Positions 1 through 64,000 of a stretch of 64,000 nt of DNA are shown here, piece by piece. Made by a program: the position numbers and the translations under genes. The notes beneath the pieces are model-generated. The model saw only the letters and a list, made by a program, of their open reading frames with translations. It ran no database searches and was not told where the DNA came from. Source of the stretch: Promethearchaeota archaeon (lineage in GTDB: Archaea; Asgardarchaeota; Lokiarchaeia; Sigyniarchaeales; SOKP01); NCBI GenBank assembly GCA_030603385.1, contig JAUVXW010000006.1:85220-149219 (forward strand). Direction: 5' to 3'. The first letter of the stretch is position 1. Every line of letters starts with the position of its first letter.

Positions 1-566
1 ATCACTTTAGAAATAGGTAAGTCTTGTGAAGGGTTCCACCACCCCATTGCGCCAGCTAATCCTCCAGATTGTGCTATAAAACTTACACCTTCTTTTACAT
101 TTCGATGTTTTTGCATAAGGTATTGTCTTACTGGGATGATTGAAGTAGTAAAATTATTTATAAAATTAATAATACCAAGCATAGAGGGTCCCATGTATGA
201 AACAGCATACTTCTTACTAATTAAGTTCAATTTTTCTATCAAATCTGGATCAGTGGTATCTATTCTTAATTCAGATTCAATTGCAATATTTTTAATCCCA
301 AATTTTGCTAACTTTTCAAATATATGAGGTATATTTTTACCAAGAACGATAACAGCTAATTCTGGGATCTCTGGTAACTCTTCTATTGAGTGATACGACT
401 TAATACCTAATATTTCATCAGCATTAGGATTTAGAATGTACACTTTTCCTCTGTAAAATATCTCTAAGAGGTTTTTTAGGATGGTATAACTAAAAGTATA
501 GGCTTTTCTTGAAGCACCAACTATTAAAATACTGTTAGGATTAAAGAAGGGCTCGAGATTTTTCAA
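1..566 (-). CDS. Acyl-CoA synthetase (ADP-forming) alpha subunit / CoA-binding protein; its C-terminal part runs off the window edge
   Basis: Manual translation from TTG at 566 gives MKNLEPFFNPNSILIVGASRK...YILNPNADEILGIKSYHSIEELPEIPELAVIV...LGIIN...FIAQSGGLAG, the CoA-binding domain of the ACD family. Absent from the ORF track because it has no stop inside the window. Confidence 0.85.
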   Translation of the reverse strand, partial: MKNLEPFFNPNSILIVGASRKAYTFSYTILKNLLEIFYRGKVYILNPNADEILGIKSYHSIEELPEIPELAVIVLGKNIPHIFEKLAKFGIKNIAIESELRIDTTDPDLIEKLNLISKKYAVSYMGPSMLGIINFINNFTTSIIPVRQYLMQKHRNVKEGVSFIAQSGGLAGAMGWWNPSQDLPISKV

Positions 567-767
567 GTTTAATATTCAAATGGTTTTAATATTTATTAAT
601 TTTAAGAATATACACAATTTATTATAGTTTATAATTCAACTAAGTCAATTTTAGCATTTAAAAAATATTAAAATAAATTAAAAGGCTATTAATAAATTAA
701 TTTCCTATTCAAAATATTGCTCTAGGGTTTTAGGATTAATAATTTTAATGCAAGTAAAAAAAAGGTT

Positions 768-1400
768 TTAAGTAGTTGCAAATTCCATTTCATAAAAAGG
801 TATTTCTCTTCTTTTCTTAGCATCATATAAAGGTAAGCCTGATCGTTTCAAAAGTTCAGGAGTTTTATAGTTTAGAATAACAGTTTGACAGGGACTCGAT
901 ATTTTCATAGAAGCAACGCGGAGGCGATCTCTTACTAATGGAAGATTTCTTATATGAGTTCCGACATCAACAATAACTTGTCCTGCTCTAACTCGGGCAG
1001 CCACGCCCATTGATCGACCAAAGGAATTTCTCATGCCTGATTGCACTCTATCTGCACCTGCAAAAGCTAACATACGATTCTCTCGAATTTTTTGAAAAGG
1101 CTTGGGTCTTATTCGTAATCGATAGTTTTGTCTTCCTAATTTACGTTGAAGAACCCCGTTTATCGTAATCCTAATTGCTTCAAGTGAATTAGAGGAGATT
1201 TGAATCTGTCTGTTAACCTTAAGACCCACTACTAAATCAAAAGATTCCCACGGCATTTCTTTATTCCCACCCCAGAAGCGTACAATCTTAGACTGAGCGC
1301 CTCCACGAGCATATTCCCTACGATGATTTGCAGATCTCTTATGCTGGTATGGTCTCCTCGACCATTTACTATAACAATGCCAAGGGCGTCTTGAAGCCAT
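768..1400 (-). CDS. rpl10e: 50S ribosomal protein uL16 (L10e)
   Basis: RRPWHCY N-terminus and RENRMLAFAGADRVQSGMRNSFG motif of archaeal/eukaryotic L10e. A GGTGA Shine-Dalgarno-like site 5 nt before ATG 1400 favours that start over GTG 1409. Confidence 0.95.
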   Translation of the reverse strand: MASRRPWHCYSKWSRRPYQHKRSANHRREYARGGAQSKIVRFWGGNKEMPWESFDLVVGLKVNRQIQISSNSLEAIRITINGVLQRKLGRQNYRLRIRPKPFQKIRENRMLAFAGADRVQSGMRNSFGRSMGVAARVRAGQVIVDVGTHIRNLPLVRDRLRVASMKISSPCQTVILNYKTPELLKRSGLPLYDAKKRREIPFYEMEFATT

Positions 1401-1655
1401 CCCAATCACCTTTTTGAAGAGTTTCCTTTATCTTTATCAGAAATTGGTTAATCTGATTAAAATTAGTTTTTTTAGTTATTTATTAATAATAATTTAAATC
1501 TAATAAGTTTTTTGAAAGTTACAGTAGAAGTTAATGAATTTATAAAATCAGAAGAGAAAATTTAGATATACTTATAATTGATTAACAAATTATATAAAAA
1601 TCTTGTTAGATACTAAGAATTTGTGAGTTAAAATTTGATTTTCAGATATTTCTAA

Positions 1656-2816
1656 TTGTTTCTTAAAAGTATCATGATTGATATAAACACCGCATTAACA
1701 CTAAAAACAGAATTACTTTGTAAAGGTTTATATCTGGATGAGGGATTAATCGAACATTATAAAGCTCAAGGAATAAATATCGATTATGGTAGAAAAGGAG
1801 GAGCTGGTCCCTCTGGAGGGAGATATTTTTTACTAGAAGATGGAATTACTTTAACAAATGTTGTTCTATGGGATGATCCTAAAAGAACAGATTTGTTCTT
1901 AAAAGAGAATAAAGAAGGCTACTTCCAGGTCTATAATGAAAAAAGAAATGAATTATTTTCTCGATTGAAACTAATCCGAAATCCTCGTTTCTATAGTCCT
2001 GAATTTAAAACTTCAGATGGAATACCAATGAAAAAAATTGCTTTAGTTCATGGAATCGATTGTCTCGCAAGCACCATCTATCAAAAGTGTGTATATTGGG
2101 GATGTGGTGAGGCATGCTCATTCTGTGGCATTGAAGTAAGTTTACAAAATGATTCAACTATAATAGAAAAAAATGCCAAACAGATGTCAGAAGTCATAGA
2201 TGCCGCTAAAAAGGAAGGGAGGTGCAATCATATGACTTTAACGAGTGGGACAGATGAAACAATTGATAAGGGTGCAAATAGATATATTGAATTACTAAAA
2301 GGAGTTAAAAAAAATCATCCTGATCTCCCATTACATATACAAATTGAAGCATTAGAAGATCTGGAGTACATTAACAAATTAAAAGAAGCTGGAGCAGATA
2401 CAATTGGCATCCATATTGAAGTTCTTGAAGAGAAGTTAAGAAGAGACATAACTCCTGGAAAATTTCACCTATCTTATCAACTTTTTGAAGAAAATTGGAA
2501 ACATGCAATTAATGTGTTTGGGGATAATCAAGTTAGCAGCTATGTTTTAACCGGCTTTGGAGAAGAAAAAACTAATTTTCTTGAAGATGTAGAAAAACTT
2601 ATTTCAGTTGGAGTAATTCCGTATATAACTCCTGTAAGATCTATTCCTGGAAAACGTAAACTTCCCTTAACTGACTGCAATGAGTTGTTGGATATATATC
2701 AAAGAAGTGCTGACTTGATGAGGGAGTATGGGGTTAATCCATTAAAAAGTAAGGCTGGATGCGTTAGGTGCAGTGGATGTTCAGCAATTAATGAAGCGTA
2801 TAAAGCTGTAGTTTGA
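1656..2816 (+). CDS. Radical SAM protein, MSMEG_0568-like family
   Basis: GRKGGAGPSGG N-terminal motif, expanded CxxxxxxxxCxxC cluster motif (CVYWGCGEACSFC) and C-terminal AGCVRCSGCS. Confidence 0.8.
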   Translation: MFLKSIMIDINTALTLKTELLCKGLYLDEGLIEHYKAQGINIDYGRKGGAGPSGGRYFLLEDGITLTNVVLWDDPKRTDLFLKENKEGYFQVYNEKRNELFSRLKLIRNPRFYSPEFKTSDGIPMKKIALVHGIDCLASTIYQKCVYWGCGEACSFCGIEVSLQNDSTIIEKNAKQMSEVIDAAKKEGRCNHMTLTSGTDETIDKGANRYIELLKGVKKNHPDLPLHIQIEALEDLEYINKLKEAGADTIGIHIEVLEEKLRRDITPGKFHLSYQLFEENWKHAINVFGDNQVSSYVLTGFGEEKTNFLEDVEKLISVGVIPYITPVRSIPGKRKLPLTDCNELLDIYQRSADLMREYGVNPLKSKAGCVRCSGCSAINEAYKAVV

Positions 2817-2908
2817 ATTAATTCCTTTTAAAAAATTCACTTAAAATTTAAAATCTTTTTTACGTTTTTAATAAATAAATAAATTAAATTGTAACTAGTA
2901 ATCTTACG

Positions 2909-3790
2909 ATGTTGTTAAAAGGAAAGAATATTGTTATTACCGGCGCAGGTAGAGGCATTGGGAGAGCCGTAGCAATAGCATGTGCTAAAGAGGGAGCAAA
3001 TGTTGGATTAACTTCAAGAACGATTGAACAGTTAAATGCCGTGAAAGAGGAAATCGAAGGTTTAGGGACTGATGTAAATTGTATAATAAAGTCCGCAGAT
3101 ATTACAAGATTAACTGAAGTTTTAGAAACTTTTATGACATTTCATGGTGAACTTGGTCAATTAAATGGTGTAATTGCTAATGCTGGAGCATCGTGGCGGG
3201 CAAGTGTTCATGAAGTACCTCCAGAGAAATTTGAAATGGTTATTAATACTAATATTTTAGGTGTTTTTTACACTTTTAGAGCCGCATATCCCTATTTAAA
3301 AAGAGACGATAAGAATGATAAAGCAAGGTTCATAATAACCGGAAGTGCCGTTTATCCCTCTGTGATGGGGGGATTTTCCTCATATACAGCGTCGAAATAT
3401 GGGGTCGTAGGATTGCAAAGGGAGTTAGCAACGGAGTATAAAAAAGAAAATATACTTGTAAATATGATACTTCCTATGCAGGTAGATACAAAACTGTTGA
3501 GAGGGAGACGAGCTGGTGATGGGAATAAACCATCAGGTGTACTGAATCCTGAAGATTTGAATGACTATTACTTGTTTGTTCTATCTTATGAGGCAAATAG
3601 AGTAAATGATGAGTTAATCTATCCCAGCAATTTCGAAGCCATGAAAATGATAATAAAGGAAGCACCTGAAGAAAAAAAAGAAGATTGGGATACATTTAAG
3701 GTATTTTTAGAAGAGAAATCTCCAAACTTGTATAACAACGTTAAGAAATATGGAAAGTTAGGTGAATTTATTTTAAATCGTTCAAAATAA
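2909..3790 (+). CDS. Short-chain dehydrogenase/reductase (SDR)
   Basis: TGAGRGIG Rossmann motif, NAG, and YTASK (YxxxK). Confidence 0.92.
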   Translation: MLLKGKNIVITGAGRGIGRAVAIACAKEGANVGLTSRTIEQLNAVKEEIEGLGTDVNCIIKSADITRLTEVLETFMTFHGELGQLNGVIANAGASWRASVHEVPPEKFEMVINTNILGVFYTFRAAYPYLKRDDKNDKARFIITGSAVYPSVMGGFSSYTASKYGVVGLQRELATEYKKENILVNMILPMQVDTKLLRGRRAGDGNKPSGVLNPEDLNDYYLFVLSYEANRVNDELIYPSNFEAMKMIIKEAPEEKKEDWDTFKVFLEEKSPNLYNNVKKYGKLGEFILNRSK

Positions 3791-3819
3791 TTTTCTTAGA
3801 AATAATAAAATAAAAATGA

Positions 3820-5124
3820 TTACGTAAAGGGATTTTTATCCTTAAGTATTTTCTGTTGATACTCCATTAAAGGGGGTGGGCATAACCCTATTTTAGTTGC
3901 TTCTTTCTTAATAGATTTCATAATTTCACCTAAATTTACAGATACAGGACACCAATGGCGGCAATTCTCACAACCAGTACACAAGAACAGACCATCTTTT
4001 ACCGCAGCTTCAATCCCATTGTGAATGTAATCTCGGATAATGCCCTCAGCCCCTAATCCATATTTTGAAGCAAATATATTGCCAAATGCCCGTGAAGCAG
4101 TACATGCATAATTACAAGTTCTACAACCTACACATTTCAGAAAATCTTTATAGATTTTATCTTTCTTCAATGCATTTGTACGCCAATCATCCACAAGAAT
4201 TACAACAACCTCTTTAGCACCATACATCCCAAGGACTCTTTCACCTTGAACATCAGAAGTATTTGAGGGTCCCGCAATAAGGCTAATATAACTAAATGAC
4301 ACATTATTTATTCTTGTTTGTAGCTTTGCTACAAGTACAGCATCTAAAATAGTGGGTACGATTTTAGTAATTCCACATACGACAATGTGCTTTTCAGTTG
4401 CTCGCGTTAACAGACTTATATTTCCCTCATTCTCACCAAGTATAATTGTACCATCTTCAGCAGAAATCACATTAGCAGAAGTTAATGATACTTTTACATC
4501 ATTAAGTAGTTCTTTACGATAAGTTTCTCGATAATATTTGACAATTGCGCTAGCTTTTGGTTCTAGTTCTACTCCATGAACCTCTTTTATTTTTGCAACG
4601 ATTTCTTCCCTAGTAAAATGAGCACCGGGGCCTATTCCAAAACTAGGTAATTTATAATCAAATAATTGAACAAGAACATCCCCTAGATCCGTTTCTTTAA
4701 TCTCAATGTTATTATTTTTTAAAACGTCGATAATTCCAATATCTTTTGCTTCATTTGACTTAGATTTATAGATTACCTTAGCCTCTCCAATTTCCTTCAT
4801 AAAAATATCTTGGGCTTCTTCATTAGTTTTTGCCAAATATACTGTCATATTATTTGCTTCGCGCATTACTTTTATACATTTTTCCACGTAATAATCCATG
4901 TTCTGAACGAATTCCTCTTTCATTGCAATAAGTTGATCTCTATACTTTTCAACAAATTCGCGACTACTATCTTCATAAAGGTATCTTAGATCATGTTGTC
5001 GGAATTTTATATTAGATGCAAATTTCCAAAACATTCCGAATTTATTTTCTAGCGTTCCCTCTTTTTGTACAGTATCGATCTTACTCTTAATTTTTTCATA
5101 AAATTCTTTTCCTTTATCACTCAC
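3820..5124 (-). CDS. LUD-domain / LutB-like iron-sulfur protein (lactate-utilisation family)
   Basis: KSKS, ETDLGD, ENEGN and GPSNTSD motifs plus two ferredoxin clusters (CVGCRTCNYAC, CTGCENCRHWCP). Confidence 0.85.
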   Translation of the reverse strand: MSDKGKEFYEKIKSKIDTVQKEGTLENKFGMFWKFASNIKFRQHDLRYLYEDSSREFVEKYRDQLIAMKEEFVQNMDYYVEKCIKVMREANNMTVYLAKTNEEAQDIFMKEIGEAKVIYKSKSNEAKDIGIIDVLKNNNIEIKETDLGDVLVQLFDYKLPSFGIGPGAHFTREEIVAKIKEVHGVELEPKASAIVKYYRETYRKELLNDVKVSLTSANVISAEDGTIILGENEGNISLLTRATEKHIVVCGITKIVPTILDAVLVAKLQTRINNVSFSYISLIAGPSNTSDVQGERVLGMYGAKEVVVILVDDWRTNALKKDKIYKDFLKCVGCRTCNYACTASRAFGNIFASKYGLGAEGIIRDYIHNGIEAAVKDGLFLCTGCENCRHWCPVSVNLGEIMKSIKKEATKIGLCPPPLMEYQQKILKDKNPFT

Positions 5125-5857
5125 TTATCGGTTCAACTCCCTCCATTAATTTAGCAATAAAATCCTCAAATTTGATAACGGGTTTCCTAATATTATTATC
5201 CTCTCTAATTCTATTCAATGCTGTATAACAAAAAGGACAAGCTGTTAATAGAGCTTTACCCTTTTTCATATTTTCAAAAATTGTCTTTGCATTATAATCG
5301 CTATTTTCCTTGAATATTGAATAAACGCCTCCTCCCGCACCACAACATATACTTTTGGTTTTATTATAATCTGATTCTATTAATTCAATGTTTTCAATTG
5401 AATTTAAGATTATTCTTGGCTCTTCAATTATTGGAACAGATGAATTTCTTAGGTGACATGCGTCATGATAATTTACTTTTAGACTCTTTCCCGAGTATTT
5501 TAAATTTAATTTATGTAAATTTTGAGGTTCCGCTAAAAATTGGAGGAAATGCTGTATTTTGACCGTAAATTCAGAACCTAAAAACTCTTTATAATAACGA
5601 GTAAAATAGGAATAACATCCTGCACAAATTGTTACAAGCTCAGTGATATTATTTGTTTTAAACCAATTGTTCACGAATTCAACATGTTTTTTCATAATTT
5701 CATCTGAAGTCATGTTATATGCTAAAGAACCACAACAAGGAGGATTTTCTATTACTTGATACTCACGATCTAAGAACTGGATTATTTTGATTGCATTTTT
5801 ACAAGTAGAATCATAGAACCGAGTGCTTAAACATCCAAGATAGATAAGTTTACTCAT
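5117..5857 (-). CDS. CCG-domain Fe-S protein (LutA/GlpC/HdrB-like)
   Basis: Two CCG motifs (PCCGS, ICCGAGGG), YHDACHL and TACPFC. Overlaps the start of the LutB-like gene, indicating an operon. Confidence 0.85.
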   Translation of the reverse strand: MSKLIYLGCLSTRFYDSTCKNAIKIIQFLDREYQVIENPPCCGSLAYNMTSDEIMKKHVEFVNNWFKTNNITELVTICAGCYSYFTRYYKEFLGSEFTVKIQHFLQFLAEPQNLHKLNLKYSGKSLKVNYHDACHLRNSSVPIIEEPRIILNSIENIELIESDYNKTKSICCGAGGGVYSIFKENSDYNAKTIFENMKKGKALLTACPFCYTALNRIREDNNIRKPVIKFEDFIAKLMEGVEPISE

Positions 5858-5993
5858 GATTAATTATGATTTTTAATATTTATTAATCTTAAATTAGATT
5901 GAATAAAATTAAAACCAAATTCTTTTATGAGTCAATAATGATTTTTATAAAGAATCTAGCATTTATCAGAAACAAAAGTTACATTAGCTAAAG

Positions 5994-7121
5994 ATGGTTA
6001 TAGTGTCAAAAACTAAATATTATAAAGATCTCATTGAACGTTTTAATAATTGGATCTTTCGTTTACCCGATTCCAAACAACTTATGCCTCTTCTTAAAAT
6101 AGCGTTTACACCCGAAGAAGCTCAGTTCCTTGCGAAGATTCCTTTTATAGGACATACTGCAGAGCAACTTTCCGAGAAGATAGCTATGCCTGTAAAAGAA
6201 CTTACAGAAAAATTAGAGAGTTTTGCTAGAAAAGGTATTGTCTTTCGCTATGATGATGGATCTACTATTCGTTATTCACTTTGTGATTCAAATTTTATAT
6301 TTTATAGATCTATTGGCTGGAAAGGGGAAGATAATAAATTTAATCGAAAGATCTCACCCTACCTAAATCAATATTATATTGATGCTTTTGCTATAGAGTT
6401 TTTAGACCACCCCACTCAGGGACTCCGAGCAATTCCAATAAATGAAACTATTAAAGATACACGTCAAGTTGTACCATATGAGGATATCATAAAAGTTGTT
6501 GATAATTTCAAATACTATTCTGTATCAAAATGTCCATGCAGTCATAGACATAATCTTGATTCTGATTTTGAAGTATGTGAACATGAATTAGAACGGTGCT
6601 TACATTTTGATACCCTTGGTAAATATTGCGTAGAAAATGGATTAGGCAGAGAAATTACAAAAGAAGAAACTCTAGAAATACTGAAACGAGCTGCTGATGC
6701 TGGGTTGGTCCATGGGATTTCAAATACACAGGGTCGAATGGATACTATTTGTAACTGTTGTTCCTGTTGCTGTTTGTACTTAGAATCAGTAGTAAAGATG
6801 CCTGGAATAGTTCCCCGGGGACACCAGCCTTCAAATTATATACGAGAAGCTGATGATGAAAAGTGTACAGGATGTGGTGTTTGTGTTAGATCGTGTCCGA
6901 TGAAAGCACTTGAACTTGAAGATAAGAAAGTTATTTTCAATCCAGATAGATGCATAGGCTGTGGTGTATGTGCACATAAATGTAAACAAAATGCCAGTTA
7001 TATGGTACATCGCGATGGAGAACAAGATTTTCCGAAAGATCCTAGAGAACAGGCAATAAGATTTCTCACTGAAAGAGAACTTGATCCCAACGAAGTTTTT
7101 AGAAAGAATTTTTTGGGGTAA
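5994..7121 (+). CDS. 4Fe-4S binding protein (CPC / CNCCxCCC type with C-terminal ferredoxin)
   Basis: CPCS, ICNCCSCCC, CTGCGVCVRSCP and CIGCGVCAHKC motifs. Confidence 0.85.
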   Translation: MVIVSKTKYYKDLIERFNNWIFRLPDSKQLMPLLKIAFTPEEAQFLAKIPFIGHTAEQLSEKIAMPVKELTEKLESFARKGIVFRYDDGSTIRYSLCDSNFIFYRSIGWKGEDNKFNRKISPYLNQYYIDAFAIEFLDHPTQGLRAIPINETIKDTRQVVPYEDIIKVVDNFKYYSVSKCPCSHRHNLDSDFEVCEHELERCLHFDTLGKYCVENGLGREITKEETLEILKRAADAGLVHGISNTQGRMDTICNCCSCCCLYLESVVKMPGIVPRGHQPSNYIREADDEKCTGCGVCVRSCPMKALELEDKKVIFNPDRCIGCGVCAHKCKQNASYMVHRDGEQDFPKDPREQAIRFLTERELDPNEVFRKNFLG

Positions 7122-7267
7122 ATTAACTTCCTTTTTATTTCAATGTATTTTATCAATTAGATAATCTTTAAAAAAAATTAATATAATTACAAAATCTTAT
7201 CTATTTGAGATTAATCATTTTTATGTAATTTTATTAAGAATCAAAATACTTCAATAAAACGATTTTT

Positions 7268-8923
7268 ATGGCAGAATTTGATAAAATTAAAGAAGATATG
7301 GAAGATTGGCAGAATTCTTATCCAACCAAAAAAGAGCGAAGAAAAAGTTTTAAAAATCTTTCTGATATAGAAATTAAACGTCTCTATACTCCAAATGATG
7401 TTAAAGAGCTTAATTATGAACTAGACTTAGGATTTCCCGGACAATATCCTTTTACTCGAGGAGCGTATCCTAATATGTATAGAGGCCGATTATGGACTAT
7501 GAGACAATTTGCCGGTTTTGGAACTGCTGAACAGACTAACAACCGCTATAAATTCTTAATCGAACATGGTCAAACTGGATTAAGCGTTGCTTTTAGTTTG
7601 CACACAATTTATGGTATTGAAGCAACCGATCAAAAGGCTTTGGGAGAAATTGGAAAGGAAGGAGTGGCGATTGATACACTGAAAGATATGGAAACACTTT
7701 TTGATGGTATTGATCTATCGAAGATTAGTACATCCATGACTATTAATGCACCAGCGTCTATTTTATTAGCAATGTACATAGTGACTGCCGAAAAACAAGG
7801 CCATTCTCCTGAGCAATTGAGAGGGACTATTCAAAATGATATTTTAAAGGAATATATCGCGCAGAAGTCATGGATATATCCCCCAGAACCATCGATGCGT
7901 TTAATTGTGGACACGATAGAATACTGTACTAACCATGTTCCACAATGGTATACAATCAGTATAAGTGGATATCATATTCGAGAGGCGGGTTCAACTGCAG
8001 TTCAAGAGTTAGCCTTCACTTTGGCTGATGGTTTTGCTTATGTTGAAGCTGCAATCGAAAGAGGTTTGGATGTTGATGATTTTGCCCCTCGGTTGTCTTT
8101 TTTCTTTAATTCTCATAACAACTTCTTCGAAGAAGTATGTAAATATAGGGCTGCTAGAAGGATTTGGGCTAAACATATGAAAAATAAATACGGAGCAAAA
8201 AAGCCAGAATCCTTGAGACTACGATTCCATACTCAAACAGCGGGGGTTTCTTTAACTGCCCAAGAACCTGAAAATAATATGGTGAGAGTAACACTTCAGG
8301 GTTTAGCTGCTGTTTTAGGAGGGACTCAATCATTACACACGAATTCTTTTGATGAAGCTTTATGTCTTCCTACTGAAAATGCTGTAAAAATAGCATTAAG
8401 GACACAGCAAATCATCGCACACGAATCAGGAGTAACTGATACAGTTGATCCCTTAGCTGGATCTTATTATGTGGAATGGCTTACAAATAAGATGGAAGAA
8501 GAAGCTGAGAATTACTTTCAGCAGATTGATGAATTGGGAGGGGTTATTCCTGCAATAAAAGCCAACTTCTTTCAAAAGGAAATAGCAAATGCCTCCTATA
8601 AATACCAACAAGAAATTGAGAACAGAGAAAGAACAATAGTCGCTGTAAACCAATATCAACAAAAAGAACCATGTACGATCCCTTTATTGAAAATTGATGA
8701 GGAAGTTGCGAAAGAACAGGTGAATACATTAAATAAAATAAAACAGGAACGAGATAACGATAAGATTCAAGAAAATCTATTAAAATTGAAAGAAGCCGCT
8801 AAAGGAACAGAAAACTTAATGCCTTATATTATGGATGCTATCAGAGTTTATGCCTCTATTGGAGAAATTATTAATACATTAAAAGAAGTATTTGGAGTAT
8901 ATTTTGAAGACTCGATTTTTTAA
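7268..8923 (+). CDS. B12-dependent acyl-CoA mutase large (substrate-binding) subunit, isobutyryl-CoA mutase-like
   Basis: PGQYPFTRG, WTMRQFAGFG, QNDILKEYIAQ, ISISGYHIREAG and QSLHTNSFDEA motifs. Phe/Gln occupy the positions that are Tyr/Arg in methylmalonyl-CoA mutase. Confidence 0.92.
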   Translation: MAEFDKIKEDMEDWQNSYPTKKERRKSFKNLSDIEIKRLYTPNDVKELNYELDLGFPGQYPFTRGAYPNMYRGRLWTMRQFAGFGTAEQTNNRYKFLIEHGQTGLSVAFSLHTIYGIEATDQKALGEIGKEGVAIDTLKDMETLFDGIDLSKISTSMTINAPASILLAMYIVTAEKQGHSPEQLRGTIQNDILKEYIAQKSWIYPPEPSMRLIVDTIEYCTNHVPQWYTISISGYHIREAGSTAVQELAFTLADGFAYVEAAIERGLDVDDFAPRLSFFFNSHNNFFEEVCKYRAARRIWAKHMKNKYGAKKPESLRLRFHTQTAGVSLTAQEPENNMVRVTLQGLAAVLGGTQSLHTNSFDEALCLPTENAVKIALRTQQIIAHESGVTDTVDPLAGSYYVEWLTNKMEEEAENYFQQIDELGGVIPAIKANFFQKEIANASYKYQQEIENRERTIVAVNQYQQKEPCTIPLLKIDEEVAKEQVNTLNKIKQERDNDKIQENLLKLKEAAKGTENLMPYIMDAIRVYASIGEIINTLKEVFGVYFEDSIF

Positions 8924-8937
8924 ATTGGTGAAATTAA

Positions 8938-9367
8938 ATGTCTAAAGATAAAATAATAAAGGTTCTTGTATGTAAGCCTGGGCTTGACGGGGGTTTTTAG
9001 AGCCTCCGGGCTTAACGGGCATGATAGAGGAGCCAAAGTTTTGGCTAGAGCTTTAAGAGATGCGGGAATGGAAGTTATTTATACAGGTATCCATCAAACG
9101 CCTGATGACATCGTTAATACTGTCATCCAAGAAGATCCTGATGCAGTAATGTTAAGTATATTATCAGGATCTCATAATGCTCTTTGTCCTATTATTATGC
9201 AAAAACTTAAGGAACAAGGTATCGATGATGTCCTTGTAGCTGTTGGAGGTATTATCCCTGATGAAGATAAACCTTTCTTAGAGGAACAGGGTTTGAAGGG
9301 ATTTTACGGACCAGGAACTAATTTGAGTACGATTGTTGAATTTGTGAAAAACAACTTAAAAAGATAA
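8938..9367 (+). CDS. Acyl-CoA mutase small, cobalamin-binding subunit; spliced gene join(8938..8986,9015..9367), 133 aa
   Basis: GGTGA 6 nt before ATG 8938. Exon 1 reads MSKDKIIKVLVCKPGL plus one G. Removing 8987-9014 gives ...[29 protein letters not shown]... with an intact DxHxxG, and 49+353=402 nt. The ORF-track call (8966, MYVSLG...) has a non-homologous N-terminus. Confidence 0.88.
8987..9014 (+). other. Putative 28-nt bulge-helix-bulge (BHB) intron in mRNA
   Basis: Outer helix GCCTG(8976-80)/CGGGC(9016-20). Central 4-bp helix GGCT(8981-84)/GGCT(9009-12). 3-nt bulges TGA(8985-87) and TAA(9013-15). Inner 8-bp stem CGGGGGTT(8988-95)/AGCCTCCG(9001-08) with loop TTTAG. Cuts after the second nucleotide of each bulge restore the frame and the Asp codon. 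Confidence 0.82.
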
Positions 9368-9374
9368 CAAAATA

Positions 9375-10367
9375 ATGGATTACTCTGATTTAACTAAAAG
9401 CTTAATAAAAGGCAATACTCGTGCTGCGGCAAGGTTAATTACTATTGTAGAAAATGATATCGAAGCTGCTGAAGAAATAATAAATTCTATTTATCAGTAT
9501 ACAGGTAAAGCCTATATTTTAGGTGTAACTGGATCACCTGGTAGTGGGAAAAGCACTTTTATTTCAACATTAACTAAGAGTTATATTGACTTAGGTAAGA
9601 AAGTTGGAATTATTTGTGTTGATCCGACGTCTCCTTTAACAGGAGGAGCATTATTAGGAGATAGGATTCGTATGAAACAATATTTTTCATTAGATAATGT
9701 TTTTATTAGAAGTATGGCAAATCGAGGACAATTGGGTGGGTTGGCGAGAGCAACTGAAGATGTAATCAAAATATTAGATGCTTATGGATGTGATATAATA
9801 ATTGTTGAAACCGTCGGTGTTGGACAATCTGAGGTTGATATCTTTAAATCTGCTCACACGGTGGTGGTTTTAGTAGTTCCTGGATTAGGAGACGAAATTC
9901 AAGCAATTAAAGCAGGTATAATGGAAATTACTGATGTTTTCGTTGTTAACAAGATGGACTTGCCTGGAGCAGATAAAAAAGTGGCTGATATCATGCAGAT
10001 GCTAGAATTTAAAAAGAGTTATAAATATGAATCTGAAGATATCAGTGATAAATTTGCCAAAATAAATCAATGGACACCAGAGATCACGAAAGTTAACTCA
10101 AAAACAGGAGAAAATTTTGATAAGCTACTCAAACTGATAAATAAACACAAAACCTTTTTACAAGATTCAGGAGTTATCTCAAATTATATGAAAAATCGAA
10201 TTAAAAGCGAAACAATCCAGATTTTAAAATATAAATTAACCAAAAAAGCCGAAGAATTAATAAATTCTAATAATAAAATTGAGGAATTTATTGAAAAAGC
10301 AATTAAAAAGTCTTTGGATCCTTATTCTTTAGCGGGAGAAATTTTAAAACTCTTTTTTGAAAAATAG
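9375..10367 (+). CDS. meaB: MeaB/ArgK G-protein chaperone of B12 mutases
   Basis: GSPGSGKST, VDPTSPLTGGALLGDRIRM, VETVGVGQSE and NKMD motifs; directly downstream of the mutase subunits. Confidence 0.95.
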   Translation: MDYSDLTKSLIKGNTRAAARLITIVENDIEAAEEIINSIYQYTGKAYILGVTGSPGSGKSTFISTLTKSYIDLGKKVGIICVDPTSPLTGGALLGDRIRMKQYFSLDNVFIRSMANRGQLGGLARATEDVIKILDAYGCDIIIVETVGVGQSEVDIFKSAHTVVVLVVPGLGDEIQAIKAGIMEITDVFVVNKMDLPGADKKVADIMQMLEFKKSYKYESEDISDKFAKINQWTPEITKVNSKTGENFDKLLKLINKHKTFLQDSGVISNYMKNRIKSETIQILKYKLTKKAEELINSNNKIEEFIEKAIKKSLDPYSLAGEILKLFFEK

Positions 10368-10372
10368 ATCAA

Positions 10373-10627
10373 TTAGGATTTCTTTTTTGGGTCAATCCAT
10401 TCAGAATAAATTTCTATAAGTGTCAAAGATTTACTCCTCTGGCATTTCTCGCATTCTTCATCTGTGAGTTTTTTGAATACAAAATCTCCAGCTTTGAATT
10501 GTCTTAAGAAATCCGCTTGACATGCACTGCATTTTATAACACTATGCTTTTTCTCAACAAATCTTTTCTTTCGGTCTAATATATCTCCCACCGCAGGAAT
10601 TGGGGGAAACTGTGGCTCGTCGCTCAT
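10373..10627 (-). CDS. Small archaeal zinc-finger protein of unknown function
   Basis: CSAC...RQFKAGDFVFK...CEKC...IEIY, with two CxxC pairs. Confidence 0.7.
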   Translation of the reverse strand: MSDEPQFPPIPAVGDILDRKKRFVEKKHSVIKCSACQADFLRQFKAGDFVFKKLTDEECEKCQRSKSLTLIEIYSEWIDPKKKS

Positions 10628-10764
10628 TGTGTGTTTACCTTATTTATTATTTCAAAAATAGTGTTATTCTAATTATTATTATGTAATAAAACAATACAAT
10701 CCTATTAACTTTTTAGGTTTAATTCTAAAATATTAAAAATTAAATTAAGAAAAAAAATTTGATT

Positions 10765-12477
10765 TTAAATTACGAACCAATAATAAAAGCAAACTGCGCC
10801 TATTAAAAATGCTAAAACTACCCAGAAATATCGTAAATGCTTCGCATAATTTCTATGTCGACGTCCTTGTTCTGTTTCAATAGTATCTACTTGAATATAT
10901 GGTGAAGGTCCTCTTCTATACCATCCTTTTATTCTGACTCGCTGTCCTACAATTTTTCTGACAGTTCTAAGGGCGAAGATCATATCTACAATGCCAATGC
11001 CGAACCGATAATCCACGTAAAGCAAGCCACTTTCATCTTGAAAATACATATCATCGCTGAAGTAATACCCTGGAACTCCTCTTCCAACAATTTTTCCCTC
11101 TATAATTGCAGGTACTGATCTCATTGGACTTGCTTTTACATTAGTTACGAGGTCAACTACTTTTTTCGGTTCAAAACCACTCTTATACATATACTTTATT
11201 TTTATTATCGAACCAAAGCCAATTAAATAGAAGCCAATTGCCCACATTAACAAAATAAATTTCGCATTTAAGAAGGGTATTGTAATAAGTTCAGCGAGGC
11301 TAAAGAGCCATGCAATTGTTACTCCAAGTAGCGCAACAAAGATAAGAGTAGGAAGTGCCTTCATAAATATATCCCAGAGGAATTGATCCCACAATGTTTT
11401 TCCTGCTTGTTCTTCTGCAATTTCTTTTGCGTGAGAGAAATCAATCTCAGGTTTTTTACCGTAAAATTCGCACTGCTCGTTCAGTCGCTGAATTCTTCTT
11501 GCAGGTAATGGGTGTGTAGAGAGAAATTGGAAATATTTTGCCCAAGGGTTATATAAATCCCATGCTGCAGCTGCTTCAATAGCGTCCATAGATAGAACTC
11601 CTTTAGTAGTTACACTTATAATACCTAAACCTTTTGCTGTGTTTGGATCAAAAATTCCTAATCCCCTAAGGGCTCGAACTTTTGATCTATTTCTTTCTTT
11701 AACATTTGTGTTAATATCTCTGTCGACTAATAATCCGTAAGCAATCTTAACTAGGCCTGTTGATAAAGCATTCGGATCTTCCAACACTTCTGCTGCATGT
11801 TGGTCAGCGTAATACTCACGAACCCTACTTACCATTAGTGATATTAAATATCCTAAATAGTAGCTAATGTAGGATAACACTGCGACTGCAATTAATAAAA
11901 GATATAAAACGTTAGCATCGTCATCACTTGAACGTCTTCTTCCTGAAAACATACTTGTATACCAAGCCCACCTCGCAATCGTTAACAATACTAATGGTAT
12001 CGCAAAGACAATCGTCATAATTATGAAATCCGAATGCACTACATGACCTAATTCATGTGAAAAAACCGCATTCTGCTCTTTTTCATTTAGATATTCTAAG
12101 ATCCCATCCGTAATAACAACTCTAGCATTGTTTTTGGTGTGACCAAAAGTAAAAGCATTTGGATTTAGATCATGAATTATACCAAACCGAGGCCGCTTTA
12201 TACCGTTATATGCTACTACTTTATCGAGAGAATCTGCCATATGAGGAAAGCGCGCAGCAAATTCTTCATAAGGAATCCAATCGATTCTATAAATCCACTG
12301 AATTATATAAGGTGATATTCCATATTGAAACAAGATTATAAGCAATGTGAACCCAACCATGAATATTAAGCCGAATAAGTTAGAAGGCAAGAACCATACA
12401 CCAATTACAAACACAACTGCGTAAAGAAGTGCAAATAAGGCAGTTATAGCCATTCCTGAAGCCAATCTTAATCCTAT
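10765..12477 (-). CDS. htpX: HtpX-like M48 membrane zinc metalloprotease with a C-terminal OB-fold-like extension
   Basis: PNAFTFG, HELGH (HExxH), SRVREYYAD and STHP motifs with several transmembrane segments. Start probably ATA 12477 (see findings); the ORF track uses TTG 12465. Confidence 0.88.
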   Translation of the reverse strand: MGLRLASGMAITALFALLYAVVFVIGVWFLPSNLFGLIFMVGFTLLIILFQYGISPYIIQWIYRIDWIPYEEFAARFPHMADSLDKVVAYNGIKRPRFGIIHDLNPNAFTFGHTKNNARVVITDGILEYLNEKEQNAVFSHELGHVVHSDFIIMTIVFAIPLVLLTIARWAWYTSMFSGRRRSSDDDANVLYLLLIAVAVLSYISYYLGYLISLMVSRVREYYADQHAAEVLEDPNALSTGLVKIAYGLLVDRDINTNVKERNRSKVRALRGLGIFDPNTAKGLGIISVTTKGVLSMDAIEAAAAWDLYNPWAKYFQFLSTHPLPARRIQRLNEQCEFYGKKPEIDFSHAKEIAEEQAGKTLWDQFLWDIFMKALPTLIFVALLGVTIAWLFSLAELITIPFLNAKFILLMWAIGFYLIGFGSIIKIKYMYKSGFEPKKVVDLVTNVKASPMRSVPAIIEGKIVGRGVPGYYFSDDMYFQDESGLLYVDYRFGIGIVDMIFALRTVRKIVGQRVRIKGWYRRGPSPYIQVDTIETEQGRRHRNYAKHLRYFWVVLAFLIGAVCFYYWFVI

Positions 12478-12632
12478 TATTTTTCACCTATAGTTAGTAA
12501 AATCTTTTAAATTTTTTAGTATAAATTTCTCTAATTTATTATTAAATTGGGATTATGTAATATTGTAAAATCAAATTAATATTCTTTTAGGTTCAATTTA
12601 AAAGAAGTCAAATTAATAAAGATAATTATGAC

Positions 12633-13466
12633 TTAAGTTGATTTTTCGTTTTCCTTATCTTTTTTATGCTTCTTTGATTTCTTTTCTTTAACTTTTTTTT
12701 CATGAGGTTCTTCTTCAAACTCAGTTTCTTCTAAATCAGATCCTTCAGCTTCTACTTCTTCAACTACTTCTTCCTTCGGTTCTGGTTCAGGAGGTTTAGG
12801 TTTTCGGGAGACTACTACTTTAGTATAACGTATAACTTCCTTACCATACTTAAAACCATCTTGAATGATTTCGACAATGCTATTCTCTGGTAAGTCTTCT
12901 TTTTCGACTGAAGTTAACGCTTCATGTAGACTATAATCGAAGGCATCATTAACTTTAACCCCAATTGGTTCAGCCCCATATGATTTGAAAACATTCATAA
13001 ATTGACTATAAAAACCATTAAGGATATTTTTTTCAGTTTCATTCGCACTATTAATAGCTTTCTTAAACGAGTCATATAAAGGCAAGAATCTCTTCAAGAC
13101 AGAAGCAGTATATTGAGTTCTTAAATCTTGTCGAGAATTATTCCAGCGCTTCTGAGCATTTTCAAATTCAGCTTGTAAATGCATGTATTTATTTTTAGAG
13201 TCATCGTTTTCTTTCTGTAATTTTTGGGATTTGTCTTTAATTTCTGTAAGTTCCTTCTCTAAATTTTTAACTTTTTCAAGAGTTTCTTCTTTGGAAAAAT
13301 ATTCTAATTCAAAATGTTCCTTTTCTTCAAGTAGTTTGACTTCTTCAGATTTTATAACACTTTTTAAATCAGACTCATCTTCAATATCTTCTTTTTCAGA
13401 GATACTTTTCATTTCTTCTGATGATGTTTCCTTTGTATCATTGTTGCTTTCTTCGGTCATATTCAA
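12633..13466 (-). CDS. grpE: Nucleotide exchange factor GrpE
   Basis: AEFENAQKR, FDYSLHEAL and IQDGFKYGKEVIR motifs; divergent from dnaK. Confidence 0.92.
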   Translation of the reverse strand: MNMTEESNNDTKETSSEEMKSISEKEDIEDESDLKSVIKSEEVKLLEEKEHFELEYFSKEETLEKVKNLEKELTEIKDKSQKLQKENDDSKNKYMHLQAEFENAQKRWNNSRQDLRTQYTASVLKRFLPLYDSFKKAINSANETEKNILNGFYSQFMNVFKSYGAEPIGVKVNDAFDYSLHEALTSVEKEDLPENSIVEIIQDGFKYGKEVIRYTKVVVSRKPKPPEPEPKEEVVEEVEAEGSDLEETEFEEEPHEKKVKEKKSKKHKKDKENEKST

Positions 13467-13685
13467 ATCCCTTAAATAAATATGAATATATGATTAAAAA
13501 TTGATTGTATTTTTTATTTTTTATGATATTGAGATCTTTATAAATAAAATTTTTAACTCTATTTTAATTAATATTTAATTAGCAATAGTAAATTTACAAA
13601 TTTATAAACATTAAATTATTAAATATTCGAAAACCTTTGAAATTTAGTAATACTCATGATTCTAAGAATAAGAGATGTTTGAAGT

Positions 13686-15701
13686 ATGAGTGAAGAAGAA
13701 AAAGAAGAACCAAGAAAAACTACTCACAAAGAGAAAATCATTGGGATTGATTTGGGAACGTCAAATAGCGCTTGTGCAGTTTTAGGCGGTACAGGTCAAC
13801 CCGAAATAATCCCAGCAGCCGAAGGACGAACTTTAGGTGGTAAAGCATTTCCTTCCTATGTCGCTTTTGATGAAAGTGGTCGCAAAATTGTTGGAGAACC
13901 AGCAAGACGCCAAGCGGTATCTAATCCTGATGGTACCATTACGGCAATTAAACGCAAAATGGGCACTAGCTACAAAGCGAAATTAAAGGTAGGGGATAAA
14001 ACTCAAGAATTCTCACCAGAAGAAATAAGCGCTATGATTCTTAAAAAAATAAAGACTGATGCATCAGCTTATTTAGGAGAAGAAGTTAAGAAAGCAGTCA
14101 TCACTGTTCCTGCTTATTTTAATGATGCACAACGAACTGCCACTAAAAATGCGGGTGAGATCGCCGGACTAGAAGTTGTTAGAATGATTAACGAACCTAC
14201 AGCGGCTTGCTTGGCTTATGGACTTGATAAAGATACAAAAGATAAGCTTATCAAAATCTGCGTTCTGGACCTCGGGGGCGGTACATTCGATATAACAATC
14301 ATGGAGTATGGATCTGGGGTGGTAGAAGTAATGTCAACCGCAGGAGACACTCGACTGGGAGGCACTGATATGGATAATGCTATTATTGACTGGGTGACTG
14401 AAGATTTTAAAAAGAAAGAGGGTATCGATTTAAAGGGTGATAGTAAAGCATGGATAAGAATTAAGGATGCTGGTGAAAAGGCAAAAATTGAATTATCTAC
14501 AACTTTATCAACTACTATAAATTTACCTTATTTGTCACAAAAAGAAGGCAACCCAGTGCATTTAACCATGGAGCTTACAAGAGCAAAATTAGAATCTTTG
14601 ATTGAACCTACACTCCGAAGACTGGATCCAATAATGCGAAGAGCTGTTTCTGATGCAAAGATATCGGTAAATGATGTAGAGAAGATTATTTTAGTAGGGG
14701 GACCTACTCGAATGCCTTCTGTTCAGGAGAGATTTAAGAAATTCTTTGGAAGAGAACCAGATCATTCAGTTGATCCTATGGAATGTGTCGCAATAGGCGC
14801 TTCAATACAAGCTGGTATTATTGCTGGTGATGTAGAAGACCTTCTCTTATTGGATGTTACTCCACTTTCATTAGGAGTTGAGACCCTTGGTGCAGTTTTT
14901 ACAAAATTAATAGAGAGAAATTCCACAATCCCAACAGAGAAAAGTCAAGTTTTTAGTACAGCAGCAGACAATCAACCAGCAGTTACTATAAATGTTCTTC
15001 AAGGAGAACGAGCAATGGCAAAAGATAATATTCCATTAGGCATGTTTCATTTGACAGGCATTCCTCCTGCTCGAAGGGGTATACCACAAATAGAAGTTAA
15101 GTTTTCCATTGACGCCGATGGTATTGTTCATGTCAACGCCAAAGATCTTGGTACAGGAAAAGAAACAGGAATAACAGTAACTGGCGCTCAAGGTTTAACT
15201 CCCGAGGAGATTGAAGAAAAGATTAGAACTGCTTCACAATTTGAAGAAGAAGATAAGAAAGTAAAGGAACTAGTCGAAGCAAAAAACACGGCCGATTCTA
15301 TGATTTATCAGACAAGAAAATTAATGGAAGATAATAAAGACAAGATCCAAGAAAATGAAAAGAACGAAATTGAAGCGGCAATAACATCATTGGAAGAAGA
15401 TATAAAATCTGAGGATGTAAGTCGAATTAAAATGGGTATTGAAAATCTCCAAAAATCCATGCATGGTTTTTCCCAAAGGATTTATCAAACTCAAGCACAA
15501 GATCAAGTTTATCAACAAGCAGCGGACCAAGCTCAACGAGCAGCTGGTGGTATGGGAGATATACCACCTGGTGGACTGGGTGGAGTCCCCCCGGGAGGTA
15601 TGGGTGACACGGGTGCTGGTGGAGCAACTTACAAATCAGATAAAGAAAAAGAAGAAGACAAGAAAAAGAAAGTCGTAGACGTGGACTGGGACGAGGATTG
15701 A
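13686..15701 (+). CDS. dnaK: Chaperone DnaK (Hsp70), monoderm/archaeal type
   Basis: [29 protein letters not shown] and [12 protein letters not shown] motifs. Lacks the N-terminal insertion of diderm DnaK and has a Gly/Pro/Met-rich tail. Confidence 0.98.
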
Positions 15702-15867
15702 GCCCCAATCATTTAGTTAGATGATCTTCAGATAACATCATATAATCAACCATTTTTTACATTATTTATTTTATGTCTAATCTCAATAATTAGTAGGTGG
15801 TTTTAACAAATAATTGAATTTTTAGACGACTGTGTTTTTTATAGACCTAATTTAAAAATTAATTCTA

Positions 15868-16920
15868 TCATTGAGTAGTAACTCGGCGATTTTTATGATC
15901 AATTACGTTTTTACTAATTTCATTCTTATATTTATCAATATTCTCAATTCTTTCTAAGCAATAGAATTCCACTTCTCTTAAATCACTCTTATTTTGTTCA
16001 TCTTCAATATTTTCATTTAGAATAGCTAATACCCAATCTGTCAGATCTTCAAGGATTCTATAATAAAAATAAAAGAGGAGAACTTCCCTATTTAATTTTA
16101 TGTTTCCGTAAATTTTTTCATAACTGCTGAGAAAAAGAGTTGGGTTATCCCATAAATAAAACCAAAGATCATGTTCTTTAGGGGCTAATTTTACCCCATC
16201 CCAATCTATCAAAAATACATCATGGTTCTCATTTATAATTAAATTCAGATGGATGGGATCAGTATGACAAATTACAAAATCTGGTTCCTTTATTCTAATA
16301 GATTTACTCAATATAATTGTTTTTTTTAGTAATCTAAGAATTTCATTTTTCTTTGGTATTAATAATTTAGCTAGTTTTATTTTGTACTTATTATTTAGTC
16401 TTTTAATTTGTTCTAATATATTAATTCCATTAATTAATTCATCTTTAAATCCAACATTAAATTTCTCTTTAAGTGCCTTCTCTTGTTCTATTTTGTTTGT
16501 ATTTTTATGTACAGATGCAAGTAATTTCGAAACATTGACAAGTTCCTTATTGCTCAATTTAATATTATCTTGGTTTTTACCTTCGATAAAATTAAAAATA
16601 ACTAAGGGATTGTGCTCAAAATAAGTTTTCAATTCACCAGCTTTAGTTAATAGAGGGTAAGAGATGTGTTTTATAGAGCATTTAGTGTATAAATCATAAC
16701 AAACCCTTAAACTAAAATCTAAATTCTGAATACTGATCTTAGCAAGCCTAGTAGCGGGATATATTTTAATGAAGTATTTTTTATTCTCCTTGCATTGAGC
16801 CACAAAACTTAATCCTACCGCTCCTTTAGGCATATATTTGATTTCCTCAATTTCAAATCCATATTCTTTCAGAATTGTTTGCGTTAGTTTCTGTGTATTA
16901 ATTTTTGGTTCGATTTTCAT
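15868..16920 (-). CDS. Aminoglycoside phosphotransferase (APH)/choline kinase-like protein
   Basis: YFIKIY, CHTDPIHLN (Brenner-like HxDxxxxN) and LIDWD motifs. Confidence 0.85.
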   Translation of the reverse strand: MKIEPKINTQKLTQTILKEYGFEIEEIKYMPKGAVGLSFVAQCKENKKYFIKIYPATRLAKISIQNLDFSLRVCYDLYTKCSIKHISYPLLTKAGELKTYFEHNPLVIFNFIEGKNQDNIKLSNKELVNVSKLLASVHKNTNKIEQEKALKEKFNVGFKDELINGINILEQIKRLNNKYKIKLAKLLIPKKNEILRLLKKTIILSKSIRIKEPDFVICHTDPIHLNLIINENHDVFLIDWDGVKLAPKEHDLWFYLWDNPTLFLSSYEKIYGNIKLNREVLLFYFYYRILEDLTDWVLAILNENIEDEQNKSDLREVEFYCLERIENIDKYKNEISKNVIDHKNRRVTTQ

Positions 16921-17069
16921 TGTTTAATTTCCTTATTGAATAATTCATAAATTTATATGATTAACAATATAAAAATTCTATAGTTCTCTCACTATTCCAT
17001 TTTTTGAATCCCTTATCACTTTCTTGATTTCTGTTTTTTCCAACCACTTAATTTTAACGGATTATATAT

Positions 17070-17255
17070 TTATAATACTTTTATCCAGGGCCAAAGTTCT
17101 CTTGATAAGTCGAAATTAAATCGCTTGTATATTGTTCTCGCCTCTTCTGTTGGTTGGTCATAAGCAGTTTGTGCTAATGCTTTAGGTAATCCTCTTTCTT
17201 TCATAGATTTTAATAAATGATAAAATAATGTGGATCCAATACCCTTTCTCCTGTG
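17070..17255 (-). pseudogene. C-terminal fragment of a GNAT acetyltransferase (paralog of 19956-20933)
   Basis: RRKGIGSTLFYHLLKSMKERGLPKA...YKRFNFDLSRELWPWIKVL closely matches the end of the intact GNAT; the N-terminal ~260 aa are missing. Confidence 0.85.
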
Positions 17256-17356
17256 CCAAGATAATTTACAATGCGGTAAGTACACCTTATAATTTTGAAC
17301 AAGAAAGGGAATACATTTCCCCTTTAATAGAAAGAAAATATATTCTATTTTTTATA

Positions 17357-18151
17357 TCAGTTTTTTCTTGCTTTAACTATTATCGTTGCAGGTACCATAT
17401 TTAATACTTCAATGGGGTAATAATCCGCAGAAGTACCCTCCATAAATTTTTCTTCTACTGGTTCAGGTTCAACGATTTTCTCAATATAAAAACCAGTCTT
17501 TATTAAGCTATTAATTATATCACCAATAGTTGGTAATTTATAATTAATTGTTAATCCTGTGTTGCCATCCTTTTCCAGAATGTCTCTCTGGAAATAACTT
17601 AACTTAAGTTTTAAATCATTAGGATTTGGAGAGTCTCCTAAACAATTATAAAACGGATGTCCCATACTAAATACTAGTATTCCTGTTTTCTTGAGAATCC
17701 GGAAAGCTTCCTTAAAAACCTCATCGAGATTTTGAACCCAATCGAAAACACAAGCAGAAAAAGCGATATCCATATTTTCATCATCAAACATACTCAAATT
17801 TTCTATGTCACCCTGCAAAAAATTAACAGTAACATCATTTTTCTTGGCCAAATTCTTAGCAAACTTGATTTGTTCTTCAGATAGATCAATTCCAGTACAT
17901 TTTGCACCTTTCTTTGTAAGAGCTATCGAGCATTGACCTCCCCCACAACCGAGTTCAATGATTTCTTTTCCTTGTACTTCACCCAAAAGGTTAAGATCCT
18001 CCTCGGTCGGACAACTAGGACCATAATGAATATAGTCTGTTGATAACTTTTGCCTTTTTTGATATGCTAAGGCGTCGGTATTCCAGTGTTCTTTAATGCG
18101 TTTTTTATACTTAATCTTTATTTCCTCTATCTCTTTATCTTTTCCTCTCAT
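17357..18151 (-). CDS. Class I SAM-dependent methyltransferase
   Basis: IELGCGGG, GIDLSEEQI and RILKKTG motifs. Confidence 0.92.
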   Translation of the reverse strand: MRGKDKEIEEIKIKYKKRIKEHWNTDALAYQKRQKLSTDYIHYGPSCPTEEDLNLLGEVQGKEIIELGCGGGQCSIALTKKGAKCTGIDLSEEQIKFAKNLAKKNDVTVNFLQGDIENLSMFDDENMDIAFSACVFDWVQNLDEVFKEAFRILKKTGILVFSMGHPFYNCLGDSPNPNDLKLKLSYFQRDILEKDGNTGLTINYKLPTIGDIINSLIKTGFYIEKIVEPEPVEEKFMEGTSADYYPIEVLNMVPATIIVKARKN

Positions 18152-18268
18152 TTTCAGCCGATATCTTTATATTTTATACAGAAAAAAATCCTTTTTTTAT
18201 ATAATAGTTTTCGAATCTCATATATGTTTTACCAAACCCATAGATCTCTTTAGCAGTCAAAATTAAAA
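18120..18268. repeat. Diverged direct repeat, copy 1 (GNAT 3' remnant, intergenic spacer and methyltransferase 5' end)
   Basis: Aligns with ~19857-20007; shared tctttatcttt, atatctttatatttt, ttatataata, ttttcgaatctcata, ccaaaccca and gtcaaaattaaaa. Confidence 0.8.
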
Positions 18269-18465
18269 TTTTAACTTGATTATATTCAATTTTTTATATC
18301 GATTCATTCAATTTGATTAAGGATTTAATCTAAGATTTAATTACTAATTTCAGAATGTTTTCTGAATGATTGTTTATTATAACCTTTCAAAACTAATTAT
18401 CAAGCATAAAAGATAAAAATGAATTTATCATTATTAGAAATACAATAAACCAGAGGATTCATAAA

Positions 18466-19260
18466 TTGTCGAAAGGACTTGAAATTTGTCCAGAATGTGG
18501 TGGAAAAATCATTCTTAGTTCTTTTGAGAAGATATGTGAAAGATGTGGATTAGGAATTGAAAAAAATGCTTATAAAAAAGAAAATAGAAAAACAGTAATC
18601 CCTAAGGGTATAAATGCACCTTTAAAAGAAATTTCGATTCATCTTAATCTCAATGTAAATATTAGACATTATGCAGTTTATTACTATAAAAAAATAATTG
18701 AAGCTGATGAGAAAACAGGTTTTAATCTTCCACTACTTGCATATTGTATTTTTTATTCAATAAGAAAACACTATCAAAATATTTCAATTACACTTAATGA
18801 TATTGCTAAAGCTTTTCAAAACTTTGGGTACAATCTAAATTCTAGGTCAATATTAAAAGAGGGATCAAAGAATATGCACTATTTACATGTTAATTCATCT
18901 TCTAACAGAAGCGAAGATTACCTTATAAGATTAGTAGATATGGTTATAAAACACTCTGAAATTCCAAAGAGATTAGCAAAATTAGGAGTGAAATGGCTAA
19001 GACGTGAATTTCAAAATAAATTATTGATGAAGTCTCGTGAAATCTTAAAAGAATTACCTTTTAGTCAAAGATGCGTGATAAATCCTTTTATATTAACAGG
19101 AGCGATTATTTATCTTGCAGATAAATTAATAGCTCAAGAATACAAACAGAAATCCATTTTAACACAGAGAATAATATCAGAAGCAACACATATTGCTGAA
19201 TATTCTATCAGCGACCATTATATAAATTTATTAAAACCTATTTTTTTTAATAGTAAATAG
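18466..19260 (+). CDS. Divergent TFB/TFIIB-like protein (zinc ribbon plus cyclin-like repeats)
   Basis: N-terminal CPECGG...CERCG ribbon, then helical repeats with TFB-like segments (ITLNDIAKAF; GAIIYLA...LTQRIISEATHIAEYSI). Confidence 0.75.
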   Translation: MSKGLEICPECGGKIILSSFEKICERCGLGIEKNAYKKENRKTVIPKGINAPLKEISIHLNLNVNIRHYAVYYYKKIIEADEKTGFNLPLLAYCIFYSIRKHYQNISITLNDIAKAFQNFGYNLNSRSILKEGSKNMHYLHVNSSSNRSEDYLIRLVDMVIKHSEIPKRLAKLGVKWLRREFQNKLLMKSREILKELPFSQRCVINPFILTGAIIYLADKLIAQEYKQKSILTQRIISEATHIAEYSISDHYINLLKPIFFNSK

Positions 19261-19264
19261 AGTT

Positions 19265-19888
19265 TCATTTAAACAGGAGATATTGAAGCATGAAACCTGC
19301 CTTATTTCTTGCTGAGATTTTGAATTCTAAAGATTTTGTCATTTTTTCAAATTTTTCAAGATTATAACTAAAAATCCAATCTCTCTCTTGAGTATAAGGG
19401 TTATTGGGATTAGGAATATCAATGAAACAATGTCCATCAGGCATGAGGACTCTATTTATTTCTAATAAAACAGCTTTTGCATATTCTAAGGGATAATATT
19501 CTATCATCCCTATACATACAACCCAGTTGAAAATTCCATCAGGATAAGGTAAATTTTCGGCAGTACCCTCACTTATCTTTTCTATATTTTTTTCAATTCC
19601 TTCTTGTTTGACTTTAATTCTTAGTTTCTCGAGCATTTTTGGAGATTGATCAATTCCATAACATATAGCACCCATTTTCGCCATTTCAATTAAGAATGTC
19701 CCCGTTCCGGTACCAATATCCAAAATAATATCACCAGGTTTTATTTTGACAAATTTTTTAAAACCTTCGAATTCCTCTAATGCATTTTCACCATTCCACC
19801 ACCCGTTATCATAATCATTCGCATGATCGTCGTAAAATTTCTTTCTAAATTTCTTTATTTCCTTAATTTCTTTATCTTTTCTCTTCAT
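19265..19888 (-). CDS. Class I SAM-dependent methyltransferase (UbiE-like)
   Basis: LDIGTGTG, GIDQSPKML, AENLPY and RVLMPDG motifs. Confidence 0.92.
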   Translation of the reverse strand: MKRKDKEIKEIKKFRKKFYDDHANDYDNGWWNGENALEEFEGFKKFVKIKPGDIILDIGTGTGTFLIEMAKMGAICYGIDQSPKMLEKLRIKVKQEGIEKNIEKISEGTAENLPYPDGIFNWVVCIGMIEYYPLEYAKAVLLEINRVLMPDGHCFIDIPNPNNPYTQERDWIFSYNLEKFEKMTKSLEFKISARNKAGFMLQYLLFK

Positions 19889-20007
19889 TCTCGTGCAATA
19901 TCTTTATATTTTGTGCAGAAAAAATACCTTTTCCTTATATAATACTTTTCGAATCTCATAACTTTTTTACCCAAACCCAAAGTTCTCTTGATAGGTCAAA
20001 ATTAAAA
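19857..20007. repeat. Diverged direct repeat, copy 2
   Basis: Counterpart of 18120-18268. Confidence 0.8.
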
Positions 20008-20933
20008 CGCTTGTACATCTTTCTTGCATGTTCTGTCCAAGGAAGATACTCGCTATCTGCAACGGCTTTGGGTAATCCTCTTTCTTTCATAGTCTTCAAT
20101 ATATGATAAAACAAGGTTGTTCCGATACCTTTACTTCTGTATTGTGGAAGAACACCGAGAATACCAATTACCCCATCTGAATTGTATTCCATACACCCCA
20201 CCACCTTTCCCTCAAATTCAGCAACTAGAGTTACTTCACCCCACCCTTCTTTATACCAATCGATTACCTGTTCCATAGTTGTATCGTCATCAGGTCTCGC
20301 GGTTACACGAATTTCTCTTATCACAGGAAGATCATCCTTAAATATAATGCGTATATTTGCTTTCGAATTCAAGGTAATTTTTGGTAAGGTTTTTAGTAAA
20401 TCAAATGTAGCAACCATTGTATTTACTTCATGAGGTTCGGTTTTGGAATATTTATCATAATAATGAAAACTTTCATGTTTAAACCCAAGTTTTGTGAATA
20501 AATGTGTTGCTAATTCATTATCATGATAGGCATATGCTATTGCAATTTCAGCACCTATTTTTTTGTAATATTCAATTGTATGTCTTATTAGAGCTTTTGC
20601 GATACCCTTTTTTCTGAATGAAGGTATAACAGCAATCTTACTTTGACCCCGTCCTACCATTGTTTCTACAAAATAAAACACCATGAATTCATTATCCTTC
20701 TTTTTTACCTCTGTAGAACAATGCACATACCCCACAGGTTCGTTTTCTACATAAGCTAGCCAAATTAGGCTTTCTGGGTTTTTTATCCAATTCTGTATAT
20801 CGTTTGGGTTCAGTTTTTGATAGCCATAAAGCATCCCAAATTCTTCAATATACGATTTAAAGGCTGAATTATGAACAATACACACATCTTCAGCTTTATC
20901 TTCTTCATATAGTATAATTGAGATATCAACCAT
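19956..20933 (-). CDS. Tandem (double-domain) GNAT acetyltransferase
   Basis: Two acetyl-CoA motifs, VIPSFRKKGIA and VLPQYRSKGIG. Confidence 0.9.
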   Translation of the reverse strand: MVDISIILYEEDKAEDVCIVHNSAFKSYIEEFGMLYGYQKLNPNDIQNWIKNPESLIWLAYVENEPVGYVHCSTEVKKKDNEFMVFYFVETMVGRGQSKIAVIPSFRKKGIAKALIRHTIEYYKKIGAEIAIAYAYHDNELATHLFTKLGFKHESFHYYDKYSKTEPHEVNTMVATFDLLKTLPKITLNSKANIRIIFKDDLPVIREIRVTARPDDDTTMEQVIDWYKEGWGEVTLVAEFEGKVVGCMEYNSDGVIGILGVLPQYRSKGIGTTLFYHILKTMKERGLPKAVADSEYLPWTEHARKMYKRFNFDLSRELWVWVKKL

Positions 20934-21049
20934 TAAGAATTAAAAAATATTGAATGTAATTTAAAACCTTACTAACTTGGCAGGAAAATTTGAAAACCTT
21001 CATTTCATTTATTTGTAATAACTCCTCAAAATTATAGTAAAAATTTTAG

Positions 21050-21553
21050 GTGGAATTTTTGGAAGTAAAAATCCGCAAAGCAACACCGGATGATGCAGAA
21101 AATATATCATATATATGGGAGATAGTGTGTGCCGAGAGAATTTATACTGCGGTAAGCACACCCTTTACTGTCAAACAAGAAAGCGAATATATCTCCTCTT
21201 TATCAGAAAGAGAAGGAATTTTTGTAGCAGAATTTAATAATAAGATTGTAGGGTTTCTGACTTTGGATCTTTGGTCTAAAGTTATTGATTCTTTCAAACA
21301 TGTTGGGACAATAGGGACTTTCATTCTTCCTGAATGGAGAAGAAAAGGGATTAGTTATATTTTAGCTAGTCATACCTTTGATTTTGCTAAAGCTAATGAT
21401 TATATCAAAATTGTGGTTTATGTACGAAAAGGAAATGAACAGGCAATAAAATTTTATCAGAGTTTAGGATTTCTTATTAAAGGGGAATTAGAGCGTCAGG
21501 TTTTAATTGATAATGTATATGAAAATGAAGTGTTTATGGAAAAATTTCTATAA
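21050..21553 (+). CDS. GNAT acetyltransferase
   Basis: IRKATPDD, LPEWRRKGI and NEQAIKFYQSLGF motifs. Confidence 0.92.
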   Translation: MEFLEVKIRKATPDDAENISYIWEIVCAERIYTAVSTPFTVKQESEYISSLSEREGIFVAEFNNKIVGFLTLDLWSKVIDSFKHVGTIGTFILPEWRRKGISYILASHTFDFAKANDYIKIVVYVRKGNEQAIKFYQSLGFLIKGELERQVLIDNVYENEVFMEKFL

Positions 21554-21567
21554 AAAAAATGCAATTT

Positions 21568-22320
21568 TTAGTTGTTTTGAATTTCGTTTCTTAATCTTAC
21601 CAATCGATCTGGAAAATTTGACATCATAGCGTCTACTGATTGTCCTTTATAATTCATCTTTAGGAATTTTTGAATTGATCTATTAAAAAGTAAGCCCCAC
21701 ACATAGAATTTAAAGCCATTTTCTTTTACCAATTTAAATAATTCAAAAGTAGCAAAGTTATACTTCACATTGATCCCTTGGATATTCAAATCTCTCATAC
21801 TCTCTAATTCCAGATGCTCCTTCTCGTTGGTTGCATATTTTAAAAATATAGTGTTAATCAAAGTTACATTTTTATCAAATTCTCTAATTTTACCAAAGAT
21901 ATCAGGTAGGAGAGAACCATCCATTGCAGTTTTCGCAAGCTCAATTTTATCAACTACTTTGAACTTTCTCGCAATTTCAATTATTCTTATGCCAATTTCA
22001 GGATCTCGTATATCAAAATTATAGCGGATATTATGATTTTTAAATTCACTGAAAAATTCAGGAAGAGTTAGAACTGATTCATTATTATCTAATCTTAAGG
22101 TTCTGATCTCACTACTATCTAAATCCTTAATGGGTACATACTCTCCATTTTTTCTTAGACTTTGCTGAAAACACAAAAATATTTCTCCATCTTTAGATAA
22201 TTGAGCTTCTGTTTTAATACCATCTACACCCATATCGATTGCTTTCTTAAATGATGACATTGAATTTTCGACATCTCTAAAACCTGCACCTCTGTGACCC
22301 CATACAAAAGTTCTATTCAT
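21568..22320 (-). CDS. Glycerophosphodiester phosphodiesterase family protein
   Basis: GHRGA, ENSMSSFKKA, LSKDG and SNFPD motifs. ATG 22320 overlaps the stop of the upstream SCP2 gene. Confidence 0.85.
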   Translation of the reverse strand: MNRTFVWGHRGAGFRDVENSMSSFKKAIDMGVDGIKTEAQLSKDGEIFLCFQQSLRKNGEYVPIKDLDSSEIRTLRLDNNESVLTLPEFFSEFKNHNIRYNFDIRDPEIGIRIIEIARKFKVVDKIELAKTAMDGSLLPDIFGKIREFDKNVTLINTIFLKYATNEKEHLELESMRDLNIQGINVKYNFATFELFKLVKENGFKFYVWGLLFNRSIQKFLKMNYKGQSVDAMMSNFPDRLVRLRNEIQNN

Positions 22321-22852
22321 TATACACCACCCCAACTTCTTGATTAATTTCTGAAACTAAGTCAAGGAGATCAATATATACTACAAAATATTGAAGATCC
22401 CCTTCGACTTTAAGATTACCCTTAAAAAATTCACTATAACTATTTTTTCTCCCAGCAATTATATCGCTCCATACTTCTTGAGAGCATTTAATATTAATTG
22501 TTGCGTCACCTGTTTCACCTTTCCCAACTTTAAATTTACCATTCCCAAATTCTACCCAATAGGCAAAATCTGGATTTCTTAATTTAGTCTGAACAATATT
22601 CGTTTTTAACTCATCTAATTCTTCATGTAATTCTTGATTTTCTTCAGATAAGCGCTCAAATCCACGAAAAATTTCTAATATACTGCTGTTGATACAACAA
22701 TTTTCACAGAGAAATTCATCAAAGGAAACAACACCACACCTACCCATATCACATTCCCATTTGTTTGTTTCACTATTAACTGTAATACTTTGGCTACATT
22801 GCAAAGAAACTGTCTCGATTTTTCTTCCACAATTATTACATACTAGACTCAT
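22313..22852 (-). CDS. Cys-rich N-terminal domain fused to an SCP2 lipid-binding domain
   Basis: N-terminal CNNC...C...CDMGRC...CENCC and C-terminal SCP2 signature FFKGNLKVEGDL. Confidence 0.78.
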   Translation of the reverse strand: MSLVCNNCGRKIETVSLQCSQSITVNSETNKWECDMGRCGVVSFDEFLCENCCINSSILEIFRGFERLSEENQELHEELDELKTNIVQTKLRNPDFAYWVEFGNGKFKVGKGETGDATINIKCSQEVWSDIIAGRKNSYSEFFKGNLKVEGDLQYFVVYIDLLDLVSEINQEVGVVYNE

Positions 22853-23114
22853 ATTTGCATCATCTTTAATTTTAATTTCAATTTATCCAATAATTCCAAC
22901 CTAAATACATTAATTAAATGTTAATGTTATATTTTAAACAGAAACCGTCTGTATTCATAATTTCTTTAAAGTCTTTACAAGAGAATTTTTATAAGTTATG
23001 ATTTTTTAATCTCTTTGAGTGTAAAAACATCTAAAATAGGTAAATAGATTAGTTTAAAAATTAAAAAGTCTCACTTTCTAATCCCCAGATATTATTAATG
23101 AATTTTTTGATACC

Positions 23115-23882
23115 TTATTTATGAACCCCGGGGTCCAAATAAGGAATTTCGGAATAAATGATGTTTGTATGCTTCTTTCGTAATTCTTCCAATAAAGCTT
23201 CTTCGGTAAACTCTTTAATATTCAATAAGGTCCATCCATGGACTCCTCCACCTGCTAAACCATCTGGAGTATGCATATCTGTTCCTGTGATCATACCTAT
23301 ATTATGTTTAATGCAAAAATCATAAGACTCATGATCATAAACATTTTCAGGCTTAGAATCATCATTAATAATTTCAATGTAATCTATCCCCCAATCTAAT
23401 AAAGTTTCGCGAGATGGATGAGTTTTCATTTTAAATTCATATAAACTCCAAGGAATATGATTACATACAACAATACCCTCTTGATCATGGGCTTTATTAA
23501 TCGCTTCAGTAATACGATCATCCGTTGTTTTATAGGAGATCTTGGTTTCCCAATCTGAGACACCTAAAAGATTTAAATGAATTCTATTGGTAGTCCATTC
23601 AATTCCACTTAAAATTAAGAAACCTTTTTCAGCGTATTCATCTCTCACTTTATCAATCTTTTCTAAATGACGCATATTATTATGATCAGTTATAGCTAAT
23701 GCATTATAACCCATTGCAATATGCCATTCAACATTTTGTTTAATCGTAAGTGCACCATCACTACTGAATATCGTATGTGAATGCTGATCAAATACAACAT
23801 TATACTTGGTGTTATCATATCCCGGAGGTGTATGAGGAATAGTATCCTTCCAATCATTATCAGAATAAACCATACGCAACAA
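23115..23882 (-). CDS. PHP-domain metallophosphoesterase
   Basis: DQHSHT, ITDHN, GIEW, NHIP and GTDMH motifs. Confidence 0.9.
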   Translation of the reverse strand: MLRMVYSDNDWKDTIPHTPPGYDNTKYNVVFDQHSHTIFSSDGALTIKQNVEWHIAMGYNALAITDHNNMRHLEKIDKVRDEYAEKGFLILSGIEWTTNRIHLNLLGVSDWETKISYKTTDDRITEAINKAHDQEGIVVCNHIPWSLYEFKMKTHPSRETLLDWGIDYIEIINDDSKPENVYDHESYDFCIKHNIGMITGTDMHTPDGLAGGGVHGWTLLNIKEFTEEALLEELRKKHTNIIYSEIPYLDPGVHK

Positions 23883-24002
23883 ACAGTATTTTTAAGCTCA
23901 GAGTTTTTAATTATTAGTATGAGAATTAAAAATTAAAATATTAATTGAATATTTGTATTTCAGCTTTTATGTGATCTAACTTACTCTTTTATGAATTAAT
24001 AA

Positions 24003-26081
24003 TTAAGAGACATTAAATGTTGTCGTCAAGAGATCCTCCTTGCGTGAAGAGGGTCCAACATATATAATATATTCTATTTTTTCTATAACCCATTCCTTCT
24101 TATCTACGTCATAGTATGCCAGGTCCTCTGCTCTCAGCTTTAAATTAAGAGTTTTCATTTCACCTGGAGTTAGTAAAACTTTAGTAAAACCCTTTAGATC
24201 CTTGACAGGTCGATCTACAGATGGTTTTTTATATCCAACATACATTTGTACGACTTCTTCTCCGGTCATACTACCAGTATTGGACACATCAATGCTTACT
24301 TGAATTTCACCATCAGAATTTATTGTATGCTTATCAATTCTAAGATCATCATATGAAAACGTTGTATAGCTTAAGCCAAAACCAAAAGGAAAAGCAGGTT
24401 CGTATCCTTCTTTATCCATTAATTTGTAGCCATGATAATATCCATATTCAATTTGGGTAGTAGTTCTATCGAAATAGGGAAGTTGATCATCTGATTTTGG
24501 AAATACAGCAGGCAGTTTAGCACTAGGATTAATATCACCAAACAATATTTCCCCCAGTGCCGTTCCACCTTCCATTCCAGGATACCATGACATTAAGATT
24601 GCGGAAACCTTATTCTTCCATGGTTCTACGATTATCGGACCCCCTCCTTCTAAAACTACAATACAATTCTCATTTACTGAAGCTACTGCCAATATCAGTT
24701 TTTCATCATTTTCATATAATCTTAAGGATTTTCGATCTCCCGTACGATCTCTAGTTCCTGATCCTTCTCCCTCATCTAAATGAGTATACCCTGCAATAAT
24801 AATAGAGACATCTGAGTTATTAGCTAATTCTTTAGCCACCTCAAGATCCTCCCCTTCATTGAATATTATATTAATTGCATTTCCCACAATATTTTTTATG
24901 CCTTCAAGTGGAGTTATTACATATGGTGGATAAACTCTGCTGCTTCCGTGATCTCCAACATTAGGTGTGTTTGCTAACGCCCCAAAGATCGCAATTTGTT
25001 TTATTTCATTTCTATTAAGTGGTAATATTGAATTTTTATTCTTTAAAAGTACAATACTCTTTCTCGCAGCCTCTAAGGCTAATTCGGTGTGTTCTTTACA
25101 AGCAATTTTATCCATACTATAAAACTTTGGGTCCTCTTTATGTGCAAATTTGAGTTTTTGCCTTAATATCCTCAAGACACCTTCATCAATTAACTCTTCA
25201 GTGAATCTTCCTTCATTCATGTATCCAATCATCTTATTTGGAGCCATACGCCATTCGAAGGGCATCTCAATATCAACACCCGCATTTAAAGCAAGTGCCC
25301 CATTTCGAATACCCCAGGCAAAATCAGTAATTACAAATCCTTTAAAATTCCAGTCTTTTTTTAATATATCTCGTAAAAGGTGCGGATTATGACCACAATA
25401 TTTACCATTCACTTTATTATAAGCATTCATGATGGAAGCTACACCCGCATCGACACATTGTTTAAAGTGTGGAAGATATACCTCTCTTAAGGTTCTTTCA
25501 TCTATAGATACATCTACCTCAAACCTTGTATTCTCTATACTGTTGCAGGCATAATGTTTAGCACATGCCATAATATGTTTTTGAACTCCCTTTAAGAGTG
25601 CTACACCAAAAGCTCCAAGGTGATATGTATCTTCCCCATATGTTTCTTGGGCTCTTCCCCATGCTGGGTGTCTTAATAAGTTAATACATACACCACCAAA
25701 GTAATTAGCCCCATGTACTTTTGCTTCAATTCCTATTACATCCCCAATTTTCTCCTCTAATTCTAAATCCCATGAAGCTCCTCTTGCCATGGATACAGGA
25801 AAACAAGTTGAACTTCCTATAACAACCCCTCTTGGTCCATCAGAAAAAAGAACTCCAGGGATTCCAAGTTTTTTATCTTCTCCAGCAGGGATAGGTTCAG
25901 CATTATATCTCTTCTGCATTTTTGGCCCACCTTCTGCTAAAGTCCAATCGCCTGACATCTGATATAGTTTTTCCTCCAGAGTCATTATAGAAAGAATTTT
26001 TTTTGCCTTTTCCTCGATCTGATCATCACTTAGGCCTTTTAACTCATCCCAATTTATCCACCTTTCGGAATTTTCTGACAT
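24003..26081 (-). CDS. GH3 beta-glucosidase (cytoplasmic, with Fn3-like C-terminus)
   Basis: SDGPRGV, GRAQETYGED, AKHYACN, VITDF (nucleophile region) and FPFGFGLSYT motifs. Confidence 0.95.
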   Translation of the reverse strand: MSENSERWINWDELKGLSDDQIEEKAKKILSIMTLEEKLYQMSGDWTLAEGGPKMQKRYNAEPIPAGEDKKLGIPGVLFSDGPRGVVIGSSTCFPVSMARGASWDLELEEKIGDVIGIEAKVHGANYFGGVCINLLRHPAWGRAQETYGEDTYHLGAFGVALLKGVQKHIMACAKHYACNSIENTRFEVDVSIDERTLREVYLPHFKQCVDAGVASIMNAYNKVNGKYCGHNPHLLRDILKKDWNFKGFVITDFAWGIRNGALALNAGVDIEMPFEWRMAPNKMIGYMNEGRFTEELIDEGVLRILRQKLKFAHKEDPKFYSMDKIACKEHTELALEAARKSIVLLKNKNSILPLNRNEIKQIAIFGALANTPNVGDHGSSRVYPPYVITPLEGIKNIVGNAINIIFNEGEDLEVAKELANNSDVSIIIAGYTHLDEGEGSGTRDRTGDRKSLRLYENDEKLILAVASVNENCIVVLEGGGPIIVEPWKNKVSAILMSWYPGMEGGTALGEILFGDINPSAKLPAVFPKSDDQLPYFDRTTTQIEYGYYHGYKLMDKEGYEPAFPFGFGLSYTTFSYDDLRIDKHTINSDGEIQVSIDVSNTGSMTGEEVVQMYVGYKKPSVDRPVKDLKGFTKVLLTPGEMKTLNLKLRAEDLAYYDVDKKEWVIEKIEYIIYVGPSSRKEDLLTTTFNVS

Positions 26082-26132
26082 TTTTACACCATTTTTATTG
26101 GTTTTATATTTATTTTTTAAAAATTTTTTAAC

Positions 26133-27062
26133 TCATTTATGTTTTTTTATAAAATATTCTACTTCTTTTCGAGTAGGAATATTCATAGCTCCTTTTCTTG
26201 TTATTTTTACAGCTGAAACAGCGTTAGCGAAATAAGGAATTTTTTCTAAAGGCATATTCGTCAACAATCCAGTTATTAGTCCTGCGGCAAAAGCATCACC
26301 GGCTCCAGTAGTATCGACTACATCAACTTTATATGAGGGAGCAAAGAATTCCTCATCTTTGGTTAGGACAGTTGATCCTTCCGCACCATGAGTTATAGCT
26401 ACGATCGAAGGGCCTAAATCTAAGATAGTTTCAAAAGCTTTTTCTCCTTTTTCTCCTGTTATGAATTCTGCTTCAGTGATAGATGGTAAAAATATATCTG
26501 TATCTTTTAAAACCTTGAAAATGTGCTCTCTAGGGTCTTTAAAATGCCACAAATCATCTCGTAGATTAGGATCGCAAGCTACTTGTAAGCCATATTTTTT
26601 AGCATAATTAATTGCTTTAAAAATCGCACTTCGGGCAGGTTCATCTGCCATTGAAACAGTCCCACACATTAGGAGTTTAGCGGATTTAATGTATTCCTCA
26701 CTTATTTCTTCTTGTGTTAACATAATATCTGCACAAGGAGAACGATAAAATGAAAAGCTAGGATTCCATTTTTCATCCAAACCGACAAATGCGAGAGCAG
26801 TTTTATATTCATTAGTTATTTTAATTTGGCTTATATCTACTTGTTCTTTTTTGAGAGTTTCCAGTAAGAATCTTCCAAAAAAGTCATTCCCTACCTTTGT
26901 AATCACACCTGAGGTTAATCCTAAGCGCTTAATCCCAACTGCGAAGTTTGCTGGTGCACCTCCCGCAAATCGTTTAAAAGTAATTTGTTCCTCTAGGCGT
27001 AGGTCAGGATTATCAGCAATCATATCAATTAATAATTCCCCAATTGCTATTACATCCACCAT
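26133..27062 (-). CDS. PfkB-family carbohydrate kinase (fructokinase-like)
   Basis: GELLID, GGAPAN, DPNLR and DTTGAGDAF motifs. Confidence 0.95.
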   Translation of the reverse strand: MVDVIAIGELLIDMIADNPDLRLEEQITFKRFAGGAPANFAVGIKRLGLTSGVITKVGNDFFGRFLLETLKKEQVDISQIKITNEYKTALAFVGLDEKWNPSFSFYRSPCADIMLTQEEISEEYIKSAKLLMCGTVSMADEPARSAIFKAINYAKKYGLQVACDPNLRDDLWHFKDPREHIFKVLKDTDIFLPSITEAEFITGEKGEKAFETILDLGPSIVAITHGAEGSTVLTKDEEFFAPSYKVDVVDTTGAGDAFAAGLITGLLTNMPLEKIPYFANAVSAVKITRKGAMNIPTRKEVEYFIKKHK

Positions 27063-27152
27063 AAAAATAACACATTTATGAGTATTTTTGCTTAATCCTA
27101 AAATTATCTAATAGTGTATATTATTTATATTGAAATTCTTAAATCTAATATT

Positions 27153-28247
27153 TTAAGAAGGGCATATACTTGTTGCATCATTATCAACAATCGCTTGGAA
27201 TTGACGTTTCGTATTTACTTCGAACAATTTTGTGGCTCTTGGATCACTCCTATCCAACTGAGAATACCCTATAGCAGGGATATATGCATAGCACATCAAA
27301 GATCTTAAATAAAATTGCCAGGCATAATCAAAGTCATAGCCTGTAATTCCTTTTTTTTCTAACTGCTTAATATAATGCTTAACCATATCTCTTTCAATTT
27401 TTCTTCTCAAATCGATTTCAACGCTTTCACCTAAAAGGTATGCAATATCTAAAATACCTCCATTTACAACGGCTGATCCCCAGTCAATGATAATAATTGG
27501 ATTTTCCTTATTATCCCAATCGAAGAACAGATTATCAACCCGAAAATCAAAATGAGAAATAGTCAAATTATCATCTGGTAAATCCATAACCAACCAAGGG
27601 AATTGTTCATAAATTTTCTGTCCAGCTTTCTGACCACCTTCAGGAAGTATTTTTTGGAATTCTTCTGATTTTATTGAAAGATCCCAACTAGTACGATAAG
27701 TATCGACTAAGGATCTTGACACCTCATCCCTAGGTTTAGGCATCCAATCAAATGAAAAAAGATCTGGAGAATCCCACCATCTTGAATGAAATTCAGTTAT
27801 AACATCTATTACTTGTTTAGTTTGTTCTTCATTTAGACCTTTTATTTGGTCTATTTGATCATAACATGAACAATCCTCTAGAATGAGAATATATCTTTTT
27901 GTTTCTTTATCAAAATCATAATGAATAACTCCTGGAACTCGTATTGGGCTTTTTGGTGCTACTTCTGTATAAAATCTAATCTCTCTCTCATATAGATTAT
28001 ATTGTTCAGCAATAGCTAAGGCAGTTCTAAAAGTCGTCGGCATTTTTGCAATCATTGTTTCTGGGGCTTCGGGAGATTCCTTATCATAAGTTATTGTTAA
28101 TCGTGCCATATCACTTACAAATCCTTCCCCTGCGCCCCACGGTTCTCTCGAAATTGATTCGATGTTTATATCTTTGAGATATCCTGAGCTATGAAGAGCT
28201 TCATTTAACCATTCTGAAGTTATTCTTTTTGTTCGTTTAGGTATCAT
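27153..28247 (-). CDS. EcKinase/DUF1679-like phosphotransferase
   Basis: REIRFY, LILED, HFDFRVDN and IIDWG motifs. Confidence 0.85.
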   Translation of the reverse strand: MIPKRTKRITSEWLNEALHSSGYLKDINIESISREPWGAGEGFVSDMARLTITYDKESPEAPETMIAKMPTTFRTALAIAEQYNLYEREIRFYTEVAPKSPIRVPGVIHYDFDKETKRYILILEDCSCYDQIDQIKGLNEEQTKQVIDVITEFHSRWWDSPDLFSFDWMPKPRDEVSRSLVDTYRTSWDLSIKSEEFQKILPEGGQKAGQKIYEQFPWLVMDLPDDNLTISHFDFRVDNLFFDWDNKENPIIIIDWGSAVVNGGILDIAYLLGESVEIDLRRKIERDMVKHYIKQLEKKGITGYDFDYAWQFYLRSLMCYAYIPAIGYSQLDRSDPRATKLFEVNTKRQFQAIVDNDATSICPS

Positions 28248-28352
28248 TTTTCAAAGTTACTTCATCTTTTATTATTAAATCTAGATTTCACCTTGATGCT
28301 TAAAATATTTTCTCTAAAATTAAAAAATTTTATTCTAAATTAGAAAAGAATT

Positions 28353-29201
28353 TTAGAGTAGTCCATATTTTTCTTGCATACTACGGATGAAATCAGCACC
28401 TTCTTTTATAAGCACATCTCCGCTGGGAGCAAGCTGACGCCACACCCATGTATTCATGTTATCTGTCACATCTACAAAACTCTCTAGTGCCGCATATCCC
28501 TGATAGTTAATTTCTGAAAGTGCTTTAAAAATGCCGTCCCAATCAACCAATCCTGTCCCAGGGATGCCACGATCATTTTCACATAAATGGTAATGGATGA
28601 GTTTATCACCGGCAAGCTTGGTGGCTTCATAAAAACTTTTTTCTTCTATGTTCATATGATAAGTATCAAGATGAATCCTCATATTATCTTCTCCAATCAT
28701 GTCTAGTAATTTTAGGGCTTGTTCGCACGTGTTAACAAGATACGTCTCATATCGATTTACAGGTTCAAGAGCGATTGTGACACCTAAAGGTTTAGCATAT
28801 TTTGCAACCTCCTTTAAGCATTCAGCAGAAATTTTCCAAGTTTGTTCTGTTGGCCTATCTCTTGTAACTTTAGTGTGTTGAGAATATATCACACCTGATA
28901 AGCTTATACCACCGACATCATATGTTGCTTTAACACAGGTTTTTAAGTAATCGACGCCTTTCGCTCGAATTTCTGCATTATCACTAGTTATGTCTGTGTC
29001 CTCAAATAAAACTGTTGATGTAACTATATCGAGTCCAACTTTTTTTAATCTTTTTGAAACAGCATCCACATCAAAATCTTCTAATACCATCAAGGGTATT
29101 TCTATAAAATCTAATCCTAATTTTTTTACTCTATCAATCAGATCAAGAGTTTCATTACTCCATTGAGAGCAAAATGCATAGGCATGGATTCCCAACTTCA
29201 T
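28353..29201 (-). CDS. Ketose 3-epimerase (D-psicose/D-tagatose 3-epimerase family)
   Basis: Metal-binding set LEPVNRYE, HLDTYHMNIEE, HLCENDRG and LESF. Confidence 0.88.
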   Translation of the reverse strand: MKLGIHAYAFCSQWSNETLDLIDRVKKLGLDFIEIPLMVLEDFDVDAVSKRLKKVGLDIVTSTVLFEDTDITSDNAEIRAKGVDYLKTCVKATYDVGGISLSGVIYSQHTKVTRDRPTEQTWKISAECLKEVAKYAKPLGVTIALEPVNRYETYLVNTCEQALKLLDMIGEDNMRIHLDTYHMNIEEKSFYEATKLAGDKLIHYHLCENDRGIPGTGLVDWDGIFKALSEINYQGYAALESFVDVTDNMNTWVWRQLAPSGDVLIKEGADFIRSMQEKYGLL

Positions 29202-29274
29202 TTTTCTCCCATTCGAAAATTTTTTTAGAAAGTTTAAATAAAAATAATAATAAAAAGCTCTTTTCTAACGCATT

Positions 29275-30444
29275 CTATCTGTCATAGCTCTTTTTTAAAA
29301 GATTCATAACATCATCGGCGTTCGGTACTATCGCATGATTTGTGTAATCAGGGAGCTGAAAAGTATCTTTAGCTATATCTTTTAATATACTTTCAGATAC
29401 ATTTTTATCTCTAAAGCTCATCCACATTCCGATTTCTTTAAGGAACTTATCCATTTCATCACTGCTTTTTTCTGCCACAATTTCGTCAGATTCATCATTT
29501 AAGGCGGGATTGAATAATCTAGCAACTGTTGCATATTCCTTAATTAAATGTTTCCAAGTCCATCGATTTATTGCCGGGTACATAATAGATAGCGCTTCCC
29601 CATGTGCGACATGGGAAGCACTTCCACCAATGGCCATTCCCATCCCATGCGGTAATGTTACACCCGAATTAGTAATAGCAAGTCCTCCAAGTGTATTTGC
29701 CCAATGGAGTGCTTCTCTGGCTTCTTTATTTTGTCCATCTTTTATTGCAATTGGCAAGTTCTTAATTACAAGTCTCATTCCTTCTAAAGCGTGCATATCT
29801 ATATAATCAGAAGCATTTGCATTATGAGTGTATGCTTCAAATGAGTGACAAAATGCATCCCACCCTGTAGACGCTGTGACATGCGGAGGCAACGTTAGTG
29901 TTAATTCAGGATCGACAATTCCTACAGTTGGACATAATAATTTATCATAAAGCGCATACTTGGAATGTATGTCTGTCTTTGTTAATACAGCAGCAGGAGT
30001 AACTTCTGATCCAGTCCCTGCGGTAGTGGATACAGCAATGATTGGAAGTAATTTATCTTCAATCGGTTTTCCTTCAATTACACGGTATTCCCATGCGTCT
30101 CCTTCATGAGTAACCCCAACTGAAATACATTTAGCAGTATCCATACTTGAACCACCTCCAACTCCTAAAATTACATCTACATTATTCTTCTCACCAATTG
30201 TGACTCCGGCATTAACGTTATCCGTTGTTGGATTGGGTTGTACTCCATTAAAATGAAATACCTCGACTCCCGCATCAGCACATAACTTCTTTATTCTTTT
30301 AAATACGGGTTCAAGAGCAGGAAAAGGTTTAACCGTTACCATTAGGCACCGTTTACCATGTTCTGCTACAATTTCACCTACTTCAGAGACTATCCCCCAA
30401 CCAAATCGAAGATCAGTTGGATTATAATAATTTATATTCCTCAA
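29275..30444 (-). CDS. Iron-containing alcohol dehydrogenase
   Basis: GGGSSMD, TTAGTGSE, DAFCHSFE and HG...HG motifs. Confidence 0.93.
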   Translation of the reverse strand: MRNINYYNPTDLRFGWGIVSEVGEIVAEHGKRCLMVTVKPFPALEPVFKRIKKLCADAGVEVFHFNGVQPNPTTDNVNAGVTIGEKNNVDVILGVGGGSSMDTAKCISVGVTHEGDAWEYRVIEGKPIEDKLLPIIAVSTTAGTGSEVTPAAVLTKTDIHSKYALYDKLLCPTVGIVDPELTLTLPPHVTASTGWDAFCHSFEAYTHNANASDYIDMHALEGMRLVIKNLPIAIKDGQNKEAREALHWANTLGGLAITNSGVTLPHGMGMAIGGSASHVAHGEALSIMYPAINRWTWKHLIKEYATVARLFNPALNDESDEIVAEKSSDEMDKFLKEIGMWMSFRDKNVSESILKDIAKDTFQLPDYTNHAIVPNADDVMNLLKKSYDR

Positions 30445-30460
30445 TTATTTCCACCTATTT

Positions 30461-31483
30461 TTAGTTTACATCAATAAGAACTTTCATTACTTTATCTTTT
30501 TTATCATCAATAAATTTATAAGCTTTACTATAATCCTCGAATGGAAAGTGTATAGTCATCAATGATTTAAGGGTTATTTTTTTCGCGTCTACAAGCTCAA
30601 TAGCTTTAATATAATCATCAGTTTGATACATTAAAGTACCAATCAACCTGAGCTCACGATCTTGCACAAATCCAAGATTAACAGCAGGTTTATTACCAAA
30701 AACACCAACAACTATTATATCAGATCCTTTTCTTGCGTTTTCAATTGCAGTATCTATTGTTTCATTGGCACCAACACATTCTATTATTAAGTCTGCTTTA
30801 TCTGATCCAAACGCTTTTACAATTTCCTCAGACAGATCTTGTTTTGTTGGATTAATAGTAAAGTCAATCCCTACTTCTTTTGCTATTCCTAATCGAAAAT
30901 CACTCAAATCTGTAATCATTACTGCTTTAGCTCCAAGAGCTTTAGCAGTCTGTCCTACTAAGTTTCCAATAGGACCAGCTCCTAGTACCAAAACATTAAA
31001 GCCTGTAATATCTCCGCCTCTTGACACAGCATGAACTGCTACGGCACAGGGTTCAATCATAGCGCCTTGTTCATATGTCATATCATCAGGAAGCTTTATT
31101 ACTTTTTCTGAATCGACAGCAAAAAACTCGGAACCTGCTCCAGTTGTTTGAAATCCCATTACTTTCAGATCATCACAAATATGATATTTTCCATGAGTAC
31201 AAGGGTAACATTTATTGCACACAACCTGAGGTTGAATGGTTACTTTATCACCTGGTTTAAGATTCTTTACATTTAGACCAATATTTTCAATTTTACCAGA
31301 AACCTCATGTCCTTGAGTAACAGGATAATCAGTATATGGATGTTTTCCATGATAAACGTGAATATCGCTTCCACACACACCAATTCTCATTATTTTTACA
31401 AGGACATCATTTTGCTTTAACTCAGGAATCGGAATATCATGAAACTCTATTTTACCTGGAGCTGTCATTACTTCTTGCTTCAT
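30461..31483 (-). CDS. Zn-dependent (MDR) polyol/sugar dehydrogenase
   Basis: CGSDIH, GHEVSG, structural Zn site CNKCYPC...C and GAGPIG. Confidence 0.93.
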   Translation of the reverse strand: MKQEVMTAPGKIEFHDIPIPELKQNDVLVKIMRIGVCGSDIHVYHGKHPYTDYPVTQGHEVSGKIENIGLNVKNLKPGDKVTIQPQVVCNKCYPCTHGKYHICDDLKVMGFQTTGAGSEFFAVDSEKVIKLPDDMTYEQGAMIEPCAVAVHAVSRGGDITGFNVLVLGAGPIGNLVGQTAKALGAKAVMITDLSDFRLGIAKEVGIDFTINPTKQDLSEEIVKAFGSDKADLIIECVGANETIDTAIENARKGSDIIVVGVFGNKPAVNLGFVQDRELRLIGTLMYQTDDYIKAIELVDAKKITLKSLMTIHFPFEDYSKAYKFIDDKKDKVMKVLIDVN

Positions 31484-31580
31484 AATTTTTACTCTTTTTT
31501 TTTCTTATAATTCTATACAAAGACAGAATATTCTTAATAGTTTTAATATTCCCATTCTAAAAAAGAAAAGGAAAGAACTC

Positions 31581-33659
31581 ATGGAAAAAAATTTCATTTT
31601 ATATTGGAATTTTGATGAAATCTTTGATGGAAAAGGCATCTTAGAATTAGTATCAAATAAAAAAGATCAAATTATAGGATATGCGGATCTTTTCGATGGT
31701 ATTAAGGGAAAAGCGCTCAGATTCGATGGTTATACAACTCATCTAACGATCCCAAAGAATAGACTTCCTGAATCCCTTGAACAGTTTACCATTAGTGCAT
31801 GGATAGCTAATGGTGCTTATACATGGAACGAGGGACCTATTATCGAAAATTATGATGAAAAAAATGGATTCTTTCTTGGTGTGACTGCTAATGGAAGAAT
31901 CCGTTTTAAAGTAATAATTAATGGAGAAGCATTAAAAGTTGAATCTGAACCGAAAACGCCACTTTTCAAATGGATGAATGTTACAAGCGTGTTTGATACT
32001 GCTCGTGGAATATATCTCTATATAAACGGTGAATTGAAAGATTTCATGGATATTAAAGAACTCGTAGGAAAGGTGAGCCTTCCCAATGATTCGATTAATA
32101 TAGGCAGAGCTGCCAAGGACGTTCGACCTACAAATGGAGTGAATAACGGTGGTCATTTTGCTTGTCCGATTTACCTTGACGGAATCATTGACGAACTAAA
32201 ATTTTTTGATAAAGCATTATCTGTCGAACAAATTAAAGAAAGATTCACGAGTATCAAAGAAATAGGAGAACCTCCCTTGGAAAAACGCGGACTTCCATCA
32301 TTTCCTAAAGGTCCAAACAGATTCGGGGCATATTACACTACGCTTAAATATTATAAAGAATGGGATCGTCTTTGGAGAGTAAAAGACCACGCGGATGTAG
32401 TTGTTCTCTTTGATGAGATGCCCGTTAAATACGTTTTTTGGAGGGGTTTGAATTACATTTCTGCATGGGTAACAGGTAATGGGATCTGGTATACGAACGA
32501 ATTTAACGAAACATGGGCGGATAAATTTGATCCAGACATAAACGGATGTGCCGAACCGATGTCTGATAAACAGTGCAAGACTTCTCATGTCAGGATTATA
32601 GAATCAAATGACGCCCGAGTTATAGTGCATTGGCGTTATGCCCTTATAGACACGAATTATAGACAGGCTAGAGTAGATCCACTTACCAAATGGGGTGATT
32701 GGTCAGATGAATATTATGTAATCTACCCAGATGGTATCGGGATTCGAGATATAACTCTTCATAGTTCTCAACCAATGGAACCTCACGAATTTCAAGAGTC
32801 AATAGTCATTATAGGTGAAGGAATGACTCCTGAAGACGCCTATGATTTAGATGCAGTTACTTTTTTCAACATGAAAGGTGAATCATATACATATAGTTGG
32901 GAAAAGAAAGGTACCATGTTCTTCCTGAGTCCAAAAAATAAAAATATTGAAATTATCAATGTAAAATCAGAAACTGTTCCTTTTTTAATTGTTTCGGATG
33001 GTCCCTGTGTCGTTGCAGGAAAAAAGTTCAACGGAAAAAAGCGTCGTAACCCATATTTCCAACCTTATTCCCCTTTTGTAAAAAGCGGATCATATTTTCC
33101 TTGGTGGAATTCTTGGCCTGTCGCTAACATCCCTACGGATGGAAGATTTACTTCCGTTTCCGACCGTCCAGGACATACTAACGTCTCGACAGAAGCAGAA
33201 TGGGCTGATTATGAGTTAGGTCCGGAATTAAGGAGGAGGATCATGCTTCATGGCGTTTGGGATAAGAGTGATAAAGAGAACTTGGTTAATTTGGCTAAAT
33301 CTTGGCTTAGAGCCCCTGAAATCGAACTGAAAACTAGCGCATATAGTACTGAGAATTATATTCAACATGAGAGAGCATATTACTTCATGTGCAAGGATCC
33401 AGATTTAAACATCCCTCTTGAATTCAAGATTAATGCGAGTGATGAGCATCCAATAATGAACCTTGCACTTGTAATCCGAAATTTAGATGCAGATATCATG
33501 CTTAAAATCAACGGGGGGGAAGTTCCTCGTGGAAAAAACTTTCGATATGGCATAGAGCATGATCTTGATGAAAATAAAATAGTGATATGGATTAAATTAA
33601 ATATCACAAAACCTACGATAATAAAACTAATCCCTAAAGAGGTAAATAATAGTGAGTGA
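31581..33659 (+). CDS. LamG/concanavalin-like domain protein with an uncharacterised C-terminal region
   Basis: YWNFDE, GKALRFDG, FTISAW, LYINGE and GIIDELKFFDKALS (LamG-3 jellyroll pattern); no obvious signal peptide. Confidence 0.78.
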   Translation: MEKNFILYWNFDEIFDGKGILELVSNKKDQIIGYADLFDGIKGKALRFDGYTTHLTIPKNRLPESLEQFTISAWIANGAYTWNEGPIIENYDEKNGFFLGVTANGRIRFKVIINGEALKVESEPKTPLFKWMNVTSVFDTARGIYLYINGELKDFMDIKELVGKVSLPNDSINIGRAAKDVRPTNGVNNGGHFACPIYLDGIIDELKFFDKALSVEQIKERFTSIKEIGEPPLEKRGLPSFPKGPNRFGAYYTTLKYYKEWDRLWRVKDHADVVVLFDEMPVKYVFWRGLNYISAWVTGNGIWYTNEFNETWADKFDPDINGCAEPMSDKQCKTSHVRIIESNDARVIVHWRYALIDTNYRQARVDPLTKWGDWSDEYYVIYPDGIGIRDITLHSSQPMEPHEFQESIVIIGEGMTPEDAYDLDAVTFFNMKGESYTYSWEKKGTMFFLSPKNKNIEIINVKSETVPFLIVSDGPCVVAGKKFNGKKRRNPYFQPYSPFVKSGSYFPWWNSWPVANIPTDGRFTSVSDRPGHTNVSTEAEWADYELGPELRRRIMLHGVWDKSDKENLVNLAKSWLRAPEIELKTSAYSTENYIQHERAYYFMCKDPDLNIPLEFKINASDEHPIMNLALVIRNLDADIMLKINGGEVPRGKNFRYGIEHDLDENKIVIWIKLNITKPTIIKLIPKEVNNSE

Positions 33660-34131
33660 TGATATAATTCAAAAAGCAAAGAGAGTTTTAGGGAAAATGG
33701 GGAAAAAAGACCTATACGGAAAGCACCTTCAACCCTTTCTTGATGTTTTAAAATATCTCACAAATAAATCTGAATATGCTGAGGATGAACTTTATGGTTG
33801 GGAAAAGGTCGTTCAAGTTAATTTAAGAGACACTGAAAATTTCTATATAAAAACAAATAAACCTTTCGCAGAGCATCCTAAATTAGTAATAAAACAAGGA
33901 AATGCCGATAATCCTGATGCTACCATTATTACTGATGGAGATACTTTTACAGGGATCATGTGTGGAAGAGCTAATTTATTTAGGGAAAATCCCGATATAT
34001 TTAGAATCGAAGGAGACGATACACAGGTATATATATTTTTCATGTTGTTAAGGCTTACCAGACAAGAACATGTAGAACAACAAAGGCAAGCAGAAGCAAA
34101 AAGAAGCGGAAAAAAAATTAAAATTGAATAA
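33652..34131 (+). CDS. SCP2-like domain protein
   Basis: GNADNPDATI...TFTGIMCG...FRIEGD resembles SCP2; translationally coupled to the LamG gene. Confidence 0.65.
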   Translation: MSDDIIQKAKRVLGKMGKKDLYGKHLQPFLDVLKYLTNKSEYAEDELYGWEKVVQVNLRDTENFYIKTNKPFAEHPKLVIKQGNADNPDATIITDGDTFTGIMCGRANLFRENPDIFRIEGDDTQVYIFFMLLRLTRQEHVEQQRQAEAKRSGKKIKIE

Positions 34132-34317
34132 AAAATTGTTATCAAATCATTTTGTTAAAATTTACACCAAAATTATATTGATATTACAGAGTTAAAAGTC
34201 TCTGTATTGATATTAAACTGATTATCAATTATCATTACCTAAAAAAATAAATTCCATAAACAATTTTAATAAATTGATTTTCAAACTTATTTTAAAATAA
34301 TAAGGGACTAAGACATT

Positions 34318-35442
34318 ATGAGTTCTAAGAAAAGAGATTACTATGAAGTTCTAGGAGTAGGTAAAGATGCTTCCACAAATGATATAAAGCTAGCTTATCG
34401 TAGATTAGCAAGAAAGTTTCATCCAGATGTAAATAAAACTGATCCAAAGGCAAAGGAAAAATTTATCGAGATTCAAGAAGCTTATGAAGTATTGAATGAT
34501 GAAAATAAAAGGAGAAATTATGATCGTTTCGGTCATGGCGGAGTGCAGGTTGATATGAGTGATTTCTTTTCAGGAGGAATTCCTGGCATCGATGAACTCT
34601 TCAGAAGTATTTTTGGTGAATTTAGTCCTTTTGGTGGTTTTAATGGTTTTGGTGGGGTTGGTTCGCGAACAAGAAGAAGAACAGCCCCTCGTCGAGAAGT
34701 AGGACAAGATATTGAGGATTATATAGAAATTAGTTTTGAAGAAGCTATGTTCGGGGTGAAAAAAGATGTTCCGATTAAACGATATACTCCGTGTGATGAA
34801 TGTGAAGGAACAGGAGCAGAAGATCCCTCAAGTGTAATTACTTGTCCAGAATGCCAAGGAACTGGTCGAATTAGAAAAATGACTCAATCAGGATTTGGTA
34901 CAATTATTCGCGAATCCGCCTGCTACGTTTGTAAAGGCACTGGACAAGTTATAGAAAAGAAGTGCAAAGTATGCAATGGTAATAAAGTTGTTCCTGAGGA
35001 AAAAATGATTCATGTTAATATCCCTCCTGGAGTAGAAAATGGTGTCCATCTAAAAGTACAAGGTGCAGGGCATGTCCCTTCTGTTAATGCAATACCTGGT
35101 GATCTTTATTTAGGAATTAGAATAACCAATAATGAAAAATTTATACGGAGAGGGAATGATCTGTATACTCCTACTAATATTGATATAGTTACTGCAATTG
35201 TAGGTGGAAAAATTAAAGTACCTACTCTAGATTATAAGGAAAATAAGATTACTGAGAAAGAATTGCCAATCCCCGCTGGAACTCAACCAGGTACAGAATT
35301 CCGAATTAAAAATCGAGGAGTTTCTTATATGCGTGGAAGAGGAAGAGGAGACCAATATGTAATTGTTAACATCGAAATACCGAAAAAAATATCAGAAAAA
35401 CAAAAAGAATTATTATTGAAATTTCGGGAATTAGATAAGTAG
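34318..35442 (+). CDS. dnaJ: Chaperone DnaJ
   Basis: J domain with HPD, G/F region and four CxxCxGxG-type repeats. Confidence 0.97.
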
Positions 35443-35447
35443 AAATA

Positions 35448-36395
35448 TTACGCGTGAGTCTCAAGCCATTCAATTACATCATTAAAGACTTCATCACGAT
35501 TGATTTCATTAAATAGTTCATGCCTTGCGTTTTCATAGAATTTATATGTAACATTTGTATTACCGTATTTCTTAAGACGATTAATCATTGCTTTAACACC
35601 TTTAGTTTTATTTCCAATTGGACATAAAGATCCTGAGATAAAAAATATCGGTAAATCCTTTGGTATTTTATTTTCATTTTCAGCATTATATATTTTATCA
35701 AATCCAAGGATGAATTCCAACCAAAGAGTAGCAGGAGGGACAAATCCACACCACGGGTCATCAATATACTTTTGAACTTCGGATTTATCTCTACTAAGCC
35801 ATTCAAATCCTGTAGCATCTTCATCCTTTTTCCACTCTCGATTATTAGATTTAAAATTCATATTATACATTTTTTGGCTAGGTGTTGTAGGACCCAATTT
35901 CTTAATCTCTCCTTTAAGAATAATCTTTCCAGCTTTAATCACAAGAGCTCTTACCTTCCCATTAGTACCACTTAGAATACATCCCTTTATTTCATCTCCC
36001 CATTCCTGAATATAATCTTGTGTTATAAATGCACCCCATGAATGCCCTATTAAAAATAGTGGAAGATTAGGATGTTCATTCTTGATAATTATTGACAACT
36101 CATGAACATCATTTACAACTCCCCGCCATCCATTTTGACCTAGAACTCCCGCTTTTCCCTCTAAAGTGGCTTCTGTTAAATCCCCCGCAGTTAGTCCGTG
36201 TCCACGTTGATCATTTGCATAACAAACGAACCCTTCTTTGCATAAAACCTCAGCAACTCCATTGTATCTTCTAGCATGTTCTGCTAATCCATGAAGTATC
36301 TGAACAACAGCCTTTGGTTCAGTGTCTGGTTCCCATTTGTATACAAAAATCTCAATACCATCTTGATCAGTAAAAGTAAAAGTTGAACTTTTCAT
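35448..36395 (-). CDS. Alpha/beta hydrolase (monoacylglycerol lipase/lysophospholipase family)
   Basis: HGLAEH, DQRGHG, GHSWG and RHELFNE motifs. Confidence 0.92.
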   Translation of the reverse strand: MKSSTFTFTDQDGIEIFVYKWEPDTEPKAVVQILHGLAEHARRYNGVAEVLCKEGFVCYANDQRGHGLTAGDLTEATLEGKAGVLGQNGWRGVVNDVHELSIIIKNEHPNLPLFLIGHSWGAFITQDYIQEWGDEIKGCILSGTNGKVRALVIKAGKIILKGEIKKLGPTTPSQKMYNMNFKSNNREWKKDEDATGFEWLSRDKSEVQKYIDDPWCGFVPPATLWLEFILGFDKIYNAENENKIPKDLPIFFISGSLCPIGNKTKGVKAMINRLKKYGNTNVTYKFYENARHELFNEINRDEVFNDVIEWLETHA

Positions 36396-36509
36396 TTTAT
36401 TATCATCTTTTTTTTATTTTTATTTTTTTATACAGTTTAATTATTAATTTATTAGTTAATTTCTTCTTATGATACTACAATATATAAAATTTTTATCAAT
36501 GATGATTCT

Positions 36510-37037
36510 ATGAATACTAAAATTCTAATTACTGGCCCTCCTCGATGCGGTAAGTCAACTTTAATAGTTAAATTAATTGAATATTTTTCTAAAAGACAAA
36601 TCACTGTACATGGTTTTTTAACTCCAGAAGTTAGAGAAGGAAGTAATCGAATTGGGTTCGATATTGAAGATATTAAAACAAAAGAAAGGGAAAAATTAGC
36701 AAGAAAAGGGAATTATAGTACTAAATATCATTTAGGCAGCTACTGTGTATTTATAGAAAGCTTTGAGAAAATTATCTCAAAATATGAAGATATTCGATTT
36801 CAGGAAGGAGATTTAATTATAATTGATGAGATTGGAAAAATGGAACTATTTTCCAAAAGATTTCAGAATTTCATTACAAAAATATTTGCTTCTAATATTT
36901 CAATTATAGCAACAATTGGATTAACAGTTAAACATCCAATAAGGGAACACCTTTTAAACATCCCAGATGTTAACCTTTTCAACTTAGACCGTCAAAATTT
37001 TCAAAGGACTTATCAAAAGATAATCTTAATGATATAG
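36510..37037 (+). CDS. THEP1-family NTPase
   Basis: ITGPPRCGKST, GFLTPEVRE, RIGF and IIDEIGKMEL motifs. Confidence 0.93.
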   Translation: MNTKILITGPPRCGKSTLIVKLIEYFSKRQITVHGFLTPEVREGSNRIGFDIEDIKTKEREKLARKGNYSTKYHLGSYCVFIESFEKIISKYEDIRFQEGDLIIIDEIGKMELFSKRFQNFITKIFASNISIIATIGLTVKHPIREHLLNIPDVNLFNLDRQNFQRTYQKIILMI

Positions 37038-37122
37038 GGAATTAACACACACCCCTATAAATCCATCTTATTAGACTTTTTTTTCACAAAACTTTATATT
37101 AAGTAAGATAGAGTCTTATAGT

Positions 37123-37260
37123 ATGAAAGGAGATCTGTTTCTGAAATGGAAATGTGATAATTGCGGTCATGAGTTTGATTCAGATGACTTCCCAGAAGAA
37201 GGATTTAAATGTCCGGGATGTGGCGGCGAAGATTGTTCCTTTAGCCTTTTAGAACCGTAA
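37123..37260 (+). CDS. Small rubredoxin-like zinc/iron ribbon protein (45 aa; missed by the ORF track)
   Basis: MKGDLFLKWKCDNCGHEFDSDDFPEEGFKCPGCGGEDCSFSLLEP*, with two CxxCG knuckles and a TATA-like tttatatt upstream. Confidence 0.8.
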   Translation: MKGDLFLKWKCDNCGHEFDSDDFPEEGFKCPGCGGEDCSFSLLEP

Positions 37261-37475
37261 TAATTCTCAATAAATGTCATTTCTAAATTGGATCTTCTAG
37301 AAATTCTTGCTAAATTGGTCTTAAGAAGATAATTTTACTAAAGAAGAATTTATAATCTTAATGGAGAATTGCCTAAAAACCCCTTTTGAGTTTTGTGTAA
37401 TTTAATTTGTCCTTCTATAATTCCCATTCTACTGTTTTGTTAAAATTTATAAGGGTAGAACACGATTAGAATGGT

Positions 37476-39452
37476 ATGGATTTAACGAAAATCTATAAAC
37501 GGGGTTTAGCTGTTTCATTTTTACTCCTTATCTTTATAATTGGCGTTCTATTCATTCCTAATGCAAATAATAAGCAAATTCTTGATGAAAATTCACCTTC
37601 ATTGAGCGCACTTGAAGATAATTATGAACCAAATAATTATTTCAGTACTGCTTATGACCTTTCAAATCATGAAAATGAATGGCTAAGTACAATCGCTGGC
37701 AATGGTACACAGGGTGATGATGACTATTTTATGATTTGGGTAGATTATTGGAGCTTATATTTAAAGATAAATTTAACTTTTTTTCATAGTTTAGGCGATA
37801 TTAATTTAGCATTATATGACAATGGATGGTCTATTGTTGACGAAAGTAATTCTACAACTGATAATGAATACATCGAAATTCCTAATCCAATAGATGGGAC
37901 TTATTATTTCAGAGTTTCTGGTCTTAATTTGAACAACACTTATGATTTATTATGGCAAACAGATGATTTTTTCGAAGAAAACAATGATTATTGGAGCTCT
38001 ATGTGGGTCGATCCGAACTATTATTCTTATCTGAAGATTTTAGGTGGTGATGAGGATTGGTTTCGTACTTATTTAAACCCTGGTGACACAATCGATGTTA
38101 GTATTTACTTCGACCATATGGAAGGTGATTTACAGCTGGATCTTTATGATCCCTCTGAAGTACTACGTGAAAAATCTGATTCTGGGAATAATGACGAACT
38201 TATTTCGTTTACTGCAGATATGTCAGGGGATTGGCGATTTAGAGTATATAATGCGTCTGGAGTTTCTGTTGTACATTATGACTTAGATTTATGGTTGACT
38301 ACTGGAGGATCTGGAGATGAGGATGCATATGAAGAAAATGATTTTTATGGACAAGCCTATGACCTTAGTTACTATGAAGGACGCTGGTTAAGTGGGATAA
38401 GCGGTTTTGGATCCCAATTCGACGAGGACTGGTATAAGATTAATGTAGAACCTAGTTTTGAGCATCTAATTGTTAATTTCAACCAATTTGACGGTGATAT
38501 TCAACTTGAGGTTTATGATACTAGTATTAATATTATTGGTGGGAGCTATCACAGAGAATATAATGAACCTATTAAGATTACCCTCCCTTCGAGTGGGACT
38601 TACTACTTTAAAGTTTCCGGTTCTAATAAAGGTACTAATTATGATTTACAGTATGTAGCTTTTTGTCTCTTAGAGGAGCAAACATGGTTGAGTGATGTTT
38701 ATGGGATGGGAATTCAAGGAGACTTAGATTTTTATCTAATCGATGTATCACCTGGATTCCTTCAGTTAGAAATTAATTTAACTTTCATCCATTCCTCAGG
38801 AGATATTAATATGGCACTGTACAATGAAATGGGTTCTGATATTATTAAAGCTGAATCATTGGATGATGATGAATATATCAATGACAATCTTACTTATCCT
38901 GGTATGCACTTCCTTTTAATTTATGGAGATAACATGGGAAATGAATATAATCTTTGGTGGGATGATCATAAAACTGATCTAAGATCTGATGATAATTATG
39001 AAATAAATAATGACCCATCATCAGCTTATGACATTTCATATGCTCAGGAGATATCTTTGTGGGAAATTAATGGACTAGCATTACAATTTGACGAAGATTG
39101 GTATGAAATCTATGTAGATGGCTCAAATTTAGAATTAATATTATGGCTAGCTTACGATTCTGCTGAAGGTTTAATGGGTTTTGAAGTTTATGATAACCAT
39201 CTTATCAAAATTACCGGGAATTTTACCTTGACTGATAATGACTACATTGTACATGACGTGTCTAATGGGACTTACTATATTAGAGTTTATGGAGATAATT
39301 TAGGAAATGTGTATAATTTATGGTGGGGAACCCAAGAGCTTGAGGAAATTGGGATGATACCAGGTTATGATCTACTTATCTTAATTGCGTCAATCATAGG
39401 GGTTACAACGGTATGTATCAAATTAAAGAGGAGTAAATTAAAGCATAAATAA
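37476..39452 (+). CDS. Secreted, surface-anchored protein with ~5 PPC-like acidic repeats and a Loki-CTERM-like tail
   Basis: N-terminal hydrophobic signal, repeats DDxYExNDxxxxAYDL...DxDWY...GDIxLxLYD...GTYYxRV, and C-terminal IPGY + transmembrane segment + basic tail. Confidence 0.8.
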   Translation: MDLTKIYKRGLAVSFLLLIFIIGVLFIPNANNKQILDENSPSLSALEDNYEPNNYFSTAYDLSNHENEWLSTIAGNGTQGDDDYFMIWVDYWSLYLKINLTFFHSLGDINLALYDNGWSIVDESNSTTDNEYIEIPNPIDGTYYFRVSGLNLNNTYDLLWQTDDFFEENNDYWSSMWVDPNYYSYLKILGGDEDWFRTYLNPGDTIDVSIYFDHMEGDLQLDLYDPSEVLREKSDSGNNDELISFTADMSGDWRFRVYNASGVSVVHYDLDLWLTTGGSGDEDAYEENDFYGQAYDLSYYEGRWLSGISGFGSQFDEDWYKINVEPSFEHLIVNFNQFDGDIQLEVYDTSINIIGGSYHREYNEPIKITLPSSGTYYFKVSGSNKGTNYDLQYVAFCLLEEQTWLSDVYGMGIQGDLDFYLIDVSPGFLQLEINLTFIHSSGDINMALYNEMGSDIIKAESLDDDEYINDNLTYPGMHFLLIYGDNMGNEYNLWWDDHKTDLRSDDNYEINNDPSSAYDISYAQEISLWEINGLALQFDEDWYEIYVDGSNLELILWLAYDSAEGLMGFEVYDNHLIKITGNFTLTDNDYIVHDVSNGTYYIRVYGDNLGNVYNLWWGTQELEEIGMIPGYDLLILIASIIGVTTVCIKLKRSKLKHK

Positions 39453-39454
39453 AT

Positions 39455-39480
39455 AATTTTTTACTTTTTTTTTCTTTTTC
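39455..39480 (+). terminator. Oligo-T tract, candidate archaeal terminator
   Basis: Long T runs immediately after the stop codon at 39452, between convergent transcripts. Confidence 0.45.
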
Positions 39481-39535
39481 TATACTTTATTTTAAAAATT
39501 TTATGTGAACAATTTTTTTTAAAAAAATAGTTAAA

Positions 39536-39865
39536 AAGACGCTTGAGATATATACCCGCCCTTCTGTTCTGTACCCGTCACCAAGTAACAGTTGGAGCAT
39601 CAAACTATGCGGCCTACCTAAAGCTCGCTCCAAGTACCTCATCACTTTCATTTGGCCTTGCACCAAGGTTTTAGCTCGTTCCAACCATTCCTTCCTACAA
39701 TTTCTTTGGCTTATCCAAGTCATTAATATGCGTAGAAAGGCAGTGTCGTTTCAGTTGCTAAAATACGATTCTCACCGTAGTAGTTATCTACACCTTGCTT
39801 GGAGAGTGGGGCGAGGTTCCTCAGCAGGTTAAACCCACCGTCAGCTCCATATCTCACTCGTCTCG
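39536..39865 (-). ncRNA. rnpB: RNase P RNA, archaeal type A
   Basis: GC-rich island. The minus strand has GAGGAACCUCGCCC (CR-I) pairing with ACAGAAGGGCGGGU (CR-V, P4), P1 UGAGAUAU/AUAUCUCA, P2 UGGAGC/GCUCCA, P6 CUCCAAG/CUUGGAG, GCAAGGCC/GGCCGC (P15) and a P19 hairpin. A TATA-like tttaaata lies ~20-27 nt upstream. Confidence 0.93.
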
Positions 39866-39918
39866 TTTTTAAAGGTAAAATAAGTATTTAAACTTTTGTC
39901 TCTTAATAGATTATTTGC

Positions 39919-40716
39919 TTATTTATTTTCAGCATTTAATTCATAGGAAATGATATCACAATATTTTTTAAAGCCTAATTTTCTGTATACTCTCTCACCT
40001 AAAGATGACGCTTGAAGTACTCCAACTTTATACCCCATTTTAAGAGCATCTATTAATGCAATTTTACTTATGGTAATACCAAATCCTCTATTTCTGTAAT
40101 CCTGTAATGTAGATACTGCGTGAAGGCCTGCTACTCCCGAGGAAAGATATAATAGAAGAGATAAAACAGCTTTTCCTTTAAAATTACCTATATAGAATTT
40201 TACTTCAGGCTCTAAAAACAAGAATTTAATTAATTCAGAATCAATCTTTATGCCAAAGACTGATGAAACAACTGTAATCCAGTGTTTTAGAGATTCTTCG
40301 TTTTCAACAATTTCAACCACTAAATCCTTTTCATCTATTATCTTTTTCTTTAGATCTTTTAAATCAACTGCCATTCCGGCTTGTTGATAAACATTTAAAA
40401 AACCATTTTTCTCAAGAATCATTCCTAAATTATCAGGTTTAGTTAGTGGTCCTACAGTCCAGCCATTAGGCGCTTTACCTTCTTGGATTAATCTTTTTAT
40501 ATTGGTAATCTCATTTTCTGCATTTAAACTTTCAAAATCGGCTCTAAATATACACTTTGGCCAATCTACATCCCTAGTGTCGACCCAACTTATTTTATCC
40601 TCTAAGTGAGATATGAAATTAGGATGATAAGAAGATTTAGTATAAAAATCGTCAAGATTTTGCTCGATATAGAAATTTATTGTTTTTGAAGATATTTTAT
40701 TAAGAATTTTACTCAT
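39919..40716 (-). CDS. GNAT acetyltransferase
   Basis: VSTLQDYRNRGFG and LQASSLGERVYRKLGF motifs. Confidence 0.9.
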   Translation of the reverse strand: MSKILNKISSKTINFYIEQNLDDFYTKSSYHPNFISHLEDKISWVDTRDVDWPKCIFRADFESLNAENEITNIKRLIQEGKAPNGWTVGPLTKPDNLGMILEKNGFLNVYQQAGMAVDLKDLKKKIIDEKDLVVEIVENEESLKHWITVVSSVFGIKIDSELIKFLFLEPEVKFYIGNFKGKAVLSLLLYLSSGVAGLHAVSTLQDYRNRGFGITISKIALIDALKMGYKVGVLQASSLGERVYRKLGFKKYCDIISYELNAENK

Positions 40717-40858
40717 AGTTTTAACCCTACAAACAATACTACTATAAAATAATATTGTCTTCCAAATAATTTACTGCTAATCATTCAAAATAATAAAAAT
40801 AAATATAAAAAAAAGAATAGTTTTTTGGTTATTTTTGTATTTGTATTTGTATGTTAAA

Positions 40859-42991
40859 TTAGAACGTTAAGAGACCTGCTCCATTACCAAAAAGCATTAA
40901 GAATCCAAGAAAGATAGATGCTGTCAAAGACATTACAACTAATAAAGTATTTATACTTGGACCTGCAGTATCCTTAAATGGATCTCCAACTGTATCTCCA
41001 GTAATTGAGGCTTTATGAACTTCAGTACCTTTTCCTCCGAGATTACCATCCTCAATCCACTTCTTCGCGTTATCAAATGAGCCACCACTGTTCGACATAA
41101 AAATAGCAAAGACGAAACCCGATAATATTGCACCAGTTAAGAATGCTGCTAATGCTGCTACACCAAATACAATTCCTACAGCAACCGGTATAGTTATTGA
41201 AATAATACTTGGTATTATCAATTCTCTTAATGATCCCTTCGTCGCTATGTCTATAGTTTTACCAAAATCAGCAGGTTCCTCACCAGTTAATATTTTAGGG
41301 TTAGTTTCAAATTGTCTTCGAATTTCATCAACCATTTTAGCAGCATTTCTCTGTACTGCTAGGATTAATAATGCTGAGAATAATGCAGGTATAACAACTC
41401 CTATAAAAGCACCTATTAATACATTTATATTAAGTAAATCTATAGCTTCTATAGTAAATGGTTTGATATCATTAGCTTCTGTAGTAAAGGAAAAGAGTAA
41501 CGCAAAAACAGTCAAATTTGCTGCTCCTATTGCAAAACCCTTTGTGATTGCTTTAGCAGTATTTCCAGCAGAATCCAATCGATCTGCTGTACGTATTATA
41601 TCATCCCCAAGATCTCCTTGCTCTGCTATAGCTCTTGCATTATCTACAATAGGGCCATAAGCATCATTGGAAACGATAGTCCCTACAATTGCAAGCATTC
41701 CAACAGCAGCCATTGCAATTCCAAATACTCCTCCTAATAAATAAGCAAATACCATTGCAACTACAATTCCAATGGTAGGAGGGGCAACACTTAGTAATCC
41801 ATAAGAAATCCCACTAAGAATTACAACAGCATGTCCTTCTTGTGCTGCTTCTGCTACTTTTCTAGTAGGTTTTTTGTCATCTCTAGTAAAGTAATCACTT
41901 GTAAGACCAAGGATAATACCCGCAAGAAGCCCAATAACGGCGCATATACATAGTTTCCAGAGCATGGTTGCTTCTTCTCCAGTTAATCCAATAACCATTA
42001 CTAGAGTAAGCAAGGCAGCTAATCCCGCGAATAGTATTGTTGCTACATATGTCCCTGTGTTTAAGGCTTTGCCAGGTTCATCAGATCCTTTCCATTTTAT
42101 ATACCAAATACCAAGAAGTGATGCCAATAAACCAACACCACATAAGACAATGGGAAAGATTGTATATACAAATCTCGCATAAGCGTCAAAATCCAAAACA
42201 AGATCTACAAACATAGGTAATGTTGCGGCTAACATCATAGCAGCTATAATTGAAGCAACATAGGAGTCAAAAAGATCACTTCCCATACCGGCAATGTCAC
42301 CAACGTTGTCTCCAACATTATCAGCAATCGTCGCAGGATTTCTTGGATCATCTTCAGGAAGGTTATATTCTGCTTTTCCTACTAAATCAGCGCCAACATC
42401 AGCAGTTTTTGTGAATATACCACCCCCACATTTCATAAATAAAGCTACACTGCTCGCACCAAAACTAAATCCTAATACTATCATAGGATCTGGCACAATC
42501 CAATATAGAATTGAAACTCCGATTAGCGCTACACCTACTACGGCAAGACCCATAACAGCCCCTCCAAAGAAAGCTATGTCGAAACCTTTTTTAGTACTAA
42601 CAGTACATCCTTGAGCTGCTCGAGTATTTGCCTTTACACCAACATACATTCCTAGCCAGCCTGCAAACATAGAACCGACAGCGCCAATTATATAAGCAAG
42701 CATTTGTTCCCAATTTAAAGCATCAGAAAACAATCTTGTATAGGTATCGCTATCATCTAGAGGAGATGGCAGAAATAACATAGCCACCGCGAGCACGACC
42801 ACAAAGATACCTAAGATCTTGTATTGTACCTTAAGATATCTCTTTGCACCTTCTTCAATGTAACCAGCAACTTCTTGCATTCTCTCATTACCAGGGTCTT
42901 CTTTCAAAACTAAGTATCTAAAGTACATTGCCATAGCAATAGAAAGTATCCCTGCTACTAACGCAACAATTAAAATTATTGGTACAGCCAT
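40859..42991 (-). CDS. hppA: Membrane-bound ion-pumping pyrophosphatase, probably a K+-independent H+-PPase
   Basis: GGGIFTKTADVGADLVGK, EDDPRN, DNVGDNVGD and GDTVGDPFKD motifs. GNTAKA has Lys at the Ala/Lys position that determines K+ dependence. Confidence 0.95.
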   Translation of the reverse strand: MAVPIILIVALVAGILSIAMAMYFRYLVLKEDPGNERMQEVAGYIEEGAKRYLKVQYKILGIFVVVLAVAMLFLPSPLDDSDTYTRLFSDALNWEQMLAYIIGAVGSMFAGWLGMYVGVKANTRAAQGCTVSTKKGFDIAFFGGAVMGLAVVGVALIGVSILYWIVPDPMIVLGFSFGASSVALFMKCGGGIFTKTADVGADLVGKAEYNLPEDDPRNPATIADNVGDNVGDIAGMGSDLFDSYVASIIAAMMLAATLPMFVDLVLDFDAYARFVYTIFPIVLCGVGLLASLLGIWYIKWKGSDEPGKALNTGTYVATILFAGLAALLTLVMVIGLTGEEATMLWKLCICAVIGLLAGIILGLTSDYFTRDDKKPTRKVAEAAQEGHAVVILSGISYGLLSVAPPTIGIVVAMVFAYLLGGVFGIAMAAVGMLAIVGTIVSNDAYGPIVDNARAIAEQGDLGDDIIRTADRLDSAGNTAKAITKGFAIGAANLTVFALLFSFTTEANDIKPFTIEAIDLLNINVLIGAFIGVVIPALFSALLILAVQRNAAKMVDEIRRQFETNPKILTGEEPADFGKTIDIATKGSLRELIIPSIISITIPVAVGIVFGVAALAAFLTGAILSGFVFAIFMSNSGGSFDNAKKWIEDGNLGGKGTEVHKASITGDTVGDPFKDTAGPSINTLLVVMSLTASIFLGFLMLFGNGAGLLTF

Positions 42992-43121
42992 AATTTTTCA
43001 CTTAATTAATAATTTTTTTTAGAGTTTTTTTAAATCAAATATACAATAATATCACTCAAAATTTCTTAAATCATTAAAATATTTTGAATTTTAAAGTAAT
43101 ATTTAATTCAATCACAGATTA

Positions 43122-44081
43122 TTGATTAGAAACAGCATAAAAAAGGTGGAATTATTCTTGGTTCTAGAAATTTATCATATAATTATTCTGATTTTTGTAG
43201 GAGCTCTGGTAGGAATAAGTATGAGTTTTGTAGGACAGACTGGTCAAGGAATTGTAGTTCCTCTTATTCTTCTAATAACAGGAGATGTTTTATTAGCAAT
43301 ATCCGTGAATGTTTTAAATGATTTCATTGCTGCCACTTCTGTAGCAATTAATTATGTAAGAAAAAAGCAATATTATCTGAATAAGAATATTATTATTTTA
43401 ATCGTAATCTCCTTAATTTCTTCCTTTTTCGGTGTCCTTATTTTAATGTCTACTCGGTTAAGCACGATTTTCGGGTGGTTCTTACCAGCTTTCATTATTT
43501 TCTTAGGTAGCACCATTCTTTCTAAAGGATTTCCTACATCTGAGACCTTGAAAGAGATGGTTCATAAAATTTCCCAGAGATATTTGAAAAATAAAAGAAA
43601 CAATGTAGATTTAGAAAATCTTGAGGAAGCACCAGTAAATAGATTAAATACTGAAGATGAGCAATTAGAAAGTGTAATTAAACCAAATTCAAAATTATTC
43701 TTTCTATTAGCACTAGTTTTAGGAATGGTAGTAGGACTTAATTCAGGGATGTTTGGTGCGAATTCAGGTTTCATCATAACATTAGTTTTAATTATATTAT
43801 ATGGATACCCTTTAAAGAAAAGTGTAGGAACTGCTTTAATTCTAAGTATTATCATGTGTATTTTTACGTTTAGCGCTTATCAAATACTAGGATACATAGT
43901 GAAAGATCAACTTTATTTTAATTGGGAATTCGTACTCTATCTTGGTATAGGTTCCTTTATTATGGGATTAATTACTTCCAACTTTGTACAAAAAATTTCA
44001 GCAAAAGCAATGGGGCGAGGAATGGGAGCAACTATGATCCTTTTAGGATTAATTTCTTTAGTATTTTATTTTATCAGTTAA
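43122..44081 (+). CDS. TauE/SafE-family membrane transporter
   Basis: Two GxxGxGxx repeats (VGQTGQG, FGANSG), PLKKSVGT and ~8 transmembrane segments. Confidence 0.8.
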   Translation: MIRNSIKKVELFLVLEIYHIIILIFVGALVGISMSFVGQTGQGIVVPLILLITGDVLLAISVNVLNDFIAATSVAINYVRKKQYYLNKNIIILIVISLISSFFGVLILMSTRLSTIFGWFLPAFIIFLGSTILSKGFPTSETLKEMVHKISQRYLKNKRNNVDLENLEEAPVNRLNTEDEQLESVIKPNSKLFFLLALVLGMVVGLNSGMFGANSGFIITLVLIILYGYPLKKSVGTALILSIIMCIFTFSAYQILGYIVKDQLYFNWEFVLYLGIGSFIMGLITSNFVQKISAKAMGRGMGATMILLGLISLVFYFIS

Positions 44082-44298
44082 TTTTAAGCATAAGAATATT
44101 ACCAATTGTTATTAAAAAATGTCTGGCGTGTAGTGTAACATAAAATCAAAATCATTCATTGTACATTTATAATGTATTGATGAAAATGTAAAAAATTATA
44201 AATTCAAGTGAACTAAATGTTTATTAATCATTCAAAGTAATTAATATTAGATAGTTAAGGTCGAAATAGAACAAATTCAATTCTCTAATTGATCCTAA

Positions 44299-47200
44299 AT
44301 GACTTTAGAGGAAAGTGAAGAGTCCTTATTAAAAAGGGCAAGAGAAGAGGAAAGAAAATTCAATTGGATTGAAGCGGCAAAATTATATGATAAAGCTGTT
44401 AACTTTTATTTAGATAAAAATCTTGTTGATAAAGCTGCGGATAATTATAAAAATCTTGGATATACTCACGCACGAGCTGCTGATACAGTAGAAACTGCTG
44501 AGGAATATCTGAAACAAATCAAGTGTGCTATTAAAGCCTATAAAGAAGCAAATAAGCTCTTTAGGCAACTTGGAAATAAATCTGTTGAATTGGAATGTGA
44601 AGCAGAAATCTCTTCTTTAAATGGGTTTCTCGCAACTTCTGATACGGAGGCTCAGAGGGTATATCACCAAACTTATAAGCTTTTTTATGAATCAAGTAAA
44701 ATCTATTCTATGGAGGATGATCAAGAGAGTGTTGCGAGAACACTAACTGGGGCAGCGAATGCTATATATTTACTCACATGCTGTGACATCGATCGAGGAG
44801 AGCAAAAACAGCTTGGTCAACAAGGAAGAGAGTTTGCTAAAAAGGCTTGGAAAATCTCAAGAAAGATTGGAAATATTCAAATTTTTTCCGAATCATTTAA
44901 ATCGGAAATGATGATTAGTTTCATTGAATTATCAATCACAAATTTTAAGGAAAATGAGTATTGGAGGGAATATGCAGAGAATTACCTATTGAAATGTGAA
45001 AAAGGTATGGAGTTTGTTAATAATTGTGATGATAAATATGCTCTCGGACTAGTTTTCGCAGTAGTAGGATGTTTGTATTGCTTTTTTGGATATCAATTCG
45101 TTCAAAATGAAAAAAAACAAGAGGAATATCTTGATAAAGGAATAGGATTATTAGAGAAAGCTTTATTTTTTACCAGAAAAACCAAAAATAAATTAAACAT
45201 AATTGGGTGCCTTTTTTATATAGATTATTTTGCACTTTTTAGTGGTCGAGTTAATTATCTACAAAAAAGAATTCTTAATGACATTAATGACTGTATAGAA
45301 TTTGGGAAGATCTTTATTTCGTCCTATCACCCTTTTCGTACTATGGCAAACGTTTTACCTGCACTCTACTATACTAATTCTTCTCAGAGGAGTTTTTTCA
45401 CTACTGCTCAACGTAAAACCTACGCTGAAAAAGGGATCAAACACGCAATAGAGGCAATGAATGGACCAAGACCTTCCCCTATGATTACTGCATGGTTATA
45501 CCAAGGTTTGATATTAGCTTACTCCCAACTTACTATCCTCGCTGAATCAAAATTAGAACAAGAGAAAAATGCCCAAATAATGCTTCAATACGCAAAACAA
45601 GCTGAAGAATTTGGTTTAAAATACGAAGGAGGGTTTCCTCAAGCGGGTGGCTATACTTCTCTTTATAAGGCTTATAAAACTCTAGCTGACATCGCTAAAA
45701 ATAAGGAAGACAGGATCACACAACTTACAAATGCTATAGACGCCCAAAAAAAATCCATTGAGTATGCTATATTGTCTCGTTCTGGCGCTCTTACGGAGCA
45801 AATGAGACTTGGATTACTATATGAGGAATTAGGTATTACATCCCGAGATAATGCTATTTTAAATCAAGCACGGGAGATTCTCCTCCATACAATTAAGGAA
45901 AGTGCTGATAGAAGATATTATTCTTATGAAGCTGCTAGTTATCAATACATAGCTCGTATAGAGGATCGATTGGGTAACTTTATACATTCAGCAGAAAGTT
46001 ATAAGAAAGCTCAAGAAGCTTATAGTAAATCACTGAAAATGATAAAATATAAACTTTTAAAAAATAGAATTAATGAGAAATTTAATTATATAAAGGCTTG
46101 GAATTTTATTGAGCTAGCTAAATCATTTCATATACGAGAAGATCATATACAAGCTATGGAATATTATAAAAAAGCTTATGATATTTTAACAGAATTACCG
46201 AGTTATAGTTATGAAGCATCTTATTATTCTGGCTGGGTATCACTGGAGGAATCAGAGCAACTGAGTAAGCAAGAAAAGCACGAGGAAGCCATAGAAAGTT
46301 TTCAAAAGACAGGAAAAATCTTTGAAAAAGCTATTAAAATATTAGAAAAATCTCATAAGCGATCAAGAGAAAAATTTGTAAAAGAGAGAATTAATAAATT
46401 TGAAAAAATAGCTCAAGTAAGGGTGAATCACTGTACTGCTAGAGTAAACCTTGAAGAAGCAAGAATTTTAGGAAAACAAGGTGAACATATTGCTGCTGCA
46501 GAAAAATTCGCCATTGCATCTTCTCAATTCAGAGATATATGCATTCTATTTAAAATTAAGCGAGAACGAGAGGAGTTAGAAGCTGTTTATTACCTGTGTA
46601 GAGCATGGGAAAATATGGAACTTGCTGAAAAATATGAAGACCCTTATAGATTTTCCGAAGCAGCGACATTGTTTACAAAAGCTAGCGATCTTTATACTGA
46701 TACAAAATTAAAATTATTGACTTCAGGGAATTCCGCTTTTTGTCAAGCTCTCGAATATGGTTGCAAATTTGATGAATCTATCGAAATGAAGATTAAAACA
46801 GATTTATATCCTAAAGTTAAATTGATGCTTAGTAAAGCGGCTACTTCATATGAGAAAGGAGGTTTTGAAAGTGGGGCTGACTGGGCTCAAGCAACTTCAA
46901 TATATTTTGATGCTGCGTGGCACCTAATTCAAGCTGATCAGGCATCTGATCTTCAAGAAAAAGGAAAACTCTTAGGAATAGGAGCGAGATATTTAAAGTC
47001 TGCGGTGGAATTATTTGGCAAAACAGGTTATAGCGATAAGGAGAAAGAAGTCCAAGATCGATTAAGTAGAGTGGAGAAAGAAGAATCAATTCTTTTTTCC
47101 GCATTAAATACGATACAGGAACCATCGATCTCCCATAGTACCATGGGGGTAGTTGCTCCTTCTTGTCCTCTTGAAAGCAGCCAATCTCCTCGATTAAGTG

Positions 47201-48135
47201 AAGCTCGCCAGTTCAGCGATGAAGAAAGACGAATTGTAATAGAAAGTATGGTTAGAAAAAAGTATGAATTAGTCTATAGAGATTTATTTAAAGAACATCC
47301 TAAAGTTCAAAAGCGAGAATGTAGAGTTGGTATTGCTCAAATAGGAGTATCTGAGGCGGGAAATATCATGAATGAACAATTTGAAACGAATTCTTCTGGT
47401 CTTCTAAATATTAGAGAAAGTGAAGTCGAAAAAATAAGATTAAATGTTAAAAAAATGGTTGAAAAAGCTAATACTGAGAAAGTTAACATCTTACTCTTTC
47501 CTGAAATGTCTGTCGACCTCAATTATGGTGATTTATTTGAAGATGTAGCTGATTTAGCCAAATTATATGGGATGTACATAATACCGGGCTCCTTTCATGA
47601 CCAAGAAACAAAACGAAATATTAGCATGGTTTTTGGACCAGAAGGAATTCTCTGGGAACAGGAAAAACATATCCCCGCAATCATTAGTACTGGAGAAGGA
47701 AATCGTTTTAAAGAAGGAATAGAAGTTAGCAATCTACCAAGGAAAACAATCATTTGCAATACTGAATATGGTAGAATCGCTATTGTTATTTGTCGAGACT
47801 TTCTTGACATGGATTTAAGAGTAGAAATGAAAAATTTTGAACCCCCAATTGACATAATCCTTAATCCCGCTTTTACACCAGTTACAGCGGATTTTAAAGC
47901 GGCCCATTTCGATGCTCGTAGATCGATTTATGCCTATTCATTTTTTGCTAATATTGGGGAGTTTGGAGAATCTCTGATCTACACACCAGAAAAAGACCGG
48001 ACTGAGCGAATTATACCAGCAAAAAAAGAGGACCTTATTTTTAAAGATATCGATTTATTCAAGCTACGTTCTGAGCGTAAAAAATGGGAAAAAGAACAGA
48101 GCAAAGAACGATTATTTATTCAAAGCACTAGATAA
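44299..48135 (+). CDS. Large helical-repeat (TPR/SNAP-like) protein with a C-terminal nitrilase/carbon-nitrogen hydrolase domain
   Basis: About 1000 aa of A/Y/K/E-rich helical repeats, then VGIAQIG, LFPEM, QEKHIP and ICRDF (Glu-Lys-Cys triad). Confidence 0.8.
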   Translation: MTLEESEESLLKRAREEERKFNWIEAAKLYDKAVNFYLDKNLVDKAADNYKNLGYTHARAADTVETAEEYLKQIKCAIKAYKEANKLFRQLGNKSVELECEAEISSLNGFLATSDTEAQRVYHQTYKLFYESSKIYSMEDDQESVARTLTGAANAIYLLTCCDIDRGEQKQLGQQGREFAKKAWKISRKIGNIQIFSESFKSEMMISFIELSITNFKENEYWREYAENYLLKCEKGMEFVNNCDDKYALGLVFAVVGCLYCFFGYQFVQNEKKQEEYLDKGIGLLEKALFFTRKTKNKLNIIGCLFYIDYFALFSGRVNYLQKRILNDINDCIEFGKIFISSYHPFRTMANVLPALYYTNSSQRSFFTTAQRKTYAEKGIKHAIEAMNGPRPSPMITAWLYQGLILAYSQLTILAESKLEQEKNAQIMLQYAKQAEEFGLKYEGGFPQAGGYTSLYKAYKTLADIAKNKEDRITQLTNAIDAQKKSIEYAILSRSGALTEQMRLGLLYEELGITSRDNAILNQAREILLHTIKESADRRYYSYEAASYQYIARIEDRLGNFIHSAESYKKAQEAYSKSLKMIKYKLLKNRINEKFNYIKAWNFIELAKSFHIREDHIQAMEYYKKAYDILTELPSYSYEASYYSGWVSLEESEQLSKQEKHEEAIESFQKTGKIFEKAIKILEKSHKRSREKFVKERINKFEKIAQVRVNHCTARVNLEEARILGKQGEHIAAAEKFAIASSQFRDICILFKIKREREELEAVYYLCRAWENMELAEKYEDPYRFSEAATLFTKASDLYTDTKLKLLTSGNSAFCQALEYGCKFDESIEMKIKTDLYPKVKLMLSKAATSYEKGGFESGADWAQATSIYFDAAWHLIQADQASDLQEKGKLLGIGARYLKSAVELFGKTGYSDKEKEVQDRLSRVEKEESILFSALNTIQEPSISHSTMGVVAPSCPLESSQSPRLSEARQFSDEERRIVIESMVRKKYELVYRDLFKEHPKVQKRECRVGIAQIGVSEAGNIMNEQFETNSSGLLNIRESEVEKIRLNVKKMVEKANTEKVNILLFPEMSVDLNYGDLFEDVADLAKLYGMYIIPGSFHDQETKRNISMVFGPEGILWEQEKHIPAIISTGEGNRFKEGIEVSNLPRKTIICNTEYGRIAIVICRDFLDMDLRVEMKNFEPPIDIILNPAFTPVTADFKAAHFDARRSIYAYSFFANIGEFGESLIYTPEKDRTERIIPAKKEDLIFKDIDLFKLRSERKKWEKEQSKERLFIQSTR

Positions 48136-48280
48136 CTTTTTATATCAACATGAGTAGACTCGAATCCTACTTATTTATATTTAATAATAAGCATATGATT
48201 CATAATTTTAGAAGTAAATAATATTATGTACCAGTTCTTTAATATTTATTAAATCAGTTAAAATTTTCTCAAATTGTAAA

Positions 48281-48688
48281 ATGGCTCCAGAAGACTATAA
48301 GAATTGGTTAAATGAAGCTGAATGGGATTTAGAAACTGCTGAAATTCTAAAGGAGAAAGAGAGGTATAATTCATCAGCATTCTATGCCCAGCAAGCAGTT
48401 GAGAAACTATTAAAGGCGGTGCTAATGTTCAAAAACGAAGCTCCATGGGGGCATTCAGCAAGAGAATTGTTGATAAGATTAAATCAAATTACAGAAATTG
48501 ATCTTTCAAATCTTATACATAATGCTATAGAACTGGATCATCATTATATTCCTTCAAGATATCCAAACGCTCACCCAAATTCAGCACCTCATGAAGTTTA
48601 TGACAATATTATAGCTGAAAACGCGATTAATAATGCAAAATTGATATTTCAAAAAGTTAAAAATATTTTAAAAATAAAAAGTAAATGA
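48281..48688 (+). CDS. HEPN-domain protein (toxin of a HEPN-MNT pair)
   Basis: AEWDLETA, FYAQQAVEKLLKA, GHS and YIPSRYPNAH motifs. Confidence 0.9.
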   Translation: MAPEDYKNWLNEAEWDLETAEILKEKERYNSSAFYAQQAVEKLLKAVLMFKNEAPWGHSARELLIRLNQITEIDLSNLIHNAIELDHHYIPSRYPNAHPNSAPHEVYDNIIAENAINNAKLIFQKVKNILKIKSK

Positions 48689-49092
48689 GTATGAAAAAAG
48701 AAATTGAAAAAGAACTGGAGCATTTTATTTCTAAAATTGAGAACTATTATAACATAAATTGTGTGATATTATTTGGATCTCAAGCTCGTGGTGATTATTT
48801 ACCATATAGTGATATTGATCTAATTATTATCGCTGATTTTAAAGATGAGTTTTTTAAGAGATCCTTAAAACTTATGCTTTTAAACGAAAGTAGATATAAT
48901 TTTGAACTCTTTTGTTATACTGGAGAAGAATTCGAAATGATGTTTGTAAAGGGTAATGCTCTAATTTATGATGCCATATATGAAGGAAAACCTTTAACAG
49001 GTTCCCATTTTTTTAATAAATATAAAAAAAGAATGAATCAAATGATTCAAAAAGGATTAAGTCGATCAAACTGTTCATGGGTATTAATTTAG
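48685..49092 (+). CDS. Minimal nucleotidyltransferase (MNT antitoxin)
   Basis: LFGSQARGDYLPYSDIDL motif; ATGA overlap with the HEPN gene. Confidence 0.92.
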   Translation: MSMKKEIEKELEHFISKIENYYNINCVILFGSQARGDYLPYSDIDLIIIADFKDEFFKRSLKLMLLNESRYNFELFCYTGEEFEMMFVKGNALIYDAIYEGKPLTGSHFFNKYKKRMNQMIQKGLSRSNCSWVLI

Positions 49093-49106
49093 GAGGCGTT
49101 AATTAA

Positions 49107-50051
49107 ATGGACGAATTGAAATGTGAAGTTCTAATCATCGGTGCTGGTCCCGCTGGATTGAGCGCTGGAGTTTATTGTGCTCGAGCAAATAGAGATGTAA
49201 TTATTCTTGATGGAAAAGAATTATCAGCATTGGCACAGACAAAAGAAATACAAAACTGGCCTGGAGAAATAGATATCAAGGGTAAGGAATTATTAAAGAA
49301 ATTTCGAGCTCATACTGAGAGTTATTCAGAAAACATTAGAATTATTAAAGGCGACGTAATCTTACTAATGCTTGGAATGGGTGTAAATAGGACATCAACC
49401 AGAACAGCTAATATTACTTCTGATGTTGTTATTATTGCTACTGGCAGAGGTACACGAAAAGAAATAATAAAAGGCGAGGAAACATTACTTGGTTATGGTG
49501 TGTCTTATGGCGTATTAAGTGAGGGTCCATTATATAAAGATAAAGTTGTATATTTGTATGGTACAGACGATGAAATGTTAGAAGATGCTTTAGCATTACA
49601 GCAAATGGGTTGTATCGTACGTATAATCACAAAAGTTGGAATTGAAAAATTACCTGAAAAGATATATGACGTAAAAGAAGTTGGAATTGAAGTTTTTGAA
49701 AATATGGAAGTAGTTGAAGCAGTTCCAGATTCGGAAGGAGCGATTCAAAAAATTATATGTAAGTCTACTAGGCCTGAATCAGAAGAGATTGAAGAAATAA
49801 AGGAATTTGAATTAAGTTGTTTATTTATTTTATCTCATATATCGTCTAATTCAATTTTCAAAAAAGCGGGAGTAGAATTAGATAATAAGGGAAATATTAA
49901 AGTGAATGAAGAACAAAAAACAACCCTTAAAGGAGTTTATGCTGCTGGGGATTGTACAGGGGGAGTTTTTCAAGTAGTTTTTGCTACAGCAGAAGGTGCA
50001 CGAGCGGGAATAAATGCATGTAAATATCTTCGGCAATTACAGAAGGAATAA
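49107..50051 (+). CDS. Thioredoxin reductase-like flavoprotein lacking the CxxC redox centre
   Basis: GAGPAG, IIATG and GVYAAGD FAD motifs present. GVSYGVLSEG replaces GxSYCxxCDG and the NADPH GGG motif is degenerate. Confidence 0.85.
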   Translation: MDELKCEVLIIGAGPAGLSAGVYCARANRDVIILDGKELSALAQTKEIQNWPGEIDIKGKELLKKFRAHTESYSENIRIIKGDVILLMLGMGVNRTSTRTANITSDVVIIATGRGTRKEIIKGEETLLGYGVSYGVLSEGPLYKDKVVYLYGTDDEMLEDALALQQMGCIVRIITKVGIEKLPEKIYDVKEVGIEVFENMEVVEAVPDSEGAIQKIICKSTRPESEEIEEIKEFELSCLFILSHISSNSIFKKAGVELDNKGNIKVNEEQKTTLKGVYAAGDCTGGVFQVVFATAEGARAGINACKYLRQLQKE

Positions 50052-50147
50052 ATCAACTAAAAACAATATTGAAAAAAAAAATTAAACATTTATTAAGATT
50101 TATTATGTGTATATTTGAAAAAAGCCACAAAATAAAGGAGACTAAAA

Positions 50148-51092
50148 TTGTCTGATAAAGATGGATTTGAATTAGTAATTATTGGTGGTGGACCTGCAGG
50201 ATTAACAGCTGCAATTTATGGCGGAAGAATGGGTTTAAAAACTGCTCTCTATGAGGGTAAAGGTTTTGGAGGTTTAGCTGGGACAGCTCCCAAGATTGAA
50301 AATTATCCAGGATTTACTAGTATCAATGGTCTTGAATTAACAGAAAAAATGAGAGAGCAAGCTGAAAATTGGGGAGCTACTTTTTTTTATAATGAAGTCT
50401 CAGCAATCAATCCAAAGGAAATGAGTATAACTACTTATGAAGGAGACACAAAAACCAAAGCGATTATAATTGCGACTGGTTCAAAACATCTAACACTTGG
50501 ATTGCCTAATGAGTTTGAATTAGTAGGTAATGGAATATCTTACTGTGCTACATGTGATGGCCCTTTATTTCGGGATCAAGAAGTTGCCACGGTTGGTGGT
50601 GGTAATGCCGCGGGTCTAGAAGTAATTTATCTTTCAGGTGTAGCAAGAAAAGTTTATCTTATTCATAGACGTCACTGTATGCGAGCAGAAACATGTATTG
50701 CTAATGAAGTTGAATCATTAGATAATGTTATACCAATGTATAATTGCACTATTGAAGAAGCAATAACAAAGAATAACAAATTGGGAGCATTAAAAATCAA
50801 AAACCTTGAGACTGGCGAAATTTCTAATATAAGTGTAAATGCTCTCTTCATTGCAATAGGAGTTGAGCCACAGAGTGATTTAGCGGAAAAGGTAGGGATA
50901 GAACTTGATGAGGATAATTTTATTAAAGTCAATAAAAACCAAGAAACTAACTTTTCTGGTATATATGCAGCAGGAGATGTAACAGGTGGAATACGACAGG
51001 TAACAACAGCAGTTGGGGAAGCAACAACAGCAGCAATGAATGCATACCTTTATATTAAAAAAGGATGGTATGGAGAGGGAGTGACAAAATAA
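50148..51092 (+). CDS. trxB: Thioredoxin-disulfide reductase
   Basis: GGGPAG, GISYCATCDG, VGGGNAA, IHRR and GIYAAGD motifs. Confidence 0.93.
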   Translation: MSDKDGFELVIIGGGPAGLTAAIYGGRMGLKTALYEGKGFGGLAGTAPKIENYPGFTSINGLELTEKMREQAENWGATFFYNEVSAINPKEMSITTYEGDTKTKAIIIATGSKHLTLGLPNEFELVGNGISYCATCDGPLFRDQEVATVGGGNAAGLEVIYLSGVARKVYLIHRRHCMRAETCIANEVESLDNVIPMYNCTIEEAITKNNKLGALKIKNLETGEISNISVNALFIAIGVEPQSDLAEKVGIELDEDNFIKVNKNQETNFSGIYAAGDVTGGIRQVTTAVGEATTAAMNAYLYIKKGWYGEGVTK

Positions 51093-51141
51093 ATATAATA
51101 AATCCCTCTTTGAAAGATATCATTGTATTGTATGTTACTTA

Positions 51142-51167
51142 GATATTACATTCTATTATGTAATATC
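51142..51167. promoter_or_regulatory. Perfect 10-6-10 inverted repeat upstream of xerA
   Basis: GATATTACAT-tctatt-ATGTAATATC, ending 20 nt before the xerA ATG. Confidence 0.55.
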
Positions 51168-51187
51168 ACGATCATATTGTATTCATT

Positions 51188-52111
51188 ATGGTAGTGTGTA
51201 AGTTCTCGGATTTTATTGACGATTTTTTGATCTCAAAAGAGGTCGAAGAAGGATGTGCTCCATCGACAATTAAAGCGTACAATTATGATCTTGATAAACT
51301 TATCAACTTAGTTGGAGATATCGATATGAATTCTCCAATGATCAGGCAACAAATACGGTTATTTTTAAAAAAAATTAAAGATCTCGGGTATACAAAAAAA
51401 GGAATAGGGAGAAAAATAGCTTCATTACGATCTTACTTCAAATTTTTAACTTTAAATGAATTTATAGATAAAAATCCTATGAGTACAATTAGGTCTCCAA
51501 AGATAAAATTAGAGGAGAGTTTACCTAAATTTCTTAATATTTCCGATGTTGAGGTTATCTTTAAAAAATTAAAAGATCGAATATTGTTTAATTCAAGAAA
51601 GAGTCAACGCTATTACTTAATCGTTAGACTACTGTATTCTACTATGGCTCGAGTAAGTGAATTATGCAACATCAGAATAAGAGATATTGATTTTGAAAAG
51701 GGATATATACGCCTACGCGGTAAAGGTAATAAGGAAAGAATTGTTCCTGTGGACCAAAAGACACTAGAAATTTTTAAGGAATCTTTAAATAACCGAATAT
51801 CCTATGATTCTGAAGAATATTTATTAGTGAATACAAGAAATCAGAGATTAAGCCCTCGAGTCGTTCAGACAGATATTAAATATATAAAGGAAAGATGTGG
51901 GTTTCCAGATTCGAAAATTATTACGCCTCATGTGTTTAGACATACCGGAGCTACCCATCTTAGACGTTCAGGAATGGATATAAGCGAGTTACAAGACATT
52001 TTGGGTCATTCGAGCCCTAATACTACGCGAATATATGCTAAAAACGATATTACTAAATTAAAGCAATCATATAGTATGATGCATCCATTGAATAATTCTG
52101 ACAAATTTTAG
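51188..52111 (+). CDS. xerA: Tyrosine recombinase XerA/XerC-like
   Basis: Catalytic R (ARVSEL), K (GKGNKER), HxxR (PHVFRH), LGH and Y (TTRIY), with an N-terminal SAM-like domain. Confidence 0.88.
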   Translation: MVVCKFSDFIDDFLISKEVEEGCAPSTIKAYNYDLDKLINLVGDIDMNSPMIRQQIRLFLKKIKDLGYTKKGIGRKIASLRSYFKFLTLNEFIDKNPMSTIRSPKIKLEESLPKFLNISDVEVIFKKLKDRILFNSRKSQRYYLIVRLLYSTMARVSELCNIRIRDIDFEKGYIRLRGKGNKERIVPVDQKTLEIFKESLNNRISYDSEEYLLVNTRNQRLSPRVVQTDIKYIKERCGFPDSKIITPHVFRHTGATHLRRSGMDISELQDILGHSSPNTTRIYAKNDITKLKQSYSMMHPLNNSDKF

Positions 52112-52241
52112 AGGATAATATTTATTTTTTTAGAATTAATTTTATAAAAGAAAGAAAATAAGTTCATAAGAATAAGAAACTTTATACTTAATTTGTACCA
52201 TTATTACTTATACATTACTAATTAAACCTTTTCGATCTATT

Positions 52242-53438
52242 ATGGACGAGGATGCATTTAGGAAACAATTCATGAAAAAAACAGTTTTTAAACTATTGGG
52301 CTCTCTCGATAAAAGTTGGGTTCCAGACAAATTATATTGTCGAGATGATGCGCTGAGTACACTAATAGTCAATTTTAGGAGAATTTTAGAGGAAGAAGAA
52401 CAACCTTCAATTAATTGTCTTATCTTGGGTAAGGGAGGAGTCGGAAAAACTTGTACTGCTCGTTATTTTGGCAAAAATTTTAGAACAGTTGCCATAGAAA
52501 AGGATGTAAAGCTTTTTATTGAATATTTTGATTGTATTAATTTCCGCTCCAAGAGTAAGATTATCAGAGAGCTCCTCGCCAAATATACCCATGGGAGTGG
52601 TAGAGGCTATAGTGACGACGAAGGCTTAAAGCTAATCCTTAGCAAATTAATTCGAGATAATGGTTATATGTTATTAATTATTGATGAAGTTCATCTCTTG
52701 AAACCAGATGAAGTTTTAGCTTTATTAAATATTGCTGAAACATTTGGTCATCAAAATGCGAAACTTTCGATTTTACTTATCTGTAGAGGTACAGATTGGA
52801 TGCGGATCGAAAATGAAAGAGTTTTAAGCCGACTTAATGAGAAAATTCCCCTTGAACCTTATGATTTCGAAGAAGCAATGCAAATATTAACATATAGAAG
52901 TGAAATTGCTTTAAGAGAATACGTAATAGATGAGGAACTTCTAACAATGGTCGCTCAGATTGTAGTTGAAAATCAAAATATGAGACATGGGATCGAAATT
53001 ATCAGAAAAAGTGGGCTTTATTGTGATAAAGAAAGTTTAGATCAAATTAATGCTGATATCATCAGAGAAGCTTCTGATGATGTTTATCCAACATTTAGAG
53101 CGGAAATTATTGACAGTTTAAAAGATCAAGAACTCTTAGCATTGTATGGGATTGTAAGAACGTTGATAAATAATGGCACTCCATTTGCATTGGTGGATGA
53201 TGCATATGAGGAATATCAATCTATCTGTGAAGGTTATTCAGTAGAACCTCATGTAAAAATGAGTTTTAGAAAATATGTTCGCCAACTGAACCAACTGAAA
53301 ATAATCGCTTCCAAAACTGTAAGAATAGAAGATGCTACACGTGGTAGGCATTTAGAAATAACGTTGTTAGATATTCCTACAGTAAAACTAGCTGAATTAT
53401 TAGAAGATATTTTTGAAAGGAAGTTTGCTAGTTCATAG
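52242..53438 (+). CDS. cdc6: Orc1/Cdc6 replication initiator family AAA+ ATPase
   Basis: PDKLYCRD, Walker A GKGGVGKT, Walker B IIDEVH, SRL and a C-terminal winged-helix region ending RGR. Confidence 0.9.
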   Translation: MDEDAFRKQFMKKTVFKLLGSLDKSWVPDKLYCRDDALSTLIVNFRRILEEEEQPSINCLILGKGGVGKTCTARYFGKNFRTVAIEKDVKLFIEYFDCINFRSKSKIIRELLAKYTHGSGRGYSDDEGLKLILSKLIRDNGYMLLIIDEVHLLKPDEVLALLNIAETFGHQNAKLSILLICRGTDWMRIENERVLSRLNEKIPLEPYDFEEAMQILTYRSEIALREYVIDEELLTMVAQIVVENQNMRHGIEIIRKSGLYCDKESLDQINADIIREASDDVYPTFRAEIIDSLKDQELLALYGIVRTLINNGTPFALVDDAYEEYQSICEGYSVEPHVKMSFRKYVRQLNQLKIIASKTVRIEDATRGRHLEITLLDIPTVKLAELLEDIFERKFASS

Positions 53439-53539
53439 AAACTTAGTTTTTGATAAAAATAAGGTAATTATCGAGATTTTTTAACCTTAATATATTTCTC
53501 TTATAATTAGGAAATTGTTAATTGTATATATCCTATCTC

Positions 53540-53773
53540 TTAATAATCTCTTTCTTTAGACTCCTTGGAGGCAGAAAACCAGTCCAACCATTCTTTACGC
53601 CGGTCTTTTTTGCGTTGTGACTCATCTACATTGATGATATTTTCACTCCTTACTTTTTTCCAATCTCTGTCAAGTTCATGCCGTGTTAAGGATAAACCAC
53701 ATGATTGGCAAACCATTTGTTTAATAGCTGATTGGTATTTCATAAAACCCCCACATTCTGGACAGCGTGCCAT
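53540..53773 (-). CDS. Small zinc-ribbon protein
   Basis: MARCPECGG...CQSCG; ATG 53773 is the more plausible start. Confidence 0.75.
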   Translation of the reverse strand: MARCPECGGFMKYQSAIKQMVCQSCGLSLTRHELDRDWKKVRSENIINVDESQRKKDRRKEWLDWFSASKESKERDY

Positions 53774-53931
53774 AGCAAATTTTTCTTTCTTATTTTTTAT
53801 TTCATACGTGTTATTATAATACAATTATTGAAAATTAAAATAATTATGGTATAATTAATAACACCCAAATTTAATTTCAATGAACAATTTTGAGTATAAA
53901 ATTTTAGAAAAAAAGAATATAAAGTGAGTAT

Positions 53932-55140
53932 ATGAGTTCAAATAAATCTAAAGTCTATTTTGGTTCAATTCAGCATGGTAAAGTATGGCCTTTTGCCTCT
54001 TTTCCAGTAAAAGTAGATAAAATCACTGAGATATTAATGGAGCAGACACCTATAGAAGAAAAAGATAAGGTAGCAATTAAAATGCATCTTGGATTTAATG
54101 ATGGATATCAGACTATTCCTGTTTTCTTTGTTCGTCGTATTGTCGAGGCTGTAAAAAGAACTGGGGGTTATCCTTTCATTACTGACAATCCTACAGCAGT
54201 TTATAACGCAGTAAAAAGAGGGTATACCCAAGAAACATGTGGATGTCCAATCATACCTATAGCTGGAGTAAAGGATGGATATACTACACCTGTAAAAATC
54301 AACTTTAAAGGTTTTGACACACTTGATCTTGGTGGTGTGTTAAAGGATGCTGATGTTTTAATTGATTTATCTCATGCTAAGGGACATGGAGCATGTGGTT
54401 ATGGCGGTGCTATCAAAAATCTCGCACTAGGAGGTTACTCGGGACCAACTCGATGGGTAAAGATACATGGGGTATCTCATATCGATAAGTATTGGGATAG
54501 TGTAAAGGGATCTCCTGAGCATGCAAGGAAACTCGTTGAAGCATGTCCCTATGGAGCTCTTCGTTATGATGAAGAGAAAGAAAATCTTATAAGGAATTAT
54601 CATGATTGTCACCAATGTTTTACTTGTTTAGAAATAGATCAAGATATAGGGGCATTAAAGCTTCCTCGAGAAAGTTATACAGCTTTTCAGGAAATGATGG
54701 CTATTTCATCAAGTAAAGTACTCGAAACATTTGATAGTTCTAAAGTGTTCTACCTCAATTTCTTGTTAAATATTACCACATACTGTGATTGTTTAGGTAC
54801 TGCTCAACCTTCCATAGTTAATGATATTGGAATAGTAGGATCGAAAGATATTGTTGCTATCGAAACTGCAACACTCGATCTCATCAAAAAGGAGGGATTA
54901 ATTGAGAAAAACATACCTCCATTTTTAAAACATGTTAATCTTGATCCTAATGAAGATTTGCATCCTTTCACAAGACTTCATGGACCTTATAAAGATCCGT
55001 ATGAATCTGTTAGGTTTGTTGAGAAATTAGGTAAAGGAACATCTCGGTATGAATTAGTTGAAATATTATCTCCAGAAGAGACAGCTAATATGAAGACACC
55101 AGAAAAAGCATTTGAAAGAGGAGAACCAACCTTTATGTAG
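53932..55140 (+). CDS. DUF362-family Fe-S protein
   Basis: VAIKMHLG, SHAKGHG, GGAIKNLALG, CDC and DIVAIE motifs with an embedded ferredoxin-like segment. Confidence 0.85.
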   Translation: MSSNKSKVYFGSIQHGKVWPFASFPVKVDKITEILMEQTPIEEKDKVAIKMHLGFNDGYQTIPVFFVRRIVEAVKRTGGYPFITDNPTAVYNAVKRGYTQETCGCPIIPIAGVKDGYTTPVKINFKGFDTLDLGGVLKDADVLIDLSHAKGHGACGYGGAIKNLALGGYSGPTRWVKIHGVSHIDKYWDSVKGSPEHARKLVEACPYGALRYDEEKENLIRNYHDCHQCFTCLEIDQDIGALKLPRESYTAFQEMMAISSSKVLETFDSSKVFYLNFLLNITTYCDCLGTAQPSIVNDIGIVGSKDIVAIETATLDLIKKEGLIEKNIPPFLKHVNLDPNEDLHPFTRLHGPYKDPYESVRFVEKLGKGTSRYELVEILSPEETANMKTPEKAFERGEPTFM

Positions 55141-55181
55141 GTGTAAAAATCAAATAATAAAAACTCTTTTTTTTCAATTTT

Positions 55182-56510
55182 TCAGAATGAGACAGTTAGG
55201 TTTGAGAAAGCCATGTACGGAAAAAGTGAGTTTGCTGAAAATTCAGTTTCTTTTGAAATAAATTCACAATTTTTTACCATTTCCAAGATATTACCACTAA
55301 CATTTCCACCTTTAATTGGATTTTTATATTCCCCATTTTTTATATAATACCCATTTCTTATTTCAGCACCAAAGAATCCTGACATTTCTTCTGGATTAAG
55401 CCATGAAAACTTTTCTATGAAATATCCTTCTTGAATATCAGATATTATTTCTTCTAAGGAAATATCTCCAGGTAAAATTTGGAAATTACTAATTCCATTA
55501 ACAACTGAACCATAATTATCTCTCATACCGTTTCCCGTCGAACCTAAGTTTTCTAAAATTCCATATTTTTGATCATAGAGGCGTTTTTGGAAAACACCAT
55601 TCTTTATAATTTCAGTTTTTTGATGTGGATTACCCTCGCCATCCCATGAATTAGAACTTAACCCTCCCTCAAGTAAACCATTATCTATAACTGAAATTTT
55701 CTCAGCTGCTACATTATCATTTATTTTGTAAGCAGAGATTTTTTCATTGGAGGCTTTACCTAAAGAATGAAAGCCAATGACGGGAATTAAGGCTCTTCTG
55801 AGAACATGTGGAGGAAATATAACAACTACCTTCTGGTTTGGTTTTGGTGGTTCAGCAGTTAAAGTATCTTTAGCTATCTTTGCCCATTTTTCAACTCTCT
55901 TTTCAAAATTCAAATGCTCTTTTTCCTTAATATATTCTGTTGTCCAGTACTCTGATAATTTTCCGTTCTTTTGAGCTTTTATTGAAAATTCTATGAAAAA
56001 GAATGTTTTTAAAGCATCAAGATCTAACCCACTACTATTTCTTAAATATTTCTTTTGAGAATGGACTCTAAACCGTCCGAAAGTAGGGACAACTTCTTTT
56101 TGGTCTTTAACTACGCTTATAAGCTCTTGACTATATAAGTTTTTAAGGTCTATTGGATTTTTTACTATTTTTGGGTCTGCTATAGTAATCTTTGAAAATG
56201 ATTGATTGTCTGGAAAAAGGTACTTTGAACTGGTATTGTATTTAGAGATGGATACACAAGTATCAATATTTTTCTTAATTTCATTTGAATCGAGAGAATT
56301 TCCTTTAATAACACCAATACCAGTTTCATCGCCTTTCTGAGTGAGAATACGAATAAAATACTCGAAATCTTTAACTTCTCTTTCGGTTTCGGGTTTTGTC
56401 TTTAAAAAAATTGTTTCATAAAGTTCTCTTTCAATTAAATAAATCTCATATTCCTCAATACTTTTTGACTTGAGATTTTTCTCAATAATATCTAATTTTT
56501 CATTTAGCAT
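55182..56510 (-). CDS. pmbA: TldE/PmbA family protein
   Basis: WDGEG, STGNG, GYYIKNGE and SGNI motifs; no HExxxH; adjacent to tldD. Confidence 0.85.
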   Translation of the reverse strand: MLNEKLDIIEKNLKSKSIEEYEIYLIERELYETIFLKTKPETEREVKDFEYFIRILTQKGDETGIGVIKGNSLDSNEIKKNIDTCVSISKYNTSSKYLFPDNQSFSKITIADPKIVKNPIDLKNLYSQELISVVKDQKEVVPTFGRFRVHSQKKYLRNSSGLDLDALKTFFFIEFSIKAQKNGKLSEYWTTEYIKEKEHLNFEKRVEKWAKIAKDTLTAEPPKPNQKVVVIFPPHVLRRALIPVIGFHSLGKASNEKISAYKINDNVAAEKISVIDNGLLEGGLSSNSWDGEGNPHQKTEIIKNGVFQKRLYDQKYGILENLGSTGNGMRDNYGSVVNGISNFQILPGDISLEEIISDIQEGYFIEKFSWLNPEEMSGFFGAEIRNGYYIKNGEYKNPIKGGNVSGNILEMVKNCEFISKETEFSANSLFPYMAFSNLTVSF

Positions 56511-56519
56511 ATCTCAATC

Positions 56520-57902
56520 TCACCCCGGACTTATTAAAGCACTTTTCATTCGAATAAAACTACCTCCGCTAGTAACAGGAACCATGTCCTCATTCCCTTT
56601 ACCGCATGTTCCACCATCGAGTTCCAATGGATCACGGCTAATCGCATCAATATTTTGTAGTAATTCTAATACTGGACCACTTAAAGCAATAGCTTTTAGA
56701 ATTTTTGTTTTCACACCGTTCTCGATCAAATATCCCTTCTTTGAAGTACATTGGCAACCTCCACCGATAGGATCTTCCATTCCGAAATAACCATGCTGTA
56801 GAATTACACCATTTTTAATTTCTGAGATCATTTCTTCTAATGAATAATCTCCTGACTCAAAATATGTGTTAGTCATCCTGGGGTGAACAGGATGAGCATA
56901 ACTCTCTCTCCTTCCATTACCTTTAGGAATTTTATTTAATGCTGAAGCCGTTCTTCTATCATAAATAAAATTTTTTAAAATTCCTCGTTCAACTAGTGCA
57001 TTTTTCCCTGCTCGAATACCTTCATCATCAAAAAAAAATGACCCTAATTTATTTTCTATAGTGGGGGAATCAATAATTGTACAGATGTCAGAGGCTACCT
57101 TCAAATTAAGTTTATCTTTTAAATAGCTTCTTTCTCGTAATATTTGATCAGCTTCAAGACCATGTCCAAAACTTTCGTGAGCGATTAATCCAGACATACT
57201 AGGATCTAAAATAAGGGGATATTTTCCTGATGGTGGTAATGTAGATTTTAGCATTTCCAATGAATTTTGAACAATTGATTCTAACTTATTATCTTCAATA
57301 TCATCAAAGATTTCATAACCAATCTCGCCACCTGCGATGTAATAATCAAAATCTACTACGGACCCTTCTTTTGCAATGGGAAATATGAAAATTCTGGTTC
57401 TTGGAATTACTTGTCGTAGTTGACATCCTTCATTATTAAAAAATATCCGTTCTGTAATTGTTTCTAGGTATCTAATCTGCGCGTTTATAATTCTTTCGTC
57501 ACTACTCATTATGTAGTCATAGATATATCTAACCTTATCAATTTTATCATCAATTGGTATTTTGGAAGGATCTATTTTTGGTATTATTTCTTGATTCATC
57601 ATCCAACCATCAAACTCAGAAATATCTTTGCCGTGATTGGTAGTTCTAGGAATTTTTTCCCCTATTTTCTTAAGAGATGAGAGGTCTTCAAATGTTATTT
57701 CTTTCCATTTTCCTAAGTAAGTGCGAGCCACAATTCCCGATTTTTTAGTATTAACAGATATATCTTCAGAGGAACGAGTCTTACTGATCAGAGTTGAGGA
57801 AGTTGAATCATATAATATATCAAAGTATTGATCACTTCGCTTATAACTATTTGAAATCTCTTCAAAAGCAGTAAAGATCTCTTCAAACGATTTTTCAGTC
57901 AT
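56520..57902 (-). CDS. tldD: TldD metalloprotease
   Basis: AHESFGHGLEAD, FDDEG, GNGRRES, PRMTNTY and GTCGK motifs. Confidence 0.93.
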   Translation of the reverse strand: MTEKSFEEIFTAFEEISNSYKRSDQYFDILYDSTSSTLISKTRSSEDISVNTKKSGIVARTYLGKWKEITFEDLSSLKKIGEKIPRTTNHGKDISEFDGWMMNQEIIPKIDPSKIPIDDKIDKVRYIYDYIMSSDERIINAQIRYLETITERIFFNNEGCQLRQVIPRTRIFIFPIAKEGSVVDFDYYIAGGEIGYEIFDDIEDNKLESIVQNSLEMLKSTLPPSGKYPLILDPSMSGLIAHESFGHGLEADQILRERSYLKDKLNLKVASDICTIIDSPTIENKLGSFFFDDEGIRAGKNALVERGILKNFIYDRRTASALNKIPKGNGRRESYAHPVHPRMTNTYFESGDYSLEEMISEIKNGVILQHGYFGMEDPIGGGCQCTSKKGYLIENGVKTKILKAIALSGPVLELLQNIDAISRDPLELDGGTCGKGNEDMVPVTSGGSFIRMKSALISPG

Positions 57903-57990
57903 ATTTTTTCAAGTCAATGCAACAGTTTTATTAATATCTAGTTCCTAATTAGATTAAGTTATATCATCTTCCGTTATTGTTCCTAAGATT

Positions 57991-59436
57991 TTATTCAATA
58001 TCAAGTATTTCTTTTATGAACTTTTTCTTTTCTTCCAGATTGGCTTGACGCGAAATCATAATTCTCTGCGTCATAGGGCTTCCTGCTCCATGCATGGATT
58101 CCGTCCGATAGCTTACCGAAGCAACTCCCATCGTCAAATTTTCAATGAAACGCAGAACTTTATATCGATCATCAGGGCCTATTCCTTCACATGTGGAAAG
58201 ATATTTGTTCATTAAGGGCCCAATTTCCTCAGACTTGAAATCTGCTTCAGAAGGAAGTGTACATATTAATCCCCCGGCGAGATCTTCAGCTAATCTCCCT
58301 ATTTCATAGGGAAATCGAGTAACATTTTGTTTACATACATTTGCAAGTAACATATCCATTTCATAATTTCCAGCTTCTCTTTGAAAACCTAAAGAACTAC
58401 ATGCAATCCCACAGCTATACAGGGTTTCATTTAGATGCACCATCTCAACAAGTTTATCTCGAATGTGAGAAGCTTTTTCAGTTCCGTTATATTCTGATAT
58501 TAAAGCTGCTGCCCCAATAAGTACATCTCCAACTCCAACTTTACACCCGCCATATGATTGTCTATGAAAACCAGCAAATCTATTAACTAATTCTCCTGAG
58601 AATTCAATTTCACCCTTCATAAAGATTTGATCTTTTGGAACAAACACATTATCAAAGATTACAAATATCTCTTGACCTCCATATTTAAAGTTACCAATAT
58701 CTAATTTTCCTTTTTCCATTTTTCTAGTATCGCATGATTGCCTTCCATATACTAAAGTGATTCCTTTAGCATTAGTATCTATTCCGAAACTAACAGCGTA
58801 TTCTTCTTCTCCAGGACGTATAGTAAGAGTAGGCATAATAATGGCTCTATGAGAGTTTAAAAATCCAGTTTGATGAACTTTTGCACCTCGAACGACAATA
58901 CCGTCATCATTCTCTTCCACAATATGCAAATATGTATCTGGATCTGATTGTTGATTTGGCCTTTTACTTCGATCTCCTTTTGCATCTGTCATAGCTCCAT
59001 CAACCATTAAATCTTGATTTTGTGCTTCAATCCAATAATTTTTGAATCGGTTATGATAATCTGTTCCATATTTTTCATCCATTTCGAAAGTTACACTATA
59101 TAATGCATTGGCTGTGTCAAAGCCAACACATCTCTGAAAACAACACGCAGTTTTTTGCCCAAGTAATCTTTGCATTTGTACTTTTCTGATTAAATCATCT
59201 ATAGATTGATGGATGTGAGTGAATCTATTTATTAATTCGCCTGTCCAATGGGAAGTTGCTGTCATGATATCTTTATATTCATCTATTTGCGCCAATTCAT
59301 AGATTTTCATTACGGTGTTAATTGATGGCTTAATAATTGGGTGATTCCAGAACTCTTCCACCTTTTCGCCAAACATATACAAATTTACGGGTCTTTTAAT
59401 ACTTTCCAAATATTCTTCTGGTGTTTTTAATGGCAT
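57991..59436 (-). CDS. abfD: 4-hydroxybutyryl-CoA dehydratase / vinylacetyl-CoA isomerase
   Basis: CFQRCVG, GAMTDAKGDRS, HRQSYGGCK (Fe-S ligands) and ESMHGAGSP motifs. Confidence 0.92.
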   Translation of the reverse strand: MPLKTPEEYLESIKRPVNLYMFGEKVEEFWNHPIIKPSINTVMKIYELAQIDEYKDIMTATSHWTGELINRFTHIHQSIDDLIRKVQMQRLLGQKTACCFQRCVGFDTANALYSVTFEMDEKYGTDYHNRFKNYWIEAQNQDLMVDGAMTDAKGDRSKRPNQQSDPDTYLHIVEENDDGIVVRGAKVHQTGFLNSHRAIIMPTLTIRPGEEEYAVSFGIDTNAKGITLVYGRQSCDTRKMEKGKLDIGNFKYGGQEIFVIFDNVFVPKDQIFMKGEIEFSGELVNRFAGFHRQSYGGCKVGVGDVLIGAAALISEYNGTEKASHIRDKLVEMVHLNETLYSCGIACSSLGFQREAGNYEMDMLLANVCKQNVTRFPYEIGRLAEDLAGGLICTLPSEADFKSEEIGPLMNKYLSTCEGIGPDDRYKVLRFIENLTMGVASVSYRTESMHGAGSPMTQRIMISRQANLEEKKKFIKEILDIE

Positions 59437-59566
59437 AATTATTATCTGTTCCAAATATATCTAGTTAGATTAAAAACTGATAATTTAGTATTATAAAAAT
59501 CTAAGTTTTTAATATTTAATTATAATGAAGCATAACTTAGTGGAGGAATCTTTAGTTATAAATGAA

Positions 59567-60502
59567 CTATTCTTCTTGTAGCGATTCTTCCTCATTGCTT
59601 TTTTTGAGGTTAGCAGTTTGAGAATATCCTTGAGGTTGTTCTTCTAAATAGCTTATTCTTTTTTCTAATATAGTCATTGTCTCTATAATATTATTCATTA
59701 TTTTATTTGTCTCTCTAATTTCAAAGTGGAGGTCCCCGAGTTGATTCAGAATAAATGTCATAACCTTAGATTCCTTAACTGGTTCGATTAACCAATTGAT
59801 TATATTTTGTATAAATTTTTGATTGTCTAAAGAATTTGAACCAATGTTTGAATCAGAGGTAAAAATATCAATGTCTCCAATCGCTATAACTTTACCTTGT
59901 CCAAATTCAGAATATGCTGCGATAATTTGCTTTTCCTCTTCACCATCTTTTATCCATTGCTCAGTGGAACTATCAAATATTTCTGGCCAAGTCTCTTCAC
60001 TAGATTGCAATAATGGTTTAGCATCTTTACTCAAGAAAAGTGAACACGTTCCTCCTATTTTTATCTCCCTAATGTGTTTTGTTAATTGATGCTTTAAAAA
60101 ATTTTGGATGTGTAAAATACTAGTGCAATTTTGATTAGCCTTGTTTACTTCTTTAAGGAGATTTTTTTCGAATTTAATTCCAAATTTTCCAGAAATATCA
60201 TTTATATTGGTTTTTTGAAGGTAGTCAGAGCCATATTCGCTTAATAATAACAGTCTCCCTCCAGATCTGACAAAATCTACAATTATTTTGACCTCTGGGG
60301 TTGAAAAGAAATCATCAATAGGATTTCCAATAACTAAAAGATCCACACCTCTTACCATTTCTTTTGTAAGATGTTCACTTTCGTTTTTTTTAATGTTTAT
60401 ATCTAATCTCCTTAATAGATTTGAAAATTCAGAGAATTCTTTATCTTCTATATTCAACATTTCATTATGAGCGACATCAAATAAAATCGTTTTTTTCAGC
60501 AT
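59567..60502 (-). CDS. GIFT-domain (IFT52/GldG-like) cytoplasmic protein with a C-terminal coiled coil
   Basis: ILFDVAHNE, LLVIGNP, FVRSGGRLLLL, TNIN...FGI and GKVIAIGD...DN...NIINWL; no signal peptide. Confidence 0.75.
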   Translation of the reverse strand: MLKKTILFDVAHNEMLNIEDKEFSEFSNLLRRLDINIKKNESEHLTKEMVRGVDLLVIGNPIDDFFSTPEVKIIVDFVRSGGRLLLLSEYGSDYLQKTNINDISGKFGIKFEKNLLKEVNKANQNCTSILHIQNFLKHQLTKHIREIKIGGTCSLFLSKDAKPLLQSSEETWPEIFDSSTEQWIKDGEEEKQIIAAYSEFGQGKVIAIGDIDIFTSDSNIGSNSLDNQKFIQNIINWLIEPVKESKVMTFILNQLGDLHFEIRETNKIMNNIIETMTILEKRISYLEEQPQGYSQTANLKKSNEEESLQEE

Positions 60503-60720
60503 CTTTTCGGCGTCTTTAAAGAAATAATCTCTCTAAAGGAGGGGATTTGTTAATTATTAATAGTATGTTAAAATAAGATTATGTCTCTAATGAAAATTCA
60601 AATATAAAAATCATTACATATCTGTTTCTCCATACCAAAAATTTTTTAAACTGTTTATAATACTCTTTTTTGGATTAGATTAAGTGATACAATTATAAAA
60701 AAATGTCAAATGGAAAATGA

Positions 60721-62025
<1,305 letters not shown>

Positions 62026-62070
62026 GTAATGATTTTTTATTTTTTTTATTTTTTTCTAATGAAAGAAGTA

Positions 62071-62592
62071 TTAAAAATTGGGGTTTTCAGCCATTTTTAA
62101 TTCAAATTGCTTACCGCAATAAAAACAAAAAGCGATTCCTCTTGAGATTAGAAGGGATTCCATTGAATCTGTTATTTTTTGTCCACATTCAGTACAGTAG
62201 TAAGGAATTCTTATTTCATTTCTTTCGATTAAATTTGAAGCTTGTTGAGGAGGAATTGTTGGAGATTCAGGAGTTTGTGGTATTAATTCTTCCTGTTTCT
62301 TTGGTTTCCCCGAAATAGCATAGGATAATATTTCAAATAATTTATATAGACCAAGGAAAATACCCTTAAAAAGATAATATAATCCTTTAAATAAGTAATA
62401 TAATAAATATGCAACACCCTTCAAAATATAATAAACTAGAACAACAGCAAGTATAGAAAGTGCTATAATCGTAATGATAAATAAAGTTTGGATAAGTAAC
62501 GGTAATTCTAAAAACCATCCAAGGGGGTCTTCCCATATATAATCCCAACCAGTTTGAAATCTGCTCCAATCAATATTCATATTTATTCTCAA
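62071..62592 (-). CDS. Membrane protein with a C-terminal zinc ribbon
   Basis: Long hydrophobic/aromatic segment with LYYLFKG repeats and C-terminal CTECG...CFYCG. Confidence 0.65.
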   Translation of the reverse strand: MRINMNIDWSRFQTGWDYIWEDPLGWFLELPLLIQTLFIITIIALSILAVVLVYYILKGVAYLLYYLFKGLYYLFKGIFLGLYKLFEILSYAISGKPKKQEELIPQTPESPTIPPQQASNLIERNEIRIPYYCTECGQKITDSMESLLISRGIAFCFYCGKQFELKMAENPNF

Positions 62593-62679
62593 ATTAAAAT
62601 AACATTTATACTATTAAAAAAAAAATGGAGTCCAGTTTTTATTAACTAAATATATTGAAAAGTAATTGGGGAATTCTTC

Positions 62680-63240
62680 TTATTTAAAGCATACTAACCC
62701 AAAACGGTAAACATAATTTATTGGTGGCCATTCTAAATTAAGATTTAGATTTCTGACAGTTTTAGTAACATCTATGCCAACAGCTTCCATAGAATATCGT
62801 TTTTTATCAGGGTATCGACAAGGATCACCATCATCATAAGTACATCCCTTATCCATTTTATTAAAACAAACTCGGCAAAATCCATCCCATAAAATAAGCT
62901 TTTGTTCATATTCATTTCGATAATTTTCAAGAAATATATATATCTCTTTCTCTAGTTTGTTCCTTGAGAAATTGCCCATTAAAAGCATATTCTTTATTTT
63001 TTTTTCATTTAATTCAGGATTTTTAGCTTTTTTTTTCTTGATATATTGAATAACATCAAGTTCATAATAAATGAGATAAAACTTATTAAAATTTGATACT
63101 GATTCTTCTAAATATGGTGCTTCAGGAGGACATGCCCATGAATGCCCATAACTAGGACACTTAAAATTAGGACTTACACAATATGTTTGAACTTTCGGAT
63201 CAAATATTATATCTCCTAATTTAATTTCAAGAAATGGCAA
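62680..63240 (-). CDS. DUF2284-family metal-binding protein
   Basis: CPSYGHSWACPP, CRVC, CRYP and SMEAVGIDV motifs. Confidence 0.88.
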   Translation of the reverse strand: MPFLEIKLGDIIFDPKVQTYCVSPNFKCPSYGHSWACPPEAPYLEESVSNFNKFYLIYYELDVIQYIKKKKAKNPELNEKKIKNMLLMGNFSRNKLEKEIYIFLENYRNEYEQKLILWDGFCRVCFNKMDKGCTYDDGDPCRYPDKKRYSMEAVGIDVTKTVRNLNLNLEWPPINYVYRFGLVCFK

Positions 63241-63400
63241 GAGAAGTTTTAATTGACGTATTTAAAGTGTTAAAATTGTAATTATGTAATATTTTTTTCG
63301 ATTTTAATCTACAACTCTTAATTGCTAAAGTAAAAATACAATTTTTTTTAAGAAATAAATGATAAATGTGATTATTAAATTAATTCTTAATGTGAGTGAA

Positions 63401-64000
63401 ATGAAATTTAAACTCAAGACAAATAAAAGAAGTCAATTATTAGATGCTTCGAGTCAATTCAATTTGGAAGTTTTAGAAGGATCGCTTTTACTCCACGACT
63501 GTATTAATGATCTTGTGAATGGCAAGATTAATAAAAAGAAATTAGATAAAGTAATAGAATGCGAGCATAAAGCTGATCGTGTTAAGGAAAAATATATTGA
63601 TATTCTTTATAAAGATAAAAAGGCTCTACCTTTTTTAGTTGAAGATCGTTATCGATTAATTAAATATTTGGATGACTTATCAGATAATTCGGAAGAATTA
63701 GCAAGGGGGATTAAAGTATTTCCTTTTGAACTCTTTGATGACATAAAAAAGGATATGCAAGATATAAACGACTTGTACCAACAAACAATCGATACTCTTG
63801 TGGACATGGTAAACTTAATGGAGACAGATTTTAAGACTGCTTATCAGAAAAGTTTCCATATTGAAACTCTAAAGCGAAATACTCGTGATGCAAAATACAA
63901 CATTTTGGGTTTAATATATCAAAAGCCAGAAGAAAAATCCTTAAGAGTATACCTAACATCGAAAATATGCATAAAATTATTTGATATGATTGTACGAGCT
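63401..64000 (+). CDS. DUF47/PhoU-like phosphate transport regulator, partial
   Basis: Manual translation gives ...VIECEHKADRVKE...LPFLVEDRYRLIKYLDDLSD..., matching the EHxAD and PFxREDxxxL DUF47 pattern; runs off the window end. Confidence 0.8.
   Translation, partial: MKFKLKTNKRSQLLDASSQFNLEVLEGSLLLHDCINDLVNGKINKKKLDKVIECEHKADRVKEKYIDILYKDKKALPFLVEDRYRLIKYLDDLSDNSEELARGIKVFPFELFDDIKKDMQDINDLYQQTIDTLVDMVNLMETDFKTAYQKSFHIETLKRNTRDAKYNILGLIYQKPEEKSLRVYLTSKICIKLFDMIVRA

Follow-up and report, generated by a model that had tools for sequence, protein, structure and literature searches.

A predicted bulge-helix-bulge intron in the B12-binding subunit gene of an acyl-CoA mutase from an Asgard archaeon

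In the source genome (G000), a 28-nt insert with the fold of an archaeal bulge-helix-bulge (BHB) intron interrupts the gene for the small, B12-binding subunit of a split acyl-CoA mutase. Comparison with related alleles makes it very probable that the tRNA-splicing enzymes excise this insert from the mRNA and ligate the ends. The mutase intron is thus supported as a new gene and a new phylum for a known kind of element, for which the comparative support is strong and splicing is the predicted outcome. The relatives of G000 are named Promethearchaeota (Asgard) metagenome-assembled genomes, which bears out the probable Asgard host proposed in the initial annotation of the window (the whole stretch of 64,000 nucleotides analysed here).

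All features of the mutase operon lie on the forward strand of the window. The operon consists of the large (catalytic) subunit gene (7268-8923; PF01642, E = 6.5e-228; TIGR00641, 787 bits), the small subunit gene, and the gene of MeaB, the mutase-associated G-protein chaperone (9375-10367; PF03308, E = 4.2e-86; TIGR00750), in this order. A Shine-Dalgarno-like GGTGA (8926-8930), which was read directly from the sequence and is kept in many intron-less orthologues, lies upstream of the small-subunit start. Exon 1 (8938-8986) contains 16 codons and the G of an Asp codon, and its N-terminus is identical in intron-less strains; the intron (8987-9014) is delimited by its fold and by inserts of 26-28 nt at the same site in 10 other alleles; exon 2 (9015-9367) contributes the AC of the Asp codon and continues with G-H-D-R-G to the stop codon at 9365-9367 (PF02310, E = 3.8e-21; TIGR00640, positions 14-128).

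When left unspliced, exon 1 is translated from ATG 8938 as M-S-K-D-K-I-I-K-V-L-V-C-K-P-G-L-D-G-G-F, and then the frame ends at a TAG inside the insert (8998-9000). As read from the sequence, the frame of the B12-binding domain picks up at 9017, with a shift of +1 relative to exon 1. The start codon behind GGTGA, the TAG, and the change of frame had all been pointed out in the initial annotation and were found where it had placed them. Removal of 8987-9014 joins G to AC, creates an Asp codon and restores P-G-L-D-G-H-D-R-G; the cobalamin-ligand motif DxHxxG is whole only once the 28 nt have been excised.

The gene shows the features expected of an acyl-CoA mutase small subunit, including a B12-binding Rossmann domain, the DxHxxG motif, and a position beside the large subunit and MeaB; the substrate may be methylmalonyl-, isobutyryl-, or another acyl-CoA. 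Exon 2 corresponds to the C-terminal B12-binding domain, and its match to TIGR00640 begins at profile position 14, indicating that about 13 N-terminal profile positions are absent from exon 2. The closest solved structures are 2yxb and 4r3u (2-hydroxyisobutyryl-CoA mutase small subunit), both of which align from the ligand loop G-H-D-R-G, and PDB 2yxb was aligned to exon 2 from residue 30. A second, uninterrupted mutase small-subunit paralogue with 46% identity is encoded elsewhere in the genome (G000:C32:34583-34927, L002), and is present in most members of the genus as well.

The ViennaRNA minimum-energy fold of 8970-9026 is a strict hBHBh' (helix-bulge-helix-bulge-helix) motif, which consists of a 5-bp and a 4-bp helix, a 3-nt bulge, a 9-bp stem with a 3-nt loop, and on the return strand the 4-bp helix, a second 3-nt bulge and the 5-bp helix (-23 kcal/mol; z = -2.5; 1 of 200 shuffles equally stable). 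The outer helix h pairs 8976-8980 in exon 1 with 9016-9020; the central 4-bp helix H pairs 8981-8984 in exon 1 with 9009-9012 in the intron; the intron forms its own hairpin h' at 8988-9008, with a stem of 8-9 bp and a loop of 3-5 nt. Each bulge (8985-8987 and 9013-9015) sits 3' of its strand of helix H. According to the rule that the cut falls between the second and third bulge residues (PMC2738675), the predicted cut sites are 8986/8987 and 9014/9015. The hairpin had initially been drawn with an 8-bp stem and a 5-nt loop, which is the same helix minus one pair, so the BHB fold described there and the minimum-energy fold agree. A 12-nt direct repeat with one mismatch (8980-8991 and 9008-9019) flanks the hairpin in G000. 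When the complete genome was scanned on both strands, 18,326 strict hBHBh' motifs were recovered, about the chance expectation, among which the mutase motif is the most stable (-21.5 kcal/mol vs. -14.1 kcal/mol for the runner-up).

G000 is a metagenome-assembled genome (3.9 Mb in 58 contigs) with 7% estimated contamination, and public data contain insert-bearing and insert-free strains together, both of which could favor an error of assembly or sequencing, or the fusion of two strains into a chimera. However, an independent public DNA run gave a 128-nt contig across 8919-9046 with 0 differences, and the same 28-nt insert was found, letter-identical, on three further public contigs from other samples; the insert was confirmed as real DNA by these data. 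In addition, six other species and four metagenome contigs carry different inserts at the same codon. The probability of an artefact is accordingly next to nil.

The comparative analysis covered 54 species genomes of the genus, 38 of which possess the orthologue. An insert at exactly the same codon was found in seven of these 38: that of G000 is 28 nt long, and those of G058, G067, G045, G020, G011, and G022 are 26 nt long. Four more insert alleles were recovered by a pattern scan of metagenome contigs, giving 11 alleles in total, while none of 11 order-level orthologues outside the genus carries an insert. In the alignment of the 11 alleles, 98.4% of the 187 cells that make up 17 base pairs are standard pairs. 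Helices h (5 bp) and H are paired in 100% of cells and helix h' (8 bp) in 96.6%; when the register is slid by 1 to 3 columns, pairing falls to 13-58%. The two 3-nt bulges and the 4 bp between them keep an invariant geometry in all 11 alleles.

Compensatory double changes affect seven of the 17 pairs (17 cells), of which the intron hairpin contains six and helix H one. The change in helix H is found in G058, which has GACU/AGUU there instead of GGCU/GGCU, a compensatory replacement of G-C by A-U. The covariation score was reached by 0 of 500 shuffles, a count which overstates the significance, as does the Fisher test given below, since the alleles are related and do not represent independent samples. 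Helix h and most pairs of helix H lie partly in constrained coding sequence, so their invariance alone says little. The alignment of orthologues, which had been suggested initially as a way to look for compensatory changes, revealed that the BHB structure is kept in the 11 alleles while the intron sequence drifts.

The bulges carry a further regularity. Bulge 1 has G as its second base in 11 of 11 alleles, and bulge 2 has A as its third base in 11 of 11, followed by C, so the cut rule gives GAC in every allele, while the other bulge letters vary between alleles. In G011 and G022, where a G follows the 5' cut, no other cut in the same frame yields Asp. The initial proposal that exactly 8987-9014 is excised to give DxHxxG agrees with the strict fold, with the 11-allele covariation, and with a database protein (P0128) that is identical to the predicted spliced product of G000.

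Translational bypassing was also considered as an explanation of the repeat-flanked hairpin. In gene 60 of phage T4, ribosomes bypass a short untranslated gap that holds a hairpin within the coding sequence, with matched take-off and landing codons and an adjacent stop codon. In the mutase gene, take-off at the Leu/Gly codon and landing on the 3' copy of the repeat would yield an Asn form, N-x-H-x-x-G. The hairpin gap is flanked by the 12-nt repeat in G000, as it is by repeats in some other mutase alleles, and Asn is natural at the same position in some intron-less orthologues. However, the matched codons and the adjacent stop are not conserved in the mutase alleles: matching take-off and landing codons are absent in G058, landing in G022 and G067 would replace the Asp of the ligand triad by Tyr, and the take-off codon is not followed by a stop codon. 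Bypassing also has no need of two 3-nt bulges at an exact 4-bp spacing, yet this geometry is invariant and helix H covaries. Bypassing is therefore considered extremely improbable.

The exons next to the intron differ between alleles with and without it. Helix h is complete in seven of seven intron alleles but in only five of 32 intron-less ones (Fisher p = 5e-5, with the reservation that relatives are not independent), and this difference is made entirely by synonymous codons, which are GC-rich in the intron alleles although the genome is AT-rich. Between G000 and its nearest species, the intron-less G019 (99% protein identity), four of the ten exon bases adjacent to the intron differ, compared with 3.3% upstream overall. 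In the seven intron-bearing species, exon 2 has a mean pS of 0.66 and pN of 0.05 (pN/pS 0.07), indicating purifying selection, and the start codon, exon 1, and the full frame of exon 2 are intact wherever the contig permits.

These patterns bear on the possibility that the carrier genomes have a small-subunit pseudogene in decay, in which the insert would be an inert lesion and the hairpin incidental. The unspliced frame does stop at the TAG, an uninterrupted second B12-domain paralogue is available on C32, and the orthologue is wholly absent from many relatives. However, purifying selection on exon 2 at pS 0.66, the intact start codon and exon frames, and a BHB structure upheld by compensatory changes and synonymous exon codons would not be expected of a dead gene, which makes decay very unlikely. 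The selection instead identifies the intron-bearing copies as working genes, and this implies that the gene is functional in the intron-bearing lineages and that the insert would be removed before translation.

According to another explanation, the hairpin may have a different role, for example in attenuating translation or in binding a protein, while the protein is made from an internal start at TTG 8966 or in two pieces. Gene callers do annotate a 133-residue product which starts within exon 1 and continues across the insert in the frame of exon 2. However, that product swaps the first beta-strand (K-V-L-V-x-K-P-G-L-D) for residues that vary between alleles and replaces the Asp by Asn or Tyr; the insert is either 26 or 28 nt long, so the read-through frame differs between alleles; and exon 1 retains its own start codon and ribosome-binding site as well as a conserved sequence. 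Such a role is distinctly unlikely, and under the splicing model the automatic gene call (8966-9367 of the window) exposes a systematic annotation error, in which callers start at the TTG within exon 1 and read through the intron. Several public 133-residue proteins named 'cobalamin B12-binding domain' (P0001, P0132, and P0134) begin with 17 spurious residues and carry Asn where the ligand triad has Asp.

The splicing enzymes are encoded in the G000 genome. Two paralogues of the EndA family were identified (198 and 200 residues; PF01974, 99 and 71 bits), as well as RtcB (PF01139, 558 bits). The EndA paralogues map to the regions C44:18795-19019 and C9:36254-36502, and RtcB to C39. The closest PDB relatives of the EndA paralogues are archaeal EndA chains, namely the catalytic subunits of crenarchaeal heterotetramers for one and the M. 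jannaschii enzyme for the other. A strict BHB motif should be a substrate for any EndA type. With the geometry, helices h and h', a predicted functional joined product, and EndA and RtcB in the host, the mutase insert shows the features of a BHB intron that can be read from sequence.

The proposed mechanism consists of several steps. Exon 1 would pair with exon 2 in the pre-mRNA through helix h; the 3' end of the intron would pair with exon 1 through helix H, while the intron forms its own hairpin h'; two 3-nt bulges would thereby be exposed on opposite strands. Then, the tRNA-splicing endonuclease EndA would cut after the second base of each bulge; RtcB would ligate the exons, and the 28-mer would probably be circularised. 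The Asp codon of DxHxxG (G|AC) would be rebuilt, and a normal 133-residue subunit could be translated. Three metatranscriptome runs cover part of the stretch, and their contigs lack the 28 nt, one of them as a loose end. The RNA-library contigs at the site are about 4% or more diverged and have AT-rich junction codons, which correspond to relatives that are intron-less in DNA too; the missing 28 nt in these contigs therefore carry no information on splicing. In two of the metatranscriptome runs (X15 and X17; window 8500-9600), mutase-operon contigs of 1.1-1.9 kb from intron-less relatives were found. This hints that the mutase operon of intron-less relatives is expressed in sediments, where DNA carry-over in the RNA libraries is possible.

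The nearest precedent is the intron of crenarchaeal cbf5 pre-mRNA (Watanabe 2002; Yoshinari 2006; Yokobori 2009, PMC2738675), which is likewise a short BHB intron inside a coding sequence. As the initial annotation correctly stated, the cbf5 intron splits an Asp codon, and it does so at the same position of the codon as in the mutase (PMC2738675). The same cut rule applies to it, and its patchy occurrence among relatives, shared by the mutase intron, was read by the authors as gain and loss (PMC2738675). The mutase intron also breaks the frame at an essential codon (TAG, +1 shift, Asp split as G|AC) in the manner of cbf5, although it is not located in cbf5 of Desulfurococcales or Sulfolobales, so it represents a different intron with a similar working. 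There are other differences: cbf5 encodes an RNA-modification enzyme (pseudouridine synthase) and the mutase gene a subunit of a metabolic B12 enzyme; the host belongs to Promethearchaeota (Asgard) rather than Crenarchaeota (Desulfurococcales or Sulfolobales); the mutase motif is a strict canonical hBHBh', while most cbf5 motifs were described as unconventional, in hosts that have hetero-oligomeric EndA (PMC2738675). Splicing of cbf5 was shown by cDNA and in vitro cleavage, whereas splicing of the mutase mRNA is predicted from comparison.

According to a previous study, no pre-mRNA splicing had been confirmed for archaeal genes other than cbf5 (PMC2738675). CircRNA-seq together with cleavage in vitro later showed that EndA acts on an mRNA of Haloferax volcanii, HVO_1309, at a 46-nt BHB intron (PMC7714728); this intron lies in the 5' UTR and leaves the frame uninterrupted (PMC7714728), unlike the mutase intron, which breaks it. 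Besides that 5' UTR intron, cbf5 was named as the one other mRNA case in 2020 (PMC7714728), and an EndA paper of 2025 cites only the cbf5 papers for pre-mRNA. In the open-access literature, no report of a BHB intron in a mutase gene or in an Asgard mRNA was found, in line with the initial annotation, which knew of no description for an acyl-CoA mutase gene; an unindexed report is possible. One paper mentions both methylmalonyl-CoA mutase and BHB and reports no mutase intron (PMC3082918). Papers up to 2025 cite a single archaeal coding sequence that needs tRNA-type splicing, crenarchaeal cbf5, and one Haloferax 5' UTR.

The BHB introns of archaeal tRNA and rRNA share the geometry of the mutase motif and are presumably processed by the same enzymes. 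The spliced mutase junction would form a 5-bp stem with a 7-nt loop, with the intron after loop base 6, like position 37/38 of tRNA. Unlike in tRNA and rRNA introns, the mutase exon arms are also under protein-coding constraint, and the host RNA is an mRNA, so splicing must precede or compete with translation. In eukaryotes, HAC1 and XBP1 mRNAs are cut at paired stem-loops by protein only and joined by a tRNA ligase (RtcB in animals), with a change of frame. However, their nuclease is Ire1 rather than the tRNA endonuclease, and they act as a stress-regulated switch. With the mutase gene, mRNA splicing by proteins alone would reach the lineage nearest to eukaryotes, through a strict-motif, strongly covarying case in a metabolic gene. 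It also offers a small, defined substrate for testing, with 28 nt, predicted cut sites, and intron-less sister strains as controls.

The distribution of the intron is patchy. On the gene tree, the seven intron-bearing species are scattered, and at least 24 contigs of close strains encode P0128 in one uninterrupted frame. Nine of ten fetched P0128 contigs have the AT-rich junction of the G019 type, and the tenth is L188 (Logan SRR29278625 contig, 5463 nt), in which the intron is precisely absent (L188:1530-1560) and the GC-rich exon arms are kept; over 3.3 kb, L188 and G000 share 97.9% identity. L188 may have lost the intron precisely, may predate its insertion, or may be a transcript; the contig spans convergent genes and probably represents genomic DNA. 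The alleles thus form a series, with the intron present, the intron precisely absent and the arms intact, and the arms relaxed to AT-rich codons. As far as these sequences tell, the series fits a recent loss and may also reflect a recent gain. Such a presence/absence series in near-identical strains could reveal how these introns come and go.

Five intron-less orthologues of the genus have Asn where DxHxxG normally has its conserved Asp, namely L018 (G024), L119 (G056), L008 (G012), L127 (G043), and L122 (G062), and Asn also occurs at this position in three database protein clusters, P0065, P0103, and P0104. If an intron allele lost the sequence between its two half-site repeats by deletion, the product would be exactly the DNA seen at this site in G024. 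G062 is the sister of the intron-bearing G067 on the gene tree.

A tentative possibility, to which we give a rather low probability, is that the mini-intron is in active turnover instead of being a frozen relic, and that synthesis of the B12 mutase is then gated by the tRNA-splicing machinery. Under such turnover, a hairpin resembling an anticodon arm may gain the intron by reverse splicing or recombination, and loss may be either precise (through cDNA of spliced mRNA) or imprecise (through deletion between half-site repeats, leaving Asn). The scattered lineages, the precise absence in L188 and the repeat-deletion product in G024 fit turnover without proving it. If true, it would place a gate similar to that of HAC1/XBP1 in a relative of the eukaryotic ancestor.

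We also searched the G000 genome for further introns, and no second convincing mRNA intron was found among strict hBHBh' motifs, to which the scan was confined. Filters for frame fusion, for long open frames on both sides, for codon-usage score, and for short introns with good stems were applied in turn, and no filter separated real excisions from decoys with cuts shifted by 1-2 nt (e.g., 495 vs. about 500; 28 vs. about 26). The codon-score filter discarded even the mutase intron, and energy ranking was the sole informative criterion. A BLAST search of the mutase intron against its own genome found no further copy, no Rfam match was obtained at the locus, and ARAGORN detected no tRNA in the 64-kb window.

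Finally, the only uL11 gene of the genome is also interrupted (G000:C41, about 67721-68150, minus strand; L138:1640-1740). A 37-nt break with an in-frame TAA follows ...V-T-G-G, and the sequence resumes with N-A-S-G-G-P-P-I-G-P-A. The insert lies inside a long, strong hairpin (z = -3.5), and the minimum-energy fold shows no strict BHB, which makes uL11 at most a relaxed case of such an intron. In the whole 3.9 Mb genome, ARAGORN identified 18 tRNA genes, seven of them with introns, and many other tRNA genes are probably too interrupted for recognition or unassembled. These numbers fit a preprint according to which Asgard tRNA genes are heavily interrupted (bioRxiv 10.64898/2026.10.13.758758).
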